Source: an uncultured Actinomycetes bacterium
Lineage (GTDB): Bacteria; Actinomycetota; UBA4738; JBBDTT01
DNA length: 64,000 nucleotides
Direction: 5' to 3'
Assembly (NCBI GenBank): GCA_963742735.1
Contig: CAVUMN010000001.1
Coordinates: 96,001-160,000 of the forward strand
Below the pieces are notes generated by a model. It was not told the DNA's origin, did not search any database, and saw only the letters and a program-made list of their open reading frames with translations. This document shows positions 1 through 64,000 of this stretch, piece by piece. The position numbers and the translations under genes are program-made. Position 1 is the first letter of the stretch. The number at the start of each line of letters is the position of its first letter.

Positions 1-86
1 AGCCCGGCGGGAAGGGCATCTGATCTACCATGCGGGCGACGGACCCGTCGGGAGCCGGGTCCCCGGGGTGAAGGGGTGCATCGAGG

Positions 87-868
<782 letters not shown>

Positions 869-872
<4 letters not shown>

Positions 873-1738
873 AGACGCTCGGTGAGCTCCTCGGCACCGC
901 GGTCCCGGCGCCCGGCGACGGTCCGGTGGGCCCCGTGCTTGAGGTCCGCGACGTCCACCTCGCGTTCGCCGGGGTCCGCGCGATCCGTGGCGTCTCCTTC
1001 GAGGTCGACAGCGACGAGCTGTTCGCCATCATCGGGCCGAACGGCGCGGGCAAGACCTCGCTCTTCAACTGTCTGTCGGGCGTGTACCGGCCGCAGCAGG
1101 GCCGGCTGGTCTTCCTCGGCCAGGACATCACCGACGAGAGCCCGCACGCTATCGCCCGCCTCGGAATGGCCCGGACGTTCCAGAACGTCGAGCTGTTCGA
1201 GAACCTCACGGTGCTCGAGAACCTCCTCCTCGGCCGGCACGTGCACGTCCGATACGGGACCCTCGCCGCGCTGGTCTACGCGGGCCGAGCGAAGCGGGAG
1301 GAGGTCCGCCACCGCGCGGTGGTGGAGCACATCGTCGACTTCCTCGAGATCGAGCAGTGGCGGAAGTACCCGGTGGGCCTCTTGCCATACGGCATCAAGA
1401 AGCGCGTCGAGCTGGGACGGGCGCTCGCCATGGAGCCGAAGCTCCTGCTCCTGGACGAGCCCGTGGCCGGCATGAACGTCGAGGAGACCGAGGACATGGC
1501 CCGGTTCATCCTGGACATCCGCGAGGAGCTCGGGATCCCGATGGTCCTGGTGGAACACGACATGGGGGTGGTCATGGATCTGGCCGATCGCATCCTGGCG
1601 CTCGACTTCGGCCTTCCCATCGCGACCGACACCCCGGAGGAGATCCAGCAGCATCCGGACGTCATCCGGGCCTACCTGGGCGAGGAGCATGCCGTCGAGG
1701 CCGAGGAGGTCGCCGAGACCGAGGAGGTGGCGGGATGA
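869..1738 (+). CDS. Liv-type ABC transporter ATP-binding protein (LivG-like)
   Basis: [32 protein letters not shown]; GTG start overlaps the upstream TGA (GTGA at 869-872). Confidence 0.9.
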
Positions 1739-3654
1739 GCGGCGTGCGCACGGTACCGGTTCGGGTCCGCGAGTGGGCCGAGCGAAGCCCGGCCGAGGTC
1801 GCGCTGCGCGAGAAGCGCTTCGGCGTGTGGCAGGAGATCACCTGGGGGTCCTACTGGGAAGAGGTCGAGCTGGTCGCGCACGCCCTCATGTCGCTGGGGC
1901 TCGAGCCGGGTGACCGGGTCGGGGTCCATTCCGAGAACCGCCCGGAGTGGCTGTTCGCCGACGTTGGCACCGTGGCCGCGGGCGGCATCACCGTGGGCCT
2001 CTACCCGACGAACCCCGCGGCGGAGGTGCGGCACATCCTGGCGGACTCCGGTGCCAAGGTCCTGATCGCCGAGGACCAGGAGCAGGTCGACAAGGCCCTC
2101 GAGGTCCGGGCCGGCCTGCCGGACCTTCGGTGGATCGTCTACGTCGACCCGAGCGGCGTGACGACATATGACGACGCCTCGCTCCTGTCGTGGAACGACC
2201 TCCTCGAGCGGGGACGCGCCCATCGGGCCGAGCACCCGGATGCCGTCGACCGGACCATGGCCGCCGCCACCGAGGACGACGTCGTGACCCTCATCTACAC
2301 GAGCGGAACGACCGGTCCTCCCAAGGGCGCCATGCTCACCGCGCGCAACGTGAACCTGGCCATCGAGGTGCTCGTGACCTCGGGAGGGTTCTACCAGAAC
2401 CCCACGCCCAGGGACCTGACGCTGTCCTACCTCCCACTGGCGCACGTGGCGGACCGGATCTCGACGGAGTGGACGAACGCCGAGGCCGGGACGCGGGTGC
2501 ACTTCGCCGAGTCGATCGAAACCGTGCAGCTCAACCTGCGGGAGGTGCAGCCCACGCTGTTCTTCGCCGTCCCGCGGATCTGGGAGAAGATGCGGGCGAC
2601 GGTCGAGATCAAGATGGCGTCGGCCTCCCGCATCAAGCGGTGGAACTACGGCCTGTGGATGCGACTCGGCCGCAGCGTGGGCCGGTCGCTCGCTGAGAAC
2701 GGCGGGACGCACACCGTCGGAACCCGCCTCCGGTACGCCCTCGGCTACCCCTTCCTGTTCTGGCCGCTGCGCCGGCAGCTCGGCCTCGCGAAGTGCCGGT
2801 TCGCCTCCAGCGGCGCGGCCCCGATCGCCCCGGAGGTCCTGGAGTGGTTCTTCGGCCTCGGGGTGGTCATCCACGAGATCTACGGCATGACCGAGAACGC
2901 CGCGGTCGCGACCGTGAACCGTCCAGGCCGGATCAAGCTCGGGACGGTCGGTGAGGCCCACGCCGGCATCGAGGTCAAGATCGACGAGCGTACGGGCGAG
3001 ATCCTGACCCGGCACGCCGGGGTGTTCGCGGGCTACTGGAAGCAGAAGGCGAGGACCAAGGAGACGATCGACGCCGAGGGATGGCTGCACACGGGCGACG
3101 TCGGCGAGCTGGTCGACGGCACCCACATCCGCATCGTGGACCGCATCAAGGACATCCTCATCACCGCGGGCGGCAAGAACATCTCCCCGTCCGAGATCGA
3201 GAACTCGCTCAAGTTCTCGCCGTTCATCAAGGAGGCCGTGGTGGTGGGCGACCGCCAGCCGTACCTGAGCGCGCTGATCGGCATCGAGTGGGACACCGTG
3301 GGCGACTGGGCGCAGCGCCGCCGCCTGCCGTACACGACGTACCGGAATCTCTCCGAGAACCCCGAGGTGCTCAAGCTGGTCCAGGACATCGTCTGCGAGA
3401 CGAACGAGCGGTTCTCGCGTCCGGAGAACGTCCGCATGTTCCGGATGATCCCGAAGGAGCTGGACCACGAGGACGGCGAGCTGACGGCGACCCAGAAGGT
3501 CAAGCGCGCGGCGATCGCCGACATGTTCGGGCACCTCGTCGAGGACATGTATTCCGGCGGGAAGGCGCACGCGGGAGGCGACCTCGCCGAGGTGTACTCC
3601 CCCACGCGGCTCGAGGAGGACGAGGACGCCCCGGCGCCGGTGGGAGGCCGCTAG
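1735..3654 (+). CDS. Long-chain acyl-CoA synthetase (AMP-binding)
   Basis: YTSGTTGPPKG AMP-binding loop, YGMTE, GWLHTGDVG, DRIKD, ELTATQKVKR; ATGA overlap with the previous gene. Confidence 0.9.
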   Translation: MSGVRTVPVRVREWAERSPAEVALREKRFGVWQEITWGSYWEEVELVAHALMSLGLEPGDRVGVHSENRPEWLFADVGTVAAGGITVGLYPTNPAAEVRHILADSGAKVLIAEDQEQVDKALEVRAGLPDLRWIVYVDPSGVTTYDDASLLSWNDLLERGRAHRAEHPDAVDRTMAAATEDDVVTLIYTSGTTGPPKGAMLTARNVNLAIEVLVTSGGFYQNPTPRDLTLSYLPLAHVADRISTEWTNAEAGTRVHFAESIETVQLNLREVQPTLFFAVPRIWEKMRATVEIKMASASRIKRWNYGLWMRLGRSVGRSLAENGGTHTVGTRLRYALGYPFLFWPLRRQLGLAKCRFASSGAAPIAPEVLEWFFGLGVVIHEIYGMTENAAVATVNRPGRIKLGTVGEAHAGIEVKIDERTGEILTRHAGVFAGYWKQKARTKETIDAEGWLHTGDVGELVDGTHIRIVDRIKDILITAGGKNISPSEIENSLKFSPFIKEAVVVGDRQPYLSALIGIEWDTVGDWAQRRRLPYTTYRNLSENPEVLKLVQDIVCETNERFSRPENVRMFRMIPKELDHEDGELTATQKVKRAAIADMFGHLVEDMYSGGKAHAGGDLAEVYSPTRLEEDEDAPAPVGGR

Positions 3655-4551
3655 GTGGAAGAGTTCGTCGCCGCCACCGTCCGGGGACTGGGGCAGGGCT
3701 CGCTCTACGCCCTGCTGGGGCTCGGCTTCGTGATGGTCTACAAGAGCACGAAGGTCGTGAACTTCGCCCAGCCGGCGCTGATGATCCTCGGGGCCTATTT
3801 CGCCTCCTACTACTCGATCACGCTGGGGCTCGGGTTCTGGGCCGCGCTCCCGCTGGCGATCCTCACGGGGGCCCTGCTGGGGGCGGTCGTCGAACGGCTG
3901 GCGCTGCGCCCCATGGTCGGCGAGCCCGCCTTCGCGACGGCGATGGTGACGGTCGGCGTCTTCATCGTGCTCTCGGTGATCGCCGGCAACCTGATCGGAT
4001 CGGACATCCGCCGGGTCGGCGACCCGTGGGGACTCAAGCAGACGAACCTGTTGGGCGCGGTCGTGTTCCAGATCGATCTGGTGAAGGTCGCCGTGGCGGC
4101 CGTGGCCATCGGGGCGCTGACCGTGTTCCTCAAGCGCACGCGGGTCGGCCTGGCCATGCGCGCGACCGCGTACAACCAGGAGACCTCCCTGGCCCAGGGG
4201 ATCCCGGTCGGCCGGATGTTCGCCCTGTCGTGGGCCCTGGCCGGGTCCCTCGGGGCGATCGCCGGGGCGTTCGTGGGCAGCGGCGGCGCCGGTTTCACCC
4301 AGAACTCGGGGTTCATCGCGCTGAAGGCGCTGCCGGCCATCGTCCTGGGAGGTCTCGACTCGGCGCCGGGCGCCGTCGTCGGCGGCCTGGTGATCGGCCT
4401 CGCGGAGGCGTACACGAAGACGTACCAGCCCGACCTGTTCCCGTGGGCCGGGTCCAACGTCGACCAGGTGGTCCCCTACGTCGTGATGTTCATCGTCCTC
4501 CTGGTCCGCCCGTACGGTCTGTTCGGGACGCCCGAGATCGAGCGCGTATGA
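3655..4551 (+). CDS. Liv-type ABC permease (LivH-like)
   Basis: GSLYALLGLGF..VYK..VVNFAQ, GLAMRATA, LGGLDS, RPYGLFG; hydrophobic. Confidence 0.9.
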   Translation: MEEFVAATVRGLGQGSLYALLGLGFVMVYKSTKVVNFAQPALMILGAYFASYYSITLGLGFWAALPLAILTGALLGAVVERLALRPMVGEPAFATAMVTVGVFIVLSVIAGNLIGSDIRRVGDPWGLKQTNLLGAVVFQIDLVKVAVAAVAIGALTVFLKRTRVGLAMRATAYNQETSLAQGIPVGRMFALSWALAGSLGAIAGAFVGSGGAGFTQNSGFIALKALPAIVLGGLDSAPGAVVGGLVIGLAEAYTKTYQPDLFPWAGSNVDQVVPYVVMFIVLLVRPYGLFGTPEIERV

Positions 4552-5660
4552 GGGGCCGGCCGTCGCTGGTCACGTCGTACGCCCAGGACCAACAGACCCT
4601 CGGAACCTGGACGAAGCGCGGCTCGTTCGTGCTGCTCGGAGTCGTCCTGGCGGTCCTGCCGCTGTTCATCGACGGGGAGCTCAACGCGTTGATGGCCACG
4701 GCCTTCCTGGCGTCCATCGGGGCCATCGGGCTCAACATCGTCACCGGGTTCGCGGGGCAGGTCTCGCTGGGGCACGCGTTCTTCCTCGGGCTCGGCGCGT
4801 ACACCGCGGCGGTCCTGAACGGAGACCCGGACGGACGCACGGTCGGGTTCGGCCTCGACATGTGGATCTGGCTGCCGGCGGCCGGGCTGGTGGCGGCGAT
4901 CGTGGGCCTGCTGGTCGCCCCGATCGCGACCCGCCTGAAGGGCCTCTATCTGGCGATCGTCACCCTCGGTTTGGTGTTCATCGGTCAGCATCTGTTCCAG
5001 GAGATGCGGTCCCTGACGGGGGGAGCGGGCGTCGGCCGGTCTGCGGCGGACCTGTCCCTGTTCGGGGCGAACTTCGAACGAGGGGGTGCGCTCCTCGGAC
5101 GCGAGATCTCCCGCGAGGCGAACCTGTACTGGATCAGCCTGGGGCTGCTGGTCGTGATGGCCGTGCTCGCGAAGAACCTCCTCCGCTCGGCGATCGGCCG
5201 GGGGTTCACCGCGGTGCGGGACCGCGACATCGCCGCCGAGGTCATGGGCGTGCAGCTCACGAAGCACAAGGTGATCGCGTTCACGATCTCGTCGTTCTAC
5301 GCGGGGGTCGCCGGAGCGATGCTCTCGACCGTCACCGGCTACATCGAGCCGGGGGGCTACAACCTCTTGCTGTCGGTGCAGTACCTGGCGATGATCCTGA
5401 TCGGCGGCATCGGCGCGCTGTCCGGGTCGATCCTCGGAGCCGCGTTCGTGATCCTGCTGCCGCGGTTCGTCGAGGAGATCCCGCGCGTGCTCCCGATCAT
5501 CAGTGGCGGCTCGACCGGCGGATTCCTCACGGTCTTCCAGCTCCAGACGCTGCTCTACGGGGTCCTCATCGTCGTGTTCCTCATCCTGGAGCCGCGCGGG
5601 CTGTTCGGGGTGTGGATCCGGGTCAAGAACTACTTCCGCACCTGGCCGTTCTCGTACTGA
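4548..5660 (+). CDS. Liv-type ABC permease (LivM-like)
   Basis: [51 protein letters not shown]; ATGA overlap. Confidence 0.9.
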   Translation: MRGRPSLVTSYAQDQQTLGTWTKRGSFVLLGVVLAVLPLFIDGELNALMATAFLASIGAIGLNIVTGFAGQVSLGHAFFLGLGAYTAAVLNGDPDGRTVGFGLDMWIWLPAAGLVAAIVGLLVAPIATRLKGLYLAIVTLGLVFIGQHLFQEMRSLTGGAGVGRSAADLSLFGANFERGGALLGREISREANLYWISLGLLVVMAVLAKNLLRSAIGRGFTAVRDRDIAAEVMGVQLTKHKVIAFTISSFYAGVAGAMLSTVTGYIEPGGYNLLLSVQYLAMILIGGIGALSGSILGAAFVILLPRFVEEIPRVLPIISGGSTGGFLTVFQLQTLLYGVLIVVFLILEPRGLFGVWIRVKNYFRTWPFSY

Positions 5661-5687
5661 CCCGACCCGGCGGTTGCCCGGGCTGAC

Positions 5688-5701
5688 TAGAACGTGTTCT
5701 A
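5688..5701. promoter_or_regulatory. KstR-type operator
   Basis: TAGAACGTGTTCTA matches TnnAACnnGTTnnA; 9 nt upstream of the crotonase ATG; kstR homolog in the window. Confidence 0.85.
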
Positions 5702-5710
5702 CTTCCGGCC

Positions 5711-6505
5711 ATGAGCGACGATCCCCACCTCCTGGTCGACCGTGACGGGCCCATCGTCACGCTGACGATGAACCGCCCCGACGCGCGCAACGCGCTGTCG
5801 GCGGAGATGCTCGCCCGCCTGGTCGACGCGTGGCACCTGATCGACGAGGACGATTCGATCCGCGTGGCGATCCTCACGGGCGGTCCCGACGTGTTCTGCG
5901 CCGGAGCCGACCTCAAGACGATGTTCTCGCCCGGCACGGATTCGTGGAGCCAGCGGTTCCAGGAGGACCCCGAGCTCGCGTGGAAGGGCCTGCTCCGCAA
6001 CTACCGCCTGACCAAACCACTGATCGCCGCCGTCGAGGGCTACGCCGTCGCGGGCGGCACCGAGATCTTGCAGGGCACGGACATCCGCGTCGCCGGCGAG
6101 GGCGCGCAGTTCGGCCTGGCGGAGGTGAAGCGCGGGCTGTTCCCTCTGGGCGGCTCGACCGTCCGGCTTCGCCGCCAGATCCCCTACGCGTGGGCCATGG
6201 ACATCCTGCTCACCGGCCGGTTCATCCCCGCCGAGGAGGCCCTGCAGATGGGCCTCATCAACAAGATCGTGCCGAAGGGCGAGGCCCTGAAGGCGGCGCG
6301 CGAGTACGCGGAGATGATCTCGGAGAACGCGCCGCTGTCGGTCAAGGCCATCAAGCGTTCGGTTCAGGAGACCGAGGGCCTCCCCGAGAAGGAGGCGCTC
6401 AACATCGAGTTCAACATCGGTTTCCCGATCTTCCAGACCGCGGACGCCCGCGAGGGCGCGAAGGCCTTCTCCGAGAAGCGCAAGCCCGACTACAAGGGCG
6501 AGTAG
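5711..6505 (+). CDS. Enoyl-CoA hydratase, EchA19-like (steroid side chain)
   Basis: MNRPDARNAL, FCAGADLK, KPLIAAVEGYAVAGGTEILQGTDIRVAG, RLRRQIPY; KstR box upstream. Confidence 0.85.
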   Translation: MSDDPHLLVDRDGPIVTLTMNRPDARNALSAEMLARLVDAWHLIDEDDSIRVAILTGGPDVFCAGADLKTMFSPGTDSWSQRFQEDPELAWKGLLRNYRLTKPLIAAVEGYAVAGGTEILQGTDIRVAGEGAQFGLAEVKRGLFPLGGSTVRLRRQIPYAWAMDILLTGRFIPAEEALQMGLINKIVPKGEALKAAREYAEMISENAPLSVKAIKRSVQETEGLPEKEALNIEFNIGFPIFQTADAREGAKAFSEKRKPDYKGE

Positions 6506-7099
6506 TTGGATCCGCTCGCCGACGCCGTCCGCCGGCTCGTCCGGCTCTGCGTCGCCAGCGACGCTCCCCCCGAGGTCCGCGACGCGGCCGTCGCCGAGCT
6601 CGAGTCCGTCGCCGAGCGGCTCGAGGCCCACGCGCTGCGCCCCGACAAGATGCCGAGCCTCCCCGACATGCACGACCTGCAGGCGGCCTTCCACTCCGAC
6701 CCCGTCGTGGGCGCGAAGAACCCGATCGCGCCGCCCGTGGAGATCTGGGTGGAGGGTCGCGAGGTCCACGGCCGGGTCACGTTCCAGCGCCAGTACGAGG
6801 GACCGCCGGGCTACGTGCACGGCGCGATCGTCGCGGCCGTGTTCGACCTGTTCCTGGGGGCGGCCAACCTCGCCGCCGGGAACACCGGGATGACCGGGAC
6901 GCTGACGATCCGCTACCTGCGCCCCACGCCCCTCTACCAGGAGATCCTGATCGAGGCGTCCCAGATCGCCGTCGAGGGTCGCAAGACGTTCGTCGGCGGA
7001 CGGTTCCTCCACGGCGCGCAGGTCACCGCCGAGGCCGAGGGCGTCTTCGTCAGCCTCCGGGACACCCGCGCTGCGGAGTACTTCCAGAAGAAGGCCTGA
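6506..7099 (+). CDS. PaaI-family hotdog thioesterase
   Basis: YEGPPGYVHGAIVAAVFD, TGTLTIRYLRPTPL; TTG start directly after the upstream stop. Confidence 0.8.
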   Translation: MDPLADAVRRLVRLCVASDAPPEVRDAAVAELESVAERLEAHALRPDKMPSLPDMHDLQAAFHSDPVVGAKNPIAPPVEIWVEGREVHGRVTFQRQYEGPPGYVHGAIVAAVFDLFLGAANLAAGNTGMTGTLTIRYLRPTPLYQEILIEASQIAVEGRKTFVGGRFLHGAQVTAEAEGVFVSLRDTRAAEYFQKKA

Positions 7100-7860
7100 T
7101 GCCCCGCACGTACGCCGTGACCGGCTCCGCATCGGGGATCGGCAAGGCCGTCCGGAGCTATCTGGAGGCCCGGGGGGACCGCGTGATCGGGGTGGACCAC
7201 CGCGACGAGGACGTGACGGCCGACCTCGCCAGTACCGAGGGGCGCACCGCGATGGTCGAGGGCGTCCGCGAGCTGAGCGGAGGCCGGCTCGACGGGGTGA
7301 TCGCCTCGGCCGGGCTGTCCGAGGGTGCGCCGATCACCGTCCGGGTGAACTTCTTCGGCGTCGTGGCGACGCTGGAGGGACTGCGCCCGCTCCTCGCCGA
7401 GGGCGACACGCCCCGGGCCGTGGCCCTCACGTCGACCGCCGCGAACCATCCGGTCCTCGACGCGATCGTCGACGCGTGCCTTGCCGGCGACGAGGACGCC
7501 GCGGTCGAGGCCGGCCGCGACGCCGACTACGCGAACTACTCCTCTTCCAAGCGGGCGCTGTCCCGGTGGATCCGGCGAACCGCGGGGACCCCGGAGTGGG
7601 CGGGGGCCGGCATCGCCCTGAACGGGATCGCCCCCGGGGTGGTGGTCACGCCGATGACGCAGGCGATCGTGGACGACCCCTCGGCGCGGCTGGTGATGGA
7701 CCAGGCCGTGCCGATGCCGTTCGGCGGCCACTCGAGGCCCGAGGACCTGGCGCCGCTCCTGGCGTTCCTGACGAGTCCCGAGAACACCCACGTCACCGGG
7801 CAGATCGTCTACGTCGACGGGGGCGCGGACCTCGTCTACCGGGGCGACGCGGTCTGGTAG
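7099..7860 (+). CDS. SDR, 3-alpha-hydroxysteroid dehydrogenase/carbonyl reductase-like
   Basis: TGSASGIG, short VIGVD..DVTADLASTEGR segment, VNFFG, YSSSK catalytic motif, GQIVYVDGG. Confidence 0.75.
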   Translation: MPRTYAVTGSASGIGKAVRSYLEARGDRVIGVDHRDEDVTADLASTEGRTAMVEGVRELSGGRLDGVIASAGLSEGAPITVRVNFFGVVATLEGLRPLLAEGDTPRAVALTSTAANHPVLDAIVDACLAGDEDAAVEAGRDADYANYSSSKRALSRWIRRTAGTPEWAGAGIALNGIAPGVVVTPMTQAIVDDPSARLVMDQAVPMPFGGHSRPEDLAPLLAFLTSPENTHVTGQIVYVDGGADLVYRGDAVW

Positions 7861-7864
7861 CCGC

Positions 7865-8986
7865 CTAGCGCCGGGCGTCCTCGCCGGCGACGTCGCGGAC
7901 CCGGGCGAAGGCCTCCTCGGCCTCCGCGGCCAGCCGGGCGACGACCTCCTCGGCGGAGCGCTCCTCGGTCATCCGCCCCACGATCTGACCGACCGGCATC
8001 CCCGCCAGCTCGTTGGGCAGGTTCTGGAACATCCGATGCTGCGCCTCGGCGGTGAGCATGAACTGCAGCGGCATCGGCAGCGGGTCGGGGTTCTCGGGGT
8101 CGTCCCAGGCGTCCGTCCACTTGGTCCGGAGCAGCCGCGCCGGCTTGCCGGTCCACGCCCGGGTGCGGACGGTGTCGCGGCTCCCGGCGGCGAGCAGCTT
8201 CTCCTTCACCGGGCCGGGGATCTCGTTCTCGAGGGTGGTGAGCCAGATCGAGCCCGTCCACACGCCCTCGGCGCCGAGCGCGAGCGCCGCGGCGATCTGA
8301 CGTCCGGTCCCCACTCCCCCGGCCGCGAGCACCGGCTTCGGCGCCAGCGCGTCGACGACCTCGGGCCACAGGACCATGCTGGCGACGGTCCCGGTGTGTC
8401 CGGCCGCCTCGGTGCCCTGCGCGATGACGATGTCGACCCCCGCGGCGGACTGTGTGCGCGCCTGGTCGACGTGTCCCACCAGCCCGGCGACCGGGACGCC
8501 GGCCGCGTGCGAGCGCTCGATGACGTCCTCGGGCAGCGGCCCGAGGGCGCTGGACAGAAGCTTGATCGGATGCTTGAAGGCCACGTCGATCTGCGGCATC
8601 CCGGTCGCCGCCGTCCAGCCCAGGAGCTCACGGACCTCGGTCCCCTCGGGGAGCGGCGGGATGCCGGCCTCGGCCAGGACCCGCTCCACGAACGCCTTGT
8701 GCTCCGGCGGGATCTGCTCCTCCAGACCTGACATCAGGGCGACCGGATCGGAGATGTTCATGCCCTCGTACTTCACGGGCGTCACGATGTTCACGCCGTA
8801 CGGCTTGCCGTCGGTGTGCTCGTCGAGCCAGGTGAGCTCCTCCTCGAGCTCCTCCGGGCTGAACCGCAGCGCGCCCAGGACGCCGAACCCACCGGCGCGG
8901 CTCACGGCCGCGGCGACCGCACTGACGTGGGTGAACGCGAAGATCGGGTGCTCGATGCCGAACTGCTCGGTGAGCCGGGTCTTCAC
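7865..8986 (-). CDS. Nitronate monooxygenase-family flavoprotein (Rv1894c-like)
   Basis: FGIEHPIFAFTH, AQGTEAAGHTG, VLAAGGVGTGRQ, GKPARLLRT; GTG start overlaps the upstream stop. Confidence 0.8.
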   Translation of the reverse strand: MKTRLTEQFGIEHPIFAFTHVSAVAAAVSRAGGFGVLGALRFSPEELEEELTWLDEHTDGKPYGVNIVTPVKYEGMNISDPVALMSGLEEQIPPEHKAFVERVLAEAGIPPLPEGTEVRELLGWTAATGMPQIDVAFKHPIKLLSSALGPLPEDVIERSHAAGVPVAGLVGHVDQARTQSAAGVDIVIAQGTEAAGHTGTVASMVLWPEVVDALAPKPVLAAGGVGTGRQIAAALALGAEGVWTGSIWLTTLENEIPGPVKEKLLAAGSRDTVRTRAWTGKPARLLRTKWTDAWDDPENPDPLPMPLQFMLTAEAQHRMFQNLPNELAGMPVGQIVGRMTEERSAEEVVARLAAEAEEAFARVRDVAGEDARR

Positions 8987-10581
8987 GAGACCGGCACCTC
9001 CTCCCCCGCGGCGACCTTCTTCGCCCACGGATAGTCGGGCTTCCCGCTGGGGTGGCGCAGGATGGTCTCGACGAACGTGTACGCGCGGGGGACCTTGTAG
9101 CCGGCCACCAGAGTACGGGCGTGGGCGTCGAGGGCTTCCTCGGTCGGGGTCGCCCCCGGGTGCGGCTGCACGACCGCGGCCACGCGTTCGCCCCACCGCT
9201 CGTCGGGGATCCCGACCACGACCGCGTCGTCCACGTCGGGGTGGCCCTTGAGCGCCGACTCGACCTCCTCGGGATAGATCTTCTCGCCGCCCGAGTTGAT
9301 GCAGACGGTTCCGCGGCCGAGGACCTTCACGATCCCGTCGGGTTCCACGAGCGCCATGTCTCCGAGCAGCACCCACCGCTCGCCGTCGATCTCCACGAAC
9401 GTCTCCGCGGTCTTCTCCGGGTCGTTGTAGTAGCCGACGGGGATGCGTCCGCGGAGGGCGACCTTGCCGACGACGTCCGAGCCGGGCTGAACGAACCGGC
9501 CCTCGTCGTCGATCACCCGAGTGCGGTCGTTCATCATGAACCGCATCCGGTCCCCGCCCGGGACGGCGCCTCCCTGGTACCCCGTCTCGGTGGCGCCGAA
9601 GTTCTCGGTGACGATGCAGTTGGGAAGCAGCGCGCGCAGCCGCTCCTTGACCGACTCCGAGAGCAGCGCGCCGGCGGAACCGAAGTAGACGAGCGAGCTC
9701 ACGTCGCGGGTCCCCACGGACCCCTCCAGGACGTCGGCCATCGGGGCGGCGATCGCGTCCCCGACCACCGTGATCGTGTTGATCTGCTCGCGTTCGATCA
9801 CGTCCCAGGCGACCTCGGGGTCGAACTTGGGGATCAGCGCCACCCGGTCGCCCCAGAAGAACGCGATGAACACGCCGAGCTGGGCCGCCCCGTGGATGAG
9901 CGGCGGGATCGGGAACTGGTTCGTGGGGGGCTTGGCCTGCGCGTTCTGGGCGAGCTCCTCGGGTGCCGAGATGGGCGTGCCCACCGGGTTCCCGCCGCCC
10001 ATGCCGGTGAAGAAGATGTCCTCCTGGCGCCACACCACGCCCTTGGGCATGCCCGTGGTCCCGCCCGTGTAGATGATGAAGTGGTCGTCGGGAGACCGCT
10101 CTGGGAAGTCGCGCTCCGGAGATGCGGCCTCCAGGGCCGCCTCGAACTCCGTCGCGCCGAGGACGTCGCAGTCGGCGCCGCTGTCGTCGTCGACGTAGAC
10201 GAACGTGCGCAGGGTGGGGACCTTCTCGCGAACCGAGGCCACCCGCGGGCAGAACTCGCGCTGCATGACCACGCCCACCAGGTCGGCGTTGTCGAACAGA
10301 TAGGTGAGCTCGGCTTCGACGTAGCGATAGTTCACGTTGATGGGGACCGCGCGAATCTTGAAGCAGGCCAGCATCGCCTCGACGTACTCGGTCCCGTTGT
10401 AGAGGTAGAGGCCGACGTGGTCGCCGGGCGCGATGCCCTGGGCGGCCAGGTGATGGGCCATCCGGTTGGCGCGCTCGTCGAGCCGGCGGTAGGTCAGGCG
10501 GCGGTCGCCGCAGACCAGCGCCTCTCGATCGGGGATGGCGTCGACGACGGACTCGAACAGGTCGGCCAGGTTGAACTGCAC
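8983..10581 (-). CDS. Acyl-CoA synthetase, FadD19-like
   Basis: FNLADLFE, INVNYRYVEAEL, YTGGTTGMPKGVVWRQED, CINSGGEKIYPEEVE, SGKPDYPWA; KstR box upstream. Confidence 0.85.
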   Translation of the reverse strand: MQFNLADLFESVVDAIPDREALVCGDRRLTYRRLDERANRMAHHLAAQGIAPGDHVGLYLYNGTEYVEAMLACFKIRAVPINVNYRYVEAELTYLFDNADLVGVVMQREFCPRVASVREKVPTLRTFVYVDDDSGADCDVLGATEFEAALEAASPERDFPERSPDDHFIIYTGGTTGMPKGVVWRQEDIFFTGMGGGNPVGTPISAPEELAQNAQAKPPTNQFPIPPLIHGAAQLGVFIAFFWGDRVALIPKFDPEVAWDVIEREQINTITVVGDAIAAPMADVLEGSVGTRDVSSLVYFGSAGALLSESVKERLRALLPNCIVTENFGATETGYQGGAVPGGDRMRFMMNDRTRVIDDEGRFVQPGSDVVGKVALRGRIPVGYYNDPEKTAETFVEIDGERWVLLGDMALVEPDGIVKVLGRGTVCINSGGEKIYPEEVESALKGHPDVDDAVVVGIPDERWGERVAAVVQPHPGATPTEEALDAHARTLVAGYKVPRAYTFVETILRHPSGKPDYPWAKKVAAGEEVPVS

Positions 10582-10590
10582 GTCAGAAAG

Positions 10591-10604
10591 TAGAACACGT
10601 TCTC
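10591..10604. promoter_or_regulatory. KstR-type operator (one mismatch)
   Basis: TAGAACACGTTCTC, 9 nt upstream of the fadD19-like start. Confidence 0.75.
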
Positions 10605-10629
10605 ATTCTGTCGCGCAAGGCCGGCTCGG

Positions 10630-11277
10630 TCAGGCCCGGGCGGTCTCCGCTCCCAGCGGGTCGCACATCTTGCAGGGCTCGAGCCCGCGGGCGCCCGCGC
10701 TGACCTTCTTCAGGTCCGTGCGGCCGGCCACCACCGCGCAGTCCGGGCGGTGGAACATCGTCCCCCCCGCGGTGGCGACGAAGGCGCCGTTCGAGCTCCC
10801 GCCCGACGACGCGCTCCCCCCTCCCGAGCCGTTGGACGAGGCGACGAGGGCCTCCTCGATCCGGCGCAGCGCCTGCTCCGTCATCTGCGCCTGACGCTTG
10901 GTCTCCTCGACCTGGCGAGTCAGCCAGTACGCGAAGTAGAACGCGGCGCCGGCGACGACGAGCCCCAGACCGAGCAGGCCGCCCGAGATCAGGTAGGGCA
11001 CCTGCTCGAACAGGTACGGGGTGTGGGCGGCGCCGTACCAGGCCGCGCCGATGAACACGAGCCCGAGGATCAGCAGGACACCGCCGGTGATCATCAGCAT
11101 GCGCGGCACGTCGAGGTTCCACCCCCGGATGCGAAGCTTCGACACCCGCTCGCGGAGCTGATCGGCCTTCGCCGCGGACTCCTGGTCCGTGGCCTCCCGG
11201 GTCGCCGCGGCCTCGGTCCCATCCTCGGCCGGGGTCTTCGGCCGGGGTGCCGCGCGGCCTCGCCGCCGTTGCGCCAT
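10630..11277 (-). CDS. Two-TM membrane protein with coiled coil and C-terminal H/C metal-binding motif
   Basis: Two hydrophobic helices, then FHRPDC...LEPCKMCDP (Ada-type Zn-binding-like pattern); last gene of the importer operon. Confidence 0.65.
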   Translation of the reverse strand: MAQRRRGRAAPRPKTPAEDGTEAAATREATDQESAAKADQLRERVSKLRIRGWNLDVPRMLMITGGVLLILGLVFIGAAWYGAAHTPYLFEQVPYLISGGLLGLGLVVAGAAFYFAYWLTRQVEETKRQAQMTEQALRRIEEALVASSNGSGGGSASSGGSSNGAFVATAGGTMFHRPDCAVVAGRTDLKKVSAGARGLEPCKMCDPLGAETARA

Positions 11278-12599
11278 CAGTTACCTCCCAGTGGACATGC
11301 GTCGGCGGTGGCTTCACCGAGCAGCGCCTTGTCGGCGACCCGGCGCAGTACCCGGCTCGAGATCCCCGCGAACAGGCCCCCTCCAACTCCCATCCAGACC
11401 GGCAGGGTCGCCCCGGCCGGCGGCTCCGTGGTCCCCGTGGGGACCGGAGTGACGCCGTCGCCGGGCGGAGCGGGCGACACGATCGGGCCGGGGGCGGGCG
11501 GCAGCGTTCCCCCATCGCCCCCCGGCGGGGGCGGAGGCGGCGGCGGGGGCACGGGCGGTGAGGCCGCCGCCCGGACGGCCACCCCGCCGAGCGCGATCGT
11601 GATCGTCTGGTCGAAGGTCGTCAGGAAGCCCGGCACGTCCGGCGGGATCTGGCTGATGATCTCGGGCGGGATGTTCGAGGCCAGGGTCTTCGGCTTGAAG
11701 GTGATGATCAGCCCGCCCAGGCTTCGCGACGCGGCGGCCCCTTCGATGAGATCGATCGGCTCCGCCACGAACATCTGGATGCCGAGTTGCAGCAGCTGCT
11801 CGTTGAGCGGGCCGGTCACGTCGCGGATGGGGATCGGGACGTTGTTCTCCATGGGCGCGTGGATGCCGTCGCTGTCGACGGTGAACTCGTTGCCCTGGAT
11901 GGTGAGCCCCGACACGAGGGTTCGTCCGCTGAGCTTCGCCGTGGTTCCGTCGCTCGTCGCCTCGGCCACGGTCGAGACCTGCTCGATCTTGATCACGCCC
12001 GCGATGTCGATGTCCGAGACCGAGGAGCGGGCCACGGTCACCGCCGTCTCCCCCTCCGCCGTCCCCGTGACCCGCGACGTGGCCGTCCCGGTGCCCAGGA
12101 CGCCCTCGACCTCCGTCGAGCGGGACACCGCGAGAGCGGACAGCGCCGTGCTCTCCGCGCGCATGGCGTAGACACCGCCGTCGAGGTTCGCCGAGGACTC
12201 CTGTCCCTCGGAGGCGGGGAAGTAGGTCTCCGCCAGGATCGGGTACTTCGGCAGCAGCGGGATGCGGGGGTCCACGTCGTGCAGGGCCGCCCCGAGGTTC
12301 GCGGCGGTGGCCCCCGGCCACAGCGCGCTGGCCACCGAGTGCGACGTGCCGTTGTCGACGCTCACCTCGGCGTGCCCGAGCGAGAGCTCCTGGGTAGGAT
12401 TCGCCGGGATGGGCGCGGCCGGCTGGTGGTACGCCTCGTAGATCGGGGCCGCGCGGCCGGTCATCGAGTACGAGCCGAGCGAGGTGGTCGGTTCCTCCTG
12501 GGCGCCGGCGTTTGCCGTCGGCAGGAGACCGGCCGCCAGGAGGAGTGCCAGGACCTGCACCACGCGGAGTAGGCGGACCGTCCGCTGCCTGACGGTCAC
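11277..12599 (-). CDS. Secreted or surface-anchored hypothetical protein
   Basis: Signal peptide (LLAAGLLPTANAGAQ), Ser/Thr/Ala-rich body, poly-Pro linker, C-terminal hydrophobic segment; GTG start overlaps the upstream stop. Confidence 0.65.
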   Translation of the reverse strand: MTVRQRTVRLLRVVQVLALLLAAGLLPTANAGAQEEPTTSLGSYSMTGRAAPIYEAYHQPAAPIPANPTQELSLGHAEVSVDNGTSHSVASALWPGATAANLGAALHDVDPRIPLLPKYPILAETYFPASEGQESSANLDGGVYAMRAESTALSALAVSRSTEVEGVLGTGTATSRVTGTAEGETAVTVARSSVSDIDIAGVIKIEQVSTVAEATSDGTTAKLSGRTLVSGLTIQGNEFTVDSDGIHAPMENNVPIPIRDVTGPLNEQLLQLGIQMFVAEPIDLIEGAAASRSLGGLIITFKPKTLASNIPPEIISQIPPDVPGFLTTFDQTITIALGGVAVRAAASPPVPPPPPPPPPGGDGGTLPPAPGPIVSPAPPGDGVTPVPTGTTEPPAGATLPVWMGVGGGLFAGISSRVLRRVADKALLGEATADACPLGGN

Positions 12600-13300
12600 G
12601 CCGCCCCCCCGAGGTAGGCGCTGGCGAGCTCCTCCTTGATCTCCGCGGGCTGGCCGACGCTGCGGACCTTCCCGCCGACCATGATCGCGGCGTAGTCCGC
12701 GACGGACAGGGCCGTCTGCGCGAACTGCTCGACCAGCAGGATCGACACGCCGCTCGCTCCGATCTGCGCCACGATCTCGTAGAGGCGCGCAACGATCAGC
12801 GGCGCGAGCCCCATCGAGATCTCGTCCAGCAAGAGTACGGCCGGGTCGGTGGCCAGGGCCCGCGCCATGGCCAGCATCTGCTGCTCGCCGCCGGACATGG
12901 TCCCGGCCAGCTGGTGCCGGCGCTCCTTGAGGATCGGGAACCGCGCGAACGCCTCGGCCTCCACCTGGCCCCGCCCCACGTCGCCGTAGGTCATCATCCA
13001 CAGGTTCTCGCGAACCGTGAGGTTCGGGAAGATCCCCCGGCCCTCGGGCAGAGCGCACACGCCGGCGCGGGCCAGCTTGTCGGCACTGGCTCCGTTGATG
13101 TGTCGATCCGCCACGTGGACGCATCCCGAGCTCGGCTTCATCTGGCCGCTCGCCACGCGCAGGGTCGTGCTCTTGCCGGCGCCGTTCGGCCCGAGCAACG
13201 CGACGATGCTGCCCTCGGGGACGACCAGGTCCACCCCGTGGAGAACCTCGATCTTCCCGTACGCCGCGCGCACGTTGCGCAGCTCGAGGACGGCGGTCAT
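12596..13300 (-). CDS. ABC ATP-binding protein (LivF-like)
   Basis: GPNGAGKST, PEGRGIF, MSGGEQQML, LLLDE. Confidence 0.9.
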   Translation of the reverse strand: MTAVLELRNVRAAYGKIEVLHGVDLVVPEGSIVALLGPNGAGKSTTLRVASGQMKPSSGCVHVADRHINGASADKLARAGVCALPEGRGIFPNLTVRENLWMMTYGDVGRGQVEAEAFARFPILKERRHQLAGTMSGGEQQMLAMARALATDPAVLLLDEISMGLAPLIVARLYEIVAQIGASGVSILLVEQFAQTALSVADYAAIMVGGKVRSVGQPAEIKEELASAYLGGAA

Positions 13301-14055
13301 CGTCCCGCCTCCACGGGCTCGGCGGGGGTCTCTTCGGTGCCCAGGTACGCCGCCTGCACGGCCGGATCGGCCTGGACCTCGGCCGGGGTGCCCTGGGCGA
13401 TCATCTGTCCGAAGTCGAGCACGTGGATGCGCTCGCAGATCCCCATGACGAGGTCGATGTCGTGCTCGACGAGGAGCACGCCGAGGTTGTCCTCGCGAGC
13501 CAGATCGCGCAGGACATCGGCCACGCGCTCCTTCTCCTCTTCGGACAGTCCCGAGGAGGCCTCGTCCAGCAGGATCAGCTGAGGGTCCATGGCGAGTGAT
13601 CGGCCGATCTCGACCAGCCGCGCCAGCCCGGTGGGAAGCGAGTCGACGCGGTCCTCCGCCACCGAGCGAAGGCCGACGGTGTCCAGGAGCCGATCGGCCA
13701 CCTTCCGTGGGTCGTCCTGGTCCTTCGACCATCGATTGCGGATCTCCCCCGCCACCAACAGGTTCTCGCGGGTGGTGAGCGTCCCGAACAGCTCGAAACG
13801 CTGGAAGGTGCGGGCGATCCCCTTGCGGGCTCGCTCGTGCGGACGGAGCTTGCTGATGTCCTCGCCGGCGAGAGTGACCTTTCCCCGCACGGTCGCCTGG
13901 AGGCCGCAGATCACGTTGAACAGCGTGGTCTTCCCGGCTCCGTTCGGCCCGATCAGGCCCGTGATGGCACCTGCCTCGGCGTCGAGGTCGGCGTCCGAGA
14001 CGGCGAGGAGTCCGCCGAAGCGCACCGTGGCCGACTCAACCTGCAGCAGCGGCAA
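13297..14055 (-). CDS. ABC ATP-binding protein (LivG-like)
   Basis: [27 protein letters not shown]; TTG start after an AGGAGG RBS. Confidence 0.88.
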   Translation of the reverse strand: MPLLQVESATVRFGGLLAVSDADLDAEAGAITGLIGPNGAGKTTLFNVICGLQATVRGKVTLAGEDISKLRPHERARKGIARTFQRFELFGTLTTRENLLVAGEIRNRWSKDQDDPRKVADRLLDTVGLRSVAEDRVDSLPTGLARLVEIGRSLAMDPQLILLDEASSGLSEEEKERVADVLRDLAREDNLGVLLVEHDIDLVMGICERIHVLDFGQMIAQGTPAEVQADPAVQAAYLGTEETPAEPVEAGR

Positions 14056-15970
14056 CCGGCACCTCCTCCTCGTGCTCGGCGGACCCCCGGGGCGAAGGCT
14101 CGCTCGCGGGAGCCTTCTGGGCGGGTCCACCTCGGCCACCGGGCAGCAGCTTCCGAATGCCCTCGGAGATCTGGTACGCGACGCCGTTCGGCTGCCGTCC
14201 GACGCTGACCGCGGCCAGCCCGATCAGCAGCGGCACCAGCCCACCGATCTGGGGGAACTGCTCCTGGAGGATCGGCAGGAGGGCGAACGAGAGCCCGCCG
14301 ACGAGCGCACCCCCCACGGAGGTGATGCCACCGATCACCGCGAGCAGGAGCAGGGGAAGGCTCTGCAACATGATGTACTCGACGGAACCGACGTTCGTGA
14401 TCGCGCCGGCGAACAGCGCGCCGCCGACCCCGGCCATCGCGGCGGAGAGCATGAACACCGTGAGCTTCGTGCGGGTCAGCGACAGCCCGAGCGTCGCGCA
14501 CGCCACGGGGCTGTCACGCATGGCCATCAACAGCCGTCCGAACGGCCCGCGTCGGATCCACAGGACCAGCATCCCCATCAGACCGAAAACGGCAGCGAGG
14601 AACACGAGGTAGACGCGGTCGTCCGCGAACGACACGCCGAGCACCTTCAGCCGGCCGATCGGGATCGCGGAGAGGCCGAGGACGTTCCCGAAGAACAGGA
14701 ACTCCATCATCAGCGCGAAGGACATCGTCCACAGGGCGAGGTACAGGCCCTGCAGGCGCAGGGAGGGCAGGGCCACCACCGCCCCGAGGGCTCCCGACGC
14801 CACGGCGGCCAGGACGAGCCCGTGCAGGGTGTTGCCGTCGCCGGTCTTGGCCATGACGAAGGCGCCGACCCCGGCGAAGGTCATCTGGCCGAGCGAGACC
14901 TGTCCCCCGTAGCCGGTGAGGACCACCAGCGAAAGCATGATGATGGCAAGGCCGAGCCCCTGGGACAGGCGCGAGACGTCGCCGGCCTTCAGGAACAGCG
15001 ACGCCCCGAACGTCACCCCAACCAGGACGAACGTCCCCAGCAGCGCCCTCCGCGCGTTGGGCACCTTCGGGGTCACGGCGCCTACCAGTCGACCCGCCCG
15101 CAGACGCGCCTCCGGCATGAACAACAGGACCAGGAACAGGAAGATGATCGGCAGGGACGGCCTGAGCGCGTTCAGCCACCCGCTGAGCTGCACGTAGCCG
15201 ATCGCGTAGTTCTCGACGAGCCCGAGGACGATGGCCCCGGCGTAGGTGAGGGGCAAGCTCTTGAGCCGCCCGACCATGGCCGCCGCGAACGCGTTCACGA
15301 TGAGCAGGGTCAGCGAGATCACGTTCAGCGAGAGGAGCGGCGCGAGCAGGATGCCGGCCAGGGCCGCCAGCGACGCGCCGATGGCCCACGAGAGCTGGCT
15401 CACCCGGTCCGGACGGGCTCCGGTGAGGCCGGCCAGGTTGCGGTCGTCGACCACCGCGCGCATCGCCACGCCGATGCGGGTCCGGTTCAGGAACACGTAG
15501 ATGAACGCAGCAACCGCGAGGCCGGCCGCCACCGTGACGATCTGGTGCCCGGTGATGAAGATCCCACCGACGTTCACCCCCCACGGGGTGAAGAACCCGA
15601 CGACGGTTCTGGACACCTCGTTGGTCCAGACGAGCTGGGCCAGGCCGATCAGCGCCACCATGAGCCCGACCGTCACCACCAGGGACTGGGCGACGCTCGC
15701 CCCCCGGAGATTCCGGATCAGGACCCGCTCGATGAACGCGCCGATCAGCGGCGCCGCCACGAACACGACGACCACGAACGACAGAAGGGTCGGCCACCCC
15801 CAGCTCACGTGGAGCTGCCAGTAGAGGAACGCGCAGAACATCCCGATGGCCCCGTGGGCGATGTTGAAGATCCCCGACGTGATGTAGGTGACCACCAGAC
15901 CGCTCGCCGCCACCGCGTAGATCGCGCCGGTGGCGATCCCCAGGACGGTGAAGGTGATGAGCTTGTCCAC
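14036..15970 (-). CDS. Fused LivH-LivM ABC permease
   Basis: N-half IFNIAHG..GVAMRAVVD; C-half LTGYGGQVSLGQ, RLQGLYLAL, AMRDSPVA. Confidence 0.88.
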   Translation of the reverse strand: MDKLITFTVLGIATGAIYAVAASGLVVTYITSGIFNIAHGAIGMFCAFLYWQLHVSWGWPTLLSFVVVVFVAAPLIGAFIERVLIRNLRGASVAQSLVVTVGLMVALIGLAQLVWTNEVSRTVVGFFTPWGVNVGGIFITGHQIVTVAAGLAVAAFIYVFLNRTRIGVAMRAVVDDRNLAGLTGARPDRVSQLSWAIGASLAALAGILLAPLLSLNVISLTLLIVNAFAAAMVGRLKSLPLTYAGAIVLGLVENYAIGYVQLSGWLNALRPSLPIIFLFLVLLFMPEARLRAGRLVGAVTPKVPNARRALLGTFVLVGVTFGASLFLKAGDVSRLSQGLGLAIIMLSLVVLTGYGGQVSLGQMTFAGVGAFVMAKTGDGNTLHGLVLAAVASGALGAVVALPSLRLQGLYLALWTMSFALMMEFLFFGNVLGLSAIPIGRLKVLGVSFADDRVYLVFLAAVFGLMGMLVLWIRRGPFGRLLMAMRDSPVACATLGLSLTRTKLTVFMLSAAMAGVGGALFAGAITNVGSVEYIMLQSLPLLLLAVIGGITSVGGALVGGLSFALLPILQEQFPQIGGLVPLLIGLAAVSVGRQPNGVAYQISEGIRKLLPGGRGGPAQKAPASEPSPRGSAEHEEEVPVAAAAG

Positions 15971-15982
15971 GCGACCGCCGCG

Positions 15983-17401
15983 CTACGGGCTGGTTGGGTA
16001 GGGGACCTTGCGCGTCGGCCGGTCGCACTTCCAGCCGCTGCCCGGGTGGATCCGGTGGAAGGTGTAGTTCCGGACGTCGCCGTACAGGTAGCAGGGCCCG
16101 GTCAGCTTCTGGCCCGTGAGATGGGGTCCGTGCAGCCCGTGCGAGTCCCACTCCGCCACCTTGGCGATCTCGGACAGAAACGCCTTGCGGGTCAGGTTCG
16201 GCCCGACCTTCGTGGCCACCTCCTGGAACAGGCGGCCGGCCGACCACGCGTACAGGCCGAAGAAGTCGGGCTTCTTGCCGGGCGCGACCTGCGCCAGCCA
16301 CTGCCGGTAGAGGTCCATCTCGGCGTTCCCGGACTCCTCGAACATGGCCGTGTTGATGAACCAGAACAGGTTGGTGGTGGTGATCCCGCGGTCCTTGAGG
16401 TCCTGCAGGAACAGCGGGCTGTACACCACCGAGTCGAAGTCGATGAAGTCCGGATGCCACTGCTGTTGGTCCATCGCCTGAAGCATGTTCTCGGCGCTCT
16501 GGTAGTTGCCGACGAACGTCAGGTACTTCACCGGCGGGTTGTGGTTCTTCATCTGCGACACGTAGCTCGCGTAGTTGGGGTCGGTGACCTGCGCCTCCTG
16601 GCGGTACACGAACTCGAACCCGGCCTGTTCGTACGCGCGCTCGCGCGAGGCCATGTTCGTGCGTGCCACCGGCTGGTTCAGCCAGACCGCGGCCGCTCCG
16701 GATTTCACGTCCGGGGCGGTCTGGTTCACGTAGCTGGCCGTGTCCATGATGTAGTCGGGCCGCTGGGGGTAGGCCGGGTAGTAGTTGGGCGGATAGATCT
16801 GGTCGCTCTTCCAGGCGTTCGTGCTGATCGCCGGGATGGCGGGGATGCCGCACTCGTTGCCGGCGTCGTACCCACCGCCGTCGAAGGCCGACATGGAGCC
16901 GACGATCGCGAAGTCGGCATTGCAGGCGGAGCGCGTCCCGGACTGGTTCCCGCCCGAGTTCGTCCCGGTGTCGTAGATGTCCACCGCCACCGTCCGGCCG
17001 CAGATGCCGCCGGCGTTGTTGACCATCGCCGCCCAGGCCTGCATGGCCTCCTTGGCGGGAGTGAACAGACCCGTCTGGACGCCGCTCAGATCGACCACCA
17101 CGCCGATCTTGATCTGGTCGGCGGTGACGCCGGTGTCGCTGGCCTTGTTCTCGCCCTCGGCACACGCGGAGGTGGGCGCGCCGGGCGAGCCAGTGCCGCC
17201 GGTGGGCACGGCACCCGGGCTGTTGGTCGCGCCGTCGGTCGGGACGGCTCCCGGGCTGTTGGTTGCGACGGGGTTACCGGCCGGGTCGAACGCGACGCCG
17301 CCGCTGAGGACCGCGTCGCGCTGCTCCTGGGTCAGGCGCGCACCGCAGGACACGGTAAGCAGGGCGAGGGCAAACAGGATGGCCGCCGTGCGGGACCGCA
17401 C
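15983..17401 (-). CDS. ABC substrate-binding lipoprotein (LivK-like fold)
   Basis: Lipobox LTVSC, GVTADQIKIG, VNNAGGICGR; GTG start after a GGAGGG RBS. Confidence 0.85.
   Translation of the reverse strand: MRSRTAAILFALALLTVSCGARLTQEQRDAVLSGGVAFDPAGNPVATNSPGAVPTDGATNSPGAVPTGGTGSPGAPTSACAEGENKASDTGVTADQIKIGVVVDLSGVQTGLFTPAKEAMQAWAAMVNNAGGICGRTVAVDIYDTGTNSGGNQSGTRSACNADFAIVGSMSAFDGGGYDAGNECGIPAIPAISTNAWKSDQIYPPNYYPAYPQRPDYIMDTASYVNQTAPDVKSGAAAVWLNQPVARTNMASRERAYEQAGFEFVYRQEAQVTDPNYASYVSQMKNHNPPVKYLTFVGNYQSAENMLQAMDQQQWHPDFIDFDSVVYSPLFLQDLKDRGITTTNLFWFINTAMFEESGNAEMDLYRQWLAQVAPGKKPDFFGLYAWSAGRLFQEVATKVGPNLTRKAFLSEIAKVAEWDSHGLHGPHLTGQKLTGPCYLYGDVRNYTFHRIHPGSGWKCDRPTRKVPYPTSP
17201..17266. repeat. 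Imperfect in-frame direct repeat (36-bp period) encoding ATNSPGAVPT twice
   Basis: 17201-17230 resembles 17237-17266; lies in the lipoprotein tether region. Confidence 0.7.
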
Positions 17402-17445
17402 GTCCCCTCCCTCCCGCGGCACCCGGGCCGCTGTCGGTTCTCAGG

Positions 17446-18642
17446 TTACTGCCGGGGCGAGCCCCCGGCTGCGGGCGTTCCACGCATCTCGGACCACGGA
17501 CGCCCCAGGTCGGGCTCGGGCTCCCGCGGCAGGCCGAGGATGCGCTCTCCAATGATGTTCCGCAACACTTCCGAGGTTCCTCCCCCGATGGTGAGAGCGG
17601 GGCTGAACAGGAACCCCTGCGCCCACCACCCTCCGGGGGCTCCGAGCGGCCCGGCGTCCTCCAGGACCCCGGCCGCGCCGGCCAGGTCGCGGGCCACCTG
17701 GAACACGTGCTGGCCGTGCGGGTCGCCGAGCGCCTTCCGCACGCTCGACATGCGGCCGTCCCCCCGGCCGGTCACCGCGTCGCCGACCTGCCGGAGCCCG
17801 TGGATGCGGTAGATCTCGCCCTCGATGTAGAGGGCGGCCAGGCGATCGCGCAGGACCTCGTCGGAAACCCCGCCGCGCTCGCGGGCCACCTCGACCAGGT
17901 CGGTCGCGGTGGGTCCCCATCCCCACTGCGCGCCCTGACGGGAGAGCGTCACGCGCTCGTTGACCAGCGTCTCCTTCGCGAGCCCCCAGCCGCGGTTCTC
18001 CTCGCCGATCAGCTGGTCGGCCGGCACGCGGACGTCGGTGAAGAACACCTCGTTGAACCCGCCGGCCTCGTTGTGCCACCCCGTGGCGTCGACGATCGGG
18101 CGAACGTCGATGCCCTGGGCCTTCATGTCGATGATGAAATACGAGAGGCCGTCGTGCTTCGGGACGTCCGGGTTCGTGCGGGCCAGCAGGATGCCGAGCT
18201 GCGCGAAGTGGCCCAGCGACGTCCAGATCTTCTGCCCGTTCACGACGAACTCGTCGCCGTCGCGAACCGCCTTGGTCGCGACGCTCGCCAGGTCCGACCC
18301 CGCCCCGGGCTCGCTGAACAGCTGGCACCAGATCTCCTCGCCGGCCATCATCGGCGGGATGTAGCGCGCCTTCTGCTCCTCGGTCCCGTGGGACACGAGG
18401 ATGGGCCCGCAGTGGCCGGTGCCGATCGGGTTGATCGGGCGCTGCACGCCCGCGCGCTTGAGCTCGTCGTCGATGATCAGCTGCATCAGCGGGTCCGCGT
18501 CGAGCCCCCACGGCCTCGGCCAGTGCGGGACGACGTATCCGGCGTCGGCGAGGTCGCGTCCGCTCGGGTTCGGATGCTCCGCCAGCCAGTCCCTGACCTC
18601 CGCGCGCCGGGGATCGTCGTCCGGCGGGAGCAGGAAATCCAT
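17446..18642 (-). CDS. Acyl-CoA dehydrogenase (FadE family)
   Basis: WCQLFSEPGAGSDLAS, VNGQKIWTS, FNEVFF, TIGGGTSEVLRNII. Confidence 0.9.
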   Translation of the reverse strand: MDFLLPPDDDPRRAEVRDWLAEHPNPSGRDLADAGYVVPHWPRPWGLDADPLMQLIIDDELKRAGVQRPINPIGTGHCGPILVSHGTEEQKARYIPPMMAGEEIWCQLFSEPGAGSDLASVATKAVRDGDEFVVNGQKIWTSLGHFAQLGILLARTNPDVPKHDGLSYFIIDMKAQGIDVRPIVDATGWHNEAGGFNEVFFTDVRVPADQLIGEENRGWGLAKETLVNERVTLSRQGAQWGWGPTATDLVEVARERGGVSDEVLRDRLAALYIEGEIYRIHGLRQVGDAVTGRGDGRMSSVRKALGDPHGQHVFQVARDLAGAAGVLEDAGPLGAPGGWWAQGFLFSPALTIGGGTSEVLRNIIGERILGLPREPEPDLGRPWSEMRGTPAAGGSPRQ

Positions 18643-18672
18643 GCGGCGATTCTCTCCGGACGCCCAAGAAAT

Positions 18673-18686
18673 TGCAACACGTTCTA
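18673..18686. promoter_or_regulatory. KstR-type operator in the divergent fadE/kstR promoter
   Basis: TGCAACACGTTCTA matches TnnAACnnGTTnnA. Confidence 0.85.
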
Positions 18687-18714
18687 GTTCGGGCTATCGT
18701 GGCCGTAGACCGTT

Positions 18715-21416
<2,702 letters not shown>

Positions 21417-21423
21417 GCCCCGC

Positions 21424-22434
21424 GTGACCGGGGACCTGAAGCTCGGCCTGACCCTCGGGTACTGGGCCGCCGAGCGGTGGGACCCCACCGACCTGGTCCT
21501 GGAGGCCGAGCGGCTGGGCTACGAGTCGGCGTGGACGGCGGAGGCGTACGGCTCCGACGCCTTCTCGCCGCTGGTGTGGGTCGGCGCCAGGACCTCGCGG
21601 ATCAAGCTCGGCACCGGGATCGTGCAGATCTCGGCGCGGACGCCGGCCGCGGTGGCGATGACCGCGGCGACCATCGACCACCTCACCGAGGGCCGGTTCA
21701 TCCTCGGGCTCGGAGTGAGCGGCCCGCAGGTGGTCGAGGGCTGGTACGGCCAGCCGTTCCCGAAGCCGCTCGCCCGGACGCGGGAGTACGTGGAGGTGAT
21801 CCGCCGGATCCTGCGTCGCGAGGAGCCGGTCACCTTCGACGGAGAGCACTACCCGCTGCCCTATCCGGGGGGCACCGGCCTGGGCAAGCCCCTGAAGATC
21901 ACGGTCCATCCACGACGGGCGGACATCCCCATCTACCTCGGGGCCGAGGGGCCGAAGAACGTGGCCCAGGCCGTGGAGATCGGCGACGGCTGGCTCCCGA
22001 TCTTCTGGTCGCCGTACCGGCCGGAGATGTACGGCGACGCGCTGACGAACCTTCCCGAGGGATTCCAGATCGCGGCGCCGGTCACCGTGGTCGTGGCCGA
22101 CGACGTCACCGCTGGGCTGATGCTGGTGAAGTGGTACCTGGCCTTCTACATCGGCGGGATGGGCGCGGCGTCGATGAACTTCCACCTGAATGTGATCGGG
22201 CGCATGGGCTTCGCGGAGGACGCCGCGCACGTCCAGAAGCTGTTCATGGACGGCGACCGCGAGGCCGCCGCGAAGGCGGTGCCCGACGCGCTGGCGGACG
22301 AGATCTCGCTGGTCGGCCCGCCCGGACGGATCAAGGAGCGCCTCGGCGCGTGGATCGACTCCCCCGTCACCCAACTCCTGGCCGGCACCCGCGAGCCCGA
22401 GGCCCTGAAGGTCCTCGCCGACGCCCTGTCCTAG
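21424..22434 (+). CDS. LLM-class F420-dependent oxidoreductase (Rv3520c-like)
   Basis: WTAEAYGSDA, ARTPA, GLGVSGPQVVEGWYG, GAEGPKNV. Confidence 0.85.
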   Translation: MTGDLKLGLTLGYWAAERWDPTDLVLEAERLGYESAWTAEAYGSDAFSPLVWVGARTSRIKLGTGIVQISARTPAAVAMTAATIDHLTEGRFILGLGVSGPQVVEGWYGQPFPKPLARTREYVEVIRRILRREEPVTFDGEHYPLPYPGGTGLGKPLKITVHPRRADIPIYLGAEGPKNVAQAVEIGDGWLPIFWSPYRPEMYGDALTNLPEGFQIAAPVTVVVADDVTAGLMLVKWYLAFYIGGMGAASMNFHLNVIGRMGFAEDAAHVQKLFMDGDREAAAKAVPDALADEISLVGPPGRIKERLGAWIDSPVTQLLAGTREPEALKVLADALS

Positions 22435-23232
22435 CTAGCGGCGCGGCTCCCACGTGAAGAATCGGATCGCCAAAAGCAGGCCGGCAACCCCCCACGCCGC
22501 GACGATCAGGAGGTCGCCACCCCGGAGCGTCTCCGACCCACCCGTGGGGAAGAACGACGCGAGCATCGCCTTCACGAAGTGACGGATCGGGAAGACGTCG
22601 GCGATCCCCGTGACCCAGGCGGGCGCTTCGTCCCCCAGCGGGATGAACACGTCGGAGATGAACAGCAGGGGCAGGATCGTGGCGTTGACGATGGGCGGAG
22701 CCGCGTCCGCGTTGGGGATGATCGCGGTCACCGCGATCCCGAGGGCCGAGAACGCGAACGCCCCGGTGGCCAGGGTCAGCAGGAACTCGGGCAGCGTGTC
22801 GACGGGGATCTCCGCGTTGTAGAACGCCGCGCCGAACGCCACGCAGATGATCACCAGCAGGACCGCGACCAGCACCGCGTGGGTGATGCGCGCCGATAGG
22901 TAGGACCACCCCGGAAGGGGCGTCCCCCGCAGTCGCTTGAGGGTCCCCTCTTCGCGCGTGAACGTCAGCCCGACGGCTATGTTCGTGTAGCAGGCCGTGA
23001 TGATCGCGAACGCCGTGATCGAGGCTACGTAGAACGTGGAGGTCGAGATCTCCTGGACGCACCCCCGTCCCGGCTCGACGTTGACGCAGGTCCGGTCGTT
23101 GCCGAACAGGACCGTGAAGATCACCAGGAACATGAGCGGGAACGCGAAAGTGAAGAACGCGGCGGCCGGGTTCCGCCAGAACGCCAGGTTCTGGTAGCGG
23201 ACCTGACGGAGCGTCAGCTTGAGCTCGTTCAC
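22435..23232 (-). CDS. ABC-2 type exporter permease
   Basis: FWRNPAAAFFTF, REEGTLKRLRGTP, about 6 TM segments, RFFTWE. Confidence 0.85.
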   Translation of the reverse strand: MNELKLTLRQVRYQNLAFWRNPAAAFFTFAFPLMFLVIFTVLFGNDRTCVNVEPGRGCVQEISTSTFYVASITAFAIITACYTNIAVGLTFTREEGTLKRLRGTPLPGWSYLSARITHAVLVAVLLVIICVAFGAAFYNAEIPVDTLPEFLLTLATGAFAFSALGIAVTAIIPNADAAPPIVNATILPLLFISDVFIPLGDEAPAWVTGIADVFPIRHFVKAMLASFFPTGGSETLRGGDLLIVAAWGVAGLLLAIRFFTWEPRR

Positions 23233-23233
23233 G

Positions 23234-24151
23234 TCACTCCCCCTCCGCCCCCGCCTCGCCGCCGGTGATCTCCAGGTAGACGTCCTCGAGGGTCGGCCGC
23301 GAGACCTGGAGGTCGTCGAGGGCGATCTTGCTCGACAACGCCCACCCCGTCAGGTCGTGGAGCGCCCTGCGAGGTTCCTTCGCGGTGAGCGTCACCCTGG
23401 ACCCCAACACCGACGCTCCCCGGCGGAGCGCGGCCGGGAGCTTCGAGGGATCGGACACGGAGAACTCGATCCGCGTGGCGGCCGTGTCCCGTCCTCCGAG
23501 CTGCGACGGAGGCCCCTCGGCGACGATGCGTCCCCCCGCGATGATCGCTACCTGGTTCGCCAGCTCCTGGGCCTCGTCCATGTAGTGCGTGGTCAGGAAC
23601 ACCGTCTTGCCGAGCTCGGCCAGGTTGCGCACCAGTCCCCAGGCGTTGCGTCGCGCCGAGGGATCGAACCCGGTGGTCGGCTCGTCCAGGAACAGCAGGT
23701 CGGGGTCGCCCGCCAGCGCCACCCCCACGTCCAGCCGGCGCTGCTGACCGCCCGAGAGCTTCCCGATCCGGCTGTCCCGCTTCGTGGTCAGGCCGATGAC
23801 GTCGATGACCTCGTCGAGAGGGCGAGGGTGGGGGTAGTACCCGCGATACATCTCGATGGTCTCCGCGACCGTCAGGAACGGCTCGACGCCCGTCTTCTGC
23901 AGGACGATCCCGATCCGCGACCGGAGGGAGCGCGACCCCTTCTCGGGGTCCTCGCCGAGGACCGCGATGTCGCCGGCGTCGCGCGCCCGATAGCCCTCCA
24001 GGATCTCGACGGTGGTGGTCTTGCCGGCGCCGTTCGGGCCGAGCAGCGCGAACACCTGTCCGCTCGCAACGGTGAGGTCGATCCCCCGGACCGCCTCCAC
24101 CTCGCCGTAGGATTTGCGAAGGCCCCGAACCTCGATGGCCGCGTCGGTCAT
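23234..24151 (-). CDS. ABC exporter ATP-binding protein
   Basis: [41 protein letters not shown]. Confidence 0.9.
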   Translation of the reverse strand: MTDAAIEVRGLRKSYGEVEAVRGIDLTVASGQVFALLGPNGAGKTTTVEILEGYRARDAGDIAVLGEDPEKGSRSLRSRIGIVLQKTGVEPFLTVAETIEMYRGYYPHPRPLDEVIDVIGLTTKRDSRIGKLSGGQQRRLDVGVALAGDPDLLFLDEPTTGFDPSARRNAWGLVRNLAELGKTVFLTTHYMDEAQELANQVAIIAGGRIVAEGPPSQLGGRDTAATRIEFSVSDPSKLPAALRRGASVLGSRVTLTAKEPRRALHDLTGWALSSKIALDDLQVSRPTLEDVYLEITGGEAGAEGE

Positions 24152-24163
24152 GCGACCACTCTG

Positions 24164-24535
24164 CTACAGGGGCTGGCGCCCGGCGAACCCGGTCTCCGGC
24201 TCGTGCCAGTGGGTGATCCGATCCTCGCCCAGCTGCCAGCAGAGGTAGACGACCCGGCCCTCCCGCTCGGCGGGAAAGTCGATCAGGCCGCTCTCCGGAT
24301 CGCGCAGGATCACGCCCTCCTCGGCGAACCACTCCATGTCGCGCTTGAGCGTCTCCTGGGCCTCCAGGTACTCCGCGCCCTCGGGACCGCCGCCGTTCCC
24401 GCCCGCCCCCTCGTGCACCCGTTCGCCCTGCGCGAACACCACCTGCCGGGCCGCGCGGATCCGTTCCAACGCGGCACCGGCCTCGCCGAGCATCCCGTTC
24501 GCCTCGTCGACCGTGAACATCCGCTCTTGGCTCAC
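24164..24535 (-). CDS. DUF2203-like protein
   Basis: FTVDEAN, GLIDFP, VYLCWQLGE..ITHWH..GFAGRQPL. Confidence 0.75.
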   Translation of the reverse strand: MSQERMFTVDEANGMLGEAGAALERIRAARQVVFAQGERVHEGAGGNGGGPEGAEYLEAQETLKRDMEWFAEEGVILRDPESGLIDFPAEREGRVVYLCWQLGEDRITHWHEPETGFAGRQPL

Positions 24536-25251
24536 GCCGACTCCAGGATGGCGGGGAGCTCCTCGATCGAGGTGATCCTGGCGCCGGGGGCATCCGGGTA
24601 CCGGTCGCGCCGGTCGATGAGGACGGGGAACATCCCCACAGCCTCGGCGGCCTCGACGTCGAAGTGCGGATGGTCGCCGACGTACACCGACTCCTCGGCC
24701 GACATGCCGGCGCGCTCCAGGGCGATCTCGAAGATCCTCGGGTCGGGCTTCTCGATGCCCTCCACCCCGGAGATCACCCGGACCGGGAAGTAGCGGGTGA
24801 GCTCGACCGCCTCGAGCACGAGCTCGAGCCACTCCTCGAAGTTCGAGATCAGCCCGAGCGTGTAGCCGCGCTCGGCCAGCGCGTCGAGCCCCGGCAGGAC
24901 GTCGGGGTACGCGCGGTAGGACGCGGGGTCGGAGAACGTCGAGTACAGACGACGGGCGATGGCCAGCAGCGCGTGGGGATCGCCCTCGACGCCCAGGTCC
25001 CGCAGGAACCCGTCGTAGACGCTCAGCCAGAAGTCGCGCGACGCCTCTTGGGAAACGGACCACGGCCCCTTTCCCTCGCGCTTCGCCTCGTCGGTCCAAC
25101 GCTGGGAGTAGACCGAGACCGTTTCCAGGATCCGCTCGATCTCCACCTCGTGGCCGGCCTTCGTCAGGACGTCGGCGAACAGCTCGCCGAACGAGGGATG
25201 CGGGTGGATCATCGTCTCGCCCGCGTCCAGGAACACCGCCTTGAATTTCAC
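24532..25251 (-). CDS. HAD-superfamily hydrolase
   Basis: FLDAGETM, ISNF, EKPDPRIF, YVGDHPHFDV. Confidence 0.85.
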   Translation of the reverse strand: MKFKAVFLDAGETMIHPHPSFGELFADVLTKAGHEVEIERILETVSVYSQRWTDEAKREGKGPWSVSQEASRDFWLSVYDGFLRDLGVEGDPHALLAIARRLYSTFSDPASYRAYPDVLPGLDALAERGYTLGLISNFEEWLELVLEAVELTRYFPVRVISGVEGIEKPDPRIFEIALERAGMSAEESVYVGDHPHFDVEAAEAVGMFPVLIDRRDRYPDAPGARITSIEELPAILESA

Positions 25252-25261
25252 GGCGGGGATG

Positions 25262-26224
25262 CTAGGGGATGTGGGCCGCCGGGTGCGCGCGGGCGAAGTT
25301 CCGTATGGCGAACCAGTTGTGCAGCTTCACGTGCTGCCAGGACCAGAACGACACGCCGGCGGCCCCAAGGGAGAACGCGCGCGCAATGAACTTGCGCGTC
25401 GCGCCGGGCGGAGGATGCCCTGGCCCGCCCTCCGGACGCATGTCGTAGGACTGGCCGACGGGGAAGACCGGCAAGCCGTAGGTCCCCAGCCGCTCGATCG
25501 AGCGGGTCACGGCGCCCTCCGGGTCCTCGTAGCCCCAGTAGACCATCGGGGCGAACCCGTCCACCCATGGGGCCAGCTGCGCGTAGGGATAGTTCGCCTG
25601 TCGGGTGGGGGTCGGGCGGGGCGTCGTGGCGATGACCACCGTCTCGGGACCCAGCCGGCGTCGGAGCTCCTTCGCGTAGACGGCCGCCCGATACCGCGTG
25701 AGGTGCACCCCCTGCGCCGGCTCCTCGATGTCGGGGACGAACCCGTCGGCGCGATGGCCGCTCGGCGTGGTGTACCGCATCTCCCAGGCGGCCCGCTTCG
25801 CGTCGGCCGCCGGCTTGTAGAGATAGGGGAAGTCCCACACGAGCACCTTGAGCCCGTGCTTGTGGGCGACCGGAAGGATCCGGTCCAGGTGACGCTGGGC
25901 GTAGAACCCCATCCGCGACGAGCCCGCCCGGATGAGGATGTAGGAGATCCCCATCCGGCGCATGCGCGTGACGATGCGCTCGGGGTCCCCGCCCTCGACC
26001 CGATCGAACTCGTAGATCCACATCCCGATCCCGTTCATCAGGCAACGGGCCGACTCGCGGCGAAACACCGCGTTGCCGATGAGCGGGGTGCAGGCCCCGG
26101 CGTCGACGTGGCGCTCCACCGGGACGGGACGGGCTTCGGCGGGCGTCACCCGCGGCGCACCCGCGGGCCAGAACGGCACGAGGGCCAGCATGAACAGGGC
26201 GACGGGGCGCGTCCGGGGCGTCAT
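25262..26224 (-). CDS. Secreted hypothetical protein, possibly a glycoside-hydrolase-like barrel
   Basis: Signal-like N-terminus; GMWIY, ADGFVPDIE, FAPMVYW, GVSFWSWQH; TAGAAT just upstream. Confidence 0.55.
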   Translation of the reverse strand: MTPRTRPVALFMLALVPFWPAGAPRVTPAEARPVPVERHVDAGACTPLIGNAVFRRESARCLMNGIGMWIYEFDRVEGGDPERIVTRMRRMGISYILIRAGSSRMGFYAQRHLDRILPVAHKHGLKVLVWDFPYLYKPAADAKRAAWEMRYTTPSGHRADGFVPDIEEPAQGVHLTRYRAAVYAKELRRRLGPETVVIATTPRPTPTRQANYPYAQLAPWVDGFAPMVYWGYEDPEGAVTRSIERLGTYGLPVFPVGQSYDMRPEGGPGHPPPGATRKFIARAFSLGAAGVSFWSWQHVKLHNWFAIRNFARAHPAAHIP

Positions 26225-26287
26225 AGGGGGGCGATTCTAGAGGCCGTCGCAGCGGATGGAACCCTTTTTACGGGAAATTCCGCCGAA

Positions 26288-26914
26288 CTACGTAGACGGG
26301 GCTCGACTTGCTCGCTCCTGCGCCTCGAGGTCCTCCCAGATCTCCTGGACCTGTCCGTCGAGCTCGTCCATCGAGCCCTCGTTGCGGACCACGTGGGTGG
26401 CGCGAGCGAGCTTCTCCTCCTGGGAGGACTGGGCGGCGATGCGGGCCGAAGCCTCGTCCTCGGCCATCCCCCGGTCCCGGATCAGCCGCGCGATCTGCTC
26501 CTCTCGCGGTGCGGTGACGACGATCAGGGCGTCCAGCCCGTCCCCGAACCCGCCCTCCACGATGAGCGGCGCGTCGAACACGACGATGCGGTCGGTCTCC
26601 CGGTATCGCGCGACCTCCTCGAGCAGGAGCCGGCCCACCTCGGGATGGATGATCGCCTCCAGGTCCTTCCGGGCCCCCTCGTCGGCGAACACGATCTCCG
26701 CGAGCTTCTTGCGGTCGAGGACCCCGCCGGTGGCCAGGTCGACGAGCTCCGATCCGAATCGCTTCACGACCTGTTCGAAGCCGGGGGTGCCGGGCTCCAC
26801 GGCTTCACGGGCGAGGACGTCGGCGTCGACCACGACCACCCCGCGATCCGCGAGGAGCTTCGCGACGGTCGACTTTCCCGAACCGATCCCCCCGGTCAGC
26901 CCAACGAGCAGCAT
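26288..26914 (-). CDS. coaE: Dephospho-CoA kinase
   Basis: VGLTGGIGSGKST, DADVLAREAV, LEAIIHP; follows rpsA. Confidence 0.95.
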   Translation of the reverse strand: MLLVGLTGGIGSGKSTVAKLLADRGVVVVDADVLAREAVEPGTPGFEQVVKRFGSELVDLATGGVLDRKKLAEIVFADEGARKDLEAIIHPEVGRLLLEEVARYRETDRIVVFDAPLIVEGGFGDGLDALIVVTAPREEQIARLIRDRGMAEDEASARIAAQSSQEEKLARATHVVRNEGSMDELDGQVQEIWEDLEAQERASRAPST

Positions 26915-26948
26915 GGATCAGATGCTATTGGCTGTGGGAGAAGTCGAG

Positions 26949-28373
26949 CTAGGCGTTGCGGCCTTCGCGGCGCTTGAGCTCCTCGACGATGGACTCGAGG
27001 GAGACGTCGCCCTCAGGCTCCGCCTCGGGCTCGGGCTCGGGGGCCGGCGCGGGCGCGGGCTCGGGAGCCGGCTCAGGTACGGCCTCGGCCGCCGGCTCGG
27101 GTGCGACCGCTGGCGTGGGTTCCGGCTGGCTGTCGCCAGCCGGCTCGGCGGCCGCGGTCTCGGCGGCTTCCGCCGCCTCGACGTCCCCAGCGGCTTCCTC
27201 GGTGGTCTGGGCCGCGGCCGCCTCGGGCTCTGCCGTGATCTCGATGGCCTCCTCGCCCGCGACCAGATCCTGGTCGCCGACCTGGCGCATGGACAGCGAG
27301 ATCCGGCGCCGAGAGACGTCGACATCGACGACCTTCACCTTGACCTTCTGCCCGACGGTCACCACGGACTCCGGCGACTCGACGTGGGCCTCCGAGAGCT
27401 CGGAGATGTGGACCAGGCCCTCGATGCCCTCGCCGACGCGAACGAACGCTCCGAACGGCACGAGCTTGGTGATCTGACCGGCGATGACCTCACCCGCGGA
27501 GTACTTGCGCTCGAACTCCTTCCACGGGTCCTCCTGGGTCGCCTTCAGCGAGAGCGACACGCGCTCACGGTCGAGGTCCACGTCGAGCACCTCGACCTCG
27601 ACCTCCTGGCCGACGGTGACGACCTCGCTGGGGTGATCGACGTGCTTCCAGGACAGCTCGGACACGTGGACGAGCCCGTCCACGCCGCCGAGGTCCACGA
27701 AGGCGCCGAAGTTGACGATCGAGGAGACCGTGCCGGTCCGGCGCTCGCCTTTCTGCAGGTTCTGGAGGAACTGCTTGCGGCCCTCGCTCTGTGACTCCTC
27801 GAGGAACGCCCGGCGCGAGAGCACCACGTTGTTCCGGTTGCGGTCGAGCTCGATGATCTTGCACTCGAGCTGCTGGCCCACGAAGGGGTGCAGGTCGCGC
27901 ACGCGGCGCAGGTCGACCAGCGACGCGGGGAGGAACCCGCGCAGGCCGATGTCGAGGATCAGGCCGCCCTTGACCACCTCGATGACCGGGCCGGTGATCG
28001 TGACGCCCGACTTCATGATCTCCTCGATACGTCCCCATGCGCGCTCGTACTGCGCGCGCTTCTTGGAGAGGATGAGGCGGCCCTCCTTGTCCTCCTTCTG
28101 CAGGACGAGGGCCTCGATCTCGTCGCCGACCTTCACGATCTCGTTCGGGTCGGCGTCGTGACGGATCGAGAGCTCTTTCGAGGGGATGACCCCCTCGGAC
28201 TTGTAGCCGATGTCCAGGAGCACCTCGTCGCGATCGATGCGCACGACCTTGCCGCTGACGAGGTCTCCGTCCTTGAAGTCCTTCAGGGACTCCTCGATCG
28301 CCTGGATGAGCTCCTCAGGCGTGTAGTCGGCCTGTGCGACCGACTGTTCGTTCTGTTCGGTGATGTCGCTCAA
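26949..28373 (-). CDS. rpsA: 30S ribosomal protein S1 with acidic Ala/Glu/Pro tail
   Basis: DIGYKSEGVIP, LRGFLPASLV, FGAFVDLGGVDGLVHVSELSW; four S1 repeats; TTG start after GGAGGAG. Confidence 0.95.
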   Translation of the reverse strand: MSDITEQNEQSVAQADYTPEELIQAIEESLKDFKDGDLVSGKVVRIDRDEVLLDIGYKSEGVIPSKELSIRHDADPNEIVKVGDEIEALVLQKEDKEGRLILSKKRAQYERAWGRIEEIMKSGVTITGPVIEVVKGGLILDIGLRGFLPASLVDLRRVRDLHPFVGQQLECKIIELDRNRNNVVLSRRAFLEESQSEGRKQFLQNLQKGERRTGTVSSIVNFGAFVDLGGVDGLVHVSELSWKHVDHPSEVVTVGQEVEVEVLDVDLDRERVSLSLKATQEDPWKEFERKYSAGEVIAGQITKLVPFGAFVRVGEGIEGLVHISELSEAHVESPESVVTVGQKVKVKVVDVDVSRRRISLSMRQVGDQDLVAGEEAIEITAEPEAAAAQTTEEAAGDVEAAEAAETAAAEPAGDSQPEPTPAVAPEPAAEAVPEPAPEPAPAPAPEPEPEAEPEGDVSLESIVEELKRREGRNA

Positions 28374-28546
28374 CTCCTCCCGCCCGGACGCCTTCGCCCA
28401 CACGAGAGGGCCACGAGGTGTTTCGGGATTGTGGTCCTGCCGGTGGGACGTACGTCCCAAGCCGAGCGAGTGTACGCGTGCGCTCGCGCGACCGTCAATC
28501 GTTGCGAGACGGACCTCAGCGCCCCACCCGCAGCTATCCTGCGGCC

Positions 28547-30184
28547 GTGAACCCCAGCCGCCGAGCGCTGCTCGGAGCCCTGTTCGTCGCCCTCCTCGCC
28601 GTCGCCGGCATCGGCACCGCGGCCGCGGTCCCGCTGCTCTCCGGCGAGGGGCTCCCGGACGTGGCCTTCCTGGACACCTTCTTCGATGACGTCGGCGGCT
28701 CGGACGAGGTGGCCCGGGCCGACGTCCGCGCCCGGCTCCGACCCGACGCCGTGCTGGTGGTGGCCCACACCGCGACCTTCGAGGGCGACTCGGCCGTGGT
28801 CACGCTCCCCCGCCCGTGTCCCGCCGGGCCGATCCCCGCCTACGGCTGCGCGCGTGGGTTCAACGTGCGGGGGACAGCGCTGCCGGTCACCGAACGGGCG
28901 GCGCGGGCCGAGGTCACCGTCGATCGCGGCGCGACCATCGGCTACGAGTACCACTCCGGGGTGCGGGTCAACACCGACATCGCGGTCCTCGAATGGCCCG
29001 TGGCGCCGTCGGCGTTCGGCGGGACCCCCGCCGACGCCATCGAGGTGACGCTGACGCTGGAGCTTCCCGGGAACCCGCAGACCGGCAGGATCGAGCCGCA
29101 CCTGCACGCCGCCGCTCGGGACCGGACGGTGAGCGTCGAGCGGGGGTCGGTCGCGGGACACACCGTGGCGGGACAGTTCGTCGACGTGGAGCTGCACCTG
29201 GCGTTTCCGCCGGCACTCGTGCCGGACGCCCCCGCCATCGCTCGGTCGAACTCCGAGGGACGCACCGCGTTCGACATCACCCAGCAGGCCCGCGAGATCG
29301 CCAGCGACGCGCAGGCCGGGGCGTTCGGCGCCGGTGAGACAGCGAGCGGCGTGGTGACCAGCGTTCGCGCGGGCATCAACCGCGCGGTGGCCATCCTCGC
29401 CCTGGGGATCCCCGCGCTGCTGTGGCTCGTGGTTCTGGGGATGGCCCTCGCCCGTCTGCGGCGGCTCTCGGAGCCGCTTCCTCCGCTCGATGACGTCGAG
29501 GAGGAGCCTCCGAGCGACCACGACCCCGCCGTCGTCGCGGCCATCGTCTCGTCCGGGAAGCCGGGGACCGAGGCCGTGGCGGGCGCGATCCTGGACCTCG
29601 CCGACCGCAAGGCCATCGAGATTCACGACCTGGCCGGCGAGGCGTTCACCCTGCGGGTCACCGACGCGGCCGTCCCCGTGAGCCCCGGCGAGAGCCTGCT
29701 CCTGGAGACCCTGCGAACGTTCCAGTACGAGGCCGGCTCCGACGGGCGCATCGGCGCCCCGCCGCTGTGGAAGCGGCCGGTGGGGCTCTGGCGGTCGTTC
29801 CGCCGGGACGCCGTGCAGCGGGCCGAGCGCGAGGGCCTGCTGGAGGGCGTCATCTCCACGAAGCTTGCGCTCGCCGCGATCATCCTCACCGCGCTGGGGA
29901 TGGCCGTGCTGTACGCACCGGTCAACCCCGCCGCCTACTTCGGGGCCGGGGTCGTCCTGGTCATATTCGCGGTGATCGCCACGCTGCGGATCGGGTACAC
30001 CCCGACGCTGCCCGGCCGGGTCCTGCAGGCGCGATGGGCGGCGTACGCCAACCACCTCCGACGTCAGCCGTCGGTGACCGGCTCGCCGCCGGCGGGCGTG
30101 GTGGTCCACGGGAAGGCCCTCGTCTACGGGGCGGTGCTCGGGGTCGCTCCCGAGGCGGTCAGGCTGCTCGCGCCCCCAGAGTAG
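28547..30184 (+). CDS. DUF2207-like membrane protein
   Basis: Signal peptide, extracellular domain, TM, EPPSDHDPAVV..ILDLADRKAI, LVYGAVLGV; TATCCT 6 nt upstream. Confidence 0.65.
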   Translation: MNPSRRALLGALFVALLAVAGIGTAAAVPLLSGEGLPDVAFLDTFFDDVGGSDEVARADVRARLRPDAVLVVAHTATFEGDSAVVTLPRPCPAGPIPAYGCARGFNVRGTALPVTERAARAEVTVDRGATIGYEYHSGVRVNTDIAVLEWPVAPSAFGGTPADAIEVTLTLELPGNPQTGRIEPHLHAAARDRTVSVERGSVAGHTVAGQFVDVELHLAFPPALVPDAPAIARSNSEGRTAFDITQQAREIASDAQAGAFGAGETASGVVTSVRAGINRAVAILALGIPALLWLVVLGMALARLRRLSEPLPPLDDVEEEPPSDHDPAVVAAIVSSGKPGTEAVAGAILDLADRKAIEIHDLAGEAFTLRVTDAAVPVSPGESLLLETLRTFQYEAGSDGRIGAPPLWKRPVGLWRSFRRDAVQRAEREGLLEGVISTKLALAAIILTALGMAVLYAPVNPAAYFGAGVVLVIFAVIATLRIGYTPTLPGRVLQARWAAYANHLRRQPSVTGSPPAGVVVHGKALVYGAVLGVAPEAVRLLAPPE

Positions 30185-30193
30185 ACCCGGCGC

Positions 30194-32827
30194 TCAGTGG
30201 CCGGCCGGGGCCGCCTCGGCCCAGTTCGTCCCCGACCCCAGGTCGGCGCGCAGGGGCACCCGCAGCTCGTAGGCGCCCTCCATCTCCGTCTTGACGAGCT
30301 CGCTCGCCAAGTCCAGGACACCCTCCTGAGCCTCGAACACCAGCTCGTCGTGGACGGTCATCACCATCCGGACCGGCAGCCCCGCCACGTCGAGCGCCGC
30401 GTCCACCTTGATCATCGCCAGCTTCATGATGTCCGCCGCGGTCCCCTGGATCGGCGCGTTCAGCGCCATCCGCCGGCCCATGTCACGCATCCGTGGGTTC
30501 GGTGACTGCAGCTCCGGCAGGTACCGCCGGCGTCCCAGGATCGTCGCGGTGAACCCCTCGACCGTGGCCTGGCCCACCTGCCGGTCGAGGAACTCGCGGA
30601 CCTTCGGGAACCCCGCGAAGTACGCGTCGATGAACTCCTGCGCCTCGTCGGGAGCCGTCCCCAGACGCTGCGCGAGCCCGTAGGCGCTCATCCCGTAGGC
30701 GAGCCCGTAGTTCACCATCTTGGCCCGCCGTCGCCACTCCGGATCGACCTTGTCCTCGGGCAGCCCGGCGATCTTCGCCGCCGTGGCCGTGTGGATGTCG
30801 GTGTCGCTGGCGAATGCCTCGGCGAGGTTCTCGTCGCCGGACAGGTGGGCCAGCACCCGCAGCTCGATCTGGGAGTAGTCGGCCACCAGCAGGACGTCGC
30901 CCTCCCGTCCCGGGACGAACGCCCGCCGGATCTGTCGTCCGAGGTCGCCCCGGACCGGGATGTTCTGCAGGTTGGGGTTCATCGACGACAGCCGCCCGGT
31001 CGCGGCCGAGGTCTGGACGTAGGTCGTGTGGACGCGGCCGTCGCGCGGGTCGACCAGCGGCGGCAGGGCGTCGAGGTACGTCGACTTCAGCTTCGAGAGC
31101 TCCCGGTACTCGAGCAGCGCCTCGATGATCGGATGCTGGTCCCGGAGCTTCTCCAGGACGGTGGCGTCGGTGGACAGCGCCCCCTTCGACGTCTTCTTCC
31201 CCGGCGACAGCCGCAGCTTCTCGTACAGGACGACACGCAGCTGGGGGGGCGAGCCGAGGTTGAACGGCTCTCCGGCATGCCGGTAGATCTCCTGCTCGAG
31301 CGTGGCCATCCGGTCGCCGAGCGACTCCGACATCTCCCCGAGGTAGGGGACGTCGATCGCGACGCCCGCGGCCTGAACCTTCGCGAGGACCCGCGCGAGC
31401 GGGAGCTCCACATCGTCCAGGAGCTCCTTCAGTCCGGCCCGCTCCACACGCTCGGCCAGCACCGGCGCCAGGAGCCCGACGGCCGCGGCCTCCGCCGCCA
31501 GCGGCCGCCAGTCCTCCGCGAACAGCTGTCCCTCACCGCCCTCGGCGGGCTCGGCGCCGGCGGTCACGTCCACGCCCAGGTACTGCTCGCACAGGGCCCC
31601 GAGCTCGTAGCCGGCCTCGGCGGGGTCGAGCACGTAGGCCGCGAGGAGCGTGTCGAAGGCCACCCCGTCCGGATGGATCCCGGCGGCCTCGAGCGCGGTG
31701 GCGAGCTCCTTCGCGTCGTGGACCCACTTCGGTCGCGCGGGGTCCTCCAGGAACGCCCGGACCGGGTCCGCGACCGAGGCGAGATGGGCGGCCTGTCCGC
31801 CTCCGGCCGAGATCGCCAGTGAGGCGATCGAGCCGGACGTGCCGCGGACCGCGACCGCCTTCGGCGCGTCGCCGGCCACGAGCTTCGTGACGTCCTTGGG
31901 GCCGGCCTCGCGCAGGTCCAGATCGGCCGCTTCCATCGCCGGCTTCGCGACCCGGCCGAGGTCCTCCAGACGCTCCAGCAGGCTGCGGAACTCCAGCGAG
32001 TTGAACAACCGCCGCACGGCGTCGGGATCCCACTCCCCCACGACGAAGTCGTCGACGGTCACGTCGAGGTCCAGGTCCGAGACGAACCGGGCCAGGTCCT
32101 TGTTCCGGACCAGGTCCTCCCCCGCGTCGCGGACCTTCTCCTGGAGCTTCGGGGGCTTGACCTCGTCGACCCGCGTCAGCAGGTCCTCGATCGAGCCGAA
32201 CTCCTGCACGAGCTTCGAGGCGGTCTTCTCGCCAACGCCGGGGATGCCCGGGATGTTGTCGCTCGGGTCGCCCTTGAGGGCCACGTAGTCGAGGTACTTC
32301 GCGGGGGGGAGTCCGAACCGCTCCTCGACCTTCGCCTCGTCGTAGCGGACCGTCTCCGAGATGCCCCGGAGGTTGTAGATCATGTCGAGGCCCGGGCGCA
32401 TCAGCTGGAAGAAGTCTCGGTCGGCGGTGACGATCGTGACGTGCTTCCCCTCGCCGTGGGCCCGCAGGGCCAGCGTCGCGATCACGTCGTCGGCCTCGTG
32501 GCCCTCGACCGTCACCACCGGAACCCGCAGGGTGTCCAGGACCTCACGGATCAGCCCGAGCTGCTGGCGGAACTCGTCGGGGGCCTCGGTGCGGCCGGCC
32601 TTGTACTCCGCGTACTTCTCCAGGCGAACGGTCGGGCGGCCCACGTCGAAGGACGCCGCCAGCAGGTCCGGCTTCTCCTCCCCGAGGAGCTTGATGAGCA
32701 TCGACGTGAAGCCGTACACCGCGTTCGTGACCTGTCCGGCGGTCGTCGCCAGGGAAATCGGAAGCGCGTAGAACGCCCGGAAGGCAAGGCTGTGCCCGTC
32801 GAGCAGGTACAGGTGGGGGGATGGCAC
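30194..32827 (-). CDS. polA: DNA polymerase I
   Basis: LLDGHSLAFRAFYA, GDPSDNIPG, TGRLSS, ADYSQIELR, AKMVNYGLAYG, VHDEL; TACAAT 7 nt upstream of the GTG. Confidence 0.96.
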   Translation of the reverse strand: MPSPHLYLLDGHSLAFRAFYALPISLATTAGQVTNAVYGFTSMLIKLLGEEKPDLLAASFDVGRPTVRLEKYAEYKAGRTEAPDEFRQQLGLIREVLDTLRVPVVTVEGHEADDVIATLALRAHGEGKHVTIVTADRDFFQLMRPGLDMIYNLRGISETVRYDEAKVEERFGLPPAKYLDYVALKGDPSDNIPGIPGVGEKTASKLVQEFGSIEDLLTRVDEVKPPKLQEKVRDAGEDLVRNKDLARFVSDLDLDVTVDDFVVGEWDPDAVRRLFNSLEFRSLLERLEDLGRVAKPAMEAADLDLREAGPKDVTKLVAGDAPKAVAVRGTSGSIASLAISAGGGQAAHLASVADPVRAFLEDPARPKWVHDAKELATALEAAGIHPDGVAFDTLLAAYVLDPAEAGYELGALCEQYLGVDVTAGAEPAEGGEGQLFAEDWRPLAAEAAAVGLLAPVLAERVERAGLKELLDDVELPLARVLAKVQAAGVAIDVPYLGEMSESLGDRMATLEQEIYRHAGEPFNLGSPPQLRVVLYEKLRLSPGKKTSKGALSTDATVLEKLRDQHPIIEALLEYRELSKLKSTYLDALPPLVDPRDGRVHTTYVQTSAATGRLSSMNPNLQNIPVRGDLGRQIRRAFVPGREGDVLLVADYSQIELRVLAHLSGDENLAEAFASDTDIHTATAAKIAGLPEDKVDPEWRRRAKMVNYGLAYGMSAYGLAQRLGTAPDEAQEFIDAYFAGFPKVREFLDRQVGQATVEGFTATILGRRRYLPELQSPNPRMRDMGRRMALNAPIQGTAADIMKLAMIKVDAALDVAGLPVRMVMTVHDELVFEAQEGVLDLASELVKTEMEGAYELRVPLRADLGSGTNWAEAAPAGH

Positions 32828-32903
32828 GTGTTCGATTGTAGACTCGCTCGCTCTGGGTCCCGCCCGAGGGCTTGACGACTCGAATCCGCGCGTATTAGCA
32901 TCC

Positions 32904-32940
32904 GACCTGACACGCGTGTCAGGTCCGCGGTGGACCTGAC
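32904..32940. promoter_or_regulatory. Palindromic operator-like array upstream of the FTR1 permease
   Basis: Perfect 22-bp palindrome GACCTGACACGCGTGTCAGGTC (32904-32925) plus a third GACCTGAC (32933-32940); TTGACG-18-TAGCAT directly upstream. Confidence 0.6.
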
Positions 32941-32959
32941 CGAGACGGGGAGCGCGACG

Positions 32960-33847
32960 ATGGGAAGTGCGTTCGTCATCACCCTCCGCGAGGGTCTGGA
33001 GATCGCCCTCGTCCTCGCCATCCTCCTCGCCTACCTGAACAAGATCGACCGCCGGAGCGACCACCGCAAGGTCTGGCTCGGCGCCGGGGCCGCGATGGCC
33101 ATCAGTGTGATCGCGGGCGCCGTGATCTTCATCGTGGCCCAAGGACTCTCCCACCGCGCGGCGGAGGCCTTCGAGGGCGTCGCCTCCCTCGTGGCGGTCG
33201 GCTTCGTCACCTGGATGATCTTCTGGATGCGCCGCCATGCCCCGACGATCAAGGGCGAGCTCCAGGGCCGCGTCGACGCCGCGCTGTTCTCCGGCTCGGC
33301 CATCGCCCTGCCCCTGATCGCCTTCTTCGTCGTGGTCCGCGAGGGTCTCGAGACGGCCCTGTTCCTGTTCAGCGCGTTCCGGGCCGGCGAGGTGGATCCG
33401 ATCGTGCGCACCGCCGGTGCGGTCCTCGGGATGGTCGTCGCCGCGGTCCTCGGCTACGCGTTCTATCGCGGGGGCATCAAGCTCAACCTGCGCACGTTCT
33501 TCCGGGTCACCGGCGTGCTCCTGATCCTCATCGCCGCCAGCCTGATCAGGTACGGCTTCCACGAGCTCTACGAGGCCGGGGCCTTCGAGTTCCTGGCCGG
33601 GACGTTCCTCCTGGAGAAGGTGCCCGTGATCGGGATCATCTCGAACCTGCCCTCCAAGGTGCTCGTCGGGCTGAACGGCAACCCGAACTGGCTCGAGTTC
33701 GCCGGATGGCTCGGGTACGTCGCGGTGGTCGGGACCCTGTTCCTGCGCTCCGGCAAGGCCGCGGGACGGGCCACGGAGGCTCCGGCGGAGGCGCCTGCGG
33801 CGGCTTCCGAGGCCCAGCTGGTTGCCCAAGAGGAGACCCGCGGGTAA
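32960..33847 (+). CDS. FTR1/EfeU-family iron permease
   Basis: Two REGLE motifs, WMIFWM, FFRVTG; about 7 TM segments. Confidence 0.9.
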   Translation: MGSAFVITLREGLEIALVLAILLAYLNKIDRRSDHRKVWLGAGAAMAISVIAGAVIFIVAQGLSHRAAEAFEGVASLVAVGFVTWMIFWMRRHAPTIKGELQGRVDAALFSGSAIALPLIAFFVVVREGLETALFLFSAFRAGEVDPIVRTAGAVLGMVVAAVLGYAFYRGGIKLNLRTFFRVTGVLLILIAASLIRYGFHELYEAGAFEFLAGTFLLEKVPVIGIISNLPSKVLVGLNGNPNWLEFAGWLGYVAVVGTLFLRSGKAAGRATEAPAEAPAAASEAQLVAQEETRG

Positions 33848-33873
33848 CATTCCCTCCCACACCACATATCCGA

Positions 33874-33966
33874 GGAGCGACGGCGCTTCGCCCGCGGGCG
33901 GGGCGTTTTGCTATCTCGGAGCGAATATCTGATCGGCAACGAGGCCGGGCGACCGCCCGGCCTTTT
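33874..33966 (+). promoter_or_regulatory. Putative ANTAR-type attenuator: two hexaloop hairpins, each overlapping a terminator stem
   Basis: GGAGC-GACGGC-GCTTC (33874-33889) and TCGGC-AACGAG-GCCGG (33933-33948); competing stems at 33884-33905+TTTT and 33942-33963+TTT. Confidence 0.65.
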
Positions 33967-33983
33967 CGCGTCCAGGAGGCAAC

Positions 33984-36900
33984 GTGACGTTCGCGTACCA
34001 GCGAGACGAACGAGACGCGTGCGGCATCGGCTTCGTGGCCGACGCCGAGGGCCGGTCCTCGCGCGCGATCGTCCGGGCGGGCATCGACGCGCTGACCCGC
34101 GTGCGGCACCGCGGCGCGCTGGCCTCCGACGCGAAGACCGGGGACGGAGCCGGCCTCCTCCTCCCGCTGCCGCCGAAGCTGCTCGCGGCGTGGGTCGGCG
34201 CCGAGCGCGACGACCGGCTGGGCCTGGCCATGGCGTTCCTCGATGCGTCCGAACCGGGGCCGGGCCGGGCGGCCATCCAGGCCGCCCTGGAGGCGGAGGG
34301 AATCGAGGTCCTGGGCTGGCGCGACGTTCCGGTCGACCTGGACGCCCTCGGCGATCAGGCCCGAGGGTCCATGCCGGCCATCGTCCAGGCGGTCCTGCGG
34401 TCCCCGACCTCGGATCTCGAGGACGCCGAGCGGCGGGCGTTCCGGGCCCGCAAGCGAGCCGAGGCCGCCGCCCCCGAGGGCCGGTTCTACCTCCCCTCGC
34501 TGTCGTTCCGGAGCGTCACCTACAAGGCCCTGTGCGCGGCCGACCAGCTCGCGGCGTTCTATCTGGACCTCCAGGACGAGCGTTTCGAGGCGCCGTTCGC
34601 GATGTTCCACCAGCGGTACTCGACGAACACCACGCCCACGTGGGAGCGGGCCCAGCCGTTCCGCCTGCTCTGCCACAACGGGGAGATCAACACCATCCAG
34701 GGCAACGTGAACCTGATGGGAGCGCGCGAAGGGCGCCTGGGGGCGGGCGACCTGGCCCCCGAGGACCTCCTGCGGCCGGTCATCGACGAGGCGGGATCCG
34801 ACTCGGCGATGCTCGACAACCTGGTCGAGCTCCTGATCCGCGGAGGGCGCGACGCGCGCCACGCCCTGGCGATGGCCGTCCCCGAGGCCTGGGAGGGCAT
34901 GCCCGGCCTCACTGACGACGTCCGGGCGTTCTATCGCTATCACGCCGCGCTGATCGAGCCGTGGGACGGGCCGGCCGGCCTGGTGTTCACCGACGGGATC
35001 GGGATCGGCGCCACGCTCGACCGCAACGGCCTCCGGCCCCTTCGGTACGCGATCTGCGACGACGGCCTGGTGGCCTGCGCGTCCGAGGCCGGAGCCGTGG
35101 ACGTGTCCGGCCACGGAACCGTCCGCCGGGGCAAGCTCGGGCCCGGCCAGATGCTGTGGGTCGCCCCGGGCGAGGGCGTCTTCGAGAACCCCGAGATCAA
35201 GCGGGGCCTCGCCGCCCGGCGGCCGTACGCCGAGTGGAACGAAGCGCACCTCCGGCCGGCGTCCACCGGCGAGCCCGTGGAACGGCCCTCGGACCACCTC
35301 GTGGAGCGCCAGGTCGCCCACGGCTACACGAAGGAAGAGATCACCGTCGTCGTCCGCCCGATGGCGATCGACGGCAAGGAGACCACCTCCTCGATGGGCG
35401 ACGACACGCAGCAGGCGGTACTGGCCGAGCGAGCGCGGCCGGTCCCCCACTACCTGCGTCAGCGGTTCGCCCAAGTCACCAACCCGCCGATCGACCACCT
35501 CCGTGAGCGGCTGGTCATGTCCGTGAGCGTTCGCGTGGGCCCCCGGCACCCGCTGCTCTCCGAGGCGCCCGAGGCGGCCGGCCTGATCGAGCTCCCCTCG
35601 TTCCTCCTGACCCCGGAAGGCCTCGAGCGCCTGGCCGCAGAGGCGCCGTGGCCGGCCGTCACCCTGGACGCCACGTTCCCGGTCTCCGAGGGTCCCGCGG
35701 GCCTTCGGGCGGCGGTGGACCGGATCGGGGAGGAGGCCGAGCGCGCCGTTCGCGACGGCGCGGGGATCGTGGTGGTCTCGGACTGGGACGTGAGCCCGGA
35801 ACGCGCGCCGGTCCCCTCGGTCCTGGCCGTGGGCGCGGTCCATCACCGGCTGGTTCGCGCCGGGCTGCGGACGCTGGCCTCGATCGTCGCGGCCACCGAC
35901 GAGCCCCACGACGTCCATGCGGTCGCCTGCCTGGTGGCCTACGGCGCCGAGGTCGTCTGTCCCCGGCTCGTCCTGGAGACCATCGCGGACCTGTGCCTGG
36001 AGGGCCGCATCGGTGGCGACAACCCACCGGCCGCGGAGGCCCAGGGGCGGTTCCGGGAGGCGGTCGAGGACGGGGTGCTGAAGGTCATGTCGAAGATGGG
36101 CATCTCCACCGTCGAGTCCTACCGGAGCGCGCAGATCTTCGAGGCGGTGGGGCTGGGGCCGGAGGTCATCGACGTGTGCCTGACGGGAACCCCCTCGCCG
36201 CTGGGCGGGGTGGGGTTCCCGGAGATCGGCGCCGACGTCCTGGAGCGGCACGCGGCGGGATTCGCCGCGGCCGCCGCCCTGACCAACCCCGGGTTCATCA
36301 AGCATCGGGCGGGCGGCGAGTACCACATGAACAACCCCGACGTCGTCCAGTCCCTGCACGACACGCTGGGCGTCGACGACGTGGCCGCCGCGCGGACCGA
36401 GGAGGGCCACGAGGTCCCCGAGATCGCCCACAGCCTGCAGCGCGCGGTCCGGACCGAGGACTGGAACGCATACGAGACGTTCGCCGCGCTGGTCAACGAT
36501 CGTCCTCCGTCGGAGCCGCGCGACCTCCTCGAGCTGTCCCCCGCGTCGGGACCCGTGCCCGTGGACGAGGTCGAGCCCATCGAGGCGATCACCCGCCGGT
36601 TCTCCACCGGGGCGATGTCCCACGGCGCGCTGTCGGCCGAGGCGCACGAGACCCTGTCGATCGCCCTGAACATGATCGGCGGACGGGCGAACACCGGCGA
36701 GGGCGGCGAGGACCGCTCCCGCTACCGCGACCACCGCAACTCCGCGATCAAGCAGGTCGCCAGCGGGCGATTCGGGGTGACGCCGGAGTACCTGGCCCAC
36801 GCCGCCGAGCTCCAGATCAAGATGGCCCAGGGGTCCAAGCCCGGCGAGGGCGGCCAGCTCCCCGGGAACAAGGTCACCCACGAGATCGCCACCCTGCGGC

Positions 36901-38444
36901 ACACGACTCCCGGGGTCGCCCTGATCTCCCCGCCGCCCCATCACGACATCTACTCGATCGAGGACCTGGCTCAGCTGATCTACGACCTGAAGCAGGCCAA
37001 CCCCTCGGCGGACGTCTCCGTGAAGCTGGTGGCCACCGACGGCGTTGGAACGATCGCCGCGGGTGTGGCGAAGGGACTCGCGGAGATCGTGCACATCGCT
37101 GGAGCCGACGGCGGGACCGGCGCGAGCCCGCTGTCCTCGATCAAGCACGCCGGCCTCCCGTGGGAGGTCGGCCTGGCCGAGACGCAACAGATGCTGGTCG
37201 ACAACGGCCTGCGGGCCCGCATCCGGGTGCGCGTGGACGGCGGGTTCAAGACCGGCCGCGACGTGGTCGTGGCCGCGCTGCTCGGCGCCGACGAGTACTC
37301 GTTCGGGACCGCGGCCCTACTGGCGGAGGGCTGCATCATGGTCCGGACCTGCCACCGGGACACTTGCCCGGTGGGCATCGCCAGCCAGCGGCCCGAGCTC
37401 CGGGCCAAGTTCAACGGCACCCCCGAGATGGTCGCCAACTACCTTCGCTTCGTCGCCGAGGAGACCCGGCGCATCCTGGCCTCGCTCGGTCTTCGATCGC
37501 TGGACGAGGCCGTGGGCCGGGTCGAGCTGCTCCGGCCTCGCGTCACCGGCAACCCGCGGGCCGACGGGCTCGACCTCCGGAGGCTCCTGGCCGACCCCGG
37601 CGAGGGTCCGCGGCGATTCGAGGCGCCCGTAGCCCTCCAGAAGATCCGATCGGACCTGGGAGACCGCGTCGCGGCGGAGGCCGTCCCCGCGCTGCGCGAG
37701 GGACAGGTCCTGGGACTCTCCTACGCCATCACGAACGGCGACCGGTCGGTCGGGGCGCGGCTGGGCACCGACCTGGCCCGCGAGTTCGGCGACCGGCGGG
37801 CCCCCGGCCGGGTCCGGGTGTCGTTCGACGGGCAGGCCGGGCAGAGCTTCGGGGCGTTCCTCGCCGACGGGGTCGAGTTCCACCTGACCGGGGAAGCCAA
37901 CGACTACGTCGGCAAGGGGATGGCCGGCGGCCGCATCGTGATCGAGCCGCCCCCCGGCGACGCCGGCGATCCCCACCTGGTCGGCAACACCGTGCTCTAC
38001 GGGGCCACCGGAGGACAGCTGTTCTGCGCCGGCCGGGCCGGGGAGCGCTTCGGCGTCCGCAACTCCGGCGCGGTCGCGGTGATCGAGGGCGTGGGCGACC
38101 ACGCGTGCGAGTACATGACCGGAGGCGCCGTGGTCGTGCTCGGCCCGGTGGGTCACAACCTCGGGGCCGGGATGACGGGAGGCGAGGTCTACGTCTACGA
38201 CCCCAGCGACACCATCGTGGGTCGGCTGAACCCACAGCTCGTGGAGGCCCGCCGCCCCACCCAGGCCCAGATCCCGTCGCTGCACCGGCTGGTCGAGCGC
38301 CACGAGCACCTGACGGGATCCGCACGCGCCGGGGCTCTGCTCGCGGACTGGGAGAACGAGTCCCCCCGGTTCTGGCGCGTCGTCACCAAGTCCGAGGTGG
38401 CGATGCTCGAGGCGGCCTTCGAGGGGACCCTCGCGCGGGCCTGA
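33984..38444 (+). CDS. gltB: Glutamate synthase large subunit
   Basis: ACGIGF N-terminus, HQRYSTNT, HNGEINT, EPWDGPA, IKMAQGSKPGEGGQLPG, CIMVRTCHRDTCP, GXGXG domain; AGGAGG RBS. Confidence 0.96.
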   Translation: MTFAYQRDERDACGIGFVADAEGRSSRAIVRAGIDALTRVRHRGALASDAKTGDGAGLLLPLPPKLLAAWVGAERDDRLGLAMAFLDASEPGPGRAAIQAALEAEGIEVLGWRDVPVDLDALGDQARGSMPAIVQAVLRSPTSDLEDAERRAFRARKRAEAAAPEGRFYLPSLSFRSVTYKALCAADQLAAFYLDLQDERFEAPFAMFHQRYSTNTTPTWERAQPFRLLCHNGEINTIQGNVNLMGAREGRLGAGDLAPEDLLRPVIDEAGSDSAMLDNLVELLIRGGRDARHALAMAVPEAWEGMPGLTDDVRAFYRYHAALIEPWDGPAGLVFTDGIGIGATLDRNGLRPLRYAICDDGLVACASEAGAVDVSGHGTVRRGKLGPGQMLWVAPGEGVFENPEIKRGLAARRPYAEWNEAHLRPASTGEPVERPSDHLVERQVAHGYTKEEITVVVRPMAIDGKETTSSMGDDTQQAVLAERARPVPHYLRQRFAQVTNPPIDHLRERLVMSVSVRVGPRHPLLSEAPEAAGLIELPSFLLTPEGLERLAAEAPWPAVTLDATFPVSEGPAGLRAAVDRIGEEAERAVRDGAGIVVVSDWDVSPERAPVPSVLAVGAVHHRLVRAGLRTLASIVAATDEPHDVHAVACLVAYGAEVVCPRLVLETIADLCLEGRIGGDNPPAAEAQGRFREAVEDGVLKVMSKMGISTVESYRSAQIFEAVGLGPEVIDVCLTGTPSPLGGVGFPEIGADVLERHAAGFAAAAALTNPGFIKHRAGGEYHMNNPDVVQSLHDTLGVDDVAAARTEEGHEVPEIAHSLQRAVRTEDWNAYETFAALVNDRPPSEPRDLLELSPASGPVPVDEVEPIEAITRRFSTGAMSHGALSAEAHETLSIALNMIGGRANTGEGGEDRSRYRDHRNSAIKQVASGRFGVTPEYLAHAAELQIKMAQGSKPGEGGQLPGNKVTHEIATLRHTTPGVALISPPPHHDIYSIEDLAQLIYDLKQANPSADVSVKLVATDGVGTIAAGVAKGLAEIVHIAGADGGTGASPLSSIKHAGLPWEVGLAETQQMLVDNGLRARIRVRVDGGFKTGRDVVVAALLGADEYSFGTAALLAEGCIMVRTCHRDTCPVGIASQRPELRAKFNGTPEMVANYLRFVAEETRRILASLGLRSLDEAVGRVELLRPRVTGNPRADGLDLRRLLADPGEGPRRFEAPVALQKIRSDLGDRVAAEAVPALREGQVLGLSYAITNGDRSVGARLGTDLAREFGDRRAPGRVRVSFDGQAGQSFGAFLADGVEFHLTGEANDYVGKGMAGGRIVIEPPPGDAGDPHLVGNTVLYGATGGQLFCAGRAGERFGVRNSGAVAVIEGVGDHACEYMTGGAVVVLGPVGHNLGAGMTGGEVYVYDPSDTIVGRLNPQLVEARRPTQAQIPSLHRLVERHEHLTGSARAGALLADWENESPRFWRVVTKSEVAMLEAAFEGTLARA

Positions 38445-38466
38445 GACCCGCTAGGATTCGCCCCTC

Positions 38467-38919
38467 ATGGCGACGGATCCGTCCGAGAACCCCCCGCCCG
38501 AGGGCGCGACGGCCGAGCAGATGCTCGCCCTGGCCAACGGCCTCCTCCCCGGGACCCTGATGGAACGGTTGGAGCTGGAGTTCCTCGAGGTGGGGACGCG
38601 CCGGCTGCGAGCGAGGATCCCCGTGAAGGGCAACACCCAGCCGTACGGATTGCTCCACGGCGGCGCCACGGCGGCGCTGTGCGAGACGATCGCTTCGTTC
38701 GGCACGGTATACGTGGCCGGTGTCGACAAGGTGGCGACCGGGGTGGAGCTCAACGTGAACCACATCCGCGCGGTTCGCGAGGGCTTCATCACGGCGACCG
38801 CCGTGCCGCTGCACGTGGGGCGAACCACGGCGGTCTGGGACATGAAAGTTCACGACGATGACGGCCGTCTGGTGGCCGCGAGTCGCCTCACCCTCGCCAT
38901 CCGCGACTCGAAGGCGTAG
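38467..38919 (+). CDS. PaaI/MenI-like hotdog thioesterase
   Basis: NTQPYGLLHGGA..ET, GVELNVNH, LHVGRTT. Confidence 0.85.
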   Translation: MATDPSENPPPEGATAEQMLALANGLLPGTLMERLELEFLEVGTRRLRARIPVKGNTQPYGLLHGGATAALCETIASFGTVYVAGVDKVATGVELNVNHIRAVREGFITATAVPLHVGRTTAVWDMKVHDDDGRLVAASRLTLAIRDSKA

Positions 38920-39068
38920 TCGCGCACCCGTCTGACCTGCGGCGATGCGGATCGCGATCGTCAGTCAAAAGTTCCTTGTCACTCTGACGACATTTTTCGG
39001 GCTACGCATACCGCGAACTACCTGCGCGTATGCGCGAGAACCCTTGGGGCGCAACGGTTTCCAGCCGG

Positions 39069-39098
39069 TTGACTCGGGCGCCGCGCGCTTGCTACCTT
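39069..39098 (+). promoter_or_regulatory. SigA-type promoter of the putative ncRNA
   Basis: TTGACT-18 nt-TACCTT with an extended -10 TGn; predicted +1 falls at the first base of the RNA stem. Confidence 0.65.
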
Positions 39099-39103
39099 TC
39101 GCC

Positions 39104-39255
39104 CGGTCCCAAGCGGTCGCAGGGACGCGACGGGAGCCAGGAGGCCACGGGGGCCTGCCTCGGAGGGAACCGAAGGACCTCGGTCCGGAGGAACCCACCA
39201 GGGCGGCACTCGGAGCCACCGGGTTCCCGGAGGGCACCCGGGTCGCTTGGGACCG
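39104..39255 (+). ncRNA. Putative structured small RNA (long irregular rod; 6S/Ms1-like candidate)
   Basis: 15-bp closing stem CGGTCCCAAGCGGTC/GGTCGCTTGGGACCG, nested stems, own promoter, no credible ORF. Confidence 0.6.
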
Positions 39256-39261
39256 ACCTTT

Positions 39262-39345
39262 GAACGGGTCCGAGAAGCCGAGTAGATAACGCTCGCGTAT
39301 GGGGAAGGCGTGAGCGGCTCCAAAGGCTTCTCGGGCCCGTTCTTT
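39262..39345 (+). terminator. Large compound hairpin followed by TTT
   Basis: 18-bp arms 39262-39279 and 39325-39342 (one G.U pair) enclosing an inner stem CGCTCGCGT/GCGTGAGCG. Confidence 0.55.
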
Positions 39346-39402
39346 GGCATTCGCGGGCCCTCCGCCCGGCCTGCATCCGCACATACCCGGTAGGGTTCTC
39401 GC

Positions 39403-39885
39403 ATGGCACAGGAACCGAACCCTTCGTCCGACGCGCCGCAAGAGCCGCAGGCGATGATGCTCGACCCGCAGAAGCTGTTGCGCATCGCCGGCGTCACCCG
39501 GGAGGTGCTGGAGGAGGCCCGGCGGATCCGCCCGGAGCCCGGCGCGATCGATCACCTCCGGCGGGTCCACGCCAAGATCAGCGACGAGCTGAAGGGCGCA
39601 CTCCCCCCGGACCTGTGGAAGGAGCTCGACGAGCTGACGCCCGACATCAGGGACGGCACCCTCGAGGAGCTGGCCCTGGCGCACTCGGAGATCCTCGGCT
39701 GGCTCGAGGGACTGTTCCAGGGCACCCACCTGGCCATCCAGGCCCAGGCGGCACAGGCGGCGCAGATGCTCCGCCAGCAGATGGCCGACGCCGAGCGGGG
39801 AGAGCTCGGAGACGGGGAGCGCTCGCCCTCCGGAAGCGAGTCGGGCGGCGAGACGACCCCCGGCGGGACCAGCCAGTACCTCTAG
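39403..39885 (+). CDS. bpa: Bacterial proteasome activator (Bpa/PafE)
   Basis: PQKLLRIA..EVLEE, LGWLEGLFQG, C-terminal QYL proteasome-docking motif; TAGGGT 6 nt upstream. Confidence 0.85.
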   Translation: MAQEPNPSSDAPQEPQAMMLDPQKLLRIAGVTREVLEEARRIRPEPGAIDHLRRVHAKISDELKGALPPDLWKELDELTPDIRDGTLEELALAHSEILGWLEGLFQGTHLAIQAQAAQAAQMLRQQMADAERGELGDGERSPSGSESGGETTPGGTSQYL

Positions 39886-40234
39886 CCCTCGATCACCAGC
39901 ACGCCCTGCATCTTCCGATCCCGGTGATACGAGCAGTAGAAGTCGTACAGGCCCTCCTCGGGAAGCACCGAGGAGATCGGATCGATGACCAGCTCCTCGC
40001 CGACGGGCAGGTCCCGGCGGTACTCCGTACCGATGATCGTGACGTTGTGCCTGTTCCGCCCCACGTTCCGGAAGATCAGCGCCCGGTCCGGGTCGATCGG
40101 CAACGAGGGGTGCGCATCGTGGAAGTGGTAGTCGATGGCCGAGACGACATACGGGCCGGCGGACGACCCAGCCGGCCCCCCGTCGCCGCATGCGACGAGA
40201 CTCACCACCACCAGGCCGAGCACCAGAGCGCGTC

Positions 40235-40238
<4 letters not shown>
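39882..40238 (-). CDS. Cupredoxin-domain lipoprotein
   Basis: Lipobox LVAC; HNVT and [13 protein letters not shown] provide H/C/H/M ligands. Confidence 0.75.
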
Positions 40239-40977
<739 letters not shown>

Positions 40978-40981
<4 letters not shown>

Positions 40982-42039
40982 CCGGCCACCCCGACCAGGC
41001 CGCTCCGCAGGCGCTCCTCCACGCGGTTGACGAAATAGATCAACGGCAGCGTCACCACCAGGTAGGCCACCGCGGCGGCGGTGAAGAACGTCGCGTTGAA
41101 GGTGGACGAGTACCCCTGGCGTGCAAACGCGAAGATTTCGAATTGCGCCTGGGTGAGGCCGATGATCCCGATCAGGGACGTGTCCTTGATGAGGATCACA
41201 AACTCGTTCATGAGCGGAGGGATCACCCGGCGGAAGGCCTGCGGCACCACGGCGTAGCGCATCGACTGGATGTACGTCATCCCGAGCGATCGAGCCGCCT
41301 CGAGCTGTCCGCGCTCGACCGACTGGATGCCGGCGCGGAACACTTCCGAGGAGTACGCGCCCATGTTCAGCGCGAAGATGAGGGCGCCGGCCGCCAGAGG
41401 TGAGACCGAGATCCCGAGCCCGAAGATGAGCGCGGTGTAGCCGGCGATCAGCTGGAACAGGAGCGGCGTTCCCCTGAAGAAATTGATATACACGCGGGCG
41501 GGTGCCCGGACCGACCTCCGCTTGGAGATCACGAGCAGCGCCAGCACGAGCCCGATGGCGATCCCGCCTGCCTCCCCCAGGACCGCGAGCAGGATGGTGT
41601 TCTTCGCGCCGCGGATGAACGCTCCCCCGTACCCTTCCAGCTTCTCGAAGCTGAAGAAGTGGAACGTGAAGCGCTCAACCGTCTCCGCCCGGAACCACAA
41701 GAAGGCTGCGCCGAGCAGCACCGTCTGGATTCCCAACACGGCTCCCGCGATGGAGCGCTCACGGCTTGGCTTCGTGGGCATGCGCCGGTACAGGGCGAAC
41801 CCGCCGCCCACGGCCAGGAGGCCGGCGACCATCGAGCCGATCGCCGTGGCGGCGGCGGTGTCGGTCCGGAGCGCGGTGACGATCGACGTGAACGGCGTCC
41901 AGCCGTAGAAGGTGATGATCGCCGCGGGGCCGACCAGGATCCCGGCGATGGACGCCGCACCGACGGCAAACACCATCAGGGCGAGCGCGTAGAGCCGGCG
42001 ATCGGACTTCGCCGGCTCCACCGGTGGCGATTCGGTCAC
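40978..42039 (-). CDS. Polar amino acid ABC permease with extra N-terminal TM segments
   Basis: [34 protein letters not shown]. Confidence 0.88.
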
Positions 42040-42043
42040 GGTC

Positions 42044-42907
42044 TCAGGCGGAGGCCTGGAACTCCTCGGGAACCTCCTGGCCCGGGAAGTACTCCGCGAA
42101 GATCTCCTCGTAGGTCCCGTCGGCGATGATCTCGGCAAGGGCGACGTTCGCCGCCTGGATCAGCTCGGGATTCTCCGGCGAGAACGCGAACGCGTACTTC
42201 TCGTTCGTGTCGTAGGTTTCGACGATGGCCAGGCTCGGACGCTCCGCGATGATGTCCGCCGTGGACTGCTCGTCGTTCACGACCGCGGTGACCTGACCGG
42301 CTTCCAGGTCGGTGAAAGCCGCGGGCGCACCCGGGAAGGTCTTGATCTCCACGCCCGTCGGGGCGTGTTCCTTGGCATAGGTCGCGCCGGTCGTCCCGGC
42401 CTGGACGCCGATGATGTCCCCCTCGACGAGATCGTCGATCGATGCCAGGTCCGGGGTCTCCTCCGTGTTGACGGTCATCGCCGTCCGGGAGTTGAAGTAG
42501 AAGTCCGAGAAGTCCACGACCTCGTCGCGCTCCTTGCCATCCGCCCCCGTGGCGGTGACCGCCGCAGCGACCATGTCGAACTGACTTCCGCCGGCGACGG
42601 CCGTGAAGATCGTCTCGAAGTTCGCCGTCACCCACTCGACCTCGAGGTCCAGGCGGCTGGCGACCTCCTCGGTCAGATCGACGTCGAAACCGACCTCGTC
42701 TCCGTCGACGACGGATTCGAACGGTGGGTAGTCGAGGCAGGACCCGACCTTCAGCACGCCCTCCTCGATCGTCGTGAACTCGGGGATCTCCGCCCCGGGC
42801 GGACTTGTGGTGCCCCCGGTTCCGGTCGGCGTGTCTTCCCCGCACGCCGCGCCGAGCAACGCGAACACGGCCAATATCGAGACCAGCGCCAAGCGTCTAC
42901 GCCTCAT
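42044..42907 (-). CDS. Polar amino acid ABC substrate-binding lipoprotein
   Basis: Lipobox GAAC, YPPFE, GFDVDL, VDFSDFY, GVQAGTTG. Confidence 0.9.
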   Translation of the reverse strand: MRRRRLALVSILAVFALLGAACGEDTPTGTGGTTSPPGAEIPEFTTIEEGVLKVGSCLDYPPFESVVDGDEVGFDVDLTEEVASRLDLEVEWVTANFETIFTAVAGGSQFDMVAAAVTATGADGKERDEVVDFSDFYFNSRTAMTVNTEETPDLASIDDLVEGDIIGVQAGTTGATYAKEHAPTGVEIKTFPGAPAAFTDLEAGQVTAVVNDEQSTADIIAERPSLAIVETYDTNEKYAFAFSPENPELIQAANVALAEIIADGTYEEIFAEYFPGQEVPEEFQASA

Positions 42908-42964
42908 TGTGATCTCCCTCCGTCGGAGTTCTGACCCGAATCCTCACCCAGCAAGGCGTGCGGT

Positions 42965-44001
42965 TCAAACGGCCTCCAGGGCGAGGTCGGCCAGCCGTTC
43001 CCCGATCAGGGGCGCGAACTTGAACCCGTGGCCGCTGCAGGGTGACCCGACGACGATCCTGCCGTGGCGCTCCAGGACGAACCGGCCATCGTCGGTGTTC
43101 GTGTACAGGCACGTCTCCGCGCGGGTCGGGACCCCGTCGGCTCCGGGGAACCGCTCGCGGATCCACGCGCCGACCCGCGCCACGGACGCCGCATCCGGCT
43201 CGCCGCGGAGATCCGGATCGATCCCGGGGCCGGCCTGGTGCTGTCCGGCTTTGATCCCCTCCCCCGGACTTCGCAGCGCGTAGATCGCCGGCGCGTCCCA
43301 GTCCACGATGGCCGGCGCCCGGTCGGGCTCGGGCACCGGGAAGTAGGCCACGGTCTCCCGGGTGGGCGTGACCGGAAGGTCGATGCCGGAGCGGGACAGA
43401 AGCGGTCTCGCCCACGCCCCGGCCGTGACGACGGCGACCGCGCCGTCGATCCGGTCCTCCGTCTCGAGGGTCACCCGCACCCCGGAGTCCGCCGTCTCGA
43501 TCCGCGCCACTCCGGTGTCTTCGCGAATCTCGGCGCCCGACCTCACCGCGCCTGCGGCCAGGGCCCGCCAGGCTGCGTCGGCCGCGACCGTCGCCGCATC
43601 CGGCTGGAATAGGGCCTCACCGCGGACGGCGACGCCGAACCGCTCGATGACCTCGCCCGGCGGAAGGAGCTCGAAGGCGGCCCCGGCCTCCTCGAGCGCC
43701 GCGGCGTGTGTGGGCACCATGGTCCCCACATCGAGCCCGCCGGTGGGCGTGAGCAACGCCTCGCCCGACTCGTGCTCCAGCTCCCGCCACAGCCGGAGGG
43801 CGTCCATCGCCATCCGGACGTAGCCGGCCTCGTGATACGAGTACCGGAAGATGCGCGAGGGGCCGTGGCTCGACCCGTGGTCGTGGCCGATCGCGAATCG
43901 CTCGAGGAGCACCACCCGCCGTCCTCGGGAGGCCAGGGCCCGGGCCGTGGCGCTGCCCATCACGCCCCCGCCCACCACGACGACGTCGTAGGCGGCCGCG
44001 G

Positions 44002-44005
<4 letters not shown>
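42965..44005 (-). CDS. Monomeric sarcosine oxidase/SolA-like FAD oxidoreductase; start codon not evident
   Basis: YDVVVVGGGVMG, GSSHGPSRIFR, CLYTNTDD, CSGHGFKFAP; GCG sits where a GTG start would be expected, so the 5' coordinate is approximate. Confidence 0.75.
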
Positions 44006-44719
<714 letters not shown>

Positions 44720-44722
44720 CGA

Positions 44723-45535
44723 CTAGCCCGCCTCGTCGGCGGCCTGGCGGCCGAGGTACGCCTCGATCACGCGCGGGTCGCGCTGGATGGCTGCCGGTTC
44801 TCCCTCGGCGATCTTCTCGCCGTAGTCGAGGACCGCCACGCGGTCGGAGATCCCCATCACGACCTTCATGTCGTGCTCGATGATCAGGATCGTGATCCCC
44901 CGTTCCCGGATGCGCCCGATGAGCTGCATGAGCTTGGCCTTCTCCGTCGGGTTCATCCCGGCCGCGGGCTCGTCGAGGAGCAGCAGCTTCGGCTTGGTCG
45001 CCAGCGCCCGGGCAATCTCCACCCGGCGCTGGTCGCCGTAGGAGAGACTCGAGGAGATCTCGTTGGCGAACCGGTGGATGCCGACGAAGTTCAAGGTGTC
45101 CTCGGCGTCCTGGTGGCCTTCCCGCTCCTCGCGTCGCATCTTTGGGGTCCGGAAGATCGCCGCGAGCACGCCCTGCGTGTGGTGCGCGTCCGTCCCGACG
45201 ATCACATTCTCGAGGGATGTCATGTTCTGGAACAGCCGGATGTTCTGGAACGTGCGGCTGATCCCGAGCTTCGTGACCTGGTGCGGCTTCACGCCGCTCG
45301 GCACGAACAGGGCGGTGCGCTTCGTCGCGACGATCTCCGTCCCGTCGAACACGATGCTGCCGGAGGTCACCGGGTAGATCGCGGTGATCAGGTTGAACAG
45401 GGTGGTCTTCCCGGCCCCGTTCGGCCCGATCAGCCCGAAGATCTGCCCTTCCTCGATGGAGAAGGACACATCCGAGACCGCGGCGAGGCCGCCGAACTGC
45501 TTCGAGGCCCCCGAGATCTCCAGGATCGGGCTCAT
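44723..45535 (-). CDS. livG: Branched-chain amino acid ABC ATP-binding LivG
   Basis: [41 protein letters not shown]. Confidence 0.9.
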
Positions 45536-46788
45536 CCGCCCTCCTGCGCGTCGTACACCTGCTCCTCGACGACGGCGCCCTTGAGCTCGGCCTTCCGTCG
45601 CTTCGATGGAACCAGGCCCTGCGGCCGGAAGATCATGATCACGACGAGCGCGAGGCCGAACACGAAGAACCGGTAGGACTGAAACTCCCGGAAGATCTCG
45701 GGCACGACGACGACCAGGCCGGCGCCGACGATCGCCCCCGCGATCGATCCCATCCCCCCGATGACCACCGCGGCCAGGATGAGGATCGACTGAATGATGG
45801 TGAAGAAGCCGGGAGTGATCGAGTTGATCTGCTCGGCGAACACCACGCCCCCCACGCCGGCCGTGCACGCGCCGATGACGAAGGCGGCCAGCTTCATCCG
45901 CACCACCGGCACGCCCATGGCGGCGGCGGCTACCTCGTCCTCGCGGATCGCCACCCACGCGCGTCCGACGCGGCTGCGGTCCAGGAGCGTGATCGCCACG
46001 ATCCACAGGACCACCAGGACCAGCAGCAGCCAGTAGTACTTGTTGTCCAGGAAGGTCTTCCACTGGAGCTCCAGCGGGCCGATGTCGATCGCCGGGTGTG
46101 GGATGTTCGAGATGCCCTGGGGCCCTCCGGTGACGGACCCGAGGTTGTTGGCCGTCACCCGGACGATCTCCCCGAACCCCAGCGTGACGATGGCCAGGTA
46201 GTCCCCGCGCAGCCGGAGCGTGGGCGATCCGAGGAGGATCCCGGCGAACACGGCCACGACGATCGCGGCCAGGAGGATCAGCCACATCAAGGCATGCCAC
46301 TCGGGCTCCGGGACGAACCCCTCGGTCCGCTTGACCGTCTGGGCGTAGGTCCCCGCGCCGGTCAGGAACGCCGCCGTGTAGGAGCCGATCGCCCAGAACG
46401 CGACGTACCCGAGGTCGAGGAGGCCGGCGAACCCAACGACCACGTTCAGCCCGAGGGCGAACAGGGCGAAGAGGGCGAACCTCGACAGCGTGCCGCCGCT
46501 CGTGGCCCGGAGCATCCACCCGGGGAGATCGAACCATTGCTTCAGCAGCGGCAGGATCGCCAGGACCGCGATACCCACGACCCCGATCACCGGCAGGACC
46601 CACCGCCGGCGCGGCTCGATCCACGCCTGGACGCCCCGGCGAGCGATGCCGGCGGGCGAGAGGGCCTTGCGGACCCCCGCCCCCGCCCGCTGAGAGACCG
46701 CCAGGCGAGCGTCGGCGGCCCTCCGCTGCCATCGCGTCCAGGGACGGACCCGGCGCCGGGGAGGGCGACGCGGGCCAGGGGCGCTCAT
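45532..46788 (-). CDS. livM: Branched-chain amino acid ABC permease LivM
   Basis: [46 protein letters not shown]. Confidence 0.9.
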
Positions 46789-47774
46789 CAGGACCTCACC
46801 CGTTCACCGAGGATGCCGCTGGGCTTGAACATCAGCACGGCGACCAGGACCACGAACGAGATCGCGGTCTCCCAATGGGTGCCGAAGCAGGCCCCGCCGT
46901 ACTTCTCCCCGAGGCCGAGGAGAACGCCTCCCAGCATGGCGCCCCGGATGTTCCCGATGCCCCCCAGCACCGCCGCCGAGAACGCCTTGATCCCGAGGAT
47001 GAACCCGATCTGCCAGTGCGACGCTCCGCCCAGGAACACCAGGAACAGCAGGCCCGCGGCCCCGGCCATGATCCCGCCGATGAAGAACGTGGTCACCACG
47101 ACGCGGTCGATGTTGACCCCCATCATCGACGCGGCCTCGGGATCCTGGGCCACGGCGCGGATCCCACGCCCGATCCGGGTCCGGTTCACGAACCGATCGA
47201 GCAGGAAGAGCATCCCGAGGGCGACGCCGACGACCAGCACGTGCTTGTTGTTCACGGTCGTGCCGAAGACGGAGAACAGCCGCTCGGTCTCGACGAATCG
47301 CGGTACCTGACGGGGAGCCGGCCCCTGCAGGTTCGGGAGCGTCCAGAAAAGAAGCGCGTGCCGCCCGTCCATCAGCGCGAACAGGTACTGGATGGCCAGG
47401 GACGCCCCGATCGCGCTGATCAGGAACGACAGCCGAGGGGCGCCCCTCCGGCGCAGGGGACGGTACGCGAAGCGTTCGATCGTCAGGGCGGTGACGCCGG
47501 AGGAGAGCGACGCGGCCACCAGCACGCCGAGGAAGACCAGGATCAGCGTGGCCCCGTGGAGGGCCGTGGTCACCCCGAACCACTCCTTGAGGGCGTGGAG
47601 GCTGACCACGGTCGAAACCATGAACACCTCGGAGTGCGCGAAGTTGATGAGCTGCAGCACCCCGTACACCATCGTGTAACCGAGGGCGATCATGGCGTAG
47701 ATGGAACCGGCGGTCAGACCGTTGACCGTCTGGTCCCAAAACTGGCTCGTCAGTCCGTCGAAGCAGCCGTCCAT
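46788..47774 (-). CDS. livH: Branched-chain amino acid ABC permease LivH
   Basis: ALGYTMVYGVLQLINFAH, KAFSAAVLGGIGNIRGA. Confidence 0.9.
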   Translation of the reverse strand: MDGCFDGLTSQFWDQTVNGLTAGSIYAMIALGYTMVYGVLQLINFAHSEVFMVSTVVSLHALKEWFGVTTALHGATLILVFLGVLVAASLSSGVTALTIERFAYRPLRRRGAPRLSFLISAIGASLAIQYLFALMDGRHALLFWTLPNLQGPAPRQVPRFVETERLFSVFGTTVNNKHVLVVGVALGMLFLLDRFVNRTRIGRGIRAVAQDPEAASMMGVNIDRVVVTTFFIGGIMAGAAGLLFLVFLGGASHWQIGFILGIKAFSAAVLGGIGNIRGAMLGGVLLGLGEKYGGACFGTHWETAISFVVLVAVLMFKPSGILGERVRS

Positions 47775-47789
47775 GGCCTCAGTTCATCC

Positions 47790-47837
47790 GGACAGGGAGG
47801 GAGGGCAGGCCCCCGAAGGCGCCTGCCCTCCCTGTCC
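47790..47837 (-). terminator. Intercistronic stem-loop downstream of the binding-protein gene
   Basis: GGACAGGGAG(GGAG)GGCAGGC paired with GCCTGCCCTCCCTGTCC. Confidence 0.6.
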
Positions 47838-47852
47838 GTCGCTCCGGTGGAT

Positions 47853-49107
47853 CTACTCTCCGAGCACCTGCACCGCGTTGCCCAGGTTGGTCAGCGACAA
47901 CTCGCCGTCGGCCGTCGACTCGACCTCGTAGAAGAAGTAGAGCTCCTCGGCCTCGAGTCCCAGCTCGTGGGTGTCGGGGTTGAAGTAGAAGTCCTTCGCC
48001 TCCCCGTCGTACTGGGCGTCCTCGCTGGTCACGCCGTCGAGGTACTCCTTGATCCCGGTGCGGATGTCCTCCGGGGTCTCGGCGCCTCCCTCGATGGCCT
48101 GCTTGATGCCCTCACCGATCAGGCCGGCAGCGTCGTAGCCCTCCGCGGCGTAGATCGCCACGCTGAATCCCTCAGAGCCGACCTCCGTCTGGTACTTCTG
48201 GGTGAAGTCCGAGCTAGATGTTGCTCGGCGCCAGGAGCAAGGCTCCCTCCGCAGCCGGCCCGGCCAGGTCGAGAAGCGACGAGGACACGGATCCGTCACC
48301 CGAGATGAGCTGGATGTCCAGCTCCGCGTCGGCTGCCTGGCTGAGGAACGGCCCGCTGTCGACGTCGTACCCGCCGAAGAACAGGGCGTCCGCCCCAGAC
48401 TCCTTCACGTCGGTGATGATCGACGAGAAGTTCACCGTGGTACCGGTGTTGATCGCGGGCTCGGGGATTCCGGTCTTGCCGGCGATCGTGATCCCGGCCT
48501 CCTTGGCGGCCGCTTCCACGGCCTCGGCGAGCGGCTGCCCGTAGTCGGTCGTGTCGTGCAGGATGTAGAGCGACTCCGGCTGGATCACCTCGGCCACCCA
48601 ACGAGCGGCCAGCGAGCTCTGGAGCCCGTCGTGCCCGATCGTCCGGTACCAGTAGTCCCAGCCGAACTCCCCCAAGTCGACCGCGGTCGCCGAGGCCGTG
48701 ACGAACGGGATCCCCGCGTCGTTGTAGGTGTCACCGCTCGCCCGCGACTCACCCGAGAACGCCGGACCCATGATGGCGACCGTGTTTGGGTCCTCGGCGG
48801 CACCCTGCGCCACCGGCGGAGCCTGGTCACCGCTGCCCTGGGTGTCGGCCTGCTCGAACGTGATCGTCGCCGGATAGCCCTCCTCGGCGTTCAGCTCGTC
48901 GAAGCGGATCTGCGCCGACTGCATCGACGGCAGGACCAGCCCGTTCGCGCCACCCGTCCAAGCACCCTGGCCGTAGACGGTGACCTCGATGCGGTCGTCT
49001 CCGCCAGGAGTGCCGCCCGTACCGGGCTCATCGTCGCCGCACGCGGCGGACACCAGCGCGAACACGGCCAGTATCGCTACGAGCGAAAGCCACTTTGGCT
49101 TCTTCAT
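47853..49107 (-). CDS. Branched-chain amino acid binding lipoprotein (LivK-like); frameshift near 48216
   Basis: Lipobox SAAC, GPAFSGES, ASAT, DYGQPLA, ISGDG; C-terminal part (YAAEGYDAA) continues in another frame. Confidence 0.78.
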
Positions 49108-49176
49108 TCCCCCTCCTTCTCCCCTTGGTTCCCTGTCTTGCTATCACACCCGCCGCCCGGCCACCAACCCGCGGCC

Positions 49177-49773
49177 TCAGGCGTCGAGATCCCCGTCGAT
49201 GACCTTTGTGGCAACGTCCTTCATCGGCAGCCGGCGGTCCATCGCGGTCTTCTGGATGAACCGGAACGCGTCCTGTTCGCTCATCTGGTACCGGTCCATG
49301 AGCATTCCCTTCGCCCGATCCACCACCTTTCGCGTCTCCAGCCGCTCGGAGAGGTCTCCGACCTCCGCCTCGAGGGCCTGCATCTCCTGGTACCGGGCCA
49401 CCGCGATGTCGATCGCGGGCACCAGGTCGCTCTTCTGGAAGGGTTTTACGAGGTAGGCCATCGCTCCGGTTTGCGCGGCCCGCTCCACCAGGTCCTTCTG
49501 GCTGAACGCGGTCAGGATGAGCACGGGGGACAGGTGCTCCTCGGTGATGCGCTCGGCGGCGGTCAAGCCGTCCAGGCCGGGCATCTTGATGTCCATGACG
49601 GTGAGGTCGGGACGCAGGTCCCGGGCCAGGCGCAGGGCGGTCTCCCCGTCGCCGGCCTCGCCGACGACCTCGTACCCCTCCTCCTCGAGCATCTCGCGCA
49701 GGTCGAGGCGGATGAGGGCCTCGTCCTCGGCGATCAGGATGCGGGTGGGGCTGCCCTCCGTGCCCTCGCTCAC
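49177..49773 (-). CDS. pdtaR: REC-ANTAR response regulator (PdtaR-like)
   Basis: AEDEALIRLDL, MDIKMP, YLVKPF, RKVVDRAKGMLM..AFRFIQKTAMDRR. Confidence 0.88.
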   Translation of the reverse strand: MSEGTEGSPTRILIAEDEALIRLDLREMLEEEGYEVVGEAGDGETALRLARDLRPDLTVMDIKMPGLDGLTAAERITEEHLSPVLILTAFSQKDLVERAAQTGAMAYLVKPFQKSDLVPAIDIAVARYQEMQALEAEVGDLSERLETRKVVDRAKGMLMDRYQMSEQDAFRFIQKTAMDRRLPMKDVATKVIDGDLDA

Positions 49774-50060
49774 CCGGCCTCCGCGAGGGCAAGCAGGAGC
49801 TTGTCCTGCTCCTCGACCAACGCGGCGATGAGCGTCTCCTGCTCCCCGACGAGGCGCTCGATGCGGCGGTGGTCGTCCGCGGCGACCTGGAACTCGCGGT
49901 CCGCCAGCGGGGTCTCCGCGACGAGCATGCGCACGCGGGCCTCCTCCAGGACCGAGTCCTGGAAGGCGAGCTGCTCCCGCAGGATCGACAGCTCGGTCCG
50001 GGCCCGGCCGATCTCGTCGGAGAGCGAGGTGAGACGGCGCTTGGCGGTGCTTCCCGTCAT
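49770..50060 (-). CDS. Small coiled-coil hypothetical protein
   Basis: ATG after a GGGG RBS-like run, heptad pattern, stop overlaps the pdtaR start. Confidence 0.65.
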   Translation of the reverse strand: MTGSTAKRRLTSLSDEIGRARTELSILREQLAFQDSVLEEARVRMLVAETPLADREFQVAADDHRRIERLVGEQETLIAALVEEQDKLLLALAEAG

Positions 50061-50175
50061 GGGTACCCCCTGAAGAGGGAGCGCCAGTCTAGGGACGGGG
50101 CTACCCCGTAGCAAGCGTGCGACGATCGGCCGGTGAGCGTGCGGGCCACTGGGCAAGCCCGCACGCTGCAGGAAG

Positions 50176-50261
50176 TGCCGGGGACGGGATTCGAACCCGC
50201 ATGGGCTTTCGCCCAATCGGTTTTGAGCCGATCGCGTCAAACCAGATTGCGCCACCCCGGC
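50176..50261 (-). tRNA. tRNA-Leu(CAA)
   Basis: Acceptor GCCGGGG/CCCCGGC-A, anticodon arm ATCGG-CTCAAAA-CCGAT, long variable arm TGGGC-GAAA-GCCCA, GGTTCGAATCC; CCA not encoded. Confidence 0.95.
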
Positions 50262-50279
50262 ATACGAAGTCTACGGCGA

Positions 50280-51014
50280 TCAGGTCTTTGGTCCCACGAA
50301 CGAGTCGAGAAAGGCCACATCGGGGTGACGGGACACATCGATCGTCCACTTCGTGCTTCTCCACCGAACGCCCAGGTGAGAGCAAGCGTCAGCGAACAAC
50401 ATCCTGATGTCCGATGACCTGTTCGAGAACTGGTATCGCGAGTATTCTTGCCCGGCAACGCGGTTGATCACGCGGCATCCATCCGAGTGGATCAGTCCAC
50501 GGACGAACGGCTTGAGATGCGGCCTGACGCTCTCCGTTTGCCACGCCCGCAGGACGATTGGGCGCTCATGCTTCGGACCCGGTCCGTGCTGCGGAAAGAG
50601 GCAGGGCCAGTGTTTCCAGTAGGCGTTGATCTCAACGCACCCAACCCTGGTCGCCTCCCCGATAGGTCCCCGACCTTTCACGGAGGCCATGGCACGCCCC
50701 GCTTCGGAGATGAGGTCGCGATAACGCGCGTCCTGAGAGATCCGAAGCCTGTATACGCCACGCGGATGAGTGGCGATCGAGCCGTCGCCCAGGTAGAGCC
50801 CCAGCAAGTACGCATAGTCCCTCGCTGGGAGCTCGCGTCCGTGGCATCTGGGGCAGCCGGGTCGCTCTCGCATGGACAGCCGCCCCGAACGACCTCCGAC
50901 CCGCCAGTACCTGATCGTTCCGCGGGCTACGTTCAACTGACGAGCCACCTCGCAGTCGTTCCGTCCTTCGGCGAACAACTCCAGGGCGCGGTCGTACTCG
51001 GCTTGCGGACGCAT
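50280..51014 (-). CDS. HTH plus two-motif LAGLIDADG homing-endonuclease-like protein
   Basis: N-terminal HTH (CEVARQLNVARGTIRYW), CPRC, YLLGLYLGDG and FVRGLIHSDG motifs; GAGG RBS. Confidence 0.75.
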   Translation of the reverse strand: MRPQAEYDRALELFAEGRNDCEVARQLNVARGTIRYWRVGGRSGRLSMRERPGCPRCHGRELPARDYAYLLGLYLGDGSIATHPRGVYRLRISQDARYRDLISEAGRAMASVKGRGPIGEATRVGCVEINAYWKHWPCLFPQHGPGPKHERPIVLRAWQTESVRPHLKPFVRGLIHSDGCRVINRVAGQEYSRYQFSNRSSDIRMLFADACSHLGVRWRSTKWTIDVSRHPDVAFLDSFVGPKT

Positions 51015-51045
51015 AGCCTCTTCATTGTGAGGCGAGGTAGTGACA

Positions 51046-51806
51046 TCACTCGAGGGCGGTTCGGAACTCCTCAACGAGTCCGACTACGGCGCTGAGGTCC
51101 CCCTCCAGCAGCCTGGCGACGATCGCGCTGCCGACCACGACCCCGTCGGCGAACTCCCCCGCTTCCTTCGCTTGGTCGGGCGTGGTGATGCCGACCCCGA
51201 CCAGCAGCGGCTTGGTCGTGAGCGGGCGGAGGGCTTCGACGACCTCGCGGGCGGTTCCCTCGAGCTTGCCGCGAGCCCCCGTGACGCCGTAGGTCGAGAC
51301 GCAGTACACGAATCCCTCCGAGCCTTCGGCCACGAGCTTCAGGCGGTCCGCGTCGGTCCCCGGCGCCGCGAGGAACACGGGCACCACCTCGGCCGCCGCC
51401 GCGCGCCCGCGCCATCCGCCGGCCTCGTCGACCGGCAGGTCGGGGACGATCACGCCGACGACCCCGGCCTCCCGGGCGGCGGCCAGGAACCGGTCCTCGC
51501 CCATCGCCAGCACGGGGTTGTAGTAGGTCATCACCACCGGGGCCGGGATCCCCGACTCGCCGATGGTCTCGAGGATCGCCTCGGGACGCGCACCCGCCTC
51601 CAGGGCACGTGTGGATGCCTGCTGGATGACGGGTCCGTCCATCACCGGGTCCGAGAACGGAATCCCGATCTCGATCGCGTCCGCCCCCGCCGCGTCGATG
51701 CGCCGGAGGAGGTCCGCGTCGACGCCCTCCAGTCCGCCCGTCACGTAGGGCACCAGGGCCCTCGCCCCGGCGTCGAGCCGGGCTCGCAGCCGCGCCTCGA
51801 GCGCGC

Positions 51807-51810
<4 letters not shown>
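51046..51810 (-). CDS. trpA: Tryptophan synthase alpha chain
   Basis: [44 protein letters not shown]. Confidence 0.96.
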
Positions 51811-52984
<1,174 letters not shown>

Positions 52985-52988
<4 letters not shown>

Positions 52989-53761
52989 GCCGTCCCCGCC
53001 CCGGTGAGCTGGCCAAGCAGGATCGCCGGGTCATCGGCGCGCATGAGGGCCTCGCCCACCAGGATGGCGTCCGCGCCGGCCGCCTCCGCCGCCCGCGCGT
53101 GCTCGGCCGTCGAGATCCCGCTCTCGAGCACACGAAGGCGATCGGCGGGGGCCCGGGCGAGCAGCCCCAGGGCGCGCTCGAAGTTCACCTCGAGGGTCTC
53201 CAGGTCGCGGGCGTTGACCCCGATCAGCTGCGCTCCCGCCTCCACCGCGCGCTGCAGGTCCTCCTCGGTGTGCACCTCCACGAGCGCGTCGAGTCGGGCG
53301 TCCTCCGCGGTCTCGAGCAGATCACGGAGCTCCAGATCCGACACCGCCGAGGTGATGAGCAGGACGGCGTCCGCTCCCTCCACCCGCGACTCCACAACCT
53401 GAGCGGGGTGGACGACGAAGTCCTTGCGAAGCAGGGGGACGTCGGCGCTCCTGCGCGCCAGGCGGAGGTCGGCCAGAGAGCCGTTGAAGTGCCGGGGCTC
53501 GGTGAGCACCGAGATCGCGCTGGCGCCGGCCCTCGCGTAGCCGGCCGCCTGCACCCCCGCGTCGACCTCGGCGATGTGGCCGGCCGACGGCGAAGACCGC
53601 TTGACCTCCGCGATCACGGCCAGCCGGTCTCGGCGGAGCGCGGCGGCGAAGCCACGCGGCTCGGGCGCGGTGACCAGGCGAGCCCGGAGCGACCCTTCGG
53701 GAAGGGGCCGCTCCACGAGATCGCGCCGGAGATCTTCGACGAGTCGGGAGAGGAAGCCCAA
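52985..53761 (-). CDS. trpC: Indole-3-glycerol phosphate synthase
   Basis: [39 protein letters not shown]; TATAAT upstream. Confidence 0.95.
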
Positions 53762-53771
53762 GGGACGCGGA

Positions 53772-54269
53772 TTATAGGTCCGGGCCCCGGTCGGATCCCC
53801 CGAAGCGTCGCGAGGCGAGCAGGACCCCGGCGACCATGGCGACCAGGGCGCCCGCCAGGACGAGGAACGGCGCCAGCGCCGGTGAGACCGACGCGTCGGC
53901 CAGCTCGGAGATCGGCCGGTCGGAGGCTCGGGCGATCGCCTCCAGGGCCAGCGTGCGGATCCGGGCCAGGTGATACAGCCCCCCCATGAACGTGACGCCT
54001 GCGGCGAGCAGGGCCACGACGCCCAGCCAGACCGCGTGACGGGGCATCACCAACATCAGGATTCCGGCGACCAGGATGACGACGCCGGGGATCAGCGTGA
54101 GGTTGGCGCCGAGCTCGAGGCCCAGGACCTGCTGGCGGAAGTCCGGCGGGAACAACGCGAAGACGCGGGTGAGGTCCAGACGGACGGTCGCCCAAGGCAC
54201 CAGCGAACCCGCGATGGTGAGGAGTCCGCCGACGAGGACGCCGAGGGTGGCGCCTCCCGGACGGCGCAT
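53772..54269 (-). CDS. Membrane protein, Trp-operon-associated-like (paralog 3)
   Basis: Four TM segments; GSLVPW after TM1. Confidence 0.6.
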   Translation of the reverse strand: MRRPGGATLGVLVGGLLTIAGSLVPWATVRLDLTRVFALFPPDFRQQVLGLELGANLTLIPGVVILVAGILMLVMPRHAVWLGVVALLAAGVTFMGGLYHLARIRTLALEAIARASDRPISELADASVSPALAPFLVLAGALVAMVAGVLLASRRFGGSDRGPDL

Positions 54270-54296
54270 GGCTGCGTGGCCCCGAGGACGCCCGGC

Positions 54297-54971
54297 CTAC
54301 GGGCCGGTCGGCGGTGGCGCCTCGCCCGGTCCCCCGGAGGACTCGGACGAAGGGGGGGCCGCAGGCGGAAAGCCCGTCGCGGTGGTGGGCGGCGGGGCAG
54401 GCGGCGCCATCCCGGGGGGCGAGGCCATGCCCGCCGGCGCTGCCGTCAGGGCCTCCGGGCGGCTTCCACGCGTCCCGAGCACGCCTCCGATGAAGACGAG
54501 CAGGCCGCCGGCGAGGATCGCGTACACGCCGAAGGCGGCCTTCACGTCGAAGACCTCCTTCAGCTGCGGCTCGATCGTCGATGCGGACTGGCCGCTGACC
54601 TTCGCGATCTCGTCGGCGAGCTGGCTGATCGTCGCGTCGGCGATGGCGAGCGTCTCCAGGATGCCGATCGCCAGCGCGGCCGCGCCGAGGACGATGGTGA
54701 GCACGGCCGCGGCCCGCCGGCCCTTCGACGACGCGCGCGAGAGGAGGATGCCACCGGCCCCCGCGGCCAGGATCCCGAAGGCCAGCACCACGTAGCCGAA
54801 CACGTAGTCGGTGCCCTTGAAGGTCTGGCTGGAGGCCGCCCCCAGCTCCGCGGGGAGGTCCGACGTGATCTTGCTCCACGGAAGCAGCGAGGACGCCACG
54901 AGCACCAGTCCGCCGACGATCGCCAGAATGGCCCCCACCGGGGATCGCCGTTCGATTGCCTCCACGCCCAT
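54297..54971 (-). CDS. Membrane protein, Trp-operon-associated-like (paralog 2)
   Basis: Four TM segments; SSLLPW after TM1, KGTD, Pro-rich tail. Confidence 0.65.
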   Translation of the reverse strand: MGVEAIERRSPVGAILAIVGGLVLVASSLLPWSKITSDLPAELGAASSQTFKGTDYVFGYVVLAFGILAAGAGGILLSRASSKGRRAAAVLTIVLGAAALAIGILETLAIADATISQLADEIAKVSGQSASTIEPQLKEVFDVKAAFGVYAILAGGLLVFIGGVLGTRGSRPEALTAAPAGMASPPGMAPPAPPPTTATGFPPAAPPSSESSGGPGEAPPPTGP

Positions 54972-54972
54972 G

Positions 54973-55551
54973 TCAGTCCTCCTCGGAGTCGTCGGCTGGT
55001 GGGGTCGGCGTATTCTGCGCGCCGTCCGGTGCCGCGTCCAGAACGCGAGCCGCCGCCGCGGCCGTGGAGGCGCGATCCCGGGCGCCGATCAGGCCGGCCA
55101 TGCCCCCGGCGGCGGCGAGCACCCCGCCGGCAGCCACGAGGATCACCCCGAACCGGGGTGACACGTCCGGGGCTCGCCGGCCGCTGAAGCCGAAGTTGAC
55201 ACCCGGACGGCGCGTGGCGTCCGCGGCCAGGCGCGAGCGAACCCCCTCGTCGCTCGCCGCGACGTAGATCGAGATCCCGGCCGCGGTGAGTCCACCCACG
55301 ATCGTCAGCACCGCGAGGAGCGCCCGCGCTCGGGGGCTCGACGCGGCCAGCATCAGCAGCCCGGCCGCGAGGGCGACCAGCCCGCCCGAGACCGTGAGGT
55401 TCGCGAACAGCTCCGTGCCGTTCACGTCCACCACCGCGCGTCTCGTGGTCACGCGAACCCACGTGAGGACCGAGCCGTACGCGGCGGCGCTGCCGCCGAC
55501 CGCGGCGAGGGCCACTCCCCATCGGACGAGGCGCGGCGACCCGGAGGTCAC
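54973..55551 (-). CDS. Trp biosynthesis-associated membrane protein-like (paralog 1)
   Basis: Four TM segments; GSVLTW, VNGTE; sits directly after trpE. Confidence 0.65.
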   Translation of the reverse strand: MTSGSPRLVRWGVALAAVGGSAAAYGSVLTWVRVTTRRAVVDVNGTELFANLTVSGGLVALAAGLLMLAASSPRARALLAVLTIVGGLTAAGISIYVAASDEGVRSRLAADATRRPGVNFGFSGRRAPDVSPRFGVILVAAGGVLAAAGGMAGLIGARDRASTAAAAARVLDAAPDGAQNTPTPPADDSEED

Positions 55552-56996
55552 GCGCGCCCCCCCGAGCCCAGCTGGGCCGCGGCGCCCACCGCCGCCAGAA
55601 GGGCCTCCGCCTTGTCGCGGGTTTCCTTCGCCTCCGCGACCGGGTCGGAGTCGGCCACGATGCCCGCTCCGGCCTGCACGTGCGCTCGCCCCTCGTGGAA
55701 GAGCACCGTCCGCAGCGTGATGCAGGTGTCCAGGTTCCCGGCGAGGTCGAAGTACCCCACCGCGCCGGCGTACGGGCCGCGCGACACGGGCTCGACCTCG
55801 TCGATGATCTGCATGGCCCGCACCTTTGGTGCCCCGGACACGGTCCCCGCGGGAAACGCGGCCGCGAAGGCGTCCAGGGCGGTACGCCCCGCCGCCAGGC
55901 GCCCGGACACTCTCGACGCGATGTGCATGACGTGCGAGTAGCGCTCGATCACCATGAGGTCGTCGACGCTGACGGTCCCGGGCGCGCTCACCCGGCCGAG
56001 GTCGTTGCGAGCCAGATCGACGAGCATCACGTGCTCGGCCCGTTCCTTGGGGTCGGCCATGAGCTCGGCCTCGAGCGCGCGATCCTCCGCCTCGTCCCTC
56101 CCGCGTCGGCGGGTCCCCGCGATCGGGTGGGTGACCGCGACGTCGCCCTGGACCTTCACCAGGACCTCCGGCGAGGATCCGGCGACCTGCACGCCCTCCA
56201 GGTCGAGGAAGTACATGTACGGCGACGGATTGATCGTCCGGAGCGCACGGTAGACGTCGAAGGGATCACCCGGCGCCTCGGCGGTGAACCGTCTGGACAG
56301 CACGACCTGAAAGATGTCGCCGGCGAACACGTGCTCCTTCGCGTCCTCCACCCACCCCGCGTAGGTCTCGTCGTCGACGTTCGGCGTCGAAGGGATCGGC
56401 GCGGGGCGCAGCAGCTCGCGCGGCTCGTCGGCCCGCGCGCTGAACAACCGCGCCGCCAGATCGTCGATGGCCGCGACCGCGGCGTCGTGGTCGGCGCCCG
56501 GGTCCGCCGGACGGACGACGTTCGCCACGATCGTGACGGTCTGCTTGAGGTGGTCGAAGGCGACCACGAGGCGGGGGAACATCAACGCGGTGTCGGGGAT
56601 GCCGAGGTCGTCGGGGGGCGGCGGGCCGAGCCGTTCGAGCTCTCGGATCGTGTTGTAGCCGATCCACCCGACCAACCCGGAGTGCAGGGGTGGCAGGCCG
56701 GGGAGATCGGGCGCGCTGAGGCCCTCCAGCCGCTCGCGGATCCCGTCCAGCACTCCCCCCGCCTCGGCGCCCGGATCGACGCGCATGGTCATCGCGGGCG
56801 AGATCCCGATGAACGAGAACCGGCCCCAACGCTCGCCATGCTCGACGCTCTCCAGCAGGAAGGAGGAGGGCTCGCGGATCGCGCGGTAGGCGCCCACCGG
56901 GGTGAGGGTGTCGGCGAAGAACGACCGCGCTACCGGGATCACGGTGTGCTCGGCGGCGAGGGCCTGGAAGGTCTCACGATCGGGGAACGCGCTCAC
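55548..56996 (-). CDS. trpE: Anthranilate synthase component I
   Basis: SFLLESVE..WGRFSF, GDIFQVV, INPSPYMY, PIAGTR, EHVMLVDLARND, GTVSGAPKVRAM. Confidence 0.93.
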   Translation of the reverse strand: MSAFPDRETFQALAAEHTVIPVARSFFADTLTPVGAYRAIREPSSFLLESVEHGERWGRFSFIGISPAMTMRVDPGAEAGGVLDGIRERLEGLSAPDLPGLPPLHSGLVGWIGYNTIRELERLGPPPPDDLGIPDTALMFPRLVVAFDHLKQTVTIVANVVRPADPGADHDAAVAAIDDLAARLFSARADEPRELLRPAPIPSTPNVDDETYAGWVEDAKEHVFAGDIFQVVLSRRFTAEAPGDPFDVYRALRTINPSPYMYFLDLEGVQVAGSSPEVLVKVQGDVAVTHPIAGTRRRGRDEAEDRALEAELMADPKERAEHVMLVDLARNDLGRVSAPGTVSVDDLMVIERYSHVMHIASRVSGRLAAGRTALDAFAAAFPAGTVSGAPKVRAMQIIDEVEPVSRGPYAGAVGYFDLAGNLDTCITLRTVLFHEGRAHVQAGAGIVADSDPVAEAKETRDKAEALLAAVGAAAQLGSGGRA

Positions 56997-57694
56997 GACC
57001 GCAGTGCCTCCCCCAGGTCGAGGCCTGCCTCGTACAGGGCGGTGCCGACGATGGCCCCCTCGATCTCGAGCGCCGCCAGCGAGTCCAGGTCGTCCCGCGA
57101 ACGGACGCCGCCGGAGGCGATGATCGCGCCGGGGAAGGCCGCGGCCAGGGCCCGGAGGCCGTCGAGGTCGGGGCCGCGCATCGCCCCGTCGCGAGAGACG
57201 TCGGTGTAGACGACGCGGGGACATCCCGCGTCGCCCAGCCAGCCCACGGCCTCGTCCAGCTCGGGACCGGGCACCCCCGAGCCCCTGGGCACGATCCGGC
57301 TGCCGCGCACGTCGAGGCCCACCGCGACGGTCTCGCCCAGCGCGCTTAGGCAGGCTTCGACCGAGGCGCGATCGGTGAGCGAGGAGGCACCGATCACCGC
57401 GCGGCTCGCGCCCGCGTCGAGCGCCGCCTCGACCTCGCGGGGCGACAGGCCTCCCCCGGCCTGGACCTGCACCGGCAGCGCCGCGACCTGGCGCAGCAGG
57501 TCGACGTTCGAGGCGCCGGAGCCGAACGCCGCGTCCAGATCCACGAAGTGGATCCACCGCGCCCCCTGCGCCACGAACGCCTCCGCCACGCTCATCGGGT
57601 CCCCCGAATACACGTGCAGCGTGCCCGGATCGCCCGTCCGCAGCCGCGCGATCCGGCCCCCCATCACGTCGATCGCCGGAATGACCTCAAACAC
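56993..57694 (-). CDS. HisA/PriA-family phosphoribosyl isomerase, translationally coupled to trpE
   Basis: IPAIDV, HFVDLDAA, GLDV, YTDVSRDG, IASGGV, GTALY; TAGGCT upstream. Confidence 0.88.
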   Translation of the reverse strand: MFEVIPAIDVMGGRIARLRTGDPGTLHVYSGDPMSVAEAFVAQGARWIHFVDLDAAFGSGASNVDLLRQVAALPVQVQAGGGLSPREVEAALDAGASRAVIGASSLTDRASVEACLSALGETVAVGLDVRGSRIVPRGSGVPGPELDEAVGWLGDAGCPRVVYTDVSRDGAMRGPDLDGLRALAAAFPGAIIASGGVRSRDDLDSLAALEIEGAIVGTALYEAGLDLGEALRS

Positions 57695-57746
57695 GCCCGC
57701 CAGCCTACCGGGCCTCCTCCCGACGGGGCCGGAACAGCCGTTTCTC

Positions 57747-57853
57747 GTTGGGGTGGTCCAGGGCGTCTGATGCACGTGGCGGTCCGTGACTTTCGCCGGC
57801 CGGGTGTGCTGCCGCGCGAGCCATCGGGTTGCGTCGTTCGTTGACCACCCAAC
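57747..57853 (+). repeat. About 107-bp imperfect palindromic element between dnaE and the hisA-family gene
   Basis: Termini GTTGGGGTGGTC and GACCACCCAAC; nested arms TCTGATG/CATCGGG and CACGTGGCGGT/GCTGCCGCGCG. Confidence 0.5.
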
Positions 57854-57870
57854 CAGACAGAGGCGACCGG

Positions 57871-60800
57871 TTAGCCGACGGGGGCGAGTTCCCGGCGGGC
57901 GGCCTGGGGGCCGAGGAGGGTGCGGAGCTCGCTGAGGAGGCCTTCGGAGCCGTCGACGCGGTAGCCGTCGCCGAGGCGGAGGCGCTTGGTGACCTCGCCG
58001 TGGGAGGTGAGGTGGAGGCGGACGTCGCCCGTGCCGGGGTGCGCGGAGAGGACCTCCTTCAGCTTGTCGATGAGGGCGGGGGTGCAGACGTCCACGGGAA
58101 GGGTCACGACGATCGGGTCGAGGAAGGTGGGAGCCGGGGGTTCGGCGCCGTCCGGGCCCGAGAGGTCCGGGGCGCTGACCTCGAGCGCCACCAGCTGCAT
58201 CTCGCGCATCCGGAGGTCCACCCGGCCCTTGACCAGCACGATCTGGTCCTGCTGGCACAGCTCCATCGCCTTCTCGTAGGTGGAGGGAAACGCGACGACC
58301 TGGACGCCGCCCTCCAGGTCCTCCAGCCGGAACACCACGTACGGCTCGGTGTTGCGGGTGAACTTGCGCTGGACGTTACCGATGATCCCGCCGACGGTGA
58401 CGACGTCGCCGTCGAGCGCCTCCTCGAGGCCCGGGATGTCCTTGGTGGCCTGGGCGGCCAGCCGCTCCCTGATCGCCAGCAGCGGGTGGTCGGTCACGAA
58501 CTGGCCGAGGATCTCCTTCTCGCGGCGCAGCAGCTCGTCCTTCGAGAACTCCACCCGGTCGATCACCGACTCGTCGATCGCCCGCGATTCGTCGTCCGCG
58601 CCGCCGAACAGCGAGAACTGTCCTGCCGCCTCGGCCCGGCGTTCGGCCAGGATCGGACCGGAAACCTTGTCGTAGGTCTCCAGCAAGCCGCGGCGCGCGT
58701 AGCCGAGGCTTTCGAAGGCGCCGGCGAGGATCAGCGACTCCAGGACCTTCTTGTGCAGCAGGGACGGGTCGACCTTGCGGCAGAAGTCGGTGAAGGTGGT
58801 GAACGCGCCCTTCGCGTTGCGCGCGTCGATGATCTGCTGGACCGCGCCGCCTCCCACGTTGCGCACGGCCGACAGGCCGTAGCGGATCTCCTCTGGGGGG
58901 GCGTCGTCGGGCATCAGCACCGGCGTGAAGTCCTGCTCGGAGCCGTTCACGTCCGGCGGCAGCACCTGGATGCCCATCAGCCGCGCGGTGTTCAGGTAGT
59001 AGGGCTTGCGGTCCTTGTCGTCCTTGACGCTCGTCAGCAGCGCCGACACGTACTCGACCGGATGATGGGCCTTGAGGTAGGCGGTCTGGTAGGCGACGAG
59101 CGCGTACCCGCAGGCGTGCGACGCGTTGAAGCCGTAGTCGGCGAACGGGGCGATGAGCTCGAACACCTTGGTGGCGAGCTTCTCCTCGTAGCCGTTGGCG
59201 ACGGCGCCCTCGACGAACTTCGCGCGATGCGGGATCAGCACCTCTCGGATCTTCTTGCCCATGGCCTTGCGGAGCGTGTCGGCCTCGCCGAGCGTGTAAC
59301 CGGCCAGCCGGACCGCGACCTGCATGACCTGCTCCTGATAGACGATCACCCCGTAGGTCTTGCCGAGGATCTCCTCGAGGTCGGGATGGGGGTACTCCAC
59401 CTCGTTGCGGCCGTGCTTTCGCTCGGCGTACTCGGTGTGCATGTTCTGGCTGAGCGGCCCCGGGCGGTACAGCGCGACCAGGGCCATGAGGTCCTCGAAC
59501 CGGTTGGGCAGCAGCTGGCGGATCAGGGAACGCATTCCGCCGCCCTCCAGCTGGAACACGCCGGTCGTGTCGCCGGCCTGGAGCATGGCGTAGGTGCGCT
59601 CGTCCTCGAGCGGCAGGTGATCGACGTCGAGCTCGACCCCACGGCGGCGGAGCAGCGCGATCGTGTCCTCGATCACGGAGAGCGTCCGCAGGCCCAGGAA
59701 GTCCATCTTCAGCAGGCCCAGCTTCTCGACGCCGTGCATGTCGAACTGGGTGACCACGCGGCGGGAGTCGTCGCGGGAGTCCTTCGAGAGCTTGAGCGGC
59801 AGGTAGTTCACGAGCGGGGCGTCGCCGATCACCACACCGGCGGCATGGATCGAGTCCTCGCGGTGCAGGCCCTCGAGCGCGCGGGCCGTGTCGATGATCT
59901 CGCGAGCCTCGGACTCGTTCTCGTAGGCGTTGTAGAGGTCCGCCGCCTTCTCCATGGCGTCCTGGATCGAGTACTCGCGACCGAGGACCGCCGCCGGATA
60001 CAGCTTGGCGAGCCGGTCTCCGACGCTCGCCGGGTAGCCCAGCACCCGCGCGGCGTCGCGGATCCCCTGCTTCCCCTTGATCGTCTGGAACGTGATGATC
60101 TGGGCGACGTGGTCGCTGCCGTACTTGTCGGCCACGTAGCGGATGACCTCGTCACGCCGGCGCTCGTCGAAGTCCATGTCGATGTCCGGCATCTGCTTCC
60201 GGTCGGGGTTCAGGAACCGCTCGAAGATCAGCCCGTAGCGCAGCGGGTCGATGTCGGTGATCTCCAGCGAGTACGACACGACCGAGCCCGCGGCCGAGCC
60301 TCGACCGGGCCCGACCCGGATGCCGCGCGACCTCGCGAAACGGATGAGGTCCCACACCACCAGGAAGTACCCGGCGAACCCCATCGAGCAGATGATCGAG
60401 AGCTCGTGGTCGATCCGCTCCCGGATGTCTCGGCTCAGGGGGTCGCCGTACCGGCGGGCGGCGCCCTCGGCCACCAGCCGGCTGAGGTGCGACTCCAGCG
60501 ACTCCCCGGCCGGCGGCTCGAACTGCGGCAGGTGGTAGGCGCCGAACTTGAGCTTCAGGTCGCACATCTCGGCGATCGCCAACGTGGCGTCGCACGCCTC
60601 GGGGAGCTCCGCGAACAGCGTCCGCATCTCCCCCGAGGACTTCATGAAGAACTCCTGCGTGTCGAACTTCAGCCGCCGTGTGTCGGTCTGGACCTTCTGC
60701 TGCTGGATGCACAGCAGGACGTCGTGCGCGGTCGAGTGCGACTGGTCGGTGTAGTGGGTGTCGTTGGTGGCCACCAGGGGCATCCCGAGCTTCCTGGAGA

Positions 60801-61404
60801 TCTCGACCAGCCCGCGGTTCGCCGTGCGCTGCTCCTCGATGCCGTGCTCCATGACCTCCAGGAAGAAGTTCTCGGGCCCGACGATGTCGCGGTACTCGGC
60901 GGCGGCGCGCTCGGCGGCGTCCATCCGGCCGGAGACGATCATCTTCGCCGTCTCGCCGGCCAGGCAGCCGGAGAGCACGATCAGGCCCTCGGCGTGCTCG
61001 GCGAGGATCTCCTTGTCGATGCGGGGACGGGCGAACACGCCGGCGCCGAAGAACCCCTCCAGCCATCCCGCGGACACGAGCCGCAGCAGGTTCCGGTAGC
61101 CGGTCTCGTTCTTCGCCAGGATCGTGAGGTGGCGGTAGGCCTCCTCACCCTCCTGGCGGTTGCGGTCGAACCGCGAGCGGGGGGCCACGTAGGCCTCGAC
61201 GCCGATGATCGGCTTGACCCCGGCCTCGACCCCCGCGTTGTAGAAGTCGAGCGCGCCGTACATGGCGCCGTGGTCGGTGACGGCCAGCGCGGGCATGCCG
61301 TGCTCGGCGGCCCGCGCGAACATCTCCGGGATCCGGCTGGCCCCGTCCAGCAGCGAGAACTCGCTGTGCACGTGCAGGTGGACGAAGCCGGACTCGGAAC
61401 TCAT
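57871..61404 (-). CDS. dnaE: DNA polymerase III alpha subunit
   Basis: PHP domain HLHVHSEFSLLDG, TDHG, TNDTHY; GRGSAAGS, MPDIDMDF, KMDFLGLRTL, C-terminal OB fold; no intein seen. Confidence 0.97.
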   Translation of the reverse strand: MSSESGFVHLHVHSEFSLLDGASRIPEMFARAAEHGMPALAVTDHGAMYGALDFYNAGVEAGVKPIIGVEAYVAPRSRFDRNRQEGEEAYRHLTILAKNETGYRNLLRLVSAGWLEGFFGAGVFARPRIDKEILAEHAEGLIVLSGCLAGETAKMIVSGRMDAAERAAAEYRDIVGPENFFLEVMEHGIEEQRTANRGLVEISRKLGMPLVATNDTHYTDQSHSTAHDVLLCIQQQKVQTDTRRLKFDTQEFFMKSSGEMRTLFAELPEACDATLAIAEMCDLKLKFGAYHLPQFEPPAGESLESHLSRLVAEGAARRYGDPLSRDIRERIDHELSIICSMGFAGYFLVVWDLIRFARSRGIRVGPGRGSAAGSVVSYSLEITDIDPLRYGLIFERFLNPDRKQMPDIDMDFDERRRDEVIRYVADKYGSDHVAQIITFQTIKGKQGIRDAARVLGYPASVGDRLAKLYPAAVLGREYSIQDAMEKAADLYNAYENESEAREIIDTARALEGLHREDSIHAAGVVIGDAPLVNYLPLKLSKDSRDDSRRVVTQFDMHGVEKLGLLKMDFLGLRTLSVIEDTIALLRRRGVELDVDHLPLEDERTYAMLQAGDTTGVFQLEGGGMRSLIRQLLPNRFEDLMALVALYRPGPLSQNMHTEYAERKHGRNEVEYPHPDLEEILGKTYGVIVYQEQVMQVAVRLAGYTLGEADTLRKAMGKKIREVLIPHRAKFVEGAVANGYEEKLATKVFELIAPFADYGFNASHACGYALVAYQTAYLKAHHPVEYVSALLTSVKDDKDRKPYYLNTARLMGIQVLPPDVNGSEQDFTPVLMPDDAPPEEIRYGLSAVRNVGGGAVQQIIDARNAKGAFTTFTDFCRKVDPSLLHKKVLESLILAGAFESLGYARRGLLETYDKVSGPILAERRAEAAGQFSLFGGADDESRAIDESVIDRVEFSKDELLRREKEILGQFVTDHPLLAIRERLAAQATKDIPGLEEALDGDVVTVGGIIGNVQRKFTRNTEPYVVFRLEDLEGGVQVVAFPSTYEKAMELCQQDQIVLVKGRVDLRMREMQLVALEVSAPDLSGPDGAEPPAPTFLDPIVVTLPVDVCTPALIDKLKEVLSAHPGTGDVRLHLTSHGEVTKRLRLGDGYRVDGSEGLLSELRTLLGPQAARRELAPVG

Positions 61405-61456
61405 CCCTCTCCGCGGAGTCTCCCTCTGGGCACTGACACGGCTGCCGGCGGTCGCA

Positions 61457-61488
61457 TGTGGAAACCCTTGGGGAACCCCTGGGGATAA
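61457..61488. promoter_or_regulatory. Three co-oriented DnaA-box-like 9-mers
   Basis: TGTGGAAAC (61457), TGGGGAACC (61469), TGGGGATAA (61480) compared with consensus TGTGGATAA. Confidence 0.55.
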
Positions 61489-61549
61489 CTCACACGCTTG
61501 TAATTCCGGGGCCTGCAGCATACCCTCCCGGCTCAGATCGGAGGGCAAG

Positions 61550-62677
61550 ATGCGGCTGTCGTATTCCTCGATCAATACCTACGAGACGTGCCCGGCGAAG
61601 TACCGCTTCGAGTACGAGGACCGCCTCCCTCGGTCCCCGGCCCCGGCTCTGTCGTTCGGGGACAGCCTCCACCGCGCGCTGTTCCGGTTCCACGACCGGC
61701 CGGTGCCGGTGGCGCCCTCCCTCCCCGAGCTGCACGAGTTCCTGGAGGACGAATGGGTCTCCGAGGGCTACCGGGACCCCGCGGAGGAGCGCCTGTACCG
61801 GGACCACGGCAAGCAGGTCCTGGAGATGTACCACCGCGAGAACGCCGGCGAGTACCGCATCCCCGCGGCGCTCGAATACAAGTTCTCGGTGGAGGTGGAG
61901 GGCGTCCAGCTGGTCGGCCAGATCGACCGCCTGGACCGCATCCCCGGCGGCGGCTACGAGATCATCGACTACAAGACCAACCGGCGGCTCCCGCCCCGTT
62001 CGCGCATCGACAAGGACCTGCAGCTGTCGCTCTACTGGCTGGCGGCCCAGCAGATCTGGGGCATCGAGGCGGAGCGACTCACCCTCTACTACCTGCTGCC
62101 AGGGCAGCGGATGACCACGACCCGCACCGAGGCGGACGCCGAGCGGCTTCGTTCGCGGATCGCGATCACCGCCGAGCGCATCGACGCCGGCAAGTTCGAG
62201 GCCCGCGAGAACCCCCTGTGCAACTGGTGCGACTACCAGGCCCGCTGTCCGGTGTTCCGCCACCTGCACGAGAAGGAAGAGGGCGATCCCGCCCCGCGGA
62301 TCACCGACCTGGTCGACGAGTGGATCACCCTCAAGCGCGAGGACCGGGCCCGGTGGAAGCGCATGGAGGAGCTGGCGGCGACCATCCACGCCTACTGCGA
62401 CGAGCACGAGTACCAGCGCCTGTACGGCTCCGAGGGCGCCGGGGTGGCCCGGGTGGCCCGCCACGACGCCGACTACGACCTGGAGCAGGTCAAGGACGCC
62501 CTGGAGCCGCTGGGGCTGTTCGAGGAGATCCTCACCGTGGACCGGGGCCGGTTGGCGCAGCTGATCGAGGGGCGCACGCTCCCGCCGGACGTGGAGGACG
62601 CCCTGCTCGCGGCCAAGGACGAGGTCCGCACCTCCTACGCCCTGTACCTGCGCGAGAAGTCCCGCTCCCGGCGCTAG
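61550..62677 (+). CDS. PD-(D/E)XK RecB/Cas4-like nuclease with Fe-S cysteines
   Basis: LSYSSI..CP, GDSLH, GQIDRLD, IIDYKT, QLSLY, C-x2-C-x5-C (CNWCDYQARC); GGAGG RBS. Confidence 0.85.
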   Translation: MRLSYSSINTYETCPAKYRFEYEDRLPRSPAPALSFGDSLHRALFRFHDRPVPVAPSLPELHEFLEDEWVSEGYRDPAEERLYRDHGKQVLEMYHRENAGEYRIPAALEYKFSVEVEGVQLVGQIDRLDRIPGGGYEIIDYKTNRRLPPRSRIDKDLQLSLYWLAAQQIWGIEAERLTLYYLLPGQRMTTTRTEADAERLRSRIAITAERIDAGKFEARENPLCNWCDYQARCPVFRHLHEKEEGDPAPRITDLVDEWITLKREDRARWKRMEELAATIHAYCDEHEYQRLYGSEGAGVARVARHDADYDLEQVKDALEPLGLFEEILTVDRGRLAQLIEGRTLPPDVEDALLAAKDEVRTSYALYLREKSRSRR

Positions 62678-63566
62678 CCGCTTCGGGCGCGCTTCAGGGC
62701 CGACGAGAGGTCGGACGGCAGCGGATCGGCCACCTCGAGCCGCTCCCCCGTGGCGGGGTGCGTGAAGGCGATCAGCAGCGCGTGGAGGAACGGCCGCTCG
62801 AGGCCCAGGCGCGCCGCGTCGTCTCCCCCGCCCCCGTACTGACGGTCGCCGAGCACGGGGTGACCGACCGAGACTGAGGTGCACCCGGATCTGGTGGGTG
62901 CGCCCGGTGCGGGGGCGGGCCTCGAGCAGGGTCGAGCGCGGGAGCCGCTCGCGGACGGTGAGCTCGGTCCGGGCCTCGACCCCCGCGCCCGCGTCGATCA
63001 CGGTGCGGCCACCCTGCCGGTTGAGCCGCGCGTCGATCGCGAAGGTCTCCTCCTCGACCCGGCCCCGGACCAGGGTCAGGTACCGCCGGTCCACGTCGTG
63101 GCGCGTGAACAGGTCTCGAAGCGCGGCATGCGACGCGTCGTCTTTCGCCACGACCATCGCCCCGGAGGTCCCGGCGTCGAGGCGATGGACGATCCCGGGC
63201 CGGTCGGGGTCCGTCCCCGCGGACAGGGCGACGCCCATGCCGAGCAGCCGGTTGACGAGGGTGCCCGTGCGCCGGCCCGGGGCCGGATGGACGACCAGCC
63301 CCGCGGGCTTCGAGATCACCAGCAAGTGGTCGTCCTCGTGGAGGATCTCCACCCCGCCGGGCTCGGGCCCGAGCGGACCCGGACCGGACAGGTCCGCCTC
63401 GATCCGCTCTCCCCCGCTCAGGCGGTGCGACTTCGGCCGGGCCTCGCCGTCCACCCGTCACCCGGCCGTCCGCGATCGCCCGCTGCACGTCGGCGCGGGG
63501 GATTCCCGTCAGGCGGGCCAGCACCGCGTCCAGGCGACCGGGCTCGCCGGTGACGTCAGTCCCCAT
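62674..63566 (-). CDS. RluA/RluD-family pseudouridine synthase; frameshifts near 63455 and 62870
   Basis: S4-like [46 protein letters not shown] and FLHA spread over three frames. Confidence 0.8.
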
Positions 63567-64000
63567 TCGCGGACTCCCTCGCGGAGCGAGCCTCCGCCCG
63601 CTCGCGTCGCGCCGACGCGAACAGGACCAGCCCCGCGCCGGTCACGATGGCTATATCCGCCACGTTGAACACCGGCCACACCTGCAGGTCGACGAAGTCG
63701 ACCACCGACCCGGACAGCCCGGGCCCTCGCACCACGCGGTCGGTCAGGTTCCCGATGGCCCCTCCCAGGATCAGCCCGAGCCCGACGGCGACCGAACGCA
63801 TCGACACATTCCTCGACGCGACCACGATGGCCACGGCCGCCACCGCCGTCGCCAGCAGGAACAGCAGGGGCAGGCTCCCGAACAGCCCGAACGCCCCGGC
63901 GGGGTTCTGCGTGTAGCGGATCTGGAGAACGCCGGGGATGACGTCGACCGGCGGCCGCCCCGCCAGGGTCTGCTCCACCCACAGCTTGGTCACCCGGTCC
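63556..64000 (-). CDS. lspA: Lipoprotein signal peptidase II; 5' end outside the window
   Basis: [39 protein letters not shown]. Confidence 0.92.

What the first reader, a model, noticed from the sequence alone, without database searches (positions are those of the whole stretch)
39069..39345. Promoter-driven rod-shaped ncRNA candidate upstream of bpa
Seen: a 483-bp gap with TTGACT-18-TACCTT whose predicted +1 coincides with a 15-bp closing stem (39104-39118 with 39241-39255). The inside folds by eye as one irregular rod (CGGGAGCC/GGTTCCCG, GGAGGC/GCCACC, CGGGGGCC/GGCACTCG, GGAGGG/CCCACC, capped by GGAC-CTCG-GTCC). G.U pairs favour the + strand. bpa has its own -10 directly before its ATG, so this need not be its leader. 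Inference: an independent 150-240 nt RNA. The motif order GGGAGCC..ACCCACC..CGGGTTC..GGCAC..GGGAC recalls Firmicutes 6S RNAs from memory, but a large central bubble is not obvious, so it may be a new RNA-polymerase-binding or unrelated class.
Basis: partly seen in the sequence, partly recalled or inferred. Interest (0 to 1): 0.72.

Follow-up and report, generated by a model that had tools for sequence, protein, structure and literature searches.

The report
New conserved actinobacterial small RNA gene
The gap upstream of bpa holds a real, separately transcribed, highly folded small RNA gene of a family absent from the RNA family database, found in nearly every genome searched in this uncultured soil actinobacterial group, and it is not a 6S RNA.

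Summary
Window 39104-39345 (+) is a ~242-nt structured RNA gene with its own promoter (TTGACT-18-TACCTT). It is single-copy in this genome. A model of its 3' half matches 147 of 151 genomes of its class.

It has two domains:
- A 5' rod (39104-39255) closed by a conserved, covarying 12-15-bp stem. The interior varies in sequence and length, so the domain spans 52-209 nt.
- A near-invariant 3' hairpin (39262-39342) with an internal loop GAGUAGAUAA/GCUCCAAA and an apical loop AUGGGGAAG. 97.9% of cells are paired and 15 of 23 pairs show compensatory changes.

The hairpin, not the rod, defines the family. It recurs in a shorter paralog upstream of a DUF4193 gene, and in 29 of 140 other Actinomycetota genomes, sometimes as the whole RNA.

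Rfam gives no match. There is no 6S-like bubble, no Ms1 synteny, and relatives coexist with canonical 6S. Short contigs from four soil metatranscriptome studies cover only this RNA.

Function is unknown. My best guess is a protein-binding RNA, possibly linked to RNA polymerase.

Two earlier scan notes describe unannotated actinobacterial sRNAs on other DNA. Identity with this family was not checked.

The parts
38976..38985 (+). Distal upstream box TTGTCACTCT, followed by a T-tract at 38992-38999
   Evidence: TTTGTCACTCT-like box seen by eye in most of the 25 aligned promoters printed; position in this window read. Function unknown.
39018..39026 (+). Upstream box CTACCTGCG (ACCTGC at 39020-39025)
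   Evidence: ACCTG lies 49 or 48 nt before the -35 start in 101 of 119 non-redundant promoters. Also seen by eye in outgroup loci L180, L183, L186 and L194.
39044..39054 (+). Upstream box TTGGGGCGCAA (consensus tTGc.gcgCAa)
   Evidence: Consensus of 119 promoters aligned on the -35.
39069..39074 (+). -35 hexamer TTGACT
   Evidence: TTGAC. is present in 142 of 146 homologous loci. The spacer is 17 nt in 95 and 18 nt in 24 of 119 non-redundant promoters.
39093..39098 (+). -10 hexamer TACCTT (TANNNT type)
   Evidence: Not called by the TATAAT-based scan.
39104..39345 (+). The whole predicted RNA, about 242 nt. The start is inferred from the -10. The end is inferred from the hairpin plus the U-run.
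   Evidence: Contigs in RNA libraries span 39112-39337 and no more. The ends are not mapped experimentally.
39104..39255 (+). 5' domain: conserved closing stem (39104-39118 with 39241-39255) around a variable rod
   Evidence: for the stem. In 37 sampled homologs the interior has median z = -2.59, and 28 of 37 fold as a single hairpin. The domain is 52-209 nt long.
39256..39261 (+). Linker ACCTTT between the two domains
   Evidence: Alignments A1/A2. It is partly conserved; the T and G columns (positions 19 and 21 of the first A2 sequence, about window 39260 and 39262) are nearly invariant.
39262..39342 (+). 3' domain: hairpin P1 (39262-39279 with 39325-39342) and P2 (39290-39298 with 39308-39316). 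This is the family-defining module. P1 probably also serves as the terminator stem.
   Evidence: On 96 sequences, 97.9% of cells are paired, 15 of 23 pairs have changes on both sides, and 0 of 500 shuffles reach this. Slid controls give 29-45%. Model R1 scores 113 bits here.
39280..39289 (+). Internal loop, 5' side: GAGTAGATAA
   Evidence: Invariant or nearly invariant columns in A2. For loci L031 onward this is partly by construction, because they were found with this pattern. 27 of the 30 BLAST-found loci also carry it.
39299..39307 (+). Apical loop ATGGGGAAG (G-rich)
   Evidence: Invariant GGGGAAGG in A2. Also present in out-of-class relatives of families f14, f18 and f40.
39317..39324 (+). 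Internal loop, 3' side: GCTCCAAA
   Evidence: CCAAAGG is also kept in the paralog and in outgroups.
39343..39345 (+). Short T-run after P1 (TTT within GTTCTTTGG)
   Evidence: Terminator-like site reported at 39325-39337 plus tail. The 3' flanks of homologs are T-rich, and a long U-run follows the minimal forms.

Best explanation
Window 39104-39345 (+) encodes a stand-alone, highly structured small RNA of about 242 nt. It is transcribed from its own conserved housekeeping-type promoter and ends at its own 3' hairpin.

Shown:
- the gene and its promoter conservation
- the two-domain fold with covariation
- single copy per genome
- near-universal presence in the class
- a paralog and out-of-class relatives that share only the 3' hairpin

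Inferred:
- The working part is the 3' hairpin. Its invariant, two-sided internal loop (GAGUAGAYAA/GCUCCAAA) forms a non-Watson-Crick module that is bound by a conserved protein.
- The abundant stand-alone RNA therefore acts as a ribonucleoprotein scaffold or decoy.
- The 5' rod is a variable expansion that adds stability or extra contacts.

The partner I think most likely is RNA polymerase or a factor attached to it. This is a guess of about 0.25 within the 0.45 overall. It rests on three things:
- The window's order shows no canonical 6S RNA and no room for an Ms1 gene next to its HAD-IB hydrolase genes.
- In other Actinomycetota, abundant structured sRNAs have turned out to bind RNA polymerase.
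- The paralogous hairpin sits just upstream of the DUF4193 gene, whose mycobacterial homolog is predicted to bind RNA polymerase.
For: Gene and promoter.

Fold.

Copy number and spread:
- single copy
- BLAST match in 39 of 41 relatives
- model R1 match in 147 of 151 genomes of the class
- R1 match in 29 of 140 genomes of other classes

The hairpin is the shared core:
- The paralog in most genomes of the order keeps P1, the internal loop and P2, but has a short cap.
- The minimal forms in family f18 are only promoter, hairpin and U-tail, about 85-98 nt.
- The motif occurs only at these two places in the 3.08-Mb genome.

Expression hint: contigs of 85-219 nt from 4 soil RNA libraries of 4 studies lie only within 39112-39337. 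One 186-nt contig differs from the window at 8 letters.

RNA polymerase lead:
- RF00013 (6S) was not found in 0 of 11 genomes of the order.
- The genome's two HAD-IB genes are tightly packed among neighbours, with no long intergenic gap.
- The paralog lies upstream of DUF4193 in G000 and in 19 of 19 further loci.
- DUF4193 (ML1026/Rv2699c) is predicted to bind RNA polymerase (bioRxiv 10.64898/2026.07.15.738315, passages read).
- Ms1, CoRP and the ~85-nt scr0792 bind RNA polymerase in other Actinomycetota (PMC9130861 and PMC11077062, passages read).
Against: - No protein partner was identified, and none can be with these tools. Protein binding is inferred only from the conservation pattern.
- The DUF4193 link is synteny alone and is not general. 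DUF4193 is absent from 3 of 3 genomes of families f31 and f23 that carry the hairpin RNA. In G160 and G285 it lies on other contigs than the RNA.
- 13 of the 29 out-of-class carriers also have a 6S match at E <= 0.001, 10 of them above Rfam's cut-off. The RNA is therefore not simply a 6S replacement.
- The invariant G-rich apical loop would suit a base-pairing seed equally well.
- The RNA-library contigs show neither strand nor ends, and DNA carry-over cannot be excluded.
- The TATAAT-based scan did not call the promoter.
Confidence: 0.45

Rival explanations
1. Base-pairing regulator. The invariant, exposed G-rich apical loop (AUGGGGAAGG) is a seed that pairs with C/U-rich stretches of target mRNAs. 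The rest of the hairpin only presents the loop and terminates transcription.
For: - The 9-nt apical loop is invariant within the order and keeps GGGGAAGG in out-of-class relatives f14, f18 and f40.
- The RNA gene lies next to a polar-amino-acid-type ABC transporter ATPase gene in three lineages. This resembles transporter-regulating sRNAs such as GcvB, an analogy recalled from memory.
Against: - The paralog and the f31/f23 relatives lack this loop but keep the two-sided internal loop, so the family-defining feature is not a single-stranded seed.
- The exact complement CCTTCCCC is not enriched in the window: 3 found against 3.45 expected, and one of the 3 is the loop itself.
- There is no excess complementarity in 20 DUF4193 leaders: mean -11.87 against -11.86 kcal/mol, median z = 0.29.
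- No target was identified.
Confidence: 0.25
2. Ligand- or signal-sensing element. The hairpin is an aptamer-like or attenuator module that controls read-through. This would be its role in the paralog upstream of DUF4193. The copy in the window would be an orphan that works in trans or as a decoy.
For: - In the paralog, a promoter, a short 5' hairpin, the motif hairpin and a pyrimidine-rich tail precede the DUF4193 gene on the same strand in 20 of 20 loci examined. This is the layout of a leader.
- Invariant internal-loop letters on both strands are typical of binding pockets.
Against: - The window's copy has no constant downstream gene. bpa follows in 7 of 30 loci; otherwise a convergent ABC ATPase gene follows.
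- No alternative anti-terminator pairing was found.
- No Rfam riboswitch matched.
Confidence: 0.12
3. One reading: a 6S- or Ms1-type RNA whose rod mimics open promoter DNA and sequesters RNA polymerase.
For: - The size (~242 nt), the rod shape, the strong promoter and the likely abundance fit.
- The order shows no RF00013 match (0 of 11 genomes), and the window's genome has no room for Ms1 at its HAD-IB loci.
Against: - No 6S model match even at E <= 10.
- No central bubble: the largest interior loop has a median of 8 nt in total, and >= 6 nt on both sides in only 10 of 113 homologs.
- Rod length and branching are not conserved, and the rod is absent in f18.
- Relatives coexist with canonical 6S in 13 genomes.
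- Ms1 synteny is not met.
Confidence: 0.08
4. Not an RNA gene in its own right: a bpa leader, a dispersed repeat (MITE/REP) or a chance hairpin.
For: It lies 58 nt before bpa in this window.
Against: - Single copy.
- Syntenic and conserved across a class.
- bpa is absent downstream in 23 of 30 loci.
- Covariation is present.
- bpa has its own TAGGGT 7 nt before the ATG.
Confidence: 0.02

Closest known systems
Ms1 RNA (M. smegmatis Ms1, M. tuberculosis MTS2823, S. coelicolor scr3559)
   Same: An actinobacterial, abundant, highly structured sRNA of ~230-300 nt with its own promoter and extra hairpins at the ends. Ms1 occurs where 6S is not detected (PMC9130861, passages read).
   Different: - Ms1 genes sit next to a HAD-IB hydrolase gene. 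Here both HAD-IB genes are tightly flanked, and the RNA lies between a thioesterase gene and bpa or an ABC ATPase gene.
- Ms1 is described with a central bubble; none is found here.
- Sequence likeness could not be tested. Ms1 sequences are in supplements, which were closed, and no Rfam family matched.
- Model R1 found nothing in 111 of the 140 out-of-class genomes searched.
6S RNA (Rfam RF00013)
   Same: A rod-like, abundant small RNA with a closing stem and its own promoter.
   Different: No model match, no central bubble, a variable rod, and a conserved 3' hairpin module that 6S lacks. Canonical 6S coexists with relatives of this RNA in 13 genomes.
CoRP RNA and scr0792 (RNA-polymerase-bound RNAs of Corynebacterium and Streptomyces)
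   Same: Lineage-specific structured RNAs of Actinomycetota without Rfam families. scr0792 is ~85 nt, like the minimal hairpin-only forms seen here in family f18 (PMC11077062, passages read).
   Different: - CoRP is 516 nt and lies between tRNA genes.
- No sequence of either was available for comparison.
- Binding to RNA polymerase is shown for them and untested here.
Paired homologous sRNAs that share a protein-binding scaffold (GlmY/GlmZ, CsrB/CsrC, 6S-1/6S-2); analogy recalled from memory
   Same: Two paralogous RNAs per genome share a structured module, and only one carries an extra exposed loop.
   Different: No homology, and no partner protein known. One of the two copies here looks like an mRNA leader (upstream of DUF4193).

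Membership tests
6S RNA (RF00013) | Match to the family covariance model | tested here: not met
   No hit at the gathering score in the window. No 6S hit at E <= 10 in 38850-39450. No hit at E <= 0.001 in the whole genome. The control genomes rang.
6S RNA (RF00013) | Large central bubble flanked by closing and terminal stems (open-promoter mimic) | tested here: not met
   With lonely pairs disallowed, the largest interior loop of the 5' domain has a median of 8 nt in total and a maximum of 18. Only 10 of 113 homologs have >= 6 nt on both sides.
6S RNA (RF00013) | Binds the sigma-A/sigma-70 holoenzyme and templates product RNA | not testable with these tools
   Needs RIP-seq or in vitro transcription.
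Ms1 RNA | Conserved position next to a HAD-IB hydrolase gene (SCO3558/MSMEG_6173 type) | tested here: not met
   The HAD-IB genes are at G000:C4:927000 and C4:620417, both without a long flanking gap. The RNA lies on C1 between a 4HBT thioesterase gene and bpa.
Ms1 RNA | Sequence or structure likeness to known Ms1 RNAs | not tested
   No Ms1 sequence was on hand because the supplements were closed, and no Rfam model matched. Indirect evidence only: R1 found nothing in 111 of 140 out-of-class genomes.
Ms1 RNA | [quoted passage not shown] | not testable with these tools
   Needs immunoprecipitation or gradient sedimentation.
Any Rfam 15 family | Match to a curated covariance model | tested here: not met
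   Nothing relevant for the window, for 7 paralog loci, for 18 out-of-class loci or for the 2 HAD-IB loci.
Independent bacterial sRNA gene (promoter + structured RNA + terminator hairpin) | Own conserved promoter, conserved structure with covariation, and no fixed downstream gene | tested here: met
   Promoter in 142 of 146 loci. Covariation. bpa downstream in only 7 of 30 loci.
Independent bacterial sRNA gene (promoter + structured RNA + terminator hairpin) | A discrete transcript with mapped ends | tested here: inconclusive
   Contigs from 4 RNA libraries cover only 39112-39337. Contigs show neither strand, ends nor level.

The most novel reading that the evidence does not exclude
Deep-branching Actinomycetota have a previously undescribed two-RNA circuit built on one hairpin module. 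The first RNA is an abundant stand-alone sRNA, the one in this window. The second is a paralogous hairpin in the leader of the essential DUF4193 gene, whose product is predicted to bind RNA polymerase. Both are recognised by the same factor, RNA polymerase or a subunit-like protein. The sRNA would then titrate that factor and tune the transcription machinery. In lineages that lack detectable 6S and Ms1, it would fill their role by a different structural principle.
Probability: 0.15. Interest if true: 0.85.

Novelty: new variant of a known kind. Interest (0 to 1): 0.6.

Why it matters
This is a well-supported RNA family with no entry in Rfam 15. It has a strong conserved promoter and clear covariation. 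It is present in almost every genome searched of an uncultured soil class, and in several other actinobacterial lineages. It also appears in soil metatranscriptome assemblies.

Such near-universal, single-copy structured RNAs are usually parts of core machinery. The known examples are 6S, SRP RNA, RNase P RNA, tmRNA and Ms1.

The shared hairpin, which also stands upstream of the essential DUF4193 gene, gives a concrete handle for experiments. A ~85-nt RNA could be used as bait to find the partner. That would test whether these bacteria regulate RNA polymerase with a new kind of RNA.

Tried and rejected
- Rfam at gathering and at E <= 10 gave only chance-level hits: HOXA11-AS1_3, ASdes and MIR6154.
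- SRP RNA was ruled out. A canonical one lies elsewhere, at G000:C4:496058.
- My recollection that SCO3558, the Ms1 neighbour, is bpa was wrong. It is a HAD hydrolase.
- The ORF at 40190-41038 (+) that seemed to be a conserved neighbour is the antisense frame of an ABC ATPase gene.
It named no genus and is not a full census.
- Pairing of the apical loop with the DUF4193 leaders is not enriched.
- The exact loop complement is at chance level in the window.
- I looked for mimicry of an rRNA site. AGTAGANAACG occurs only at the two RNA genes in the genome. The assembly is 88.9% complete, so rRNA operons may be missing.
- I considered DUF4193 as an obligate partner. Three carrier genomes lack it, and in two others it is unlinked.
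- A local 5' hairpin (CGGUCCC with GGGACCG) that competes with the closing stem was seen by eye. It is not compensated in L007 and was not pursued.
- A possible loop-linker pseudoknot (AAGG with CCUU) is not conserved in the linker.
- The earlier-findings look-up by sequence found nothing.
- The parts of the window around the RNA that have no RNA-contig cover are not counted as evidence of silence.

Full report
**What is in the window.** The gap 38920-39402 lies between a hotdog-fold thioesterase gene (38467-38919, PF03061) and bpa (39403-39885, PF10759). Upstream of the thioesterase gene is gltB. Downstream of bpa, on the other strand, lie a cupredoxin-like ORF and an ABC transporter ATPase and permease.
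- TTGACT at 39069-39074
- an 18-nt spacer
- TACCTT at 39093-39098
- a 15-bp closing stem, 39104-39118 with 39241-39255

The stretch 39100-39260 folds into one irregular rod. The + strand gives -100.8 kcal/mol with z = -4.94, and 0 of 200 shuffles fold as well. The - strand gives -91.0 with z = -3.18. The generic sigma-70 scan called no promoter. TACCTT matches only three letters of TATAAT. It does fit TANNNT, which I recall as the actinobacterial -10 form.

**It is not a repeat and not a known RNA.** The 301-nt stretch occurs once in the 3.08-Mb, 88.9%-complete assembly. Rfam 15 gave only a tRNA elsewhere in the window at gathering scores. In the gap it gave three chance-level hits at E <= 10. 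The genome has a normal SRP RNA elsewhere and no 6S (RF00013) match.

**Conservation.**
- BLAST found the region in 39 of 41 related genomes. The best-kept part is not the rod. It is the ~100 nt after it, window 39238-39345, at 81-89% identity across eight families.
All are unnamed MAGs, mostly titled 'Actinomycetota bacterium'.
- Of 146 core-bearing loci, 142 have TTGAC.-N16-19-TA...T 109-265 nt upstream. The other four are cut by contig ends. The spacer is 17 nt in 95 and 18 nt in 24 of 119 non-redundant promoters.
- The promoter has conserved upstream boxes: ACCTGC at 48-49 nt before the -35 in 101 of 119, tTGc.gcgCAa at about -27, and a TTTGTCACTCT-like box at about -95 seen by eye in the printed rows.
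- bpa follows the RNA in only 7 of 30 loci. In most others the next gene is the convergent ABC ATPase gene. The thioesterase gene lies upstream in 20 of 30. The RNA is therefore its own transcription unit, not the bpa leader.

**Anatomy**.

*The 5' domain (39104-39255).* It is closed by a sequence-conserved stem, found in 113 of 114 non-redundant homologs.
- 91.8% of its cells are paired, against 28-50% when the 3' strand is slid.
- One position switches among A-U (41), G-C (36), G-U (31) and C-G (4).
- Frequent G.U pairs would be A.C on the other strand, which fixes the + strand.
- The interior varies in sequence and length, so the domain spans 52-209 nt with a median of 141.
- The interior is usually a rod. 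In 37 sampled homologs the median z was -2.59. 27 had z < -2, and 28 folded as a single hairpin.
- It has no 6S-like bubble. The largest interior loop has a median of 8 nt in total, and only 10 of 113 have >= 6 nt on both sides.

*The 3' domain (39262-39342).* It is a long hairpin built from these parts:
- P1 (14 consensus pairs, 18 in the window's copy)
- internal loop GAGUAGAYAA / GCUCCAAA
- P2 (9 bp)
- apical loop AUGGGGAAG

On 96 sequences, 97.9% of cells pair and 15 of 23 pairs have changes on both sides. 0 of 500 shuffles reach this, and slid controls give 29-45%. The invariance of the core letters is partly by construction for loci found with the pattern. However, 27 of the 30 BLAST-found loci carry it too. 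A short U-run follows P1.

**The hairpin defines a wider family.** A covariance model of the 3' domain (R1) matched 147 of 151 genomes of the class. All of these are of one order. The four misses are 79-90% complete. Most genomes gave two matches.

The second match is a paralog.
- It has its own TTGACA promoter and a small 5' hairpin.
- It keeps the same P1, internal loop and P2, but has a short C-rich cap instead of the G-rich loop.
- In the window's genome it lies at C3:862051-862146 (-), scoring 40.4 bits.
- It lies directly upstream, on the same strand, of a DUF4193 gene followed by lnt.
- DUF4193 lies downstream in 19 of 19 further paralog loci.

Outside the class, R1 matched 29 of 140 genomes: family f14 10/10, f18 7/10, f31 5/5, f9 4/10. 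Three forms stand out:
- In f18 the RNA is only promoter, hairpin and U-tail, about 85-98 nt.
- In f14 the 5' domain is a bare stem-loop.
- In f9 a long branched 5' domain with the same GUCCCAAGC closing stem precedes a diverged hairpin, again upstream of DUF4193 and lnt.

None of these loci matches any Rfam family. In the window's genome the motif occurs only at the two RNA genes.

**Expression.** An index search found no run holding half or more of the stretch's sampled words. 21 RNA runs held a small share of them, which fits relatives' conserved cores. I laid four soil RNA libraries from four studies on the stretch at 80% likeness. They gave 14 short contigs of 85-219 nt, all within 39112-39337. 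One is a 186-nt contig spanning 39112-39297 with 8 differences. Nothing covered the flanks. Contigs show neither strand, ends nor level, and DNA carry-over cannot be excluded. This is a hint of an abundant RNA, not proof.

**6S and Ms1.** The 6S reading fails on each testable feature.
- There is no model match and no bubble.
- The rod is variable or absent.
- 13 of the 29 out-of-class carriers have a 6S match elsewhere at E <= 0.001, and 10 of them are above Rfam's cut-off.
- None of the 11 genomes of the window's order had a 6S match.

Ms1 genes lie beside a HAD-IB hydrolase gene (PMC9130861, passages read). Here both HAD-IB genes are tightly packed, with no room for an RNA, and the RNA is elsewhere. 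Ms1 sequences are in supplements that were closed, so direct likeness is untested.

**What it may do.** The family-defining feature is a two-sided invariant internal loop inside a covarying helix. It is shared by a stand-alone RNA and by a leader-like paralog. That pattern suggests a protein-binding (or ligand-binding) module rather than a seed, so I favour a ribonucleoprotein scaffold or decoy (0.45).

RNA polymerase or an attached factor is the leading candidate partner (about 0.25), for these reasons:
- Ms1, CoRP and the ~85-nt scr0792 are RNA-polymerase-bound RNAs of other Actinomycetota (PMC11077062, passages read).
- DUF4193 (ML1026/Rv2699c) is reported as essential and is predicted by AlphaFold3 to bind RNA polymerase (bioRxiv 10.64898/2026.07.15.738315, passages read).
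- Rv2699c appears in a table of strongly induced transcripts (16.6 against 173.0, 10.4-fold) in PMC3898074. I read only that table passage.

These links are circumstantial. DUF4193 is missing from three carrier genomes and is unlinked in two others.

The base-pairing rival (0.25) rests on the invariant G-rich loop. I found no enriched complement in the window or in 20 DUF4193 leaders.

**Prior notes and print.** The scan's sequence index held no look-alike. Two earlier notes describe unannotated structured sRNA families in soil actinobacteria and in Acidimicrobiia. I could not check whether they are this family. My literature searches were:
- 6S/Streptomyces/SCO3558
- Ms1/RNA polymerase core
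- DUF4193
- Rv2699c

None turned up a description of this RNA. They were not aimed at its sequence, so this is weak evidence that it is not in print.

**Unpublished genomes.**
- The counts include genomes flagged unpublished: G006, G014, G027, G030, G031, G039, G055, G101, G108, G124, G128, G141, G155 and G199.
- Alignments A1/A2 include L005, L006, L012, L013 and L015, and A2 also L019, from such genomes.
- The f9 example L196 is from G199. L188, from G253, shows the same features.
- No conclusion depends on these genomes alone.

Noticed in passing
G000:C3:862051-862146 (-), locus L172 1501-1596; outside the window: A paralogous small RNA or leader with the same hairpin module but a short C-rich cap. 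It has its own TTGACA-N17-TACAGT promoter. It lies directly upstream of a DUF4193 gene and lnt. DUF4193 is downstream in 19 of 19 other paralog loci of the order.
   Followed up: partly
window 38976-39054: About 100 nt upstream of the -35 is conserved in blocks: a TTTGTCACTCT-like box, a T-tract, CTACCTGCG at -49, and tTGc.gcgCAa at -27. The ACCTGC and TTGC..CAA boxes recur before relatives in other families (L180, L183, L186, L194). This looks like binding sites for an unknown regulator.
   Followed up: partly
window 39390-39402: bpa has TAGGGT ending 7 nt before its ATG, and the closest relative L002 has the same. This suggests a leaderless bpa transcript that is independent of the RNA.
   Followed up: no
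window 40190-41038 (+) versus 40235-40981 (-): A 282-codon open frame with no family match is the antisense frame of an ABC transporter ATPase gene (PF00005). It gives strong tblastn hits in relatives only because the opposite strand is conserved. This is a trap for ORF-based annotation in high-GC DNA.
   Followed up: yes
window 40235-42138 (-) and loci L181, L183, L186, L195, L197: The RNA gene neighbours a homologous ABC ATPase gene (55-64% identity) in the window's order, in family f14 and at one f18 locus. The two are usually convergent. This could be old linkage or a functional tie to amino-acid transport.
   Followed up: partly
phylum sample: Canonical 6S (RF00013) was found in 56 of 151 Actinomycetota genomes sampled, and in all sampled genomes of several families. 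It was found in none of the 11 genomes of the window's order, nor in families f9 (0/10) and f18 (0/10).
   Followed up: partly
window 39104-39128: The 5' end CGGUCCC can pair either with the distant GGGACCG (the closing stem) or with a nearby GGGAC(G) about 12 nt downstream. This is a possible co-transcriptional alternative hairpin. It is not compensated in L007.
   Followed up: no
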